Positions 1 to 36,601 of a stretch of 36,601 nucleotides of DNA are shown in pieces (position 1 is the stretch's first letter; the number at the start of each line of letters is the position of its first letter). Where the stretch lies: the IMG/VR virus record IMGVR_UViG_3300037104_000497, positions 1-36,601 of that record; one strand, 5' to 3'. A program made the translations under genes and the position numbers. This stretch comes from a virus. The notes below the pieces were generated by a model. It saw only the letters and a list, made by a program, of their open reading frames with translations, was not told the DNA's origin and searched no databases.

Positions 1-127
1 ATAATACCCGCTAATTCCATCAAGTCGATATTATAATGCGTTTCGAGTTTAAAAGCTTTACGCCCTTTGCGTCGTATGATTGCGGTACGATCATCGCCTT
101 TTCGTGCTGGATCGACGCCAATCACTA
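1..127. repeat. Terminal direct repeat, copy 1. It is identical to 36475-36601 and shows the window is one circular or circularly permuted genome of 36474 bp plus a 127-bp overlap.
   Basis: Base-by-base comparison of both window ends. ataatacccgctaattccatcaagtcg...ctggatcgacgccaatcacta is present at 1-127 and at 36475-36601 in the same orientation. Confidence 0.95.
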
Positions 128-1076
128 ACGCTGATTCGCTATCGACGTTTGTGATTCGTGCCTTTTGAACATGTTCTACAGCGATGAACGTATCAGTAAT
201 CGATGATAGGAATGCTTCATCATCCGTAAAGGGGTATTCTTGCCTAAACTTTCTACACTTTTGCTCATAATCACCTTTAAAGTCTTGCAGCTTAATGCGT
301 CGCCAGTTTAAATGACCTGCTTTTAAACCATTAGCACCAAACTTTTCTAACCACTCGCGTTCCTCGTCATTCGGAATAAAAGCAGCATCGTCTATGCAAT
401 ATTCATCTTGCCAATACCACGGAACGAATATGGCTTGGTATCGCGTCTTCCCATTCTTAGCCTCGATCCAGTCAAGATAGAAATCATTATCAATCCCATT
501 CGCCGTTGATTCCTTGATAATCTCAGTATCGGCAATCTCAGCAACCGTTTGTAGCAATCCAAGGCTAATGCTCGATGCATCTTTGTAAAATCCATACTCT
601 GATAAATGTAAATACTGGTTGGTCATGGATCGTCCAATTTCTGTACTGCCAGCGGTTCCAACACGATAACCAGAACCCAAACCATCATAGGTAAGTTTAT
701 TATCGTTTTTCTTGGTGGGTTGGGGAAATAAATCAGGATCAATATTCTCGCTATAGCGTTTTGTCATCTCAAATATGGCGGCCGTTGCATCCGATAGATG
801 CGTTAAGATGAATGCTTTCTTGCCACGTTTAGTAATGATTTTCTGAAAGAATCGGGCTTGAATTAGCGTGCTGATTCCTTGTTGACGGCCTTTAAGTATT
901 AACGCACGCACTTTACCGGTTGCCAGTAATTGCGCTTCAAGGCGTTCATGTACATAGAGTTGTGCGCGATTCATTACGAATTGTAATTCAGCACCGGATT
1001 TGTCGTGGATAATTAGGAAATTTTTAGCAAATAAGGGTAGTGATTTTAATATCCGTATGAGTTTTGCTTCATCCAT
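1..1076 (-). CDS. terL: Terminase large subunit, N-terminal part. The ORF runs off base 1 and continues in frame at 36474..36027 across the junction (total 1524 nt, 507 aa).
   Basis: Not in the ORF track because there is no stop in the window. My translation from ATG at 1076 reads MDEAKLIRILKSLPLFAKNF... It has a Walker-A-like LKGRQQGIST, a Walker-B-like YLHLSEYG, and the nuclease motif VIGVDPARKGDDRTAI. The last motif is the same peptide that opens ORF 36027..36599. Confidence 0.9.
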   Translation of the reverse strand, partial: MDEAKLIRILKSLPLFAKNFLIIHDKSGAELQFVMNRAQLYVHERLEAQLLATGKVRALILKGRQQGISTLIQARFFQKIITKRGKKAFILTHLSDATAAIFEMTKRYSENIDPDLFPQPTKKNDNKLTYDGLGSGYRVGTAGSTEIGRSMTNQYLHLSEYGFYKDASSISLGLLQTVAEIADTEIIKESTANGIDNDFYLDWIEAKNGKTRYQAIFVPWYWQDEYCIDDAAFIPNDEEREWLEKFGANGLKAGHLNWRRIKLQDFKGDYEQKCRKFRQEYPFTDDEAFLSSITDTFIAVEHVQKARITNVDSESALVIGVDPARKGDDRTAIIRRKGRKAFKLETHYNIDLMELAGI

Positions 1077-1078
1077 GT

Positions 1079-1549
1079 TTATTCCGCTAGTTTATCAATC
1101 AACAACTCAATGACAGACTTATTATCGCCTTTCTGTTCTTCCGCTTGCTGACCATATTGTTTAGGTAATAGTTTGGACGCAAGCCATTTGCGGGTATCAA
1201 CACGAAGACGTGACCGAGCAATGAATTCAGTGTTACAAACTTCGTCACCCTCATGCGTTAACTTCGTGTCATTGCTGTCATCGTCGGCGATTTCTAGGCA
1301 TTCTTCGGCTAAAATGTCGGCTTGTATAATCTTTGCCTGAGCGTATTGAATGCGAAACTCTTGAACACGATAACGCCAACGATTGATAGTAACCTTGTCG
1401 GGTAATTCAGGATAAAGCTTACAAAGCTTCATTAAACCGTAACCATGAGATGAAACGAGTTCGCAAATGTAGTCGCCCATTTCTTGCGTATATTCAAGAG
1501 GGCGACCACCTTTGTTTTTTAGCTCCGGTTTTTTATTCGGAGTAGCCAT
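1079..1549 (-). CDS. terS: Terminase small subunit (N-terminal HTH type)
   Basis: 156 aa. GGRPLEYTQEMGDYICELVSSHGYGLMKLC...PDKVTINRWRY...FRIQYAQAKIIQADILAEECLEIADD matches the small-terminase HTH family pattern from memory. The stop lies 2 nt before the terL ATG. Confidence 0.75.
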   Translation of the reverse strand: MATPNKKPELKNKGGRPLEYTQEMGDYICELVSSHGYGLMKLCKLYPELPDKVTINRWRYRVQEFRIQYAQAKIIQADILAEECLEIADDDSNDTKLTHEGDEVCNTEFIARSRLRVDTRKWLASKLLPKQYGQQAEEQKGDNKSVIELLIDKLAE

Positions 1550-1552
1550 TGA

Positions 1553-1738
1553 TTAAGGCCCTGCTTGTGCGTTAGTTTTCTCGCCTTTCATATCGCCGCC
1601 AGCTTCGCCCGGCTCACAATACTTAGGTTGCATTTTGTTTTGTTGTTCAACACGTCTACCATATTCACTAGGCACACCGTTGTAATGCGTATTACCAGAA
1701 TCACCATCACTGGTAGTGTAGTCTTTGACGTCTTCCAT
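1553..1738 (-). CDS. Hypothetical small protein, first gene of the packaging operon
   Basis: Internal ATG at 1738 (MEDVKDYTTSDGDS...) is preceded by ACGGAG. The longer track version (to 1882) translates the AT-rich promoter region and looks spurious. Confidence 0.5.
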   Translation of the reverse strand: MEDVKDYTTSDGDSGNTHYNGVPSEYGRRVEQQNKMQPKYCEPGEAGGDMKGEKTNAQAGP

Positions 1739-1761
1739 ATAAATTACTCCGTATTGATAAA

Positions 1762-1779
1762 TTATTAATCGATTAATAA
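1762..1779. promoter_or_regulatory. Perfect 18-bp palindrome TTATTAATCGATTAATAA, a candidate operator upstream of the packaging/late operon
   Basis: All 9 pairs checked by hand (t1762-a1779 ... c1770-g1771). It lies 23 nt upstream of the ATG at 1738, between the divergent early and late units. Confidence 0.5.
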
Positions 1780-1856
1780 CTGCTATTTCCATAAGCCCCT
1801 CAACAATAACATATTTATAGCTAGAAAATATATTTAAAATATTTATATGCAAAGTG

Positions 1857-1885
1857 TTGACATACATGCAAAGTATTGGCATAAT
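1857..1885 (+). promoter_or_regulatory. Sigma70-type early promoter, TTGACA-17 nt-CATAAT
   Basis: TTGACA at 1857-1862, 17-nt spacer, CATAAT at 1880-1885. Shares the 13-mer AAGTGTTGACATA with the promoter at 6638. Flanked by the direct repeat ATGCAAAGT(G/A)TTG at 1846 and 1866. Confidence 0.7.
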
Positions 1886-1922
1886 GATTTTATCAGGTCA
1901 ACACACACAAAGGGGAAACGAA

Positions 1923-2054
1923 ATGTACCAAGTAATCAAACATAGCAACAACAAAAGAACATGGTTAGTAATAAATGAAAAAACCAACCATTTAGATTCA
2001 ATAAAAGACACTAAAAAAGAAGCAAAACAAAGAGCTGAAGAATTAAACAAATAA
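1923..2054 (+). CDS. Hypothetical early protein (43 aa)
   Basis: ATG at 1923 (MYQVIKHSNNKRTW...) is preceded by AAAGGGGAAA. The track ORF from GTG 1854 overlaps the promoter itself. Confidence 0.5.
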   Translation: MYQVIKHSNNKRTWLVINEKTNHLDSIKDTKKEAKQRAEELNK

Positions 2055-2091
2055 CAAACCGCCCCGCAAGGGGCATAACGAGGGCAACAAA

Positions 2092-2259
2092 ATGACACTA
2101 ACAAAAAACTGGATTAAAACACAAATAGATATTTATTCAAAAATGCTACTCGAATTAACAAATGATGAAAGTGACAAAACATTAAAAACTATATGGGGAG
2201 AAAGGATCAACACATTGGAATCAACTTTAAAAGTAATTAACTTGGAAATGAGGGTATAA
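2092..2259 (+). CDS. Hypothetical early protein (55 aa), below the track cutoff
   Basis: My translation is MTLTKNWIKTQIDIYSKMLLELTNDESDKTLKTIWGERINTLESTLKVINLEMRV. An ACGAGGG RBS lies upstream, and the gene fills the gap between neighbours exactly. Confidence 0.55.
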   Translation: MTLTKNWIKTQIDIYSKMLLELTNDESDKTLKTIWGERINTLESTLKVINLEMRV

Positions 2260-2260
2260 A

Positions 2261-2482
2261 ATGACAATAGTACAAAATGACATTAACAAATATCAAGGCT
2301 TTTTAGAATTTGCACAGGATGGTTTATTTAATTGTCATGTAAATGATGAAAAAAAATTTCAAAAGTTAATATTTCATTATGGAGAAGTTTTATCTGCATT
2401 AGAAGAGTTAAAAAAAATATTGAGAGAGGATAATTACTACACAAATGAATTTGGCGTCTTAATTGATAAACGAGGGGAATAA
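2261..2482 (+). CDS. Hypothetical early protein (73 aa)
   Basis: ORF track. GAGGG RBS, and the start lies 1 nt after the previous stop. Confidence 0.55.
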   Translation: MTIVQNDINKYQGFLEFAQDGLFNCHVNDEKKFQKLIFHYGEVLSALEELKKILREDNYYTNEFGVLIDKRGE

Positions 2483-2486
2483 TATT

Positions 2487-2591
2487 ATGGAAACCTACGA
2501 TTGCGACAAATGCGACGACCCCATAGACGAAAATGAGGAAATGGTAGAAGTTAGTTATGGGTTTATTTGTATGAAATGTGCGGGGCATTAA
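2487..2591 (+). CDS. Tiny zinc-ribbon-like protein (34 aa), below the track cutoff
   Basis: My translation is METYDCDKCDDPIDENEEMVEVSYGFICMKCAGH, with CxxC...CxxC. A GAGGGG RBS lies upstream. Confidence 0.45.
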   Translation: METYDCDKCDDPIDENEEMVEVSYGFICMKCAGH

Positions 2592-2594
2592 AAA

Positions 2595-2789
2595 ATGAAA
2601 GTCTACAAAGTAACATTTCGTGAATGGATGTATCAGGAAAAGGAAATTATTGTTGAAGCTGATACACGAACAGAAGCATTGCAATTAGCCGAAATAGAGC
2701 AACATTGTTCTAAAGATGAATGGTACGGATCAAAGTTTAAAACGTTAAAACCAAAAATAAGCAGGGCCAAAGGTAGTTCACACCTCTAG
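2595..2789 (+). CDS. Hypothetical early protein (64 aa)
   Basis: ORF track. Tightly packed in the same operon. Confidence 0.5.
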   Translation: MKVYKVTFREWMYQEKEIIVEADTRTEALQLAEIEQHCSKDEWYGSKFKTLKPKISRAKGSSHL

Positions 2790-2826
2790 CCCATTGAGCA
2801 TAAATAATCCCTACTAGGAGAAAATC

Positions 2827-2973
2827 ATGTCACCGAGAACAATAGCATATTTTTACAGATTTGTTTTAAGATTTATTAACAGGGTCAACGGAAGGCCCGT
2901 ATTACTAAACGGTGATGTTTGGTGCCCCATGTGCGAACAGTGGCACGCTAACAACACGCTTTGTCAACGATAG
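2827..2973 (+). CDS. Hypothetical small Cys-containing protein (48 aa), below the track cutoff
   Basis: My translation is MSPRTIAYFYRFVLRFINRVNGRPVLLNGDVWCPMCEQWHANNTLCQR. A TAGGAG RBS lies 7 nt upstream. Confidence 0.45.
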   Translation: MSPRTIAYFYRFVLRFINRVNGRPVLLNGDVWCPMCEQWHANNTLCQR

Positions 2974-2985
2974 GGAGTATCAGCC

Positions 2986-3306
2986 ATGAATCAAGTTAGA
3001 AGCTTCGCCAAAGAATGCGTATCACATTACGCTAACCACAATATTTTAAACACACACGATTTACCCGATTTTGTACAAAACGAATTCGCAGGTATTATTA
3101 TGTGCGATAATGAAGCATGGGCGGCAGAAGCGACTGGCCCCGACAATCCGCATTGGTCATCCAAGATGCTACCAGCTCTAACTCGTTACCTCAAAAACTC
3201 CACCGACAAAGACGAGGCGATCGAATTTAACACAATCTGGCGTGAGTGTGTCACCGACTACATGAACCACAAAATGCAGGAGTTGCTAGACGAAGCAATA
3301 ACCTAG
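2986..3306 (+). CDS. Hypothetical early protein (106 aa)
   Basis: ORF track with a GGGAG RBS. Last gene of the plus early operon. Its stop overlaps the convergent csp stop in the shared CTAG. Confidence 0.6.
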
Positions 3307-3503
3307 TCTAAAATTTTGACACGGGTGGCAACCGGGCCTTTGGGTGAATCACCCGCCTCGAACGTCACCTTGTCACCTTCCTTCAAACTTTTAAAGCCTT
3401 CGCTTTGAATTTCTTTGAAGTGTACAAAAAAATCACTACCTTCGGATGCAATGAAGCCAAATCCTTTACCATCGTTAAACCACTTTACAATTCCGTTTCG
3501 CAT
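3303..3503 (-). CDS. csp: Cold-shock protein, CspA family (66 aa)
   Basis: [65 protein letters not shown] carries RNP1-like KGFGFI and RNP2-like FFVHF. ATG at 3503 has an AAGGAT RBS. The track N-terminal extension is probably spurious. Confidence 0.9.
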
Positions 3504-3586
3504 TGTGTATATATCCTTAATCCTACCGGTCAAATTTTCGATTACAGCTCGTTTAAGCCCTAACCACACCTTACCCTACTGGTTTT

Positions 3587-3808
3587 TCAAAAACGCCTGT
3601 ATGGCGTCATGCTACCGTCTGAATGATTGCACATTCCGTAATCAATCCACACTTTTACAAAACAATTCAATGTCTGGTAGCTCACAAACCCTTGTAACAT
3701 ATCCTGTTTATCGTCTTTGCTCAATAGCCGCTCAGAAATTAGTTTTGGGGCTACCCCGTAGCTAATCGCGAGTTTGAACAACATCCGTTTGCATTCGATA
3801 ATGGTCAT
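3587..3808 (-). CDS. Hypothetical protein (73 aa) downstream of the initiator-like gene
   Basis: ORF track. Starts 2 nt after the stop of 3811..4524. Confidence 0.5.
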   Translation of the reverse strand: MTIIECKRMLFKLAISYGVAPKLISERLLSKDDKQDMLQGFVSYQTLNCFVKVWIDYGMCNHSDGSMTPYRRF

Positions 3809-3810
3809 GG

Positions 3811-4524
3811 TTAGTTCACCGGTAGGTTATATTTCCTAGTTTTGATCATTTCCCGTAAATATTCTGGCATCGGTGCATATTTAATGGCCTCGTTTTCCTG
3901 TATGTGTTTCTCTTCATTGGCCATTTGTTGCTTGCTTTGTGCTGCGTTGTCCATGTTATCCGCGAAGTCGTGTCGTTTCTCATTTTCTGCTTTCCATTCG
4001 CTTTTGCTTTTGGGGGGGGCTGTTGAGGTTGCTGTGGGCTTTTTTTGTGCGGATGCACAAAAGCTTTTCTTATAGATTTTGTTAGATGTTGTATTTATAG
4101 GTGTATCAAATCCAGTAACTGGATTACCGGCAGCCGGTTTTTCAGTATACTGGGTATCATTTTTGAGCAAGTCTGTGGATAACTCTCCAGTACACGGGTT
4201 TTCAGTAGTCTGGATAGGAACGAACTCGCGACCATTTTTCACATGTAGGTTCCAGTCCACAAATTTACCTTTTTCGTCTCTGGTAGGAACAGACTCAATA
4301 AGATTATATGACCTTAAGACTGATAATTTTTTCTCTAGTTTCTCTCGACCCCACCCAAAGTGTTTTCTTATTTCTGTCTTGTAAAATTCCCAATTAGGGG
4401 GAAGGCTCATAAAATATACATACAAGCCTAATGCCTCAGCATCTTTGAGATTTTGGCAAATGACATTGGCGATTATCGAATAATTTGTATCTTCTTTGGT
4501 GATGATGTATTTTTCAGTAGACAT
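3811..4524 (-). CDS. Putative replication initiator / replisome organiser (lambda-O-like layout). It has an N-terminal winged-helix domain, a low-complexity linker carrying DNA repeats, and a C-terminal domain.
   Basis: The N-terminus AEALGLYVYFMSLPPNWEFYKTEIRKHFGWGREKLEKKLSVLRSYNLIE fits the winged-helix Rep/DnaD-like pattern from memory. The linker region holds direct repeats and a perfect DnaA box (see findings). No search was run. Confidence 0.45.
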   Translation of the reverse strand: MSTEKYIITKEDTNYSIIANVICQNLKDAEALGLYVYFMSLPPNWEFYKTEIRKHFGWGREKLEKKLSVLRSYNLIESVPTRDEKGKFVDWNLHVKNGREFVPIQTTENPCTGELSTDLLKNDTQYTEKPAAGNPVTGFDTPINTTSNKIYKKSFCASAQKKPTATSTAPPKSKSEWKAENEKRHDFADNMDNAAQSKQQMANEEKHIQENEAIKYAPMPEYLREMIKTRKYNLPVN

Positions 4525-4618
4525 AGAATAGCTCTCCTTAATTAAAAAGATATTTCCATTGGGTTAGTAAAAAATGTACGAAATGAGGAAAGATGCGGGT
4601 TTTCTTTTATAGATATCA

Positions 4619-4627
4619 TGGTATAAT
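4619..4627 (+). promoter_or_regulatory. Extended -10 promoter element TGgTATAAT on the plus strand with no coding gene downstream
   Basis: catgGTATAATga, with TG at 4619-4620 and TATAAT at 4622-4627. The -35 is weak. Confidence 0.35.
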
Positions 4628-4831
4628 GATCCCTGTTTTATTGTTATAGGTAAAACGTAAAAGCCCCATGAACAGTGATGTTCAAAGGGTTATCCTTTAA
4701 GTAAATGATCAGTCGCCAAACATCACATTTACATATCATCAATAGCGGGCACGGATGCCAGTCGCTTTAATCTGTTTATCATGCTACATTTAATTTGTCT
4801 TTCATAGTCATACTGTTACTGAGTTCAAGAT

Positions 4832-4866
4832 AAAAAAAAGCCCACAGTTTTGATCAAACCGTGGGC
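4832..4866 (-). terminator. Rho-independent terminator of the minus-strand early-left operon
   Basis: Minus sense reads GCCCAC-G-GTTT-GATCA-AAAC-T-GTGGGC followed by TTTTTTTT (the A8 run at 4832-4839 on plus). It lies about 90 nt after the stop at 4957. Confidence 0.8.
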
Positions 4867-4956
4867 GATTCAGAGATAAAATCTTTCAACCATTGCTCGA
4901 CAAGCTGTACCTCGGTTGTACTAAAACACATCAAGTTAGGGTTTTTTGGGTCGCGT

Positions 4957-5148
4957 TCATGTACCGAGTTCGCTATTTTTTCCAGTAGCTGCATCGCCTT
5001 TAAATGTAAGTCGAGTTTCATAAACTTCCTTAATGTAAATTAAAGAACATGTTAACTCAATCTTGTATGTGGCGCCATAAATCACAACTACGACAACCTC
5101 GATAAGCAAAACCGCTATATTTAAAAATTTCCGAACGATGCTTACCAT
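4957..5148 (-). CDS. Small membrane protein (63 aa)
   Basis: ORF track. Hydrophobic stretch NIAVLLIEVVVVVIYGA. Confidence 0.45.
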   Translation of the reverse strand: MVSIVRKFLNIAVLLIEVVVVVIYGATYKIELTCSLIYIKEVYETRLTFKGDAATGKNSELGT

Positions 5149-5186
5149 GAAACCGGCATTTAAGTATTTTCCAATAGTATTTAATA

Positions 5187-5414
5187 TTATTGAACATTTG
5201 CACCTTCCTTAGGGCTATTTACTTCAATTGCGTTTTGAATGTCACCAATAAGCCTATCATTAAAATAGCGATGTATACACCAAGCCGCCCAACATGCGCG
5301 GCCACGTAATAGTTTATCAGTGCCGTTTAAATGTTTAAGCAGGCTTTCCAAAAACTCTATATGCGCTTTAATGCTGCGCTTCGCTTCCAGTACGTTGTTA
5401 TATTCCTGTGTCAT
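5187..5414 (-). CDS. Hypothetical protein (75 aa)
   Basis: Internal ATG at 5414 (MTQEYNNVLEAKRSIKAH...) with an AAGGAAAT RBS. This resolves the overlap with 5417..5719. Confidence 0.5.
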   Translation of the reverse strand: MTQEYNNVLEAKRSIKAHIEFLESLLKHLNGTDKLLRGRACWAAWCIHRYFNDRLIGDIQNAIEVNSPKEGANVQ

Positions 5415-5416
5415 TT

Positions 5417-5719
5417 TTATTTCCTTAGTAATCGCATTAATAAAAATCCTAGTGTCGCCGATTCGAGTATCGTTTCCCCTAAACTTAAATGAAAATGAGG
5501 AAGTAAAATTACATTTATAATGACGGCGCCCATAAAAGCTAAGCCACATTCAATATCCAAAGATAAAATATAATCAATAGACGCACGCCAACTAGTTTGT
5601 TTAAAAGTCGATACAATACCCCCTAAAATATATCTATGATCACACCCATGATTAGCTAAATGGTCTTTTAACATTGAAACTTTATTACATCCTACACACC
5701 AATATATTTTACATTTCAT
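5417..5719 (-). CDS. Hypothetical Cys-rich N-terminus plus hydrophobic C-terminus protein (100 aa)
   Basis: ATG at 5719 (MKCKIYWCVGCNKVS...) with a GAGG RBS, then the hydrophobic GLAFMGAVIINVILL. Confidence 0.45.
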   Translation of the reverse strand: MKCKIYWCVGCNKVSMLKDHLANHGCDHRYILGGIVSTFKQTSWRASIDYILSLDIECGLAFMGAVIINVILLPHFHLSLGETILESATLGFLLMRLLRK

Positions 5720-5906
5720 TTTGACCTCGTAAATAAGGGTTATCAATAATCCTAATTCGGTGTTCTAACATTTCTATTCTAAAATTAAGCTGCATATTAT
5801 CTTTTAAGAGTTTCTTGAAAAGATGTGACCAAACATAACTGGATATTATAACTGAAACATACACAACTATTTGTAAAAAATAGTTAAAAAGTTCTAGCGT
5901 CATCAT
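5709..5906 (-). CDS. Small membrane protein (65 aa)
   Basis: ORF track. Hydrophobic segment LQIVVYVSVIISSYVW. Confidence 0.45.
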   Translation of the reverse strand: MMTLELFNYFLQIVVYVSVIISSYVWSHLFKKLLKDNMQLNFRIEMLEHRIRIIDNPYLRGQNEM

Positions 5907-6244
5907 TCATCCCCGCATATCATAATTTTAAGTTTCTCTTTCATATAACCCAAATTGTGTGTGCCTTCCAGTAAAGGTTTCATCATTAAATACCAGTCAC
6001 CTATTTTTTCACAGATAAAATTTATTTGAACTGACGTAAAGGTTTTTTGTATGTCTTTTTCGCGCATGTATCTTTCCTTCATATAAGGAAATTGATTATT
6101 AACCATATTAATGACTTCTTCCCATCCTTTTATCACTTCTTCTGTTTCTTCGATATGTTCAGCGCTGGAATTTTGTTTTTCAAGATTATATCTTGCTAAT
6201 TGTTGGCAGGAGTTTTCATACCATAAATACAATGTTTCACTCAT
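5903..6244 (-). CDS. Hypothetical protein (113 aa)
   Basis: ATG at 6244 (MSETLYLWYENSC...) with an AAGGAAC RBS. Overlaps the upstream stop by 8 nt. Confidence 0.5.
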   Translation of the reverse strand: MSETLYLWYENSCQQLARYNLEKQNSSAEHIEETEEVIKGWEEVINMVNNQFPYMKERYMREKDIQKTFTSVQINFICEKIGDWYLMMKPLLEGTHNLGYMKEKLKIMICGDE

Positions 6245-6422
6245 TTTCTTGTTCCTTTTTGTAAAGTTCTGCATAGCCTTTGCCTAAACTATCAAAAGCT
6301 TCAACCGCATCTTTCCAATGTTTAAGCTCTTCACTATGATCTTTTTCACAACATCGCTCAGCGCGTTCAATGATATTTTTGGCAAACCGATAGAACGCGT
6401 ATGTATCATCATTTTTAGTCAC
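6237..6422 (-). CDS. Hypothetical protein (61 aa)
   Basis: ORF track. Overlaps the upstream gene end by 8 nt. Confidence 0.5.
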   Translation of the reverse strand: MTKNDDTYAFYRFAKNIIERAERCCEKDHSEELKHWKDAVEAFDSLGKGYAELYKKEQENE

Positions 6423-6597
6423 TTTTCGTCCACTCCGTTTTCAATTCACCTTTAGTTAAACACTCAATTCTATATTGGGCATTCTCTGGTACAAAACCCC
6501 ACTTTAGCCAATTGGCCAGTGTAGCCGTAGCCATTCCGGTCACTTTTCTAAAGTTATAAAGACTCTTGTAATATTTTTTTACATCTTCTGGTTTCAC
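6415..6597 (-). CDS. Cro/YdaS-like HTH DNA-binding protein, first gene of the leftward early operon
   Basis: NFRKVTGMATATLANWLKWGFVPENAQYRIECLTKGELK fits the Cro/YdaS HTH pattern. GTG start with a strong GAGGAGG RBS, located at the divergent promoter region. Confidence 0.55.
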   Translation of the reverse strand: MKPEDVKKYYKSLYNFRKVTGMATATLANWLKWGFVPENAQYRIECLTKGELKTEWTKSD

Positions 6598-6622
6598 TTA
6601 GCACCTCCTCGCATGTAAAAAT

Positions 6623-6651
6623 ATTGTATATGAAGTGTTGACATAGAGCAA
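6623..6651 (-). promoter_or_regulatory. Leftward early promoter TTGCTC-17 nt-TACAAT, overlapping the rightward promoter face to face
   Basis: Minus sense has TTGCTC (6651-6646), a 17-nt spacer, and TACAAT (6628-6623). Confidence 0.5.
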
Positions 6652-6666
6652 GCCATTACATATACT
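6638..6666 (+). promoter_or_regulatory. Rightward early promoter TTGACA-17 nt-TATACT
   Basis: TTGACA at 6638-6643 and TATACT at 6661-6666. Contains the 13-mer AAGTGTTGACATA (6633-6645), identical to 1852-1864. Flanked by the inverted GTATATG (6627) and CATATAC (6659). Confidence 0.7.
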
Positions 6667-6715
6667 GGCTTCACGTCAATACCGACGCAGTACATACACT
6701 AAAGAGGTAGTTACA

Positions 6716-7132
6716 ATGAGAGCTTTTAACATGGTTGAATTTACACAAGATTTAAAAGAATACATTAAGGAATTAGAGAAGGTAAATAAGCAATTAGCAA
6801 AGCTTACCTTACGTAAGGAAGAACTAACCGACATGATCATTTCTGCCATGAGCCACGATCATGAAGGCCAACGCACTTATGAGTACGATGTATGGAAAGT
6901 AGAGATTAAGACTCCAATCACATACTGTTTAAATAAAAAGCTCTATGAATCAGGGAACATTGTCCTGCCAGACAGTTTCAATCCTATCAAAGAATCGATA
7001 GCGTATTCAATTGATAAAGGGCTTTGTGACAAATATATGTTAGATGCACCTAAAAAAGTACAGGTTGCATTAGCAGAATTGATAGATAAAAAGCCCGGGA
7101 AGGCAAGCATTACAATTAAGGAGAGATTTTAA
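6716..7132 (+). CDS. Hypothetical protein, first gene of the recombination module
   Basis: ORF track with an AAAGAGG RBS. Confidence 0.6.
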   Translation: MRAFNMVEFTQDLKEYIKELEKVNKQLAKLTLRKEELTDMIISAMSHDHEGQRTYEYDVWKVEIKTPITYCLNKKLYESGNIVLPDSFNPIKESIAYSIDKGLCDKYMLDAPKKVQVALAELIDKKPGKASITIKERF

Positions 7133-7797
7133 TGAGTAACACAGTATTAATAATAGGGCAATCGGGGAGTGGTAAATCTACTTCCCTGCGTCACTTAAAC
7201 CCTAAAACGACATTTATCATTAATGTTTTAGACAAACCTCTACCCTTTAAAGCTTTTAGAAAAAACTATCTTCCTTTTACTAAAACAAATAAGGAAGGCA
7301 ACTATTATACGACCGATGATTGGGCGCAAGTAGTCAAATGTATTGAGATGGTAAACAAGGAAAAGCCAGAAATCACGACACTGATTATCGATGACTGGCA
7401 ATACATCCTAGCGCATGAATTTATGCGTCGTGTCTCTGAGAAAGGATTTGATAAGTTTTCAGAATTAGCAAATCACGGTTGGTCAACGATTAATGCCTGT
7501 TTAGGCACGCGTCCGACACTGACTAACTTTATCTTGGCGCACAGTGATGTCGATTCAACGGGGCGATCAAAATGCAAAACAATTGGAAAAATGCTTGATG
7601 AGAAAATTACTATCGAGGGTTTATTCACAACGGTTTTACATTCTCGTGTCGTGGATGGCGAGTACAAGTTTCAAACTCAATACGATGGTGAGTTTTTAGC
7701 AAAAAGCCCTATGGGTATGTTCGAGGAGCATTTAATACCAAACGATTTAGTTTCGGTAAAAGATGCGGTTGAAAATTACTTTAATGATGAGGTATAA
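7132..7797 (+). CDS. P-loop ATPase (Sak4/AAA_24-like recombination ATPase)
   Basis: Walker A IIGQSGSGKST and Walker B TLIIDDW. Its position upstream of an SSB-like gene and a PD-(D/E)XK nuclease is the usual layout of this module. Confidence 0.7.
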   Translation: MSNTVLIIGQSGSGKSTSLRHLNPKTTFIINVLDKPLPFKAFRKNYLPFTKTNKEGNYYTTDDWAQVVKCIEMVNKEKPEITTLIIDDWQYILAHEFMRRVSEKGFDKFSELANHGWSTINACLGTRPTLTNFILAHSDVDSTGRSKCKTIGKMLDEKITIEGLFTTVLHSRVVDGEYKFQTQYDGEFLAKSPMGMFEEHLIPNDLVSVKDAVENYFNDEV

Positions 7798-7799
7798 AC

Positions 7800-8363
7800 A
7801 TGAGCGCAAGTTTTTGGGATTCAGAGGTGGGCGAAGTGACAGGCAAAGCACAAGATGCATTTGCAAAACAATTTACACAAATACCGGATGGTACAAAGGC
7901 GCTCGCTAAAATCGAGAGCTTCACCAACCAAGTCTACAAAGATACGGGATTTAAATATCTCAATATCGAATGGGTTTTGACAGACGGTGATTTTAAAGGA
8001 TGTAAAGTGCAGCAAAAATTGAAAGTCTATGGCGGTGATCAATACGATAAAGATCCGATGAAAACGCGTCATCGTGCTTTAAATATGCTTAAGCTTTTAT
8101 ATCAGTTATTCAATATAAAGCCTAAGCATACGAATCCACCCACCGATCAAGATCTAGCCGCGTTTATAGCTAAAGTTGCAGGTATTAAGATTCGTGAAAC
8201 AGCCCCGAATGATAAGGGTAAACAATATAATTGGGTTGCTGAGGTACACGCATCGCAAGGCTTTAAAAGTGAAACGGGGATTGGTATGCAAGTGGTGGCT
8301 CAGGCTGCGTTTACGACCGATACTTCACCACCACCCTTTGACGATAGCGATGTACCTTTTTAA
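7800..8363 (+). CDS. SSB-like ssDNA-binding protein (DUF669-like) with an acidic C-terminal tip DDSDVPF
   Basis: The C-terminus PPPFDDSDVPF mimics the bacterial SSB tail (DDDIPF). Gene context supports the call. Family assignment is from memory only. Confidence 0.55.
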   Translation: MSASFWDSEVGEVTGKAQDAFAKQFTQIPDGTKALAKIESFTNQVYKDTGFKYLNIEWVLTDGDFKGCKVQQKLKVYGGDQYDKDPMKTRHRALNMLKLLYQLFNIKPKHTNPPTDQDLAAFIAKVAGIKIRETAPNDKGKQYNWVAEVHASQGFKSETGIGMQVVAQAAFTTDTSPPPFDDSDVPF

Positions 8364-8375
8364 AAAGGGCGAAAA

Positions 8376-9029
8376 GTGATAAAAAATACATTATGTAAAA
8401 AGATCGAAAAAGTACAGTCGCGGGATGATAAAAAAACCCGCGACTACATAGGGGCATCCGGTATTGGCGCTGAATGTTTGCGCCAAATCTGGTATGAATT
8501 TAAAGGCGTTGAAGCGGAGTCTGTGCCGACCAAAATACGCAGGACATGGGCTATAGGTCGCCATCTTGAAGGTTTAATATTGGATTGGCTAAGCGAGGCT
8601 GGCATTGAAATTGCTAGATCATGGGCTGACCTTGTAGCGGATGAAATGCCATTTTTTAAAGGCCATCTCGATTCTGTATGGATGAAAAAAGGTAAACCGT
8701 TTGCTATCATCGAAATTAAAACCGCAAAGGATACCAGCTTCAATATTTTTGTTAAAAAAGGCTTACGTACTTGGAACCCGCAATATTATGCGCAAATACA
8801 GTCGTACATGGGTATGAGTGGGATTCATAGTGCGTATATATTAGTTCTCAATAAAGATAATAGTGAAATTGCAGACGAACTGGTAAATTTTGATGAAGTG
8901 TTTTATCAAGCGTTACGGAAAAAGGCGGCTATGGTTGCTAATGCGAATGTGGCACCGCCTAGGATTAATGGGTCGCCTTTGTGGTATCAGTGTAAAATGT
9001 GTAAGTTTAATAAGGTATGTCATAAATGA
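8376..9029 (+). CDS. PD-(D/E)XK exonuclease (Cas4/RecB-like, with C-terminal cysteines)
   Basis: GHLDSV...AIIEIKT gives the D...ExK motif, followed by QYYAQIQSYM (QxxxY) and the C-terminal WYQCKMCKFNKVCH. GTG start. Confidence 0.7.
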   Translation: MIKNTLCKKIEKVQSRDDKKTRDYIGASGIGAECLRQIWYEFKGVEAESVPTKIRRTWAIGRHLEGLILDWLSEAGIEIARSWADLVADEMPFFKGHLDSVWMKKGKPFAIIEIKTAKDTSFNIFVKKGLRTWNPQYYAQIQSYMGMSGIHSAYILVLNKDNSEIADELVNFDEVFYQALRKKAAMVANANVAPPRINGSPLWYQCKMCKFNKVCHK

Positions 9030-9298
9030 TAGATGAAGAAAATACAAAAGTTATAATGGAAAAATTACGCGATAAATTCTTAAAAGCGATTAATGAATTT
9101 TGCAGAGATAATCCTAAGAAGGGTATTTTATTACCTATTTCTACACTGATTGGCACTATAACCGTACTGCTTAGTATGAGTGATAGAGATGTTAAATTTG
9201 ATAATGAAATAATAAAACATGCTGAAAAATTTATTTTTGAAACGCATATTTTACTGGAAAAAATTGATCATGAAAGAAAAAATAATAGCCAACATTGA
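9026..9298 (+). CDS. Hypothetical protein (90 aa)
   Basis: ORF track. ATGA overlap with the upstream stop. Confidence 0.5.
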   Translation: MIDEENTKVIMEKLRDKFLKAINEFCRDNPKKGILLPISTLIGTITVLLSMSDRDVKFDNEIIKHAEKFIFETHILLEKIDHERKNNSQH

Positions 9299-9425
9299 AA
9301 ATATAAGTAAATATTCACCGGATTTATTAGAAATATATTTAATGTGCGAGATAAAAAAATATGATATTAGAAAAACAGGTTTGCTCACTAGAATTATCCA
9401 AGCGGTTAAAAGAGCTTGGGGTTAA
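9270..9425 (+). CDS. Possible small ORF (51 aa) overlapping both neighbours
   Basis: ATG at 9270 (MKEKIIANIENISKY...). Weak RBS. Overlaps 9361..9729 by 65 nt. Confidence 0.25.
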   Translation: MKEKIIANIENISKYSPDLLEIYLMCEIKKYDIRKTGLLTRIIQAVKRAWG

Positions 9426-9729
9426 ACAAGAAAGTTTGTTTTGGTATACATGCTTTATGAATGGTACAGCAGATATTTATTTTCAGTATGATAGGAAGCA
9501 TATTCCGCCAGCTCTTTGTTCAGCCTTCACAGTCGCAGAGCTTGGTGAACTCATGCCAATCGGGTATAGAACTCATAAAGAATATTATACATGGTATGTA
9601 ACAACTAATCACTGTTTACGATGTGATAACGAAGATTTTTTTATCATGGATAAAAACGAAGCCGACGCACGCGCTAAAATGCTTATCTATCTATTAGAAA
9701 ATGGATTAATGGAGTTACCGAATGAATGA
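9361..9729 (+). CDS. Conserved-looking hypothetical phage protein (122 aa)
   Basis: The N-terminal LELSKRLKELGVKQESLFWY and later AFTVAELGELMP resemble a recurrent phage family of unknown function. There is no obvious RBS. Confidence 0.55.
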   Translation: MILEKQVCSLELSKRLKELGVKQESLFWYTCFMNGTADIYFQYDRKHIPPALCSAFTVAELGELMPIGYRTHKEYYTWYVTTNHCLRCDNEDFFIMDKNEADARAKMLIYLLENGLMELPNE

Positions 9730-10036
9730 ACTAACCAAAAATAAACAAGAAACCGAAATAGCCCCCCGCGAGCAAGTCTTAAACGCCCATCAATTCCTAA
9801 AGGATTTTCTAGCGAAATTTGACCATGCAGAACGTGGCGGTATTCATGACTTTATGGAAATTGCATTATTCAATATGATTAACTTGTCTATCAAGAATAT
9901 TGATGTTTACTTACAAAGTGGCCATCACCAAGTAAGTGCCACCGAAATTATGAGTATTGTGGCTGACTCATATCAAAAAGTATTGGATGGGATTAAGCGT
10001 AATTTGGGTGAGATGAGGCCGGTGAATTTCAGATGA
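9722..10036 (+). CDS. Hypothetical protein (104 aa)
   Basis: ORF track. Overlaps the upstream stop by 8 nt. Confidence 0.55.
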   Translation: MNELTKNKQETEIAPREQVLNAHQFLKDFLAKFDHAERGGIHDFMEIALFNMINLSIKNIDVYLQSGHHQVSATEIMSIVADSYQKVLDGIKRNLGEMRPVNFR

Positions 10037-10055
10037 GATTGTTTTAGGTGTTGGC

Positions 10056-10523
10056 ATGCTTACAAAAATTTGTATCAAACACGGTGAACTAGATGAAAAA
10101 GATATACATGTTAATAAAAAAGGATGGAAGAAATGCCGAATTTGTGCCAGAGAAAGCTCTACAATACATAGGAAAGAGAATAAAGGGAAAGTTGCTGAGT
10201 TAAATAAAAATTGGCGAGAAAAAAATCCAGAATATCGGAAAAATAGAAGTCAGGACGAAAAAAATAGAGTCAATAAATTACAAAAACAATATTATCACAA
10301 TCATAAAGATAGATATTGCGAGCTTAGAAAAAAAAATGTTAACAGAAAAATAGCCCACAAAATTGCGAGCATAGAGCTTAAAGATTCATATGTAAAAAGA
10401 TTAATAACCCAAAGGTCTTTGTTAAATAGTAAAGATGTAACGCCAGAATGGATAGAATTAAAAAGGACTATCGTCAAGATAAAAAGAAAATTAAGGAACA
10501 AATGTGAAAATAAAGAATATTGA
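10056..10523 (+). CDS. Lys/Arg-rich protein with an N-terminal Cys/His module paralogous to the Endo VII gene at 32058, but lacking the nuclease domain
   Basis: ICIKHGELDEKDIHVNKKGWKKCRICARES aligns with ICKKHGDLSSLQVYKRTPKKDWLSCRLCAKAR of ORF 32058..32633. The rest is basic and low-complexity. Confidence 0.55.
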   Translation: MLTKICIKHGELDEKDIHVNKKGWKKCRICARESSTIHRKENKGKVAELNKNWREKNPEYRKNRSQDEKNRVNKLQKQYYHNHKDRYCELRKKNVNRKIAHKIASIELKDSYVKRLITQRSLLNSKDVTPEWIELKRTIVKIKRKLRNKCENKEY

Positions 10524-10758
10524 TGATTTAAGACAACATGCTTTAAATACCCTTGAAGATTTAGATAATGGTAAAATTAGTATAGAACAGGCAGGTGTAA
10601 CAGGTAAATTATGCGAAAATGTTATGTCAACTTTAAAAGTACAGGTGGAAGTAGCAAAAATGCTTGGGCGTGAGCCTAATATCCCTTTTTTGGGTAATAC
10701 TTCAAAAGGTAGAATAATTAGTATTAAACAAAATAAAAGATTAGCTACAGATAAATAA
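10504..10758 (+). CDS. Hypothetical protein (84 aa), GTG start
   Basis: ORF track. Overlaps the upstream gene by 20 nt. Confidence 0.4.
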   Translation: MKIKNIDDLRQHALNTLEDLDNGKISIEQAGVTGKLCENVMSTLKVQVEVAKMLGREPNIPFLGNTSKGRIISIKQNKRLATDK

Positions 10759-10772
10759 GGATTTATTTTGTG

Positions 10773-13160
10773 ATGAAGCAATTACGCCCCTATCAACAGG
10801 AAGTGTTAGACAAGCTAAAGATAAGGCTAAAAGAAACCGATCATCCACTATTGGTAAACGCCAGTGTGGGCTCAGGCAAATCGCTTATCATTGCCGAATT
10901 GTTGCGCCACGTAGAACGCGGCGGTTATCGCGCTCTGTGTCTGACAATGAATAGCACTCTGATTCGCCAGAATGCTGATACCTATACAAAACAAGGCGGT
11001 CACGCAGGTATATATTGCGCAACACTTAATATGAGAGATACACGCCAACCCATTATTTTTGCATCGCCTCTCTCTGTTAGAGGAAGCATAAAAAAAGGCC
11101 ATACACTTTCAAAAATACCTTTTAACCTCATTATCGTTGATGAATGCCACAACATTAACTTTAATGAGAAAGGCACAACGTACATGCGCATATTTAACCA
11201 TTATAATTCATTAGGTCAAAAAATTAGATTCGTTGGTTTAACGGGTACGCCCTATCGTGGAAAAGGTCATACCATTGTAGGTGACAACCTTTTCTTTAAA
11301 GAGGAAGTGTGTGCGATTACTGCCGATTGGTTAATTGAAAATACGTATCTCACACCGCCCAAATGGGGCTATTGTGAAAAAACACTGCAATATGATTTTC
11401 ACGAATTGAAAGTTAATGCCATGGGTAAGTTTAATTCTGTTCAACTAGATGAAGCGATACACAAAAAGCCTCGCCTTACTGGTAAAATTATGGCTGAGGT
11501 CACAGAGATAGTTAAAAATCGTAAAGGCGCATTTATCTTTGCATCCAGCGTTAAACATTGTCAGGAATGTGCGGAATGGTTGCCACCGGATGAAACTGCA
11601 ATCATTACGGGTGAAACACCGGACAATATGCGCGAGCTTTATATTACAAAAGCGCGTGCCGGTATCATCAAATACTTGGTCAATGTCAATGTGTTGAGTA
11701 CAGGCGTAGACGTGCCTACCTTCGACACCATCGTCTTTGTACGCCCCACAGAATCGCTTGTATTATATATGCAGTGCTTAGGTCGAGGCTTACGCCTTGC
11801 AGATGGTAAAACGGATTGTTTGATTTTAGACTATGCAGGAAATCTGGATAGACACGGAGACATTGATAATCCAGTGATTAATAAAGCCATACAACCAAAT
11901 GACCCTAATGATCCAGATTATTGCATTGAATGCTTTACTTGTAATTCTATGAACACGCTTATGTCACGGCGCTGTATCGGTTTCAAAGAGGATAAACGTT
12001 GCGATCATTGGTTTGAATGGCGAGATTGTCCGGGTTGTGGATCAAAAAACGATATTGTGTCACGTCAATGCCGATCTTGTCATACTGAGTTAATTGATCC
12101 TAATAGTAAATTAAGTCATTTTGCATCCATTAAAGATAAAATGCTTTTATACGTAAAAGAAACACAATATGCACTATCTATTGTAAACGGTTTTCCACGT
12201 TTTGATATTCGTTATTTAATCGATAAAACTAACAACCCTACATCTTACAAAATAGTACAAGAAAACTTTTTATTAAGCAGTGATAAAGCAGTTAGATTTT
12301 TTTATCATACGGTTGTACAATCCCATTTTATACATGCGCATCAAGCCTACTCTCGTTTACAAAATATTACATACTTGAAAAGCATTATTGAAAATGGCGA
12401 GTTATATTCACCGAGGGCAATACAGTGTGTAGAAATGGATAATAATCGTTTAAAAGTAATTGAAAAATATTTTGATCACCCAATAATAGAAACTGATTTA
12501 CGGCAATTAGACGTACTCTATACATTCTATGATTTTGATCAACTAAAAAATACAGTCACGTTTGAATATTTAGTACGTGAAAATGAAATATTCAGTTTAA
12601 TTAGAGATAGTTACCGATTAAAAACACCAACGTCCTATAAACGTTTTTCAAAAAATTATGGGTCAGTAGTTGCCAGTCATGTTGAAAGAATAATAGATAT
12701 TAAACATCTAATAGAAACTCCTAGCAAAATATGGGTTGATATAAATAATAGGATGCAACGTTTTGTTAAAGATGCCCCAACTATTAAGGATGAACAGAGA
12801 TATAATTTTTTATGTCAAAGAATAAATTTAAATACTATATTTGAAAAATGGTGTGAGATTATTAAAATTCAAATATTTAATAATTATATTTCTTATGATA
12901 GACAAGATAAATTTTTTAAAGTATTTAGAGTTAGAATATATGCATATTATAAATTTATTAGTGTTAAAGGAAATGAATTAGAAGGGTTAGTAAATATTTT
13001 ATGTGATTTAACTGAAAGCGACCTCGATAAAATCCAATCAAAAGAATATCGCTATTTACAAGTTATAGCCGATGGCCTACATGGTGAAGATGTAGAGCAA
13101 TGGAAAACGGCAGAGGATAAGATATTTCTGAAACAGAATTGCTATAATTGGCGAGAATAA
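10773..13160 (+). CDS. SF2 DEAD/DEAH-type helicase with an internal zinc-ribbon cluster and an unassigned C-terminal region of about 350 aa
   Basis: Motif I NASVGSGKS, motif II IIVDECHN, motif III LTGTPYR, motif VI QCLGRGLR. Then CIECFTCNS...RCDHWF...CPGCGS...CRSCHT. ATG at 10773 is preferred over GTG at 10770. Confidence 0.85.
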   Translation: MKQLRPYQQEVLDKLKIRLKETDHPLLVNASVGSGKSLIIAELLRHVERGGYRALCLTMNSTLIRQNADTYTKQGGHAGIYCATLNMRDTRQPIIFASPLSVRGSIKKGHTLSKIPFNLIIVDECHNINFNEKGTTYMRIFNHYNSLGQKIRFVGLTGTPYRGKGHTIVGDNLFFKEEVCAITADWLIENTYLTPPKWGYCEKTLQYDFHELKVNAMGKFNSVQLDEAIHKKPRLTGKIMAEVTEIVKNRKGAFIFASSVKHCQECAEWLPPDETAIITGETPDNMRELYITKARAGIIKYLVNVNVLSTGVDVPTFDTIVFVRPTESLVLYMQCLGRGLRLADGKTDCLILDYAGNLDRHGDIDNPVINKAIQPNDPNDPDYCIECFTCNSMNTLMSRRCIGFKEDKRCDHWFEWRDCPGCGSKNDIVSRQCRSCHTELIDPNSKLSHFASIKDKMLLYVKETQYALSIVNGFPRFDIRYLIDKTNNPTSYKIVQENFLLSSDKAVRFFYHTVVQSHFIHAHQAYSRLQNITYLKSIIENGELYSPRAIQCVEMDNNRLKVIEKYFDHPIIETDLRQLDVLYTFYDFDQLKNTVTFEYLVRENEIFSLIRDSYRLKTPTSYKRFSKNYGSVVASHVERIIDIKHLIETPSKIWVDINNRMQRFVKDAPTIKDEQRYNFLCQRINLNTIFEKWCEIIKIQIFNNYISYDRQDKFFKVFRVRIYAYYKFISVKGNELEGLVNILCDLTESDLDKIQSKEYRYLQVIADGLHGEDVEQWKTAEDKIFLKQNCYNWRE

Positions 13161-13173
13161 CTATAATAATATT

Positions 13174-13231
13174 AGGCTTCGGCGTGTGTCTTGCGCATAT
13201 GATATCCACGGATGCCCCCTCGAAGCCTTTT
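13174..13231 (+). terminator. Possible terminator of the rightward operon (8-bp stem, large structured loop, short T run)
   Basis: AGGCTTCG (13174-13181) pairs with CGAAGCCT (13221-13228), followed by TTTCC. It sits in the convergent intergenic region. Confidence 0.4.
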
Positions 13232-13298
13232 CCAAAGCGAAAGCAGAGGACGGCAAACCTGTCTGCGTGACAGTGAGGCTATGAGATTCTAGGGGGTT

Positions 13299-13541
13299 TC
13301 AAAATCCCCCTGATTCGCCAGTTATAACCCACTCATGATTTTCATCCGGTATAAAACACATCGATGTAGACACCTTATCTCTCCAACGAATGCTATGTGA
13401 GACAAGCCAGCCTCCGAGTGTTTTAGCTCTAGCTGTAGCAAATGAGATAACTCCATTTTCGTGATGAAAAATATCTTCCCATGCTAATTGATTATTTGTC
13501 TTTTCTGTTTCAATTTCTAAACCGTCTATATTAACTTTCAC
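13299..13541 (-). CDS. Hypothetical protein (80 aa)
   Basis: ORF track. The stop is embedded in the hairpin AGGGGG/CCCCCT (13291-13311). Confidence 0.5.
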   Translation of the reverse strand: MKVNIDGLEIETEKTNNQLAWEDIFHHENGVISFATARAKTLGGWLVSHSIRWRDKVSTSMCFIPDENHEWVITGESGGF

Positions 13542-13945
13542 TTAGGAGCCTCCGGTAAATAATTCCAATGTGTTACATATTTTGTAAGATCAACTTCATC
13601 TAGTTCGCCATTATAAAAACATTTATTAATATACATAGCTAATTCAGCTCTATCGTCACACCAAACCAACACATTGCTTTTATCAATAGGTAACTTTTCA
13701 TTCACATCAAACCACTCTTTCTTCAAAGACAAACATTGATTTACTGCAATCTCAATAGTATTAAGCACTATATTAAAGCTTTTAATTTGATCTTCAAATA
13801 TTGATAATACGAATGGTACAGAACAAGTATAAGATTCCATTTCTTTTCCGTCCTTAATATCTTCAAATGTGCTGCATTCTAAATCAATTCTTAAACATGA
13901 TTGATTCTGATTTTTATCATAGATGTAATTTATTTTTATTTTCAT
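13538..13945 (-). CDS. DUF551-type phage protein (135 aa)
   Basis: The C-terminus WFDVNEKLPIDKSNVLVWCDD...VTHWNYLPEAPK matches the DUF551 signature (W..LP...VLV....THW..LPe.P) from memory. Confidence 0.6.
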   Translation of the reverse strand: MKIKINYIYDKNQNQSCLRIDLECSTFEDIKDGKEMESYTCSVPFVLSIFEDQIKSFNIVLNTIEIAVNQCLSLKKEWFDVNEKLPIDKSNVLVWCDDRAELAMYINKCFYNGELDEVDLTKYVTHWNYLPEAPK

Positions 13946-14018
13946 TTTTTTATTCTCTAAATAGGTGGCCTATTTTCAGTTATTAGCTAATAGCTGGACG
14001 TCTCAACTTATCGTCGGC

Positions 14019-14094
14019 CATTAAAAGCGGCTGATCTTCTCAAATACTTCCAATAGATAATTCTCACGTCATTCTAATTTTGAGAAGATTAGCC
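14019..14094 (-). terminator. Second tandem hairpin/terminator T2 (16-bp stem, 34-nt loop, tail GCTTTTAATGG)
   Basis: 14029-14044 (ggctgatcttctcaaa) pairs with 14079-14094 (tttgagaagattagcc). The only non-Watson-Crick pair is g14033/t14090. The minus-sense tail is GCTTTTAATGGCC. Confidence 0.45.
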
Positions 14095-14131
14095 ATAAAA
14101 AGCGGCCTATTATACTAAATGGCACGCCGCT
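14095..14131 (-). terminator. Intrinsic terminator T1 downstream of tRNA-Gln
   Basis: Minus sense reads AGCGGC(GTGCCATTTAGTATAATAGGC)GCCGCT followed by TTTTATGG. The stem is 14101-14106/14126-14131. Confidence 0.55.
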
Positions 14132-14187
14132 AGGACGGACAAATGCTTATTGGGAAACCCCACATTTAATATCGTCGGCCATAAACG

Positions 14188-14258
14188 TTTAGAGAGATGG
14201 ACTCGAACCACCATTAGCTCCGTCAAAGGGAGCTGTCCGACCATTAGACGATCTCTAA
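14188..14258 (-). tRNA. tRNA-Gln (anticodon UUG), 71 nt, CCA not encoded
   Basis: Hand-folded minus strand: TTAGAGA TC GTCT AATGGTC GGAC A GCTCC CTTTGAC GGAGC TAAT GGTGG TTCGAGT CCATC TCTCTAA A. It has a 7-bp acceptor stem, a TTCGAGT T-loop, and anticodon loop C-T-TTG-A-C. Confidence 0.85.
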
Positions 14259-14847
14259 ATAAACAGGCGCAGCAGTCATTGTTGGTCTATTAGGCTCCAA
14301 CTACCATATTGGGCGCGTTGTGACGAGCTACCATACGAGGACGCGCACTCCGCCTCTTAGGTCAATGCTCTGTTACTGCATAAACAGGCGGCAATCATAA
14401 GCAGTAGGGTATTTATTCCCATCTTTTAACTAACGCTGCTATTGGCTAGCACTTAGATTACCATAAAAGAGGTATCGTGGTTAGCCAAGGCGATCTTCAT
14501 CTAAGAAGTAGCTGTACTAAAAAGATTGCTCCACGATACTTCATACACTGGCGGGATGTTCCAGTCTTTCACTGGAAAGCCAAGTAGGTGAATCGGCAGC
14601 TTTCACGAGAACTACGGTGTTTTTTTAACACTTCTCGCACCTAAGAAAGCTATGCAGCAAATTCTGCACCTCCATCCCATAAACATCATTTAAGCGGGCG
14701 ACTAGATACTCTTTGGGGAGTCATCCCATGCCCTTTCTAATCGACCTAGCCGCTTTTGTTAGACACCGTTGACGCCACGGTACGGCTATGGTTTGCGGAT
14801 TTCTGCCAGTGACTAAACTGGCTCACGCCCTCTTAAATGATACTTCG
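14259..14847 (-). ncRNA. Candidate large structured non-coding RNA (about 590 nt) co-transcribed with tRNA-Gln. Class unknown and strand not fully resolved.
   Basis: There is no ORF of 60 aa or more in any frame, and no SD-preceded ATG on the minus sense. G+C is elevated. Many nested complementary segments are present (coordinates in findings). A promoter-like element lies at 14882-14854 and terminators follow the tRNA. Confidence 0.4.
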
Positions 14848-14853
14848 AGGGTA

Positions 14854-14882
14854 ATAATAATATATCTATATACATATATCAA
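14854..14882 (-). promoter_or_regulatory. Sigma70-like promoter TTGATA-17 nt-TATTAT directly after parG, pointing into the ORF-free segment
   Basis: Minus sense has TTGATA (14882-14877), the spacer TATGTATATAGATATAT (17 nt), and TATTAT (14859-14854). It lies in AT-rich repeats, so a chance match is possible. Confidence 0.4.
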
Positions 14883-14897
14883 TATATATTTATATAT

Positions 14898-15104
14898 CTA
14901 TTTATCTAAATATTTATTCAAAGCTTTAATCAAAATATCCCGTAAATTACGTTCATCTTCAACCATTTTACGTTTTACCTTTTTATAAAGCATAGAGGGA
15001 ATATTAAACAAATACGGTTTTGTATCTGTATTATCTATGCGTTGAGTGAGTCGTTTATGATTTTCTTTCAAATCAAAATCAGCACCAGATTCAATTTTTG
15101 CCAT
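14898..15104 (-). CDS. parG: ParG-like ribbon-helix-helix centromere-binding protein (68 aa)
   Basis: Small ORF overlapping the parA stop by 14 nt. The C-terminal YLFNIPSMLYKKVKRKMVEDERNLRDILIKALNKYL fits a beta-strand plus two-helix RHH pattern behind a flexible N-terminus. Confidence 0.6.
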   Translation of the reverse strand: MAKIESGADFDLKENHKRLTQRIDNTDTKPYLFNIPSMLYKKVKRKMVEDERNLRDILIKALNKYLDK

Positions 15105-15723
15105 GATAAAAATCCTCTAGTTCATTAGTAATCGCCACAATTTCCATCATGGCATCAGTGTTTCGTTCACATACGGTTCTTTTTTGTTCAAAAGATTGCA
15201 TATACTCTTGAAGTTGATGTGTTCTATTTGAAAAAACGGGTAGTTCAAGTTTTTCTAATTTCTCAGTAATATCACGTCCAAGTATGGTGCCTTTAACACA
15301 TTGGCTAACCACAAACGCTGCCTTAAGCTTGCCTTCGGTGATTTCTATGCGTTCTTTGATAAGCTTAACCAAAGGCTCAGTTGCCCATACATTTAAACAA
15401 GAAGGCTCGACAGGAATTAAGACTACATTAGCTGCCATGATACCGCACACCAATAAGCGACACATTGAGGGCTTACCATCAATAATGATGCGCTCATATT
15501 GTGATTTAAATTTCACCACATCTTTATCCATTGTATTAATCGGCAAACAAGTTAAATCAATTAGGTCGCCGCCAGATTCCTCATGCCAGCGTAAAGCCGA
15601 ACCTTGGGCATCACAGTCCACCAGTAATGTTTTAAAGCCACGCTTCGTATATTCTCGCGCCATATTAATAGCAAGTGTAGTCTTTCCCGATCCACCTTTT
15701 TGATTTAATATTGAGATAATCAT
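15091..15723 (-). CDS. parA: ParA/ParF-type partition ATPase (small type Ib, 210 aa)
   Basis: MIISILNQKGGSGKTTLAINMA carries the deviant Walker A KGGSGKTT, followed by LLVDCDAQGS and IIIDGKP. ATG at 15723 is preferred. The track N-terminal extension translates the TATATA repeats. Confidence 0.9.
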   Translation of the reverse strand: MIISILNQKGGSGKTTLAINMAREYTKRGFKTLLVDCDAQGSALRWHEESGGDLIDLTCLPINTMDKDVVKFKSQYERIIIDGKPSMCRLLVCGIMAANVVLIPVEPSCLNVWATEPLVKLIKERIEITEGKLKAAFVVSQCVKGTILGRDITEKLEKLELPVFSNRTHQLQEYMQSFEQKRTVCERNTDAMMEIVAITNELEDFYHGKN

Positions 15724-15727
15724 ATAT

Positions 15728-15749
15728 ATACCTATATAAATGTAGGTAT
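15728..15749. promoter_or_regulatory. Inverted repeat ATACCT-10 nt-AGGTAT in the parA upstream region, a candidate operator or centromere element
   Basis: 15728-15733 and 15744-15749 are reverse complements. They are embedded in (TA)n-rich DNA between divergent parA and ORF 15794. Confidence 0.35.
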
Positions 15750-15793
15750 GTATAATTATATAAATATATATGAATGTCAAGATAGGATGATAT

Positions 15794-16114
15794 ATGAAAT
15801 CAGAAATAAATAATGTAAAAGTTGCTCACGATATGCTTAATATTTTGGAAAATGTCGATTTGCCTAATGTACGAAATAGAATATATGTTCCTGAATGGAT
15901 AAACATCGGAATCTCTTACCCTGAATATAATGTGAATGTATTACTCACGGATGGTAAAACTATTGGGTTTGGTTATCTCACTAAAGATGGTAAAACTAAA
16001 CACTGGAAATCTCATCAGTGTTTAGGCTGGATTACTCATTGGATGACGCTACCGGAACTACCTCAATCCTATGTTCTACATGGAACAACCAATTTAGAAG
16101 AAACTGGTAGTTAA
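15794..16114 (+). CDS. DUF551-type phage protein (106 aa), an inverted paralog of 13538..13945
   Basis: The C-terminus VNVLLTDGKTIGFGYL...GWITHWMTLPELP carries the same signature as the other DUF551-type gene. Confidence 0.55.
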   Translation: MKSEINNVKVAHDMLNILENVDLPNVRNRIYVPEWINIGISYPEYNVNVLLTDGKTIGFGYLTKDGKTKHWKSHQCLGWITHWMTLPELPQSYVLHGTTNLEETGS

Positions 16115-16479
16115 TTGGTAGTTGATCGATAATCTTTCAAATATGTTTTGATAACTTCTCGTGCGGCATCAGTTCCCCATACTACAACCGCCTCATAACC
16201 TCGCTGCGCCTTCCTATCCAAAAAAGCCTGTTGCTCTTTGCTAGGTTTGTTTTTCCCAACTTTAAGTTCTATCCAGAGTCCTGCTTTGCCATTTATAGGT
16301 AAAGCTAGAAAAAAATCAGCCACACCTCGTTTAACCCCCATTTTTTTCAATATCAGCCCTTCTTGCGGGCTGCATCGGCGTTCATTAGCAAAATGGTGAA
16401 AGTCATCATCAAGCTCAGGATAAGAGTGTTTAAACCAGTTCACTGTATTAATATGATCAACTCGCTCTAATTGGGCCAT
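16111..16479 (-). CDS. VRR-NUC domain nuclease (122 aa)
   Basis: VADFFLALPINGKAGLWIELKVGKNKPSKEQQAFLDRKAQRGYEAVVVWG gives the D...ExK core followed by Q..w. ATG at 16479 (MAQLERV) has a GAGGAG RBS. Confidence 0.75.
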   Translation of the reverse strand: MAQLERVDHINTVNWFKHSYPELDDDFHHFANERRCSPQEGLILKKMGVKRGVADFFLALPINGKAGLWIELKVGKNKPSKEQQAFLDRKAQRGYEAVVVWGTDAAREVIKTYLKDYRSTTN

Positions 16480-16597
16480 GCCAGAACTCCTCATGACCAC
16501 ATAACATACAGACATTACGCTGATTCCCATCCCATTTTGTTACCTTCCAACGATGGGGTCTAAAAAAATGACAAAGTATGCGTGAGATTATTTTCAT
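16457..16597 (-). CDS. Small Cys/His protein (46 aa), DUF1660-like, below the track cutoff
   Basis: My translation is MKIISRILCHFFRPHRWKVTKWDGNQRNVCMLCGHEEFWHGPIRAS. It has a GGGAGAG RBS and overlaps the VRR-NUC start by 23 nt in another frame. Confidence 0.45.
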   Translation of the reverse strand: MKIISRILCHFFRPHRWKVTKWDGNQRNVCMLCGHEEFWHGPIRAS

Positions 16598-16621
16598 TTG
16601 CTCTCCCTGAGCTAGACTTCG

Positions 16622-16888
16622 TTAAGGCTTTCTAATACTTCCAAAGAAAAATGCAAGTATTGTAATAAATCCCGCCGATAACTGACCAATCAGCATATTC
16701 AATATATCATGATCTGTAGAATCACGAGGTGTGATTGCAATTAAAAATGCCATGCCAAAAAAACCGAGTACTACTACTATCGCAATAAAATCCATCACAA
16801 AATCACGTCTACCAAATAGTAGTGTTTTCTTAATATCGAGATTATTCTCATTCTCGATAGAATTATTTTCTCTTTGCGTTTCATCCAT
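16622..16888 (-). CDS. Holin-like membrane protein (88 aa, two hydrophobic segments)
   Basis: FIAIVVVLGFFGMAFLIAI and LSAGFITILAFFFG are the hydrophobic segments. The start overlaps the endolysin stop (TAATG). Confidence 0.45.
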   Translation of the reverse strand: MDETQRENNSIENENNLDIKKTLLFGRRDFVMDFIAIVVVLGFFGMAFLIAITPRDSTDHDILNMLIGQLSAGFITILAFFFGSIRKP

Positions 16889-17298
16889 TATATCAACAAC
16901 TCAAAATGGCCAAGATCTCTGAATGATTCATCTTTTACTTGGGTGTCATTATTCCAATCACCACCCCATTTTAATGTATGTGTGATTTTAGCTTCCTCTT
17001 TGAGTTTAAATGCAATACCCATAATAATCCCTGCAAAGTAAACAAAACGCTGTGAATCACTCCAATCAATAGGGAATGGCGCAATATCGACTGCTAATGA
17101 AGGGGATTTATTATGTTTGCCATTGGGCCAATGAAGCTCGGTATCACCCGCAGCAAACGCAGCTTCTTGGGCTGCTTGTCCACGATGACCTTCTATGACT
17201 GAAAAATTGATATATTTGATTGCTTCATTCATGACAACTTGTAAATCACTATCACAAGTAGCCAATTGTTTTTTTGATTCAGCTCCAAATAGAGGCAT
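16888..17298 (-). CDS. Endolysin, peptidase M15 (T5-type L-alanyl-D-glutamate peptidase family)
   Basis: SKKQLATCDSDLQ...VIEGHRGQAAQ...GKHNKSPSLAVDIAPFPIDW...KWGGDWN...DLGHFELL aligns with the T5 endolysin pattern recalled from memory. AAGGTGG RBS. Confidence 0.8.
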   Translation of the reverse strand: MPLFGAESKKQLATCDSDLQVVMNEAIKYINFSVIEGHRGQAAQEAAFAAGDTELHWPNGKHNKSPSLAVDIAPFPIDWSDSQRFVYFAGIIMGIAFKLKEEAKITHTLKWGGDWNNDTQVKDESFRDLGHFELLI

Positions 17299-17370
17299 AT
17301 ATTTCCACCTTTCATAACTCAGTTAGGATGCTTTATTTTTAAGCAAAACATCCCCCCCTAGAGCAATCAT

Positions 17371-17395
17371 AAAAAACAGCACCAATCCTTGGCGC
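17371..17395 (-). terminator. Rho-independent terminator after the 326-aa fibre-like gene
   Basis: Minus sense reads GCGCCAA-GGA-TTGGTGC followed by TGTTTTTTAT. One pair is G-U only on the minus strand (A-C on plus), which fixes the orientation. Confidence 0.7.
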
Positions 17396-17402
17396 ATCAT
17401 GA

Positions 17403-18383
17403 TTATTTTTGGATAATGTAACTGAATGTACCCACACCAGCATCAGCACTGGATGTAACCACAAAACTTCCATTACCCGGAACAATTTTTAACACAGATG
17501 CAGCATTGGCTTGTGTTACCCAATTACCGATCACAACACTTGTTGTAGTACAGAATGCATCAGTAAAGGATTGAGCGGCAGCTCCACCCGCAGCAGCAGC
17601 AGCATCAACAGACTTCATGCGTACAGCAGCCGTCGACACGACAATTCCGCCTGTAGAAGCCAAAATATCAGGAATCGTGTAGGTTGTTGTCTGACCCATA
17701 ACACCATTACTAACAATAGTATTAAAGTTAGCGCCAGCATTAACAGGTAATAACTCCAAGAAGCCATTAGTAGCTGTAGGCGGAAACAACTTCAATGAAG
17801 ATGCAACACCACTAGATCCTAATTGTGCTACTGGATTTAAAGTGACAACACCTGCATTAGAAATAGTTGTAGCACCAGACATCGCAACCGATGTAGGTAC
17901 AGCACCCGCACTACCCACTAAAATATTGCCTGATGCTAATGATGCAAGCTTACTAAAGTCAATTGCCGCTGCTGCATTAATATCAGAATTTACAATGACG
18001 CCGGGTTGAATTGCTGTCACACCTGCATTACTAATACCAATATCGCCCGTCATCGCAACGCCTGTTGCAACGTTTGAAGCATTCCCTACAAATACATTGC
18101 CACTTGATAAGGTACTAGATAATCCTGCATTACCTGTTAAGGCTACAAATGCACCAGTTGCTGAGTCATATGTATAAAACCCAATCCCATCAGTTAAATA
18201 AATCAACCATAAATCTGTTACTGCTGTTTCAAAGACACCATTTTGCAGCGCTTCAACTTGAGCTGAAATAACAGGGCCAGTAAAAAAACCATTAGTTGTA
18301 ATTTCAGCAGCAGTATCATCTGTCACCATTGTTACTATGTTTGGGTCGCCGTTAAAATTTCGTGCAATCGCTAAAATAGCCAT
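17403..18383 (-). CDS. Fibre-like virion protein (326 aa) with internal repeats
   Basis: Repeats GNVFVGNASNVATGVAMTGDIGISNAGVTAI and GNILVGSAGAVPTSVAMSGATTISNAGVVTL. The composition is rich in Ala, Gly, Thr and Val, as in tail fibres. Confidence 0.6.
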   Translation of the reverse strand: MAILAIARNFNGDPNIVTMVTDDTAAEITTNGFFTGPVISAQVEALQNGVFETAVTDLWLIYLTDGIGFYTYDSATGAFVALTGNAGLSSTLSSGNVFVGNASNVATGVAMTGDIGISNAGVTAIQPGVIVNSDINAAAAIDFSKLASLASGNILVGSAGAVPTSVAMSGATTISNAGVVTLNPVAQLGSSGVASSLKLFPPTATNGFLELLPVNAGANFNTIVSNGVMGQTTTYTIPDILASTGGIVVSTAAVRMKSVDAAAAAGGAAAQSFTDAFCTTTSVVIGNWVTQANAASVLKIVPGNGSFVVTSSADAGVGTFSYIIQK

Positions 18384-18412
18384 TCCTTTATCTCCTTAAA
18401 TAATCCATTAAT

Positions 18413-18622
18413 TTATCTTACTATATGCTTTAAATTTTTACGTCTTATCCTATCTAGATCATCCACACCTAGATAGCCTACACCTTCTGCCGCAGCGTCA
18501 GTGCGTACACCAAATTTACCAGAATCGCCAGCTCGTTCAATAAGTTCATCATGACCGGCGAATCCACATCCTTTACCTTCTCTAACCTCTATTGGTTTTT
18601 TTGGAACATCATCGTAAGCCAT
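18413..18622 (-). CDS. Hypothetical protein (69 aa)
   Basis: ORF track with an AAGGAGTG RBS. Confidence 0.55.
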   Translation of the reverse strand: MAYDDVPKKPIEVREGKGCGFAGHDELIERAGDSGKFGVRTDAAAEGVGYLGVDDLDRIRRKNLKHIVR

Positions 18623-18710
18623 GATTCACTCCTTTAATATTTACCTTCCTTTTTCATTGGTTTCTTTTTTTTCTCCATCTTCTTTTCGGGCATTTTCTTT
18701 TCTTGCTTTT

Positions 18711-18935
18711 TCATCCTTTACCTCCACGATTTCCATTGTCTAACACACGGTTGGCCTTAGCATCTATTTTTGATTTAGATGATGAGGATAGTTTGCCTTT
18801 GTTTACCATTTGCGTCGCACGTGCTTTGGCATTGGAAGCATGTGCCTTATCGGGCATCGGGTATTTTTCTTCACCCGGCATCCCAAAATCACTCTTGGGG
18901 AGTTTGTTCCGCTTGTTCGCCGTTAGTGTCGCCAT
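18711..18935 (-). CDS. Small basic conserved-looking protein (74 aa)
   Basis: KLPKSDFGMPGEEKYPMPDKAHASNAKARA is a recurrent phage/bacterial small-protein motif of unknown function. Confidence 0.55.
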   Translation of the reverse strand: MATLTANKRNKLPKSDFGMPGEEKYPMPDKAHASNAKARATQMVNKGKLSSSSKSKIDAKANRVLDNGNRGGKG

Positions 18936-19137
18936 CGTTGCTCTCTCCTTGAACTTTCTTAGCTAACTCTTCCATTTGTGCTTTTGCATCCGCTTCAATT
19001 TTATCAATCATGGCATTACAGGCAAAAATAGCGCCTTGCACTTGTTGAAACTGAGCTGATAATTGGCCGCTTTGCTGAACGAACGCATCGCGCTGTTGTA
19101 TGAATTGCTGTAATAAACTTAACTTTGCATCAGACAT
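18889..19137 (-). CDS. Coiled-coil protein (82 aa)
   Basis: ATG at 19137 (MSDAKLSLLQQFIQQRDAFVQQ...) with a GGAGAG RBS. The track version extends into the intergenic AT-rich DNA. Confidence 0.5.
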   Translation of the reverse strand: MSDAKLSLLQQFIQQRDAFVQQSGQLSAQFQQVQGAIFACNAMIDKIEADAKAQMEELAKKVQGESNDGDTNGEQAEQTPQE

Positions 19138-19223
19138 CTTTAACTCTCCATGTTGATTTAAAAAATACTTAATTACTTTAACAGTTAATTTTGTCATATT
19201 ATATTTTTTATATCTATAACAAC

Positions 19224-21653
19224 TTATCTTCGTCTTCTTGCATATAGTGCACCACAAGCTGTGGGAGCCGTCCCAGTAAAAGCGGATGACACAGATAAAT
19301 AAACTGTTTGGTTTCCTGAGACATTTATCCTTTGCTGAGGAACAGGAAATGCTAATACTGTGGTCACACCTGCTGTATATTTTGTAGTTAAAGAATTATC
19401 GATAGGAGTAGCTGATGATGTTCCTATCCATCCTGAAACAGCGGTCATTAAATTAACACCACTAAATATGAAAAAGTTCCCCCATACGTCATAATCACCT
19501 GCTGTTAAAGCTATTGAAGTTATATCATAAGAAGTTGTAGTGGTAGTAAGTGTTATAGCGCTAGCAAATAAAACTTGGTTAGAAAAAACTTCTCCAACAA
19601 AACCTGCGGCCGCGTTACCACCTGCCGAGGTACCGTTTACTTGAGCGCCCCCGGTTCCTTTACCATTGAGTGACAATGTAATATTGGTGTCGGTTCCTGC
19701 CACACCAATGCCGGGTGACGTACCTGTTGCAGAATTTTGTAAAACCGGATAATTGACAGCCGATGCAACAGGATTTAAACCAATAATTACATTGCCATTG
19801 GTATCTAAAACACTAGTAACAATTTTGGGCGAAGTTAATGTTTTATTTGTGAATGTTTCCACACCAGCAAGCGTTGCTAGTGTTCCGCTAGTTGGAAAGG
19901 TGACGCCCGTAATGCCAGTTAAAGTAAAGGTTGAAGCAAATGCACCACTAAAGGTAACTGCCGCACCCCATGTCATATTGCCAGTATTGGCAACGCCCGT
20001 ACCCCCATTTGTCGGTGATAATGGAAAACTTGGAATTTGTGAAGTCGTCGCTAACGTTCCCGTTGTTGGGAAAGTAACATTCGTAATACCCGTATAAGTT
20101 TGGGTAACTGCAAATGCACCAGATGTAGCAAAGGCAGCCGCAAAGTTTAAATTACCAGCATAGGTTGCAGTAGACGCCCCATTATTGACACCTGTACCGC
20201 CTCTCGTTCCACTGAGTTGTCCAGTCCATCCAAGCGTTAATGAAGTCGCAGCCAATAATGCAGTAGTAGGAGAACCACCTAACGTTAATGTAACGTTAGT
20301 GTCATCCGTTTTTGTTAGAGCTGCGCTTGAGGGTGCGGCCTGCGCTGCCCATATTGGATTGGCAGCAGCGCCTTGGGTCTGTAAAAAATTACCAGATGTA
20401 CCGGGTACCAATACAACCCATGTACTTGAATTTCTATACAGAATACTACCTTGCGTTGAACCAATAGCAGCATCTATTGTTGCAGTTAATGTATTGGCAA
20501 TCGGTGCAGCACTTCCACCTGTAATATTAGCTAGGATATTATTTGAAGCTATTGAAGCTAAGCTCACAGTAATGGAACCAGCCCCATTACCTACAAGTAT
20601 TCCAGTTCCAGAATTGATGGCAGCGGCTACAGGATCAGCACCCGTTGATCCAATCAGTATTTGCCCTGAACTCAAAACTATAGGATTGATAGCCGTTGAT
20701 CCTTCACCTATTAAAATTCCATGAGCTGTTGGATTACTTAAGCCTAATCCACCCCGAGTCGGTGATAACGTACCTGTCCAACCCAAAGTTAAAGAAACAG
20801 CCTCTAACAATGCAGTCGCAGGCGTTCCCCCTAATGTTAGTGTGACGTTAGTATCATCGTTCTTGGTTAGTGCTGAAGGCGTACCAGCAGGAATATCAGT
20901 TAGATAAGCTAACGTACCGTTAGCATCTTGAAATGTAACTGTCCTTGTTGCAGCCGTATTTGCAAAACTAAAAATAGTTTGATGTTGATAACCTGTTCCA
21001 GAATCTAATAATAAAGGCGTATTACCTGTCGAACTAATAATATTTGAACCTGTGCCTTTTGCGACTATCGATATTCCAATAGCTCCATCGGCTCCGGCTG
21101 CAAGCAAATTCGGATTAAAACCAGTTACTGAATTTACAAAATTAAAATAATTTATGGCTGAAGGAACAGCACTAAACTGCATGACAATATTGCCATTCGC
21201 ATCTTTAATACCCGCAGGCGCCTGCATATAGCTTACCATTCCGGGGCCATAATAATCGGTATCTAAAACGGCTATATTGAGTGTAGCAACGCCTGTTGTA
21301 ATAGTTTGCTTTAATATTCCGTTAGCCAATGCGCCAAGATTTTGCGCATCAGGCAAACTGACGTCAGCGGTATAAGTAATAAATGGGCCTACGGTAAAAG
21401 CACTTTCTTGTAATTGCGTCCAAGCGCCTAAGGTCGCATCATAATACTCATAGAGCTGATCATCAGTATTAAAACGTAGACGGTAGTTAATTGTAGAAGA
21501 AGGTGTTGGCCTTTGTGCTGTTGTGCCGGGGGGCAAAAAAGTCCATGGATTATTTAAAATCACATTTGCGCCACTGCGCAAGCTCGGCATAATATCATTA
21601 TTATTGATATTACCTGCATTCGTCATCTGACTGAACTTTATAGTATCAACCAT
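19224..21653 (-). CDS. Tail fibre protein (809 aa) with internal duplications
   Basis: Two 42-aa repeats ALTK(N/T)DDTNVTLTLGG...SLTLGWTG.LS.TRGG (aa 262-303 and 446-487 in track numbering), GGTG motifs, and repeated DxNGNxI...AxNY...G modules. ATG at 21653 follows GTG at 21656. Confidence 0.75.
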   Translation of the reverse strand: MVDTIKFSQMTNAGNINNNDIMPSLRSGANVILNNPWTFLPPGTTAQRPTPSSTINYRLRFNTDDQLYEYYDATLGAWTQLQESAFTVGPFITYTADVSLPDAQNLGALANGILKQTITTGVATLNIAVLDTDYYGPGMVSYMQAPAGIKDANGNIVMQFSAVPSAINYFNFVNSVTGFNPNLLAAGADGAIGISIVAKGTGSNIISSTGNTPLLLDSGTGYQHQTIFSFANTAATRTVTFQDANGTLAYLTDIPAGTPSALTKNDDTNVTLTLGGTPATALLEAVSLTLGWTGTLSPTRGGLGLSNPTAHGILIGEGSTAINPIVLSSGQILIGSTGADPVAAAINSGTGILVGNGAGSITVSLASIASNNILANITGGSAAPIANTLTATIDAAIGSTQGSILYRNSSTWVVLVPGTSGNFLQTQGAAANPIWAAQAAPSSAALTKTDDTNVTLTLGGSPTTALLAATSLTLGWTGQLSGTRGGTGVNNGASTATYAGNLNFAAAFATSGAFAVTQTYTGITNVTFPTTGTLATTSQIPSFPLSPTNGGTGVANTGNMTWGAAVTFSGAFASTFTLTGITGVTFPTSGTLATLAGVETFTNKTLTSPKIVTSVLDTNGNVIIGLNPVASAVNYPVLQNSATGTSPGIGVAGTDTNITLSLNGKGTGGAQVNGTSAGGNAAAGFVGEVFSNQVLFASAITLTTTTTSYDITSIALTAGDYDVWGNFFIFSGVNLMTAVSGWIGTSSATPIDNSLTTKYTAGVTTVLAFPVPQQRINVSGNQTVYLSVSSAFTGTAPTACGALYARRRR

Positions 21654-21679
21654 CACGATATCCTTGTGATTAAGTGATA

Positions 21680-22015
21680 TTAACCTTGAAGCTGTCTTAA
21701 TGACATGCCGACGTAAGCATTAGTATCTGGTGTTATAAAATGAAGCACATCTCCACCGCTCACATATCGTTTTTGCGGCCTAAACTCATTATATTGCTCA
21801 ACTCCCGATGTTCCACTCACAGGAACAGTAGGTGTCGTATTTTTAGAAACAAATACATTAGAGTTTTCAGTATAACTAAAATAAGCCTGATATTGTTGGA
21901 GAGAAGTACCCGGTACAGTAAATGTTTGTCCTACATTTGCGGCACAGTTCACCTGAAAACAGGTATCACTAAATGGTATTGTTTCGTTGTAGTTGCTGTT
22001 GTATGGAATAGTCAT
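21680..22015 (-). CDS. Hypothetical virion-module protein (111 aa)
   Basis: ATG at 22015 (MTIPYNSNY...) with an AAGGACGG RBS. The track start at 22051 overlaps the upstream gene. Confidence 0.5.
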   Translation of the reverse strand: MTIPYNSNYNETIPFSDTCFQVNCAANVGQTFTVPGTSLQQYQAYFSYTENSNVFVSKNTTPTVPVSGTSGVEQYNEFRPQKRYVSGGDVLHFITPDTNAYVGMSLRQLQG

Positions 22016-22032
22016 ATTATCCGTCCTTGTGA

Positions 22033-23628
22033 TTATTGATACCTTATACACTTTCTAACTAATGCTGTGGGTTGGACAAGGCTAAATGCTGCTCCCCCCC
22101 CGCCCGACCATGTAATGCCCGGATTACCGGGAGTGAAAAAATCAGCTCCAATTGCAGTAGTTCGGTTTGTAAATGCCCCACTTGCAACCGGAACATTCGC
22201 TGGAATATTACTACTTGTCAATGAAGTATTAGAAGCTCCACCTTTTAATCCAACGCCATTTATTCCGCTTAATGTCGCCCCACCATCACCGGCTGTTGTC
22301 CATCCTAGTAAGTTTGGCACATTAAATGTTGTTGATCCATCACCATTACCCCATGCAAAAAAGCGTACTATCGATGCCCCTGTAACTGTCGCATTTGCCG
22401 ACATAGTGACTGTCGTACCTACTATATTGCTAATAGTGGTTGCAGCCGGAACGCCAATCCCCTCTATTGCCATACCAATATGATAAATAGCATTTGAGGC
22501 AACCGTAAAGGTATTAACGCCGCTCGTTAATGTGACTGATTCATTCATCGTTAGTGTATTAAATAATAAATAATCACGTACTCGATCTTTAGCTGTACCA
22601 TCGCAATAGTAATAATGTTGAGGGATAATAAAACCACCATAATCAATAATGGTTCCAATAGGTACAATAGGGTAAGCCGTATTGTAGGTATGATCTATTT
22701 GGCGGTTAATTGTATCCTGTTCAAAAGATGGTTCAAATGGTTGTTCTTGAACTACAAGCTGAATACTCGTGACATAAATATCGATGTTACTTGGCAAATG
22801 TAGCAAATAATCAATATAGGCCGCTGGTGGTACATCAGGATTTGTTGAATCAGTTAATGTTGCATGACCTGTGTATTCATTCCATGCTTCATTAATGGGT
22901 ATTAAAGGTAAAATTGTCGCCAAAACTGCATTATTTGAATCAACTAACGTTGCAGAAATAGATTGAGGGCTTCCATTCAGTTTTGAAGTAATCGTAGTTG
23001 AGACAATTTTATCAGCCCATAACATACCGTTTTGCTCGAATCGTTGACGCAAAATAACCGAATCCGCAGTCCAGCCATTTAACGTGAGTTGTAGAGCATA
23101 TGGCGCATTCGACGGGTTAATATTGGAATTATTTAACGGTACCTGCGTTATTGTGACGGTGCCGGTACCAGCAAGTAAAAGCGTCCAGCCCGGGGCAAGC
23201 TCAATAGGATCGGGATCAGTGCCCGCAATCGTCACCGGATTTTGAAGACTCATTAATGCAAATTGTGGATTGGTCACTTGATTGCTTGAAGCAAATGCTA
23301 CGGTATTAATGGGTGTTGAACTACCTGATCCGGGTTCATAATTATCAACTTCATAGATTAATGGGTCTTGCTGTGTAGGGCCTTGGCGAAATTCAAGCCG
23401 ATAAAAGGTGTCTGGTTCAAAGTAAATATCAACGGGTAGCGTGCCATTAGCTAAAAATCGAATAGGGTTAGTCCAAGGCACATTTAATTCTGGATCGTGA
23501 TAAACGGTCGCAGGAATATAGGGAATAGTATTTTCAAGCACGAACATATAGAACGTGTCATCGAATAACTTCCCTTGTAAATCCACCTCTGACCAAATGG
23601 GGTTAAATCCCCGAATTCCTAATGCCAT
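22033..23628 (-). CDS. Tail fibre/spike protein with a C-terminal phage tail collar domain split by a 60-aa insert
   Basis: IIDYGGFIIPQHYYYCDGTAKDRVRDYLLFNTL ... FFAWGNGDGSTTFNVPNLLGW matches the tail-collar pattern (G..P.gw..CdG......y..Lf...G..GdG.ttF.lPdl.g). Confidence 0.7.
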   Translation of the reverse strand: MALGIRGFNPIWSEVDLQGKLFDDTFYMFVLENTIPYIPATVYHDPELNVPWTNPIRFLANGTLPVDIYFEPDTFYRLEFRQGPTQQDPLIYEVDNYEPGSGSSTPINTVAFASSNQVTNPQFALMSLQNPVTIAGTDPDPIELAPGWTLLLAGTGTVTITQVPLNNSNINPSNAPYALQLTLNGWTADSVILRQRFEQNGMLWADKIVSTTITSKLNGSPQSISATLVDSNNAVLATILPLIPINEAWNEYTGHATLTDSTNPDVPPAAYIDYLLHLPSNIDIYVTSIQLVVQEQPFEPSFEQDTINRQIDHTYNTAYPIVPIGTIIDYGGFIIPQHYYYCDGTAKDRVRDYLLFNTLTMNESVTLTSGVNTFTVASNAIYHIGMAIEGIGVPAATTISNIVGTTVTMSANATVTGASIVRFFAWGNGDGSTTFNVPNLLGWTTAGDGGATLSGINGVGLKGGASNTSLTSSNIPANVPVASGAFTNRTTAIGADFFTPGNPGITWSGGGGAAFSLVQPTALVRKCIRYQ

Positions 23629-23646
23629 GTTGATATCCTTATCAAA

Positions 23647-23796
23647 TTATTTCTTTTTAGGCTTTTTAGTTTTGCGTGCTTTGGAATAAGCAATCGCAAC
23701 CGCTTGTTTTTGAGGTTTTCCAGCGCTCATTTCACGCTTAATATTCTCCGAAAACCCGGCTCTCCCCTTCGCTTTTTGTCCGCTTATCAATGGCAT
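23647..23796 (-). CDS. Small basic protein (49 aa), below the track cutoff
   Basis: My translation is MPLISGQKAKGRAGFSENIKREMSAGKPQKQAVAIAYSKARKTKKPKKK. A perfect AAGGAG RBS lies upstream. Confidence 0.55.
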   Translation of the reverse strand: MPLISGQKAKGRAGFSENIKREMSAGKPQKQAVAIAYSKARKTKKPKKK

Positions 23797-23933
23797 TCTC
23801 GACTCCTTGTCAATTAATGCTTGCTTTTTTTACATTTTAGGCTTAACCTGTCATTTTTTGAGAGGTTATTATGGTTACTTTAATATTATTCTGTATAGCT
23901 TATGCTATCGTATCCCCAATTGTGGATGAAATG

Positions 23934-25388
23934 TCACAATAAATCTAAAATAGTTTTACCGCCAAAAGCTAAGCCGCCAGCAGCACCACCTTTTATGAAT
24001 ATATCTTTTAAAGCTTTTTTGGCGGCGTTTTTTTCCTGTAGTCCTTTAAATTGTTGAGCTGCTTCTGGATGCTGTTTTAAAAATACATTCATTGGTTTTG
24101 AAGTTGTATCTAACAAGCTCGTAGCATTTTTAGGTTCTACTCGTAAATCTTCATTTACAAGTTTACCGATCCCTTTTCCACCGGCTTCTCTTAAATTTTT
24201 ATTGTAATAAGTATCCATTATTTTTTTAAATGTATTTTTTCCCTGACGTAAGACATGAGTTATATCACCATGGCCTTTTTGAGTTAAATCATTTTCTAAT
24301 TCTTTATTAATTCTATTACGTAAATCTAAAGTATTTTCACCACGAGTTTCTATTACAGCATCTTCATTAAGTAAATCTTTTGAACCCTTTTTATAAAGAC
24401 TGCTTTGTAGTTTATGAATAGCATCATAATCACCTAATTTTGCACGGTCTACTAACTCTTTATGTGTTTTACTCTGCATTGTAGGATAATCAAGAATTTC
24501 ATCTAACGTATTAGGATTAATATTAACATTTACATTACGTTTTTTAATAGTACGTCTCACATAATCATATAATTCATCAGCCGTGTTGCTTAAAATATCA
24601 TGTGGTTTTTGGATAGCCTGAAATAAGGATTTAGGTGTTGCATCGTTAGTTAACCCACGTAAAAATACGGGTACTTGATTCGCGACAGACGAGCCTACTT
24701 TAGCTGCACCACCTAGCGTTACTGCACCAGCAGCACCAAGTGCCTTATTTACTGCATCGCCCGGTGTTGCAATAGCGCCTGTTCCCGCCAAAGCCGTCGC
24801 ATTTTGTAACGCTTTAGGTATTCCAGCAAGCTTTGTGCCACCCTTTAACATGCCAAATAGTTTACCGACTGGCCCTAACCCTCCAAGAAATTCAGCACCG
24901 GTCTGCATAGCGCTTTCAGTATCATTTTGAGGTTTAGGCAAATAATCAGTAAAATCTTGATTCGCAAAATTCTTGGCAGTCTCACCCGGAATCATGGACG
25001 CTACACCCTGAAAAGGTGTTGCAACACCTTGCATCAGTCCACCCGCCACAACCGGTATACCATTAGTATCTGCTTGAGCATTGGCAGCCATTTTTTGAAG
25101 CCGAGGGTTTTGATCCTTAGGTGTCACAGTTAGCATCATATCGCGTAACCAATTCGGCAAATTGGGATATTGTTGCGAAATTTGTTGCTTAGCCAAATCC
25201 ATTGCTTTTTTCTGATCTTCTTCAGATAAATCATTAAATGAAGTTTGCTTTCCACCTTCCAAACGTTCCAAAAGAGCTGGATCAGTAACCGGAGGGCCGT
25301 ATTTAGGCGAGTTAGAAGGTTGCGAAGACATACCTTCAAGCTCATCAATCAAACTCTGATTCGTAACGGGAGATCCATATTTAGCCAT
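23934..25388 (-). CDS. Internal virion / ejection-type protein (484 aa)
   Basis: Its position follows two other Gly/Gln-rich proteins. N-terminal tandem repeat KYG(S/P)PVT...L(I/L)(D/E)(E/R)LEG and Gly/Ala-rich segments. The function is inferred from position only. Confidence 0.45.
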   Translation of the reverse strand: MAKYGSPVTNQSLIDELEGMSSQPSNSPKYGPPVTDPALLERLEGGKQTSFNDLSEEDQKKAMDLAKQQISQQYPNLPNWLRDMMLTVTPKDQNPRLQKMAANAQADTNGIPVVAGGLMQGVATPFQGVASMIPGETAKNFANQDFTDYLPKPQNDTESAMQTGAEFLGGLGPVGKLFGMLKGGTKLAGIPKALQNATALAGTGAIATPGDAVNKALGAAGAVTLGGAAKVGSSVANQVPVFLRGLTNDATPKSLFQAIQKPHDILSNTADELYDYVRRTIKKRNVNVNINPNTLDEILDYPTMQSKTHKELVDRAKLGDYDAIHKLQSSLYKKGSKDLLNEDAVIETRGENTLDLRNRINKELENDLTQKGHGDITHVLRQGKNTFKKIMDTYYNKNLREAGGKGIGKLVNEDLRVEPKNATSLLDTTSKPMNVFLKQHPEAAQQFKGLQEKNAAKKALKDIFIKGGAAGGLAFGGKTILDLL

Positions 25389-25389
25389 A

Positions 25390-26487
25390 TTATTGGTCTC
25401 CTAAATAGGGTACCCATTGACCATTAATTTTATGGTAAGTAGTTCCTCCATCATGTACTACCTTATCAACATTACTTTTATTAGCAGGTGTCTTGGTGGC
25501 AGGCTTAGTATTTTTCCCAACCGTAAATTGCCCATCCTTAAAATCAATTTTATTTAATGTAATAGGCGATGACGCATGATTTCTATACGTTTCAGTTTCG
25601 GTATTCAATATCTTATTCAATTGTTCCCATTGAGCCTTAGCCACTTTTGGGTCTTTATACCATGTTGCAGGATTAGCTAACTTTTGTAGCCTTGCCATTG
25701 CAGTTGGCTGAATAGAATCACCATAAAATTGACGCATTTGGTCTACCATCAATGAAGCGGAATTAACTGCTTTTTGATGCGCTATATATTGATCCGATGG
25801 ATTACCTGCAACCGATTGCGCAGAATCTTTTAACCAATTTCCAGTTCCTTTTAAGCCTGAATAACGTGTTAAATCATCTGGATCAATTGAATTTCGTGTT
25901 TTATCTAAATTTTCAGCGCGTAATAATAAATTTCGCGCCTGAGCATCACTGGTTTGCTTATTAATCTTCCGTTCATAAGCGGCTCTTTCTTCAGGTGTGC
26001 GAGGGTTATTATCCGTCGTGGTAACGGGTGTTGCTGTGCCATTTGAAGCATTAGGAGTACCCACGACATTATTGCCATTTGTATCATACTCATAACCTGT
26101 ATCATTACCGGTACCTTGGTGGACACCTTTTTGGTTATGCAAAATATCTATTGCGCCTTGGCCTTTACCCTCAGCAATTTCTTTACCAAGTGGAGAAGTT
26201 GCACGAATGCCCGATGTCTGCATTAAATTATTTCGGTAATCCAGTAAAGATTGATGACCTTGTAATGCTAAATCATGCGCTGCTTTAGCCTGAACATAAC
26301 GGGGATCATCTTCACCAAATTGCTGTCGTAATTGTTCCACATACATCGCATTTGCCACATCACCGGATGGGTGAAGTTGCCCATAATATTTATTCAGCAT
26401 CATTTTATGGATTAAATCACTTCCTGTACTTAATCCTTTTGAAAATGCATCGCCCGGTTGCTCAGGCATTGGTATATCGAGAGCCAT
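25390..26487 (-). CDS. Internal virion / ejection-type protein (365 aa)
   Basis: ATG at 26487 (MALDIPMPEQPGD...) with a GGAGG RBS 2 nt after the upstream stop. The function is inferred from position. Confidence 0.45.
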   Translation of the reverse strand: MALDIPMPEQPGDAFSKGLSTGSDLIHKMMLNKYYGQLHPSGDVANAMYVEQLRQQFGEDDPRYVQAKAAHDLALQGHQSLLDYRNNLMQTSGIRATSPLGKEIAEGKGQGAIDILHNQKGVHQGTGNDTGYEYDTNGNNVVGTPNASNGTATPVTTTDNNPRTPEERAAYERKINKQTSDAQARNLLLRAENLDKTRNSIDPDDLTRYSGLKGTGNWLKDSAQSVAGNPSDQYIAHQKAVNSASLMVDQMRQFYGDSIQPTAMARLQKLANPATWYKDPKVAKAQWEQLNKILNTETETYRNHASSPITLNKIDFKDGQFTVGKNTKPATKTPANKSNVDKVVHDGGTTYHKINGQWVPYLGDQ

Positions 26488-26489
26488 GA

Positions 26490-27140
26490 TTAACCTCCAA
26501 GAAACCAATTTTTAAGGCCGCCAGCCGCACCACCCGCATCGGCTGGCCCTTTACCTATTCCACCCGTCGCAAGCCCAATTCCTGTGCCCAATAACTGACC
26601 CATTAATGTACCCGGCGCATTCTGATTTCCATAGGCCATTTGTGCAGAGTTACCCCCCATGGTCATCGCATTAGAGCCCATAGAACCCGCTGCCCCCGCA
26701 CCCGTATTGAAGATATTAGTGCCTATTTGCGTACCCGCTAGGTACTTTTGCATGAGGTTATCGAGATAGTTTTGTCTATCATCTAAGCCAATTTGGGTCG
26801 TTCCTTTTTGAATAGCATTGAGTGCTGTATTCGATCCCATCAGCCCCATACTGCTTGCCGCATCTAGTCCGTGTTCTTGTGCCATTCCTTCCGCGTTCTT
26901 GGCAGAGGGTGACTCACTATACCCATTTGTCCAATCAGCTTGTAAAGCGGCAGGATTAAGCAATTTCTGCATAGCCTGTGACAAACTGCCATGGGCATCT
27001 TGTCCAAACTGGCTATAAGGCTGCAAATAGCCTTGGCCTTGATTGTAGTATTGATCTAACTGATCTTGGCCTTTTTGATATCCCTTTTCGGGATGCAAAA
27101 AGCTATCAAACATATTCCCAACGCCGTCTAAAAAACTCAT
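26490..27140 (-). CDS. Gly/Gln-rich internal virion protein (216 aa)
   Basis: ORF track. Low-complexity G/Q/A/M-rich sequence, as seen in podovirus ejection proteins. Confidence 0.45.
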   Translation of the reverse strand: MSFLDGVGNMFDSFLHPEKGYQKGQDQLDQYYNQGQGYLQPYSQFGQDAHGSLSQAMQKLLNPAALQADWTNGYSESPSAKNAEGMAQEHGLDAASSMGLMGSNTALNAIQKGTTQIGLDDRQNYLDNLMQKYLAGTQIGTNIFNTGAGAAGSMGSNAMTMGGNSAQMAYGNQNAPGTLMGQLLGTGIGLATGGIGKGPADAGGAAGGLKNWFLGG

Positions 27141-27150
27141 GTGAAACTCC

Positions 27151-27447
27151 TTATGGATAGGCGGTCGTCGTGAATTTAACTAACGCACCGGCTTGTCTCC
27201 CTACATATTCGTTGTTCGTCGTGTCATACAACAATATACCATTACTGAGTTGTCCAGCAGTATTCATATCTGTAATTTGTGTTTGCGTGTATCCAATTGC
27301 AGTTAGCAAATTAAATGCGTTTTGGATATCGCTTGTATTTTCATTTAAAGCGTCTACCAGCACCCAAAGCCATTGTAAAAACTGTGTGTCAAACTGAGTG
27401 TTACTCGCAATCGGCACTGAATCTATTCGATCTAGAAAGATACTCAT
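27151..27447 (-). CDS. Hypothetical virion-module protein (98 aa)
   Basis: ORF track. The start overlaps the upstream stop. Confidence 0.5.
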   Translation of the reverse strand: MSIFLDRIDSVPIASNTQFDTQFLQWLWVLVDALNENTSDIQNAFNLLTAIGYTQTQITDMNTAGQLSNGILLYDTTNNEYVGRQAGALVKFTTTAYP

Positions 27448-29240
27448 TAGTTCGCCCCACCGCTCACACGTTTTGTATTACGAACGCCACCCAATATAAC
27501 AATGGGTGCAGAGGACACACACACTAATCTGTAGCACCTGTTTCGACTGCATCCCAACTCATACCATCGCATTCGCCATCGGTAGGCACCAAGGGGGCTA
27601 AACTCTCGTACGTCTGCGGGTAAATAAGATTCACCGCCGTCATCAGAATAATAAAGCTCAATATAAGGCTTAAACAGGTCACAATAATGATTGTCATCAA
27701 ACGTCGGAGTATTCGAGCCTTCCGCGATAATGTACTTGCCATCTTCCGTAAGCATGTAAATGGGGGAAAGTGGTGTACTATCTTCCCCAACAATAAAGGT
27801 AGTATTGATAAAAGGAGCGCAACTCTTATAAAAAGTTTTGTTCCCAAAAACGAAATCGATTTCAACATACTCATCTGAAAACTCCGCATAATCATCTAAA
27901 AATAATTGTTTAGTCACTAGTTCATAACGCATAGGGTATTTTAAAAATGCATCAATCGCTTGTGCATTTGGTTGATCAGGGTTTCTAAGCTCATTGTGAT
28001 AAATATTGCCTGCCATAGCGTAAATCGCAGGATCACCTTGCACAATCACTAAATGAGTATTATTGAAATAGACATGCTTTTGAATACGGTTTCGTTCACC
28101 ATTCAATTCGATACATCTTCCCCATTTTTGCGTTTCAAAGTTATATTCAATGGAGCTTGCATTCTCAATAATATCTAAATCACCCAACCCCATAAAAGTA
28201 CCCGCTGAGGCTCTATAAAATATTGTATTCTCATATTGGTATAAGAATGCATCCACATCCGTAGTAAAAAATGGGCTTAACGTATCTGGATGGTTTGAAT
28301 TTTCAAGCAAGACGTTAATCGCCTGCGTTGAAATATCTTGTGGTGTTTGGCCATTACTCATCATAAATGATACGACACCATCCGCATTCTCAGCCAGCCA
28401 CACCATCATTCCAAATCCAACCGATAAACTGTTGGGGTCGGCAATGCCAAAGTCAAAGTTATATGAACTATTCAATTTCCAAGGAAACTCACTGGTTACG
28501 CCACCCACCGTAATTTGTGTAATAATGTTAGCCCATACATCAGTTGTAAAATTACACATAATGTAAAGCTGGTTGTGTAGCACTGCAAATTGTCCAATAA
28601 CACCGGATGCGCGGCCATTGAGCGCAGCACCATTGATAGTAAAATAGGTATTCGCATTACCTGTCAAATTAATCGTACTCAGATAAAAATCTGGTGTATC
28701 AGCAACGCTTACCACAAAACGATTGCCGAATGCCGCAACATAACGAGGTTTACCACCCGTAGTTGATCCACCCGGCGCATTTGGGTCAGTTACCACAACC
28801 GCTGTTACCGTTGATCCATTTTCTGTGATCACGAAAATATTATTTCCATCCGTCATCATATTATAAACGATGGTACCAACCGCAAGCGTTGCAAACCAAA
28901 GTGGCGTACCAAGTGATACGCTAATCGGTAATACTTTTGCATTATAAAACCGGTCATACTGAATGACAGTCGTGCCATCCACTACATACAAAAAATCGAT
29001 GGATTTAAATTCAGCCCGAGGCTCAGCATTAAAAATGAGTCTATTTTCATTCAGAAAATTGATATGTTGGCGCCCCATTGCAGGGTATAGCGCTTGCTTT
29101 TTCTTAGCGGAGTCAACTTGAATGCCGTACCAATTAGCACAATCCATAGCGCCAAATTGGATAAAGCGTTGAACATCGTAATAGCAAAATATGGGCAATG
29201 GCTCGATCGCTGCTACATCCTGTTTCTGTAAAGCTGCCAT
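27447..29240 (-). CDS. Large tail hub/nozzle-type structural protein (597 aa), possibly beta-propeller-like
   Basis: ATG at 29240 overlaps the upstream stop (TAATG). The track start at 29264 is a TTG. Repetitive beta-strand-like segments are present. The function is inferred from size and position after the adaptor-like gene. Confidence 0.45.
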   Translation of the reverse strand: MAALQKQDVAAIEPLPIFCYYDVQRFIQFGAMDCANWYGIQVDSAKKKQALYPAMGRQHINFLNENRLIFNAEPRAEFKSIDFLYVVDGTTVIQYDRFYNAKVLPISVSLGTPLWFATLAVGTIVYNMMTDGNNIFVITENGSTVTAVVVTDPNAPGGSTTGGKPRYVAAFGNRFVVSVADTPDFYLSTINLTGNANTYFTINGAALNGRASGVIGQFAVLHNQLYIMCNFTTDVWANIITQITVGGVTSEFPWKLNSSYNFDFGIADPNSLSVGFGMMVWLAENADGVVSFMMSNGQTPQDISTQAINVLLENSNHPDTLSPFFTTDVDAFLYQYENTIFYRASAGTFMGLGDLDIIENASSIEYNFETQKWGRCIELNGERNRIQKHVYFNNTHLVIVQGDPAIYAMAGNIYHNELRNPDQPNAQAIDAFLKYPMRYELVTKQLFLDDYAEFSDEYVEIDFVFGNKTFYKSCAPFINTTFIVGEDSTPLSPIYMLTEDGKYIIAEGSNTPTFDDNHYCDLFKPYIELYYSDDGGESYLPADVREFSPLGAYRWRMRWYELGCSRNRCYRLVCVSSAPIVILGGVRNTKRVSGGAN

Positions 29241-30184
29241 TAGATACCAGCCCTGACTCGCCAAGAGCCATTCAGCAAACTTTGTTCATCGCCGGAAATA
29301 GACAGATTCACTTCCGATGCCGCTTCCATTTGCGCCTTCAGTTCTCGATAGTCAGCTTCTAAATCCGACGTCCATGCTCCACTTCGACCTTTGAATTTCG
29401 ATACATATTTTGCCACCGCATAGAGGAAAAATAGTTCTTGATAGTCTGGCAATCCATCCAGCGTATCATTCGCTGTCAATGGCAATTTCTGAAACTTCCC
29501 CCGACAAAAGAATTGAAAAAATTGGCTAGGTGCAGGATACAATCTTGCTCTAACCAGTTGTGTATCGGGAAAAGTAATAATAAAGCGCGGCAAGCCTTGT
29601 AATGGCTCGTATTTCCATGCCGCCAAGTATTCATCCCTGCTTTTATCAATCAGCGGATAAGTCACACCGCTTAATTGAAGCCACGCACTATCCAAGTTAG
29701 CCAATCGGCCTTCTCGTATATAGGCTATGTCTGGCGTTGCCACTTCATGTGAGAACGTTAAGACTGAGGCACCATTTAACGTTGCATTCAAGGTCATCGT
29801 GACCACGTTTCCAACAATGGTTAAAATCGTCGCTCCTAGCGGAATCCCTCCACCAGAAACACCGTCCCCTACACTGTAAATTGCACCATTTGCTACCGTA
29901 AAACTAGGTGAAACAGCAGTCAATGTGCAGGTTTCTTGCTGAGTTGTAACTGGCCCCACATAATCGGGTGAGACAAACCAAATTTCACTCACGGGTAAAT
30001 TGACATCCACAGTCACCGTTTTTGCAATGGGTAATAACAAACCCGATGAGGCATAGTTCGTTAAAATTTGATTCAACACTCGTATAGCAAGATTCTCATC
30101 ATCACCGTGCAATGGCACCGTAGGTGTTGAAGCCGTAATCAGTCGATACATTTGAAATACAAATTGTCGAACCGTGCTTGCCAT
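29240..30184 (-). CDS. Putative head-to-tail adaptor / tail hub protein (314 aa) carrying a 59-aa module shared with the tail-collar protein
   Basis: ORF track. aa 86-144 (CTLTAVSPSFTVANGAIYSVGDG...NATLNGASVLTF) are about 50 percent identical to aa 365-423 of ORF 22033..23628. Confidence 0.4.
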   Translation of the reverse strand: MASTVRQFVFQMYRLITASTPTVPLHGDDENLAIRVLNQILTNYASSGLLLPIAKTVTVDVNLPVSEIWFVSPDYVGPVTTQQETCTLTAVSPSFTVANGAIYSVGDGVSGGGIPLGATILTIVGNVVTMTLNATLNGASVLTFSHEVATPDIAYIREGRLANLDSAWLQLSGVTYPLIDKSRDEYLAAWKYEPLQGLPRFIITFPDTQLVRARLYPAPSQFFQFFCRGKFQKLPLTANDTLDGLPDYQELFFLYAVAKYVSKFKGRSGAWTSDLEADYRELKAQMEAASEVNLSISGDEQSLLNGSWRVRAGI

Positions 30185-30489
30185 TAGTTAGTCTCATTAG
30201 GTAAAAAACCGTCCTTTACTTCAAACACAGAATCATCATTCGGTAACACATCATCAAGCTCGTCTATCAGCTCAGATTTTACCTTCGACTTTGATTTTGG
30301 TTTGGTTTTTTGTTTGGGTTGAACTACTACTTCCGGTACCGTTGCAAACCAAATACCTGATTCCATCGCTGCTTCATATTTATCCCATGACTCAACCAAT
30401 CTTTTTTCACCTTTCGCGCCATAAACAAATGTGCGAAATTTTTCTTTATCAACAATTCGGCCTAGATAGGTTGCTGGTGTTCCTTTCAT
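30184..30489 (-). CDS. Hypothetical head-module protein (101 aa) with a Lys-rich centre and acidic tail
   Basis: ORF track. First gene after the coat terminator. Confidence 0.5.
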   Translation of the reverse strand: MKGTPATYLGRIVDKEKFRTFVYGAKGEKRLVESWDKYEAAMESGIWFATVPEVVVQPKQKTKPKSKSKVKSELIDELDDVLPNDDSVFEVKDGFLPNETN

Positions 30490-30502
30490 CTTTTCACCTC
30501 TT

Positions 30503-30532
30503 TACAAAACGACGCCCTCATTTCTGAGGGCG
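30503..30532 (-). terminator. Intrinsic (probably leaky) terminator immediately after the major capsid gene
   Basis: Minus sense reads CGCCCTCA-GAAA-TGAGGGCG followed by TCGTTTTGT. The stem is 8 bp with a GAAA tetraloop, 11 nt after the coat stop. Confidence 0.7.
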
Positions 30533-30543
30533 ACTAATTTAGC

Positions 30544-31782
30544 TTACGAACAAATACGAACCGCAAACTCAGGGTTAATTGCAACACCGCAAATTACGTC
30601 GATACGATCTAACTGTTCATAGTTTCTGATATCAGCACCGAGCGAATACGTCATTGCCAACTTGTAAAGGTCGGAATAACGAGTCACTGCTTCAACACCG
30701 CCTCTCAATTCTTTGATAGGGGGCGCTGCAAACACGACTGCTTGTGTGTGATATGCGAGTGATACATTGTGTGAGCTACGCAATAACATTTGTGCACCAT
30801 TTGGAATCGCAGCAGAAATGTTTTGTCTTGCGCCATCGATCACAATTGTTGGATTTACTGGAATGTCCGCAGTGCCACCACCACCGGTGGTTACAGTTGC
30901 AGTCACTACAAACTGTGCGCGTTGTGATAATGCTTCGTAATTTAATGGATTAACCATAAATACGCCGGATGCATCATCAACCTCGATAATGTCACCGATA
31001 TTAAACGCTACAGTATTTGGCACTAATCCCGTTACAGAAATTGTGTTTCCACCAACGATAGGGCCGTTTGTCACAGTACCCGCAAGTGAAAATCCAGCGG
31101 GCGGTGTTCCACCAGCTTGACCTGCACCTGCAATTTGACGTGTCAAGAAATTGGTCTTGAAAAAGTCAAATCCAGATAAATGACCTACGAATCCATCAAT
31201 CAACGCACCGGTATTAACGGTATTGTTGAATGTGTTGAATAAGTCATTAGACAGGTTTGCAGCAATACGAGGGCCGACACCACAATAGCGTTTGCCATCT
31301 TCAGGTATAGCCAATTCTGTCATGTAAGCATCAGCACTTAAAATAGTGTTGAAGTCGACTGGCACGCCCGGTGTTCCTACCGCTTGGTAGGTTTGTGTTT
31401 GGAATTCGGATGCAATGAATCGCTCAACCATGTTACCCAAACGTTTTGCACGAGGTGCATTCGCCATTTCCAAATAAGGCTCATCGCGTGCGCGATCAAA
31501 GGTCAATTCAAACCCTGTGTAGTCCAACATGATTCGGAATTGCTTTGTGATCGTTAACGGTCTGATAATCTGTACGCGAGCTTCAGAGGTTGCACTTGCG
31601 CCTTCGCCGCCCAAATATCTTTCTTCTAAACGATAGTCTAGAGTTTGGCCGGTTGCAAAGCGTAAATTCTTAAAATCACCTTCGAGGTTACGATTGGATG
31701 TTCTTGCGAATGATAATGAGTTCCAAAACCTAACGAACACATCATCGAGTACATATTGGGTTTCTCTAAATAAATTGGCCAT
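30544..31782 (-). CDS. Major capsid protein (412 aa, P22-coat-like)
   Basis: The position after the scaffold, the size, and the overall pattern (N-arm, central Gly/Thr-rich insertion-like segment, C-terminal ...YSLGADIRN...) fit a P22-type coat. It is followed by a strong terminator. Family assignment is from memory. Confidence 0.75.
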   Translation of the reverse strand: MANLFRETQYVLDDVFVRFWNSLSFARTSNRNLEGDFKNLRFATGQTLDYRLEERYLGGEGASATSEARVQIIRPLTITKQFRIMLDYTGFELTFDRARDEPYLEMANAPRAKRLGNMVERFIASEFQTQTYQAVGTPGVPVDFNTILSADAYMTELAIPEDGKRYCGVGPRIAANLSNDLFNTFNNTVNTGALIDGFVGHLSGFDFFKTNFLTRQIAGAGQAGGTPPAGFSLAGTVTNGPIVGGNTISVTGLVPNTVAFNIGDIIEVDDASGVFMVNPLNYEALSQRAQFVVTATVTTGGGGTADIPVNPTIVIDGARQNISAAIPNGAQMLLRSSHNVSLAYHTQAVVFAAPPIKELRGGVEAVTRYSDLYKLAMTYSLGADIRNYEQLDRIDVICGVAINPEFAVRICS

Positions 31783-31958
31783 AATAAATACACTCCGTGT
31801 AATATGGAATCAATCAAAAATTGTCTAATTAAAGACGCCGTTTCATTGTCCAAGCGGAGAGACTGTATTATTACGCGCTCTAGTTCTAGCGATGCGGAAG
31901 CTAGTTAAATACACGCATCTATATTCAGAATATAGAATGGATAGTAAATTGTCAATCA

Positions 31959-31967
31959 TGATATAAT
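31959..31967 (+). promoter_or_regulatory. Extended -10 promoter TGaTATAAT for the endonuclease gene, inside the 15-bp palindrome TGATATAATATATCA
   Basis: TG at 31959-31960 and TATAAT at 31962-31967. The palindrome at 31959-31973 was checked by hand. Confidence 0.5.
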
Positions 31968-32057
31968 ATATCATCAAGTCTAGCCCGACGGGGCGAATAG
32001 TAATCTCATCAGTTACGTGACTTGACTATTATTATGATGACCTTGATGGGGGAATAA

Positions 32058-32633
32058 ATGAAAAATAATATTTGTATTATAGATGGGTGTGACCGTTTAA
32101 GAGATAAAAAACAAAACCGCCGTATCTGTCAAATGCATCGTGTTCGATATAGTAGGCATAAATCTTACGATCTTCAAAGTGCGCCAAAATTGCCTAACGG
32201 TATTCTCAAAATATGTAAAAAGCATGGTGATCTTAGTTCACTACAAGTTTATAAAAGAACTCCAAAAAAAGATTGGTTATCATGCAGATTATGTGCTAAA
32301 GCAAGAAATGATCGATTTAATGCAAATAATCCTGTTCGTATTATACATAAAAATTATTACTATCTTACAAAATACAGAACAAAAATTAGCAAAAATGATT
32401 ATTATGAAATGTTAAAACTACAAAATAACCTATGCGCAATATGTAAAAACCCTGAAAAAATATCTACATCACCTAAAAATGATAATCCTAAACGGTTAGC
32501 AATAGATCATTGCCACAAAACAGGTAAAATTCGTGGGTTGTTATGCCATAAATGTAATGTATCTATAGGCGCAATGCATGAATCAATAGAAATATTACAA
32601 AGCGCCATAGCATACTTAAAAAAACATCAATAG
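32058..32633 (+). CDS. Endonuclease VII family (HNH-type) homing endonuclease (191 aa)
   Basis: QNNLCAICKNPEK...LAIDHCHKTGKIRGLLCHKCNVSIG is the Endonuclease_7 signature (C..C....DHdH.tG..RGlLC..CN..lG). N-terminal Cys/His modules are also present. Confidence 0.85.
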   Translation: MKNNICIIDGCDRLRDKKQNRRICQMHRVRYSRHKSYDLQSAPKLPNGILKICKKHGDLSSLQVYKRTPKKDWLSCRLCAKARNDRFNANNPVRIIHKNYYYLTKYRTKISKNDYYEMLKLQNNLCAICKNPEKISTSPKNDNPKRLAIDHCHKTGKIRGLLCHKCNVSIGAMHESIEILQSAIAYLKKHQ

Positions 32634-33572
32634 TTATCGGTTCGCCTTATGTCGAGTTTTAACAGTCGCAAGTCGCTTCGCATCCGCCTTCGCCAACAAA
32701 TCATCCCCCGATGTATCCTTTTGTTTAGGTTGAACCTTCGTGACTGCATCTTCACGGGTTCGCCCTAGGGGTCGAGGCGTTTTTGTGGTGGATTTGTTAC
32801 GACGCATCCGCTCTTCAAGTTTACCCATTTCAACCATGCGGGCATAGGGATCGGGTAGTTTTGAGATGCGTTCAATTTCTTGCGGATGACGTTTGCTTGC
32901 GGCATAGATGAATGCGGTAGGATCTGCCATGGCACGAAGTGATAATGTCATCGCATCATCCATGGGTTGCGCGCCGACCACTTCCTTAAAGTCTTGAAAA
33001 CGATCCATTCCCGTTGTAAATTTCTTGTGAAACTCACGTTGTACTTGCTCTTCTTTAACAGCACGTTCACGTTGCTGCGTTTCATTTGTCATGCTGTTAA
33101 CAGTTTGCTTCACAAAATCAGTAAGTTGCGTTTGCCATGATCCTTCATCATTGGGATCGTATTTAAAATCAGCCGCCGCTTTTTGTACCTCACTGCTTGC
33201 GCCTTTACTGGCTAATTGCTGGCGCAACACTTGCAGTTCATGATCACGTTGATCAATATCACGCTGGTATTGTTTTTCTTTTCGATCAAGGCGCTCTTTC
33301 ATGCCTTTACTCATGCGTTCTTTTTTATTGCCGTATTCATCCTCTTCATCCACTTCGCTATCTAGCGCGGGCGTTTCGTCTGAGACTTCTTCCTCTTCAA
33401 CCGTTTCAGGCTTCTCCTCTTCTACATCACCATAATCCGGCGTCTCCTCCGCTTCAACCTCTTCAATCGGTGCTTTATCTTCAACTATCTTATCCTTATG
33501 TTCCGGTGTTGCGGGTTGCTGTGAATTGCCTACGCCCATTAACAAATCATCGATGCTGCTTATGTTGCTCAT
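32634..33572 (-). CDS. Scaffolding protein (312 aa)
   Basis: It lies between portal and coat. It has a highly acidic N-terminal third (EEVEAEETPDYGDVEEEKPETVEEEE), a charged helical/coiled-coil middle and a basic C-terminus. Confidence 0.6.
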   Translation of the reverse strand: MSNISSIDDLLMGVGNSQQPATPEHKDKIVEDKAPIEEVEAEETPDYGDVEEEKPETVEEEEVSDETPALDSEVDEEDEYGNKKERMSKGMKERLDRKEKQYQRDIDQRDHELQVLRQQLASKGASSEVQKAAADFKYDPNDEGSWQTQLTDFVKQTVNSMTNETQQRERAVKEEQVQREFHKKFTTGMDRFQDFKEVVGAQPMDDAMTLSLRAMADPTAFIYAASKRHPQEIERISKLPDPYARMVEMGKLEERMRRNKSTTKTPRPLGRTREDAVTKVQPKQKDTSGDDLLAKADAKRLATVKTRHKANR

Positions 33573-33592
33573 GTGTTCCCCTTATCCATGGT

Positions 33593-35983
33593 TTAGTGAA
33601 CTTTTGACGTTAAAATTTTTACTAAATTATCAGCGTGCGCAATGTCCTTATCCGTTTCAGTACGATGCGCTTCCGACATAAACTTCAGTTTTCCATCTTC
33701 AATACTTCCAGCGAGTTCTAACTTGGCAATCTCTAATTTCATTTGCTCAATCTCTAAATCGGATTGATCTTGTTTTTGCTTTAAGACTAATTCTTGCTGC
33801 TTAAGTTGTATTTGGGCTTGTTTATATTGCTGATCTTGTTGCATTTGTTGTTGTTGTAACATAATTGCGGCCTGTTCAGGCGATGGCCCTTGCGCTTGTT
33901 GCTTTGGCATCTCGCCCGTTTTACCTGCCTCAATAATGGATGGATCAACACGCGTCTTAAGACGGTTTTTAATCTCGATGGTGTTTGCGAGTGGTAAGTT
34001 TTCAGCAAATAAATCCGCAATCAATACCCATGACTCAGGGTCTGCTTGCAGCACTTCACGCAATGATTGCAATGCTTGCTCTTTCTGGCCTTCGTAACTT
34101 GGCCCCGGTTTCAATCTAACTTGATACGTGCCTTTGCGAATATCATTTTCAATACTCTCGCCATATTCATCAATCTCTTTGTTGATCGTTACATTTTTCA
34201 TGCCTTTGTCTGGCATCATCAATGTCATGACACGCTCAGAGTCATACACACGCGGAATCATTTCATTAACAATTTCACCACCTGTTGCAATAGCGCGATT
34301 GATCGAGTTAAAAAAGACGTATGTTGCGTAACTACCTTGGCGAGTTCTGGCATCGATTGCGGCTCCGCTTGCTTCATCACCAGCCTGCCCCATTCTTGCA
34401 GGATACAAGCCAGTAGAAGTATACAAATCCTGAATCGCAAGCTCGTATTGTTGAAATAATGACATTGAAAGTTCGGGTGGTCGCACTTGCTCAGGTTTCG
34501 CCCCGTCCGGTGATTCATCATAAGCTAATAATCCTTGTATTGCGGTGGGATCTCGCCAGTTTCGTTGAGTGTCGAGTGATGCTACATTTTTCTTTGATCC
34601 GATCCATTGATCGTAACGGCTAACTTTAAGTATATATGCTGATTGTGTGCGTAAATAATTAATGTATCTTTGAGTGTCTCTGCAATCACCAAAGAATGAA
34701 CGGGTGATTTGTTTACCGGTTTTGTCGTAGTAACTATTGTTATCGACGAACACCAAAGGTAATTGCTCGCTGGGGAATTCTGTTTTGTCAAGCTCATAAT
34801 CACCCGCTATTCTGTAATGAATAATTTTATGTTTCTTAGATGGTCGCTTTTCTTCAATGCGTACCATCTCACCTTCATTCCATAGTGTCATTGTATCAGG
34901 GGTTTCATCATTGGCGGATTGTTGCTTATTAGGCGTTACATCAATACCGTTATCTTTCGGTAATATATCGTGATTGCCTTCCATTCCAAAGCCTTGTGGA
35001 TTGTAGGATTGTCCTTGCTGTTCTTGTGGTTGCCTGTCACCCATCTGAGCCAGTTGTGATGCGAGCTGAGGGGTATTTCCGGATTGATTTTCGCCTTGGG
35101 TGTCACCCATAGATTGCGGCTGCATTTGTTGTGATGCCTGCATCTCAGCATCCATCGCCATATTACGCGCATTCATCTCGTGGGATTTTTCAATGAGTTC
35201 ATCCATTTCCTCTTGGTTTAATATGTTTCCATTCGAGAGTTTATACAGGGTGTCTTTGACATATTTGCGTACATAATGATCTATTATCGTGATCGATTCA
35301 TCATCCGCCCACATAAACGGATTACCGGATTCATTGGGTTGTACCGCTAATGCTATCTCTTCCTCCGATTGCGTGATGCTGCTCGACTTCATTATTTCTT
35401 TTTCAATATCTTTGCCGTATACCTGCCGAAACTTCGTGCGAGTCATGCGCGATAGATAGCCGCAAACAGTACCATCGGTTTTATTAATGGTTTCGGCACC
35501 TACATCCCAATAGCAGCGGGTTGCATCTTTGAAATAGTAATACTCGATATCTTGGTTAAATGATTTAGAGTGTGCGTAATCCGTACCTAAACAAAATGCA
35601 CTATAGCCACCGATAGATGCTTGTTGTCCGGCAACTTGATAGGCAATTGTAGCAGGCGTCGAAAACATAATATCTTTCGTAATGAGTTCACGAAGCGATG
35701 CTACTTTTTCATCACACCCTGTCATGGGTACAACTTGTAACTGAGGGGTATTTTGTTGCTGTTCACCACTCAATGAGTTTGACATGGTGCCAAGTTTGTT
35801 TGAGGTTAGAGGTACCTTTCGGTACGTCTTAATCATGTCGTCCTCTTCATCATCTGTCCATTGCGGGCCTAATACAAATCCATGCATGGTATGATAGAGA
35901 TCTATATTTTGTTTGAAGCTTGCGTAAAACTTTTCATAGGCAATGCGTGCCTCGCGCGCAATCTTTTCATTCTGTTTGGCCAT
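33593..35983 (-). CDS. Portal protein (796 aa) with a Q-rich coiled-coil C-terminal barrel
   Basis: It lies directly after terL. The size and the C-terminal QQAAIMLQQQQMQQDQQYKQAQIQLKQQELVLKQKQDQ... recall the P22-type portal barrel. An internal Q/G-rich insert is present. Confidence 0.8.
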   Translation of the reverse strand: MAKQNEKIAREARIAYEKFYASFKQNIDLYHTMHGFVLGPQWTDDEEDDMIKTYRKVPLTSNKLGTMSNSLSGEQQQNTPQLQVVPMTGCDEKVASLRELITKDIMFSTPATIAYQVAGQQASIGGYSAFCLGTDYAHSKSFNQDIEYYYFKDATRCYWDVGAETINKTDGTVCGYLSRMTRTKFRQVYGKDIEKEIMKSSSITQSEEEIALAVQPNESGNPFMWADDESITIIDHYVRKYVKDTLYKLSNGNILNQEEMDELIEKSHEMNARNMAMDAEMQASQQMQPQSMGDTQGENQSGNTPQLASQLAQMGDRQPQEQQGQSYNPQGFGMEGNHDILPKDNGIDVTPNKQQSANDETPDTMTLWNEGEMVRIEEKRPSKKHKIIHYRIAGDYELDKTEFPSEQLPLVFVDNNSYYDKTGKQITRSFFGDCRDTQRYINYLRTQSAYILKVSRYDQWIGSKKNVASLDTQRNWRDPTAIQGLLAYDESPDGAKPEQVRPPELSMSLFQQYELAIQDLYTSTGLYPARMGQAGDEASGAAIDARTRQGSYATYVFFNSINRAIATGGEIVNEMIPRVYDSERVMTLMMPDKGMKNVTINKEIDEYGESIENDIRKGTYQVRLKPGPSYEGQKEQALQSLREVLQADPESWVLIADLFAENLPLANTIEIKNRLKTRVDPSIIEAGKTGEMPKQQAQGPSPEQAAIMLQQQQMQQDQQYKQAQIQLKQQELVLKQKQDQSDLEIEQMKLEIAKLELAGSIEDGKLKFMSEAHRTETDKDIAHADNLVKILTSKVH

Positions 35984-36026
35984 AACAGTTCCTTGTTATA
36001 TGTAAAAAATCCATTTGTTTTAAATC

Positions 36027-36601
36027 TTAAATCAGCATTCCAGCATGTCGTTCTGGCAGTTTATTCGGTTTATAACTGCCCTCTGAAACATATTCACCAC
36101 CGTAAAATGTAAGTGTGAGTGCGACCGCCGTATCCGGTGACAAACATCCTCGTTTCTTCAAATCCTCAGTGCTTTCTAGCTGTAGCTTATCACTCGAATC
36201 GTATTTGTATCCGATACCGGTTAAATCCGTTTGTAGTTCATCACTATTCGGAATCTCAACACCCATTTCCTGTATCAACCATTCACGCGTACGATCCCAT
36301 AACTCAGCGCGACAATTCTTATATTTGTTTTTATCTTCAGCGCGTGTCGCCACATTTACACCGACCACAATATTCTCATACCCTAATTCGTGTAATCTAT
36401 CAACAACACCCGCTCCAATGCCAATACAATCAATAAATACTTTACGTGGGTGCTCTTTATCAATGATTCGTTTAATAATACCCGCTAATTCCATCAAGTC
36501 GATATTATAATGCGTTTCGAGTTTAAAAGCTTTACGCCCTTTGCGTCGTATGATTGCGGTACGATCATCGCCTTTTCGTGCTGGATCGACGCCAATCACT
36601 A
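36027..36601 (-). CDS. terL: Terminase large subunit, C-terminal (nuclease) part. The last 127 nt duplicate 1-127. Join 36027..36474 with 1..1076.
   Basis: The track ORF begins MIGVDPARKGDDRTAIIRRKG..., the same peptide reached by translating from 1076 downward through base 1. The stop is at 36027. Confidence 0.9.
   Translation of the reverse strand, partial: VIGVDPARKGDDRTAIIRRKGRKAFKLETHYNIDLMELAGIIKRIIDKEHPRKVFIDCIGIGAGVVDRLHELGYENIVVGVNVATRAEDKNKYKNCRAELWDRTREWLIQEMGVEIPNSDELQTDLTGIGYKYDSSDKLQLESTEDLKKRGCLSPDTAVALTLTFYGGEYVSEGSYKPNKLPERHAGMLI
36475..36601. repeat. Terminal direct repeat, copy 2 (identical to 1-127)
   Basis: See copy 1. Confidence 0.95.

What the first reader, a model, noticed from the sequence alone, without database searches (positions are those of the whole stretch)
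14259..14897. About 590-nt ORF-free, GC-enriched, helix-dense segment between parG and tRNA-Gln: candidate large structured phage RNA
No frame has an ORF of 60 aa or more between the parG stop (14898) and the 5' end of tRNA-Gln (14258). On the minus sense I found only ATGs without a Shine-Dalgarno, each stopped within 15-25 codons. The segment is visibly GC-richer than this AT-rich genome; my hand count of 14261-14360 gives about 54 G+C per 100.

Complementary segments I verified pair by pair:
- 14469-14480/14531-14542 (12 bp), enclosing 14490-14497/14522-14529 (8 bp)
- a three-tier hairpin: 14598-14604/14645-14651, 14606-14611/14632-14637, 14617-14621/14627-14631
- 14559-14565/14571-14577 (7 bp)
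- 14747-14752/14783-14788, enclosing 14765-14769/14777-14781
- 14805-14810/14817-14822
- 14653-14657/14664-14668
- 14272-14281/14363-14379 (5+5 bp with a 7-nt bulge), enclosing 14313-14318/14341-14346

GAAAGC/GCTTTC occurs three times (14575, 14599, 14645). This allows mutually exclusive pairings or a pseudoknot with 14585-14590/14638-14643.

A TTGATA-17-TATTAT promoter-like element (minus strand, 14882-14854) sits right after parG, and two terminators follow the tRNA. Together they predict a minus-strand transcript of about 750 nt (leader RNA plus tRNA).

Large ornate RNAs found in phages (ROOL, GOLLD) are known to sit beside tRNA genes, so that class is the obvious comparison. I cannot match a consensus by eye, and this may be a new class.

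Caveat on orientation: three long helices each carry one G-T pair (g14471/t14540, g14492/t14527, g14033/t14090). These are wobbles only in plus-sense RNA, so the strand is unresolved.
Basis: partly seen in the sequence, partly recalled or inferred. Interest (0 to 1): 0.85.

Follow-up and report, generated by a model that had tools for sequence, protein, structure and literature searches.

The report
Array of small tRNA-like phage RNAs
The gene-free stretch is not one giant RNA. It is a promoter-driven chain of at least five separate small folded RNAs joined head-to-tail to a tRNA gene; three of them (here called X, A and C) are conserved families absent from the RNA-family database (Rfam), and most carry tRNA-style ends, so this soil phage appears to make a set of tRNA-like RNAs whose purpose is unknown.

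Summary

Relatives show a mosaic of independent modules, not one ~590-nt RNA. On the minus (parG-sense) strand the order is: promoter, X (157 nt, four-way junction), A (130 nt, pseudoknotted cloverleaf-like), B1 hairpin, B2, C, tRNA-Gln, then D-type modules, then orf135.
- X and A occur together, alone or not at all in related phages.
- B1/B2/C are replaced by an ORF in some relatives.
- X, A and C each show compensatory base changes. G-U pairs fix X and A on the minus strand.
- No module matches any Rfam family.

A, B2, C and D close with a 4-7-bp acceptor-like stem followed by RCC(A/U). The modules and the real tRNA are preceded by the same (G/U)UUUAU spacer.

My best inference, not shown, is that host tRNA-processing enzymes (RNase E/P) cut the chain into small stable tRNA-like RNAs. 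The closest analogues are the T4 stable RNAs RNAC and RNAD, the phage M3 and C4 RNAs, and plant mitochondrial t-elements. B1 and B2 have no homologues, and B1's strand is unresolved.

The parts
14854..14882 (-). Sigma-70-like promoter TTGATA-17-TATTAT that drives the array
   Evidence: Best site on the array's strand, 10 of 12 matches. An equivalent -35/-10 pair sits at a fixed distance from the first module in relatives: 12 nt (11 in L038) before the X/X2 helix in the window, L042, L037, L029 and L038, and 6 nt before G1 of A in L009, L012, L025 and L028 (sequences).
14685..14841 (-). Module X: 157-nt four-way-junction RNA closed by a 16-bp helix. It is absent from several relatives.
   Evidence: Inverted repeat I5. 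MFE z -4.7. Homologues in L042, L038 and L043. 46 pairs, 98.9% paired, 11 pairs with compensatory changes, against 35-44% paired when partners are slid. Covariance model R2 scores the window copy at 196 bits.
14549..14678 (-). Module A: 130-nt cloverleaf-like RNA. P1 GGGAUG/CAUCCC is followed by GCCA. It has two hairpins, a T-arm-like hairpin abutting P1, and a pseudoknot UAGGUG:CACCUA.
   Evidence: Nine homologues. 98.2% paired, 20 pairs with compensatory changes, 0 of 500 shuffles as good, 33-49% paired when slid. Pseudoknot supported by L037 (UAGGGA:UCCCUA). About 30 G-U cells against 3 A-C cells on this strand. MFE z -4.8.
14469..14542 (.). Module B1: long hairpin with a 12-bp outer and an 8-bp inner helix, followed on the minus strand by UUUUAU. 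Strand unresolved.
   Evidence: Helices verified. Both helices carry a G-T that is a wobble only in plus sense. z -5.3 on plus against -1.9 on minus. No homologue in any fetched locus or in IMG/VR.
14386..14462 (-). Module B2: 77-nt element with a 7-bp acceptor-like stem GGUAAUC/GAUUGCC followed by GCCU
   Evidence: Read from the sequence. Picked up by the generic 'leader + 7-bp stem + RCC' search. Its stem resembles the GGCAAUC stems of E-type modules in L039, L009 and L075. No homologue found. MFE not better than shuffles.
14265..14379 (-). Module C: 115-nt RNA with acceptor-like stem GCAGUA/UGCUGC + GCCU, a 5-bp stem abutting it, and a covarying hairpin
   Evidence: Homologues in L100, L095, L053 and L040. 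29 pairs, 93% paired, 8 with compensatory changes, 28-51% paired when slid. L100 has a perfect 7-bp stem followed by ACCA.
14187..14258 (-). tRNA-Gln (UUG), preceded by the same GUUUAU spacer as the modules
   Evidence: ARAGORN. Rfam tRNA, 56.3 bits.
14101..14180 (-). Module D1: degenerate D-type element (GGCC GACGAUAU ... AAUAGGCC GCU). Outside the flagged coordinates but part of the same chain.
   Evidence: Motif search. 90% identical to L009 6646-6750 and to L040.
14029..14094 (.). D2a: 16-bp hairpin followed on the minus strand by GCUUUUAAU
   Evidence: Inverted repeat I4, 94% complementary. The one G-T is a wobble only on plus. z -6.0 on plus and -3.0 on minus for the enclosing 145 nt.
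13963..14019 (-). Module D2b: canonical D-type element (GGCC GACGAUAA ... AAAAUAGGCC ACCU), directly upstream of the orf135 start at 13945
   Evidence: The D family has 44 distinct copies in soil-phage contigs with the same architecture.

Best explanation
Window 13946-14897 is the non-coding front part of a minus-strand operon. A promoter just after the parG-like gene drives a head-to-tail chain of independently folding RNA modules: X, A, B1, B2, C, tRNA-Gln, D1, D2a, D2b. The chain then runs into orf135 (DUF551) and orf80. The flagged 14259-14897 holds the first five modules.

Shown:
- The modules are separable units that related phages carry in different combinations.
- X, A and C, plus the widespread D type, are conserved structured RNAs with compensatory base changes.
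- X and A are read on the minus strand.
- None of them matches an Rfam family.
- A, B2, C and D close on a 4-7-bp helix that starts with G and is followed by R-CC-(A/U).
- In A and C a hairpin abuts the 3' strand of that helix, like a tRNA acceptor/T-arm stack (13 bp in A, 12 bp in C).
- The modules and the genuine tRNA are separated by the same short (G/U)UUUAU spacer.

Inferred:
- The primary transcript is cut up by the host's tRNA-maturation machinery: RNase E in the AU-rich spacers, RNase P at the U|G junction using the 3' RCCA, then 3' trimming.
- This releases a set of small stable tRNA-like RNAs together with tRNA-Gln, and leaves defined ends on the downstream mRNA.

What the released RNAs do is unknown. 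X has no CCA tail and sits at the very 5' end of the transcript, so it may act differently, for example as a 5'-end-protecting or polymerase-modifying leader.
For: Modularity:
- blastn and synteny across 30 or more related loci, with sequences.

Structure and covariation:
- A.
- X.
- C.
- D: 44 distinct copies; P1 is closed in the MFE fold of 41 of them; P2 has a variable sequence that stays paired.

Strand:
- Many G-U and almost no A-C pairs on the parG-sense strand.
- Three D copies have GGCU paired to GGCC.

tRNA-like ends:
- A tails are R-CC-A/U in 9 of 9 copies.
- D tails are ACCA in 17, GCCA in 3 and ACCU in 3 of about 33 copies.
- L037 has two modules with perfect 7-bp stems followed by ACCA. 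L100 C has GGAGCAA/UUGCUCC followed by ACCA.
- The stack of P1 plus the abutting hairpin is 6+7 bp in A and 7+6 bp in the divergent L037 copy.

Spacer:
- [GT]TTTAT[GT] occurs 6 times on the minus strand in 952 nt against 0.69 expected (P about 8e-5). Each copy lies at a module boundary, including the one before tRNA-Gln.

Association with tRNAs:
- tRNAs lie within such arrays in L039, L042, L073, L075 and L095, and in the same locus as the modules in L050 and L091.

Precedent:
- RNase P processes the phage M3 RNA, the P1/P7 C4 RNA, 4.5S RNA and tmRNA (PMC11143913).
- An RCCA motif directs RNase P RNA cleavage (PMC12710915 abstract).
- RNase P measures the acceptor/T stack (PMC4919913 abstract).
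Against: - No transcript, 5'/3' end or cleavage data exist. Processing rests entirely on sequence features.
- D-type closing stems are only 4-5 bp, which is short for an RNase P substrate.
- Many tails are CCU rather than CCA.
- The tRNA-Gln itself does not encode CCA.
- X has no tail.
- B1 and D2a fold better as plus-strand RNA.
- In A-first relatives, A is followed within 15-20 nt by a Shine-Dalgarno sequence and ATG. That also fits a purely cis-acting 5' UTR.
- The spacer could be a recombination linker rather than a cleavage site.
- The alignments are small: 4-9 sequences. A7 was fitted to the model, although the pseudoknot was not part of the model.
Confidence: 0.6

Rival explanations
1. 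The modules are purely cis-acting leader or intercistronic elements that are never released as free RNAs. X, at the 5' end, would act like a put-type polymerase-modifying antiterminator or a 5'-end stabiliser. A, C and D would punctuate and stabilise the downstream mRNAs in the way plant-mitochondrial t-elements do.
For: - X and its sister class X2 always start 11-12 nt after the -10 hexamer.
- In L043, X lies in an early-operon leader upstream of exonuclease and RecT genes, the position of nut/put sites.
- A or X is followed directly by a Shine-Dalgarno sequence and ATG in L009, L012, L025, L038 and L029.
- D often sits between a stop codon and the next Shine-Dalgarno sequence.
- Hairpins followed by U-runs (B1, D2a) lie downstream and would need read-through.
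- t-elements are documented mRNA-end-forming tRNA-like structures (PMC1920247).
Against: - The modules are independent of the identity of the downstream gene.
- They are chained to each other and to tRNAs rather than spread through the genome. Only this one array exists in the 36.6-kb window.
- Elaborate conserved cores, such as A's pseudoknot and X's invariant P3, exceed what a stabiliser would need.
- This reading is not exclusive of the best explanation.
Confidence: 0.25
2. One large (~590-nt) ornate RNA of the ROOL/GOLLD type, or a new class of that size.
For: The region is ORF-free, GC-enriched and structured, and lies next to a tRNA. Whole-region MFE z is -3.2 to -3.8. ROOL and GOLLD are phage-associated large RNAs (PMC12286853, PMC5737381).
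Against: - No Rfam hit, even at E<=10.
- Only sub-segments are conserved, and they occur in different combinations and orders in relatives.
- X is an insertion. 14192-14549, which holds B1, B2, C and the tRNA-Gln, is swapped for an ORF.
- Each module has its own closing helix.
- No long-range pairing between modules is conserved.
Confidence: 0.03
3. DNA-level elements: cassette-junction or recombination sites, miniature inverted-repeat mobile elements, or the replication or partition site of a plasmid-like prophage lying between parAG and the helicase.
For: - Modules are shuffled between genomes exactly at the short conserved spacers.
- X is bounded by 16-nt inverted repeats and is a clean insertion.
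- L043 carries a duplicated X 5' arm.
- D has conserved ends and a hypervariable middle.
- The locus is adjacent to partition genes.
Against: - Inverted repeats covary rather than being conserved. X helix 1 has 6 of 16 pairs with compensatory changes.
- G-U pairs are tolerated on one strand only.
- Internal helices and a pseudoknot covary.
- No target-site duplication is seen at the X borders.
- A promoter is positioned at a fixed distance from the first module.
Confidence: 0.07
4. Decayed genes: remnants of protein-coding ORFs or of degenerate tRNA genes with no present function.
For: - In relatives the B/C position holds an 84-91-aa ORF.
- B2 and C do not fold better than shuffles.
- Some E-type modules contain T-arm-like motifs, and ARAGORN calls one an 81-nt 'tRNA-Gln'.
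Against: - tblastn of the relatives' ORFs against the region finds nothing significant (best E = 0.013, 20 bits, outside B/C).
- The tRNA covariance model detects only the real tRNA, even at E<=10.
- C is conserved at 70-91% identity across L053, L095 and L100 with compensatory changes. That indicates selection on structure.
Confidence: 0.05

Closest known systems
Phage T4 stable RNAs RNAC and RNAD (species 1 and 2), encoded in the T4 tRNA gene cluster
   Same: Small, stable, non-tRNA RNAs of a phage, made with the phage tRNAs; that they are encoded beside the T4 tRNA genes and matured with them is from my own knowledge of the T4 literature. Their function is still unknown (PMC9697503).
   Different: - No sequence similarity to any deposited phage at blastn sensitivity.
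- Here there are many module types, shuffled between genomes.
- The tails are explicit RCCA-like sequences, and the spacer is conserved.
Non-tRNA RNase P substrates of phages: phi80 M3 RNA and the P1/P7 C4 antisense RNA
   Same: A short helix with a 3' RCCA-type end is recognised as a tRNA mimic and cut out of a longer precursor (PMC11143913).
   Different: - The Rfam search of the window reported no match to any family, the C4 family included.
- Cleavage has not been shown for the window's modules.
- C4 is a single regulatory antisense RNA, not an array.
Plant mitochondrial t-elements and the tRNA-punctuation model
   Same: tRNA-like structures between genes are used by tRNA-processing enzymes to create mRNA ends (PMC1920247). 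D-type modules often lie between a stop codon and the next Shine-Dalgarno sequence.
   Different: - Different domain of life, and no homology.
- The phage modules cluster in one array per genome instead of flanking many genes.
ROOL and GOLLD large ornate RNAs
   Same: Phage or prophage-associated, adjacent to tRNAs, function unknown.
   Different: - Those are single 500-800-nt RNAs with their own Rfam models.
- This region has no hit to them.
- It is a chain of 57-157-nt units that occur separately.
HK022 put RNAs (promoter-proximal antiterminator RNAs)
   Same: Applies to module X and X2 only. These are structured RNAs beginning a few nucleotides after the transcription start of a multi-gene phage operon.
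   Different: - put RNAs are two-stem-loop elements of about 70 nt, whereas X is a 157-nt four-way junction.
- No sequence relation was tested, and antitermination was not tested. This comparison rests on my own knowledge.

Membership tests
ROOL / GOLLD / any Rfam large RNA (HEARO, OLE, raiA, tmRNA, group I/II introns) | Significant match to the family covariance model | tested here: not met
   cmscan of the whole window at gathering thresholds, and of 13100-15000 at E<=10 on both strands. Only tRNA-Gln matched, plus three chance-level hits outside the region.
ROOL / GOLLD-type large RNA | One contiguous conserved unit of about 500 nt or more | tested here: not met
   Relatives conserve only the 130-nt A or the 157-nt X, separately or together. 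The rest is replaced.
tRNA (RF00005) | Cloverleaf recognised by the tRNA model or ARAGORN | tested here: not met
   Met only for 14187-14258. Modules X, A, B1, B2 and C gave no tRNA-clan hit at E<=10.
RNase P substrate class (tRNA-like) | Helix starting at G+1 with a pyrimidine at -1 | tested here: met
   A: U or C at -1 and G at +1 in 9 of 9 copies. C, B2, D: (G/U)UUUAU|G. The D scan pattern itself imposed UUAU, so that set is biased. D copies found independently also show U or C at -1.
RNase P substrate class (tRNA-like) | 3' R73-C74-C75-(A76) directly after the closing helix | tested here: met
   A: RCC then A (3 copies) or U (6). D: ACCA 17, GCCA 3, ACCU 3. C: ACCA, GCCA, GCCU. L037 modules: ACCA twice. 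X, B1 and D2a lack it.
RNase P substrate class (tRNA-like) | Coaxial acceptor/T-arm stack of about 12 bp | tested here: inconclusive
   A: 6+7 bp, and 7+6 bp in L037. C: 7+5 bp. E-type: 8+4 bp with a near-canonical T-loop UGCAAUU. D has only 4-5 bp before a 7x7 internal loop.
RNase P substrate class (tRNA-like) | Actual cleavage by RNase P | not testable with these tools
   Needs an in-vitro or in-vivo assay.
T4 RNAC/RNAD-type phage stable RNAs | Sequence homology to T4 rnaC or rnaD | tested here: not met
   blastn (word 11) of 13946-14897 against 50,697 phage records matched only a cyanophage tRNA-Gln.
T4 RNAC/RNAD-type phage stable RNAs | Encoded in the same transcription unit as phage tRNAs | tested here: inconclusive
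   Same strand, no canonical terminator between them, and a shared spacer. Co-transcription itself is not shown.
P1/P7 C4 antisense RNA (Rfam C4 family) | Match to the C4 model | tested here: not met
   The Rfam search reported no match to any family apart from tRNA and chance-level hits.
Miniature inverted-repeat transposable element (for X) | Conserved terminal inverted repeats with target-site duplication | tested here: not met
   The terminal helix covaries, with 6 of 16 pairs compensatory. No duplication is seen at the insertion borders when compared with L009 and L012.

The most novel reading that the evidence does not exclude
These soil phages carry a previously undescribed system. It is a recombining, promoter-proximal 'cassette array' of diverse tRNA-mimicking RNAs: the families X, A, C, D and E and others.
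- The families share tRNA-style ends and processing spacers but have unrelated cores.
- They are released by the host tRNA-maturation machinery.
- They act in trans, for example as decoys or sponges for tRNA-targeting host defences or tRNA-binding enzymes, or as carriers of a new activity.
Probability: 0.3. Interest if true: 0.85.

Novelty: new variant of a known kind. Interest (0 to 1): 0.65.

Why it matters
- Phage small RNAs made alongside tRNAs, such as T4 RNAC and RNAD, have been known for fifty years without a function. This locus offers several new structured families with comparative support: X, A and C, plus the widespread D type.
- The families are arranged as interchangeable modules with tRNA-like ends. 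That points to a general phage strategy of feeding non-tRNA RNAs through the host tRNA-processing pathway.
- The locus gives concrete, testable substrates for RNase P, RNase E and the CCA-adding enzyme.
- It also gives candidates for tRNA mimicry in the phage-host arms race, where several defence systems cut tRNAs.
- For annotation, it shows that 'ORF-free GC-rich gaps' next to phage tRNAs can be arrays of small RNAs rather than one large RNA.

Tried and rejected
1. Rfam at gathering and at E<=10: no family.
2. blastn against deposited phages and plasmids: only a tRNA-Gln match.
3. Exact-protein look-ups returned three other assemblies with a 100% identical region, so they gave no variation.
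4. The genome-contig scan for A's pseudoknot pattern gave three hits. None produced a blastn match to the region when the fetched loci were searched again, so I treated them as spurious. The 19-mer scan added one chance hit in a coding region (L014).
5. A second X pattern found only L043 again. A B1 pattern found nothing. B1 and B2 therefore stay without homologues.
6. The decayed-ORF idea was tested with tblastn of the relatives' ORFs against the region. Nothing was significant.
7. Models R1 and R2 on 38 loci carrying D or C found no A or X. A and X are therefore much rarer than D.
8. A strict generic detector (7 of 7 pairs, then RCC, with leader) found 9 hits in 48 kb of array regions (both strands) against 0 in 71 kb of control. 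It misses A and D because their stems are shorter, so I give it little weight.
9. I considered hammerhead, pistol, kink-turn and sarcin-ricin readings of the conserved D internal loop (GACGAUA/GAAAAUA) by eye. None fits its consensus, and Rfam ribozyme models did not hit.
10. A MITE or attC reading of X and D was rejected because the stems covary.
11. Literature searches found no description of such arrays.
Full report
**1. The observation**

- Inside 14259-14897 no frame is open for more than 45 codons (ORF list).
- G+C is 0.438, or 0.466 without the AT-rich promoter.
- For comparison, the whole window is 0.392 and the 200-nt windows flanking the region on either side are 0.27-0.30.
- Every helix listed is complementary, with G-T pairs where stated.
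- The 602-nt core folds better than dinucleotide shuffles on both strands: z = -3.2 on minus and -3.8 on plus.
- tRNA-Gln(UUG) lies at 14187-14258 on the minus strand.
- The TTGATA-17-TATTAT element at 14882-14854 is the best promoter-like site on the minus strand of the neighbourhood; a plus-strand site at 13139-13167 scores the same 10/12.

Two details were not confirmed.
- The scan finds no canonical terminator after the tRNA.
- The 68-aa 'parG' hits no protein family, although it follows a clear ParA.

The window is a phage with a P22-like portal.

**2. Not a known RNA, and not in the reference collections**

Rfam 15 gives nothing but the tRNA, at gathering thresholds and at E<=10, on both strands. 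blastn against 50,697 phage records and 72,556 plasmids matches only a tRNA-Gln. Three other public assemblies hold a 100% identical copy, so they carry no information.

**3. Relatives show a mosaic, not one RNA**

Using ParA and the parG-like protein I fetched about 30 related loci from IMG/VR and from soil and rhizosphere metagenomes. Synteny is conserved on both sides: orf326...orf139-parA-parG on one side and a convergent helicase on the other. The space between parG and the helicase is variable.

Architectures on the parG strand are:

| Locus | Order after parG |
|---|---|
| window | X-A-B1-B2-C-tRNAGln-D-... |
| L042 | X-A-tRNAGln-D |
| L038 | X-ORF |
| L009, L012, L025 | A-ORF(84-91 aa)-D... 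|
| L039 | A-D-E-tRNAGln |
| L028 | ORF-promoter-A-D |
| L037 | X2-A'-F-ORF |

Details of what is shared:
- Window 14550-14689 (module A) recurs directly after the promoter in L009, L012, L001, L025, L028 and L039, and after X in L042.
- Window 14685-14841 (module X) recurs in L042 and L038. It also recurs in an unrelated phage context in L043, an early operon upstream of exonuclease and RecT genes with no parG.
- X is a clean 160-nt insertion relative to L009, L012 and L025.
- 14192-14549, which holds B1, B2, C and the tRNA-Gln, is replaced by an ORF in those phages.

A single ~590-nt RNA is therefore excluded.

**4. The modules are real structured RNAs on the minus strand**

*Module A (14678-14549).*
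- Eight close sequences plus a divergent one found by the covariance model R1 (L037; 55 bits, E about 1e-12).
- The divergent copy has 20 base pairs with changes on both sides. Overall 98.2% of cells are paired, against 33-49% when partners are slid, and 0 of 500 shuffles do as well.
- The eight close sequences alone give 7 such pairs.
- The fold is:
  - P1 (GGGAUG/CAUCCC)
  - a 6-bp hairpin
  - a long arm
  - a 7-bp hairpin that abuts the 3' strand of P1
- The pseudoknot was not in the model, yet L037 changes it to UAGGGA:UCCCUA, giving two compensatory pairs.

*Module X (14841-14685).*
- Four sequences, 46 pairs, 98.9% paired, 11 compensatory pairs.
- Six of those lie in the 16-bp terminal helix, so that helix is a base-paired stem rather than a transposon-type inverted repeat.

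*Module C (14379-14265).*
- Does not fold better than shuffles, but has homologues in L100, L095, L053 and L040.
- 8 compensatory pairs out of 29.

*Strand.* G-U pairs are frequent on the parG-sense strand, and A-C, the mark of the opposite strand, is almost absent. X and A are therefore minus-strand RNAs.

*B1 and B2.*
- B1 (14542-14469) and B2 (14462-14386) have no homologue in anything I could reach.
- B1 carries two G-T pairs that are wobbles only in plus sense (z = -5.3 on plus, -1.9 on minus). Its strand stays open.
- No remnant of the relatives' ORFs is detectable in the region.

**5. Shared ends**

Reading the minus strand, the chain is:

promoter | X | GUUUAU | A...CAUCCC-G-CCA | GUGUAU | B1 | UUUUAU | B2 (GGUAAUC...GAUUGCC-G-CCU) | GUUUAU | C (GCAGUA...UGCUGC-G-CCU) | GUUUAU | tRNA-Gln | ACGUUUAU | D1 | UUUUAU | D2a | UUUAAU | D2b (...GGCC-A-CCU) | orf135

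*Spacer.* The motif [GT]TTTAT[GT] occurs six times on this strand in 952 nt, against 0.69 expected from the rest of the window. Every copy is at a module boundary, including the one in front of the true tRNA.

*Closing helix and tail.* A, B2, C and D close on a helix that begins with G and is followed by R-CC-(A/U).
- A: 9 of 9 copies.
- L037: two modules have perfect 7-bp stems followed by ACCA.
- L100: C has GGAGCAA/UUGCUCC followed by ACCA.

*Acceptor/T-like stack.*
- In A, the hairpin abutting P1 gives a continuous 6+7-bp stack, and 7+6 bp in L037.
- In C, the stack is 7+5 bp.
- In E-type modules it is 8+4 bp, with a T-loop-like UGCAAUU.

*Promoter spacing.* In A-first phages the first G of A lies 6 nt after the -10 hexamer, which makes it the expected transcription start. 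The X and X2 helices start 11-12 nt after the -10 hexamer in five phages.

**6. The D type is widespread**

- An exact 16-mer scan of IMG/VR returned 47 stretches.
- With the parG loci there are 44 distinct D elements.
- The architecture is (U)UUAU|GGCC-GACGAUAC-[25-110 nt, variable]-GGGAAAAUA-GGCC-R-CCA.
- It folds as P1, then a conserved 7x7 internal loop, then a P2 whose sequence varies but stays paired.
- P1 variants are GCCC/GGGC, GGGC/GCCC and GGCU-GGCC.
- D elements are chained to each other, to E- and C-type modules and to tRNAs, or sit between a stop codon and the next Shine-Dalgarno sequence.
- Models for A and X find nothing in those 38 loci, so A and X are rare.

**7. Mechanism**

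*Shown:* a promoter-proximal tandem array of separable, conserved, strand-specific RNA structures with tRNA-style termini, co-linear with a tRNA.

*Inferred:*
- The array is transcribed as one precursor and cut up by the host tRNA-maturation enzymes.
- The AU-rich spacers fit RNase E sites (own knowledge of the RN|WUU preference).
- The pyrimidine(-1)|G(+1) junction with a 3' RCCA, and the ~12-13-bp stack, fit RNase P recognition (PMC4919913 and PMC12710915 abstracts).
- RNase P is known to process the phage M3 and C4 RNAs, 4.5S RNA and tmRNA (PMC11143913).
- The products would be stable tRNA-like small RNAs, plus a trimmed mRNA for orf135 and orf80.

I put about 0.9 on 'modular array of small minus-strand RNAs' and about 0.5-0.6 on the processing step.

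The main rival is that the modules act only in cis (confidence 0.25): X as a put-like or 5'-protective leader, and the others as t-element-like punctuation. This overlaps with the best explanation rather than excluding it.

**8. Comparison and novelty**

The nearest known things are:
- T4 RNAC and RNAD, stable RNAs encoded in the T4 tRNA cluster (own knowledge) and still of unknown function (PMC9697503);
- the phage M3 and C4 RNase P substrates;
- plant mitochondrial t-elements (PMC1920247).

None is homologous, and the Rfam searches returned no family for any module. No paper I could find describes such arrays.

I rate the finding a new variant of a known kind, namely phage small RNAs processed with tRNAs. 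It comprises several apparently undescribed RNA families and an unusual modular, shuffled organisation.

**9. Caveats**

- Alignments hold only 4-9 sequences for X, A and C.
- Alignment A7 was fitted to the model.
- E-values from the shortened calibration are rough.
- The D scan imposed its own 5' motif.
- No expression data exist.
- The host is unknown. The nearest cultured phages are Vibrio phages at 45% helicase identity.

Noticed in passing
window 13161-13298: A second GC-rich (0.45-0.50) non-coding stretch lies between the helicase stop and the orf80 stop. It is conserved in L009 (79%), L037 5679-5767 (80%) and L002, and in L007 it sits next to a tRNA-Tyr. It does not fold better than shuffles (z about 0). 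Its function is unknown.
   Followed up: partly
window 14854-14918: AT-rich short direct and palindromic repeats (ATATATCTATATA...) span the parG stop and the promoter (families D1 and I1). In more distant relatives (L042, L039, L037) the -35 hexamer is instead flanked by an inverted repeat ATCATGATAT/ATATCATGAT. This is a candidate operator or centromere-like site for the ParA/parG-like pair.
   Followed up: no
window 31973-32040 (+): Rfam int-alpA RNA hit just above threshold (36.5 against 35.8 bits). It lies between a capsid-like gene and an Endonuclease VII gene.
   Followed up: no
L048-L092 and parG loci (e.g. L012 6676-6737, L060, L071 4776-5270): The D element is a widespread family of 44 distinct copies in IMG/VR soil-phage contigs and the parG-locus metagenome contigs. 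It has P1 GGCC/GGCC, a conserved 7x7 internal loop (GACGAUA/GAAAAUA), a variable covarying P2 and an RCCA tail. The two copies in the window got no Rfam hit. I could not assign the internal loop to a known 3D motif.
   Followed up: partly
L043 3048-3470: In an unrelated phage, the first ~20 nt of X (UUCACUUUAAGAGGGCGUGAG) are duplicated about 240 nt upstream of the complete X, with a 65-aa ORF between them. It looks as if a gene was inserted by recombination at X's 5' arm.
   Followed up: partly
L029 1544-1694 and L037 4264-4405: A sister class 'X2' has the same terminal helix sequence as X (AUCAYUUGAGAGGG.../...CYCAARUGAU), the same position 12 nt after the -10 hexamer and a similar size, but a different core. 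A hairpin covaries between the two copies.
   Followed up: partly
L075 5401-5481 (-) and L039 1186-1337, L009 6740-6940: E-type modules share an 8-bp GGCAAUCG/CGAUUGCC stem plus ACCA and a 4-bp hairpin with a T-loop-like UGCAAUU. One relative with the same acceptor stem is called an 81-nt 'tRNA-Gln' by ARAGORN. This suggests a continuum from true tRNAs to tRNA-derived modules.
   Followed up: no
L009 6394-6648, L012 6392-6667, L025 1844-2098, L038 459-722: The ORF that replaces B/C in relatives is a small coiled-coil protein with a C-terminal membrane helix. It has a weak XhlA (haemolysin/holin-like) match.
   Followed up: no
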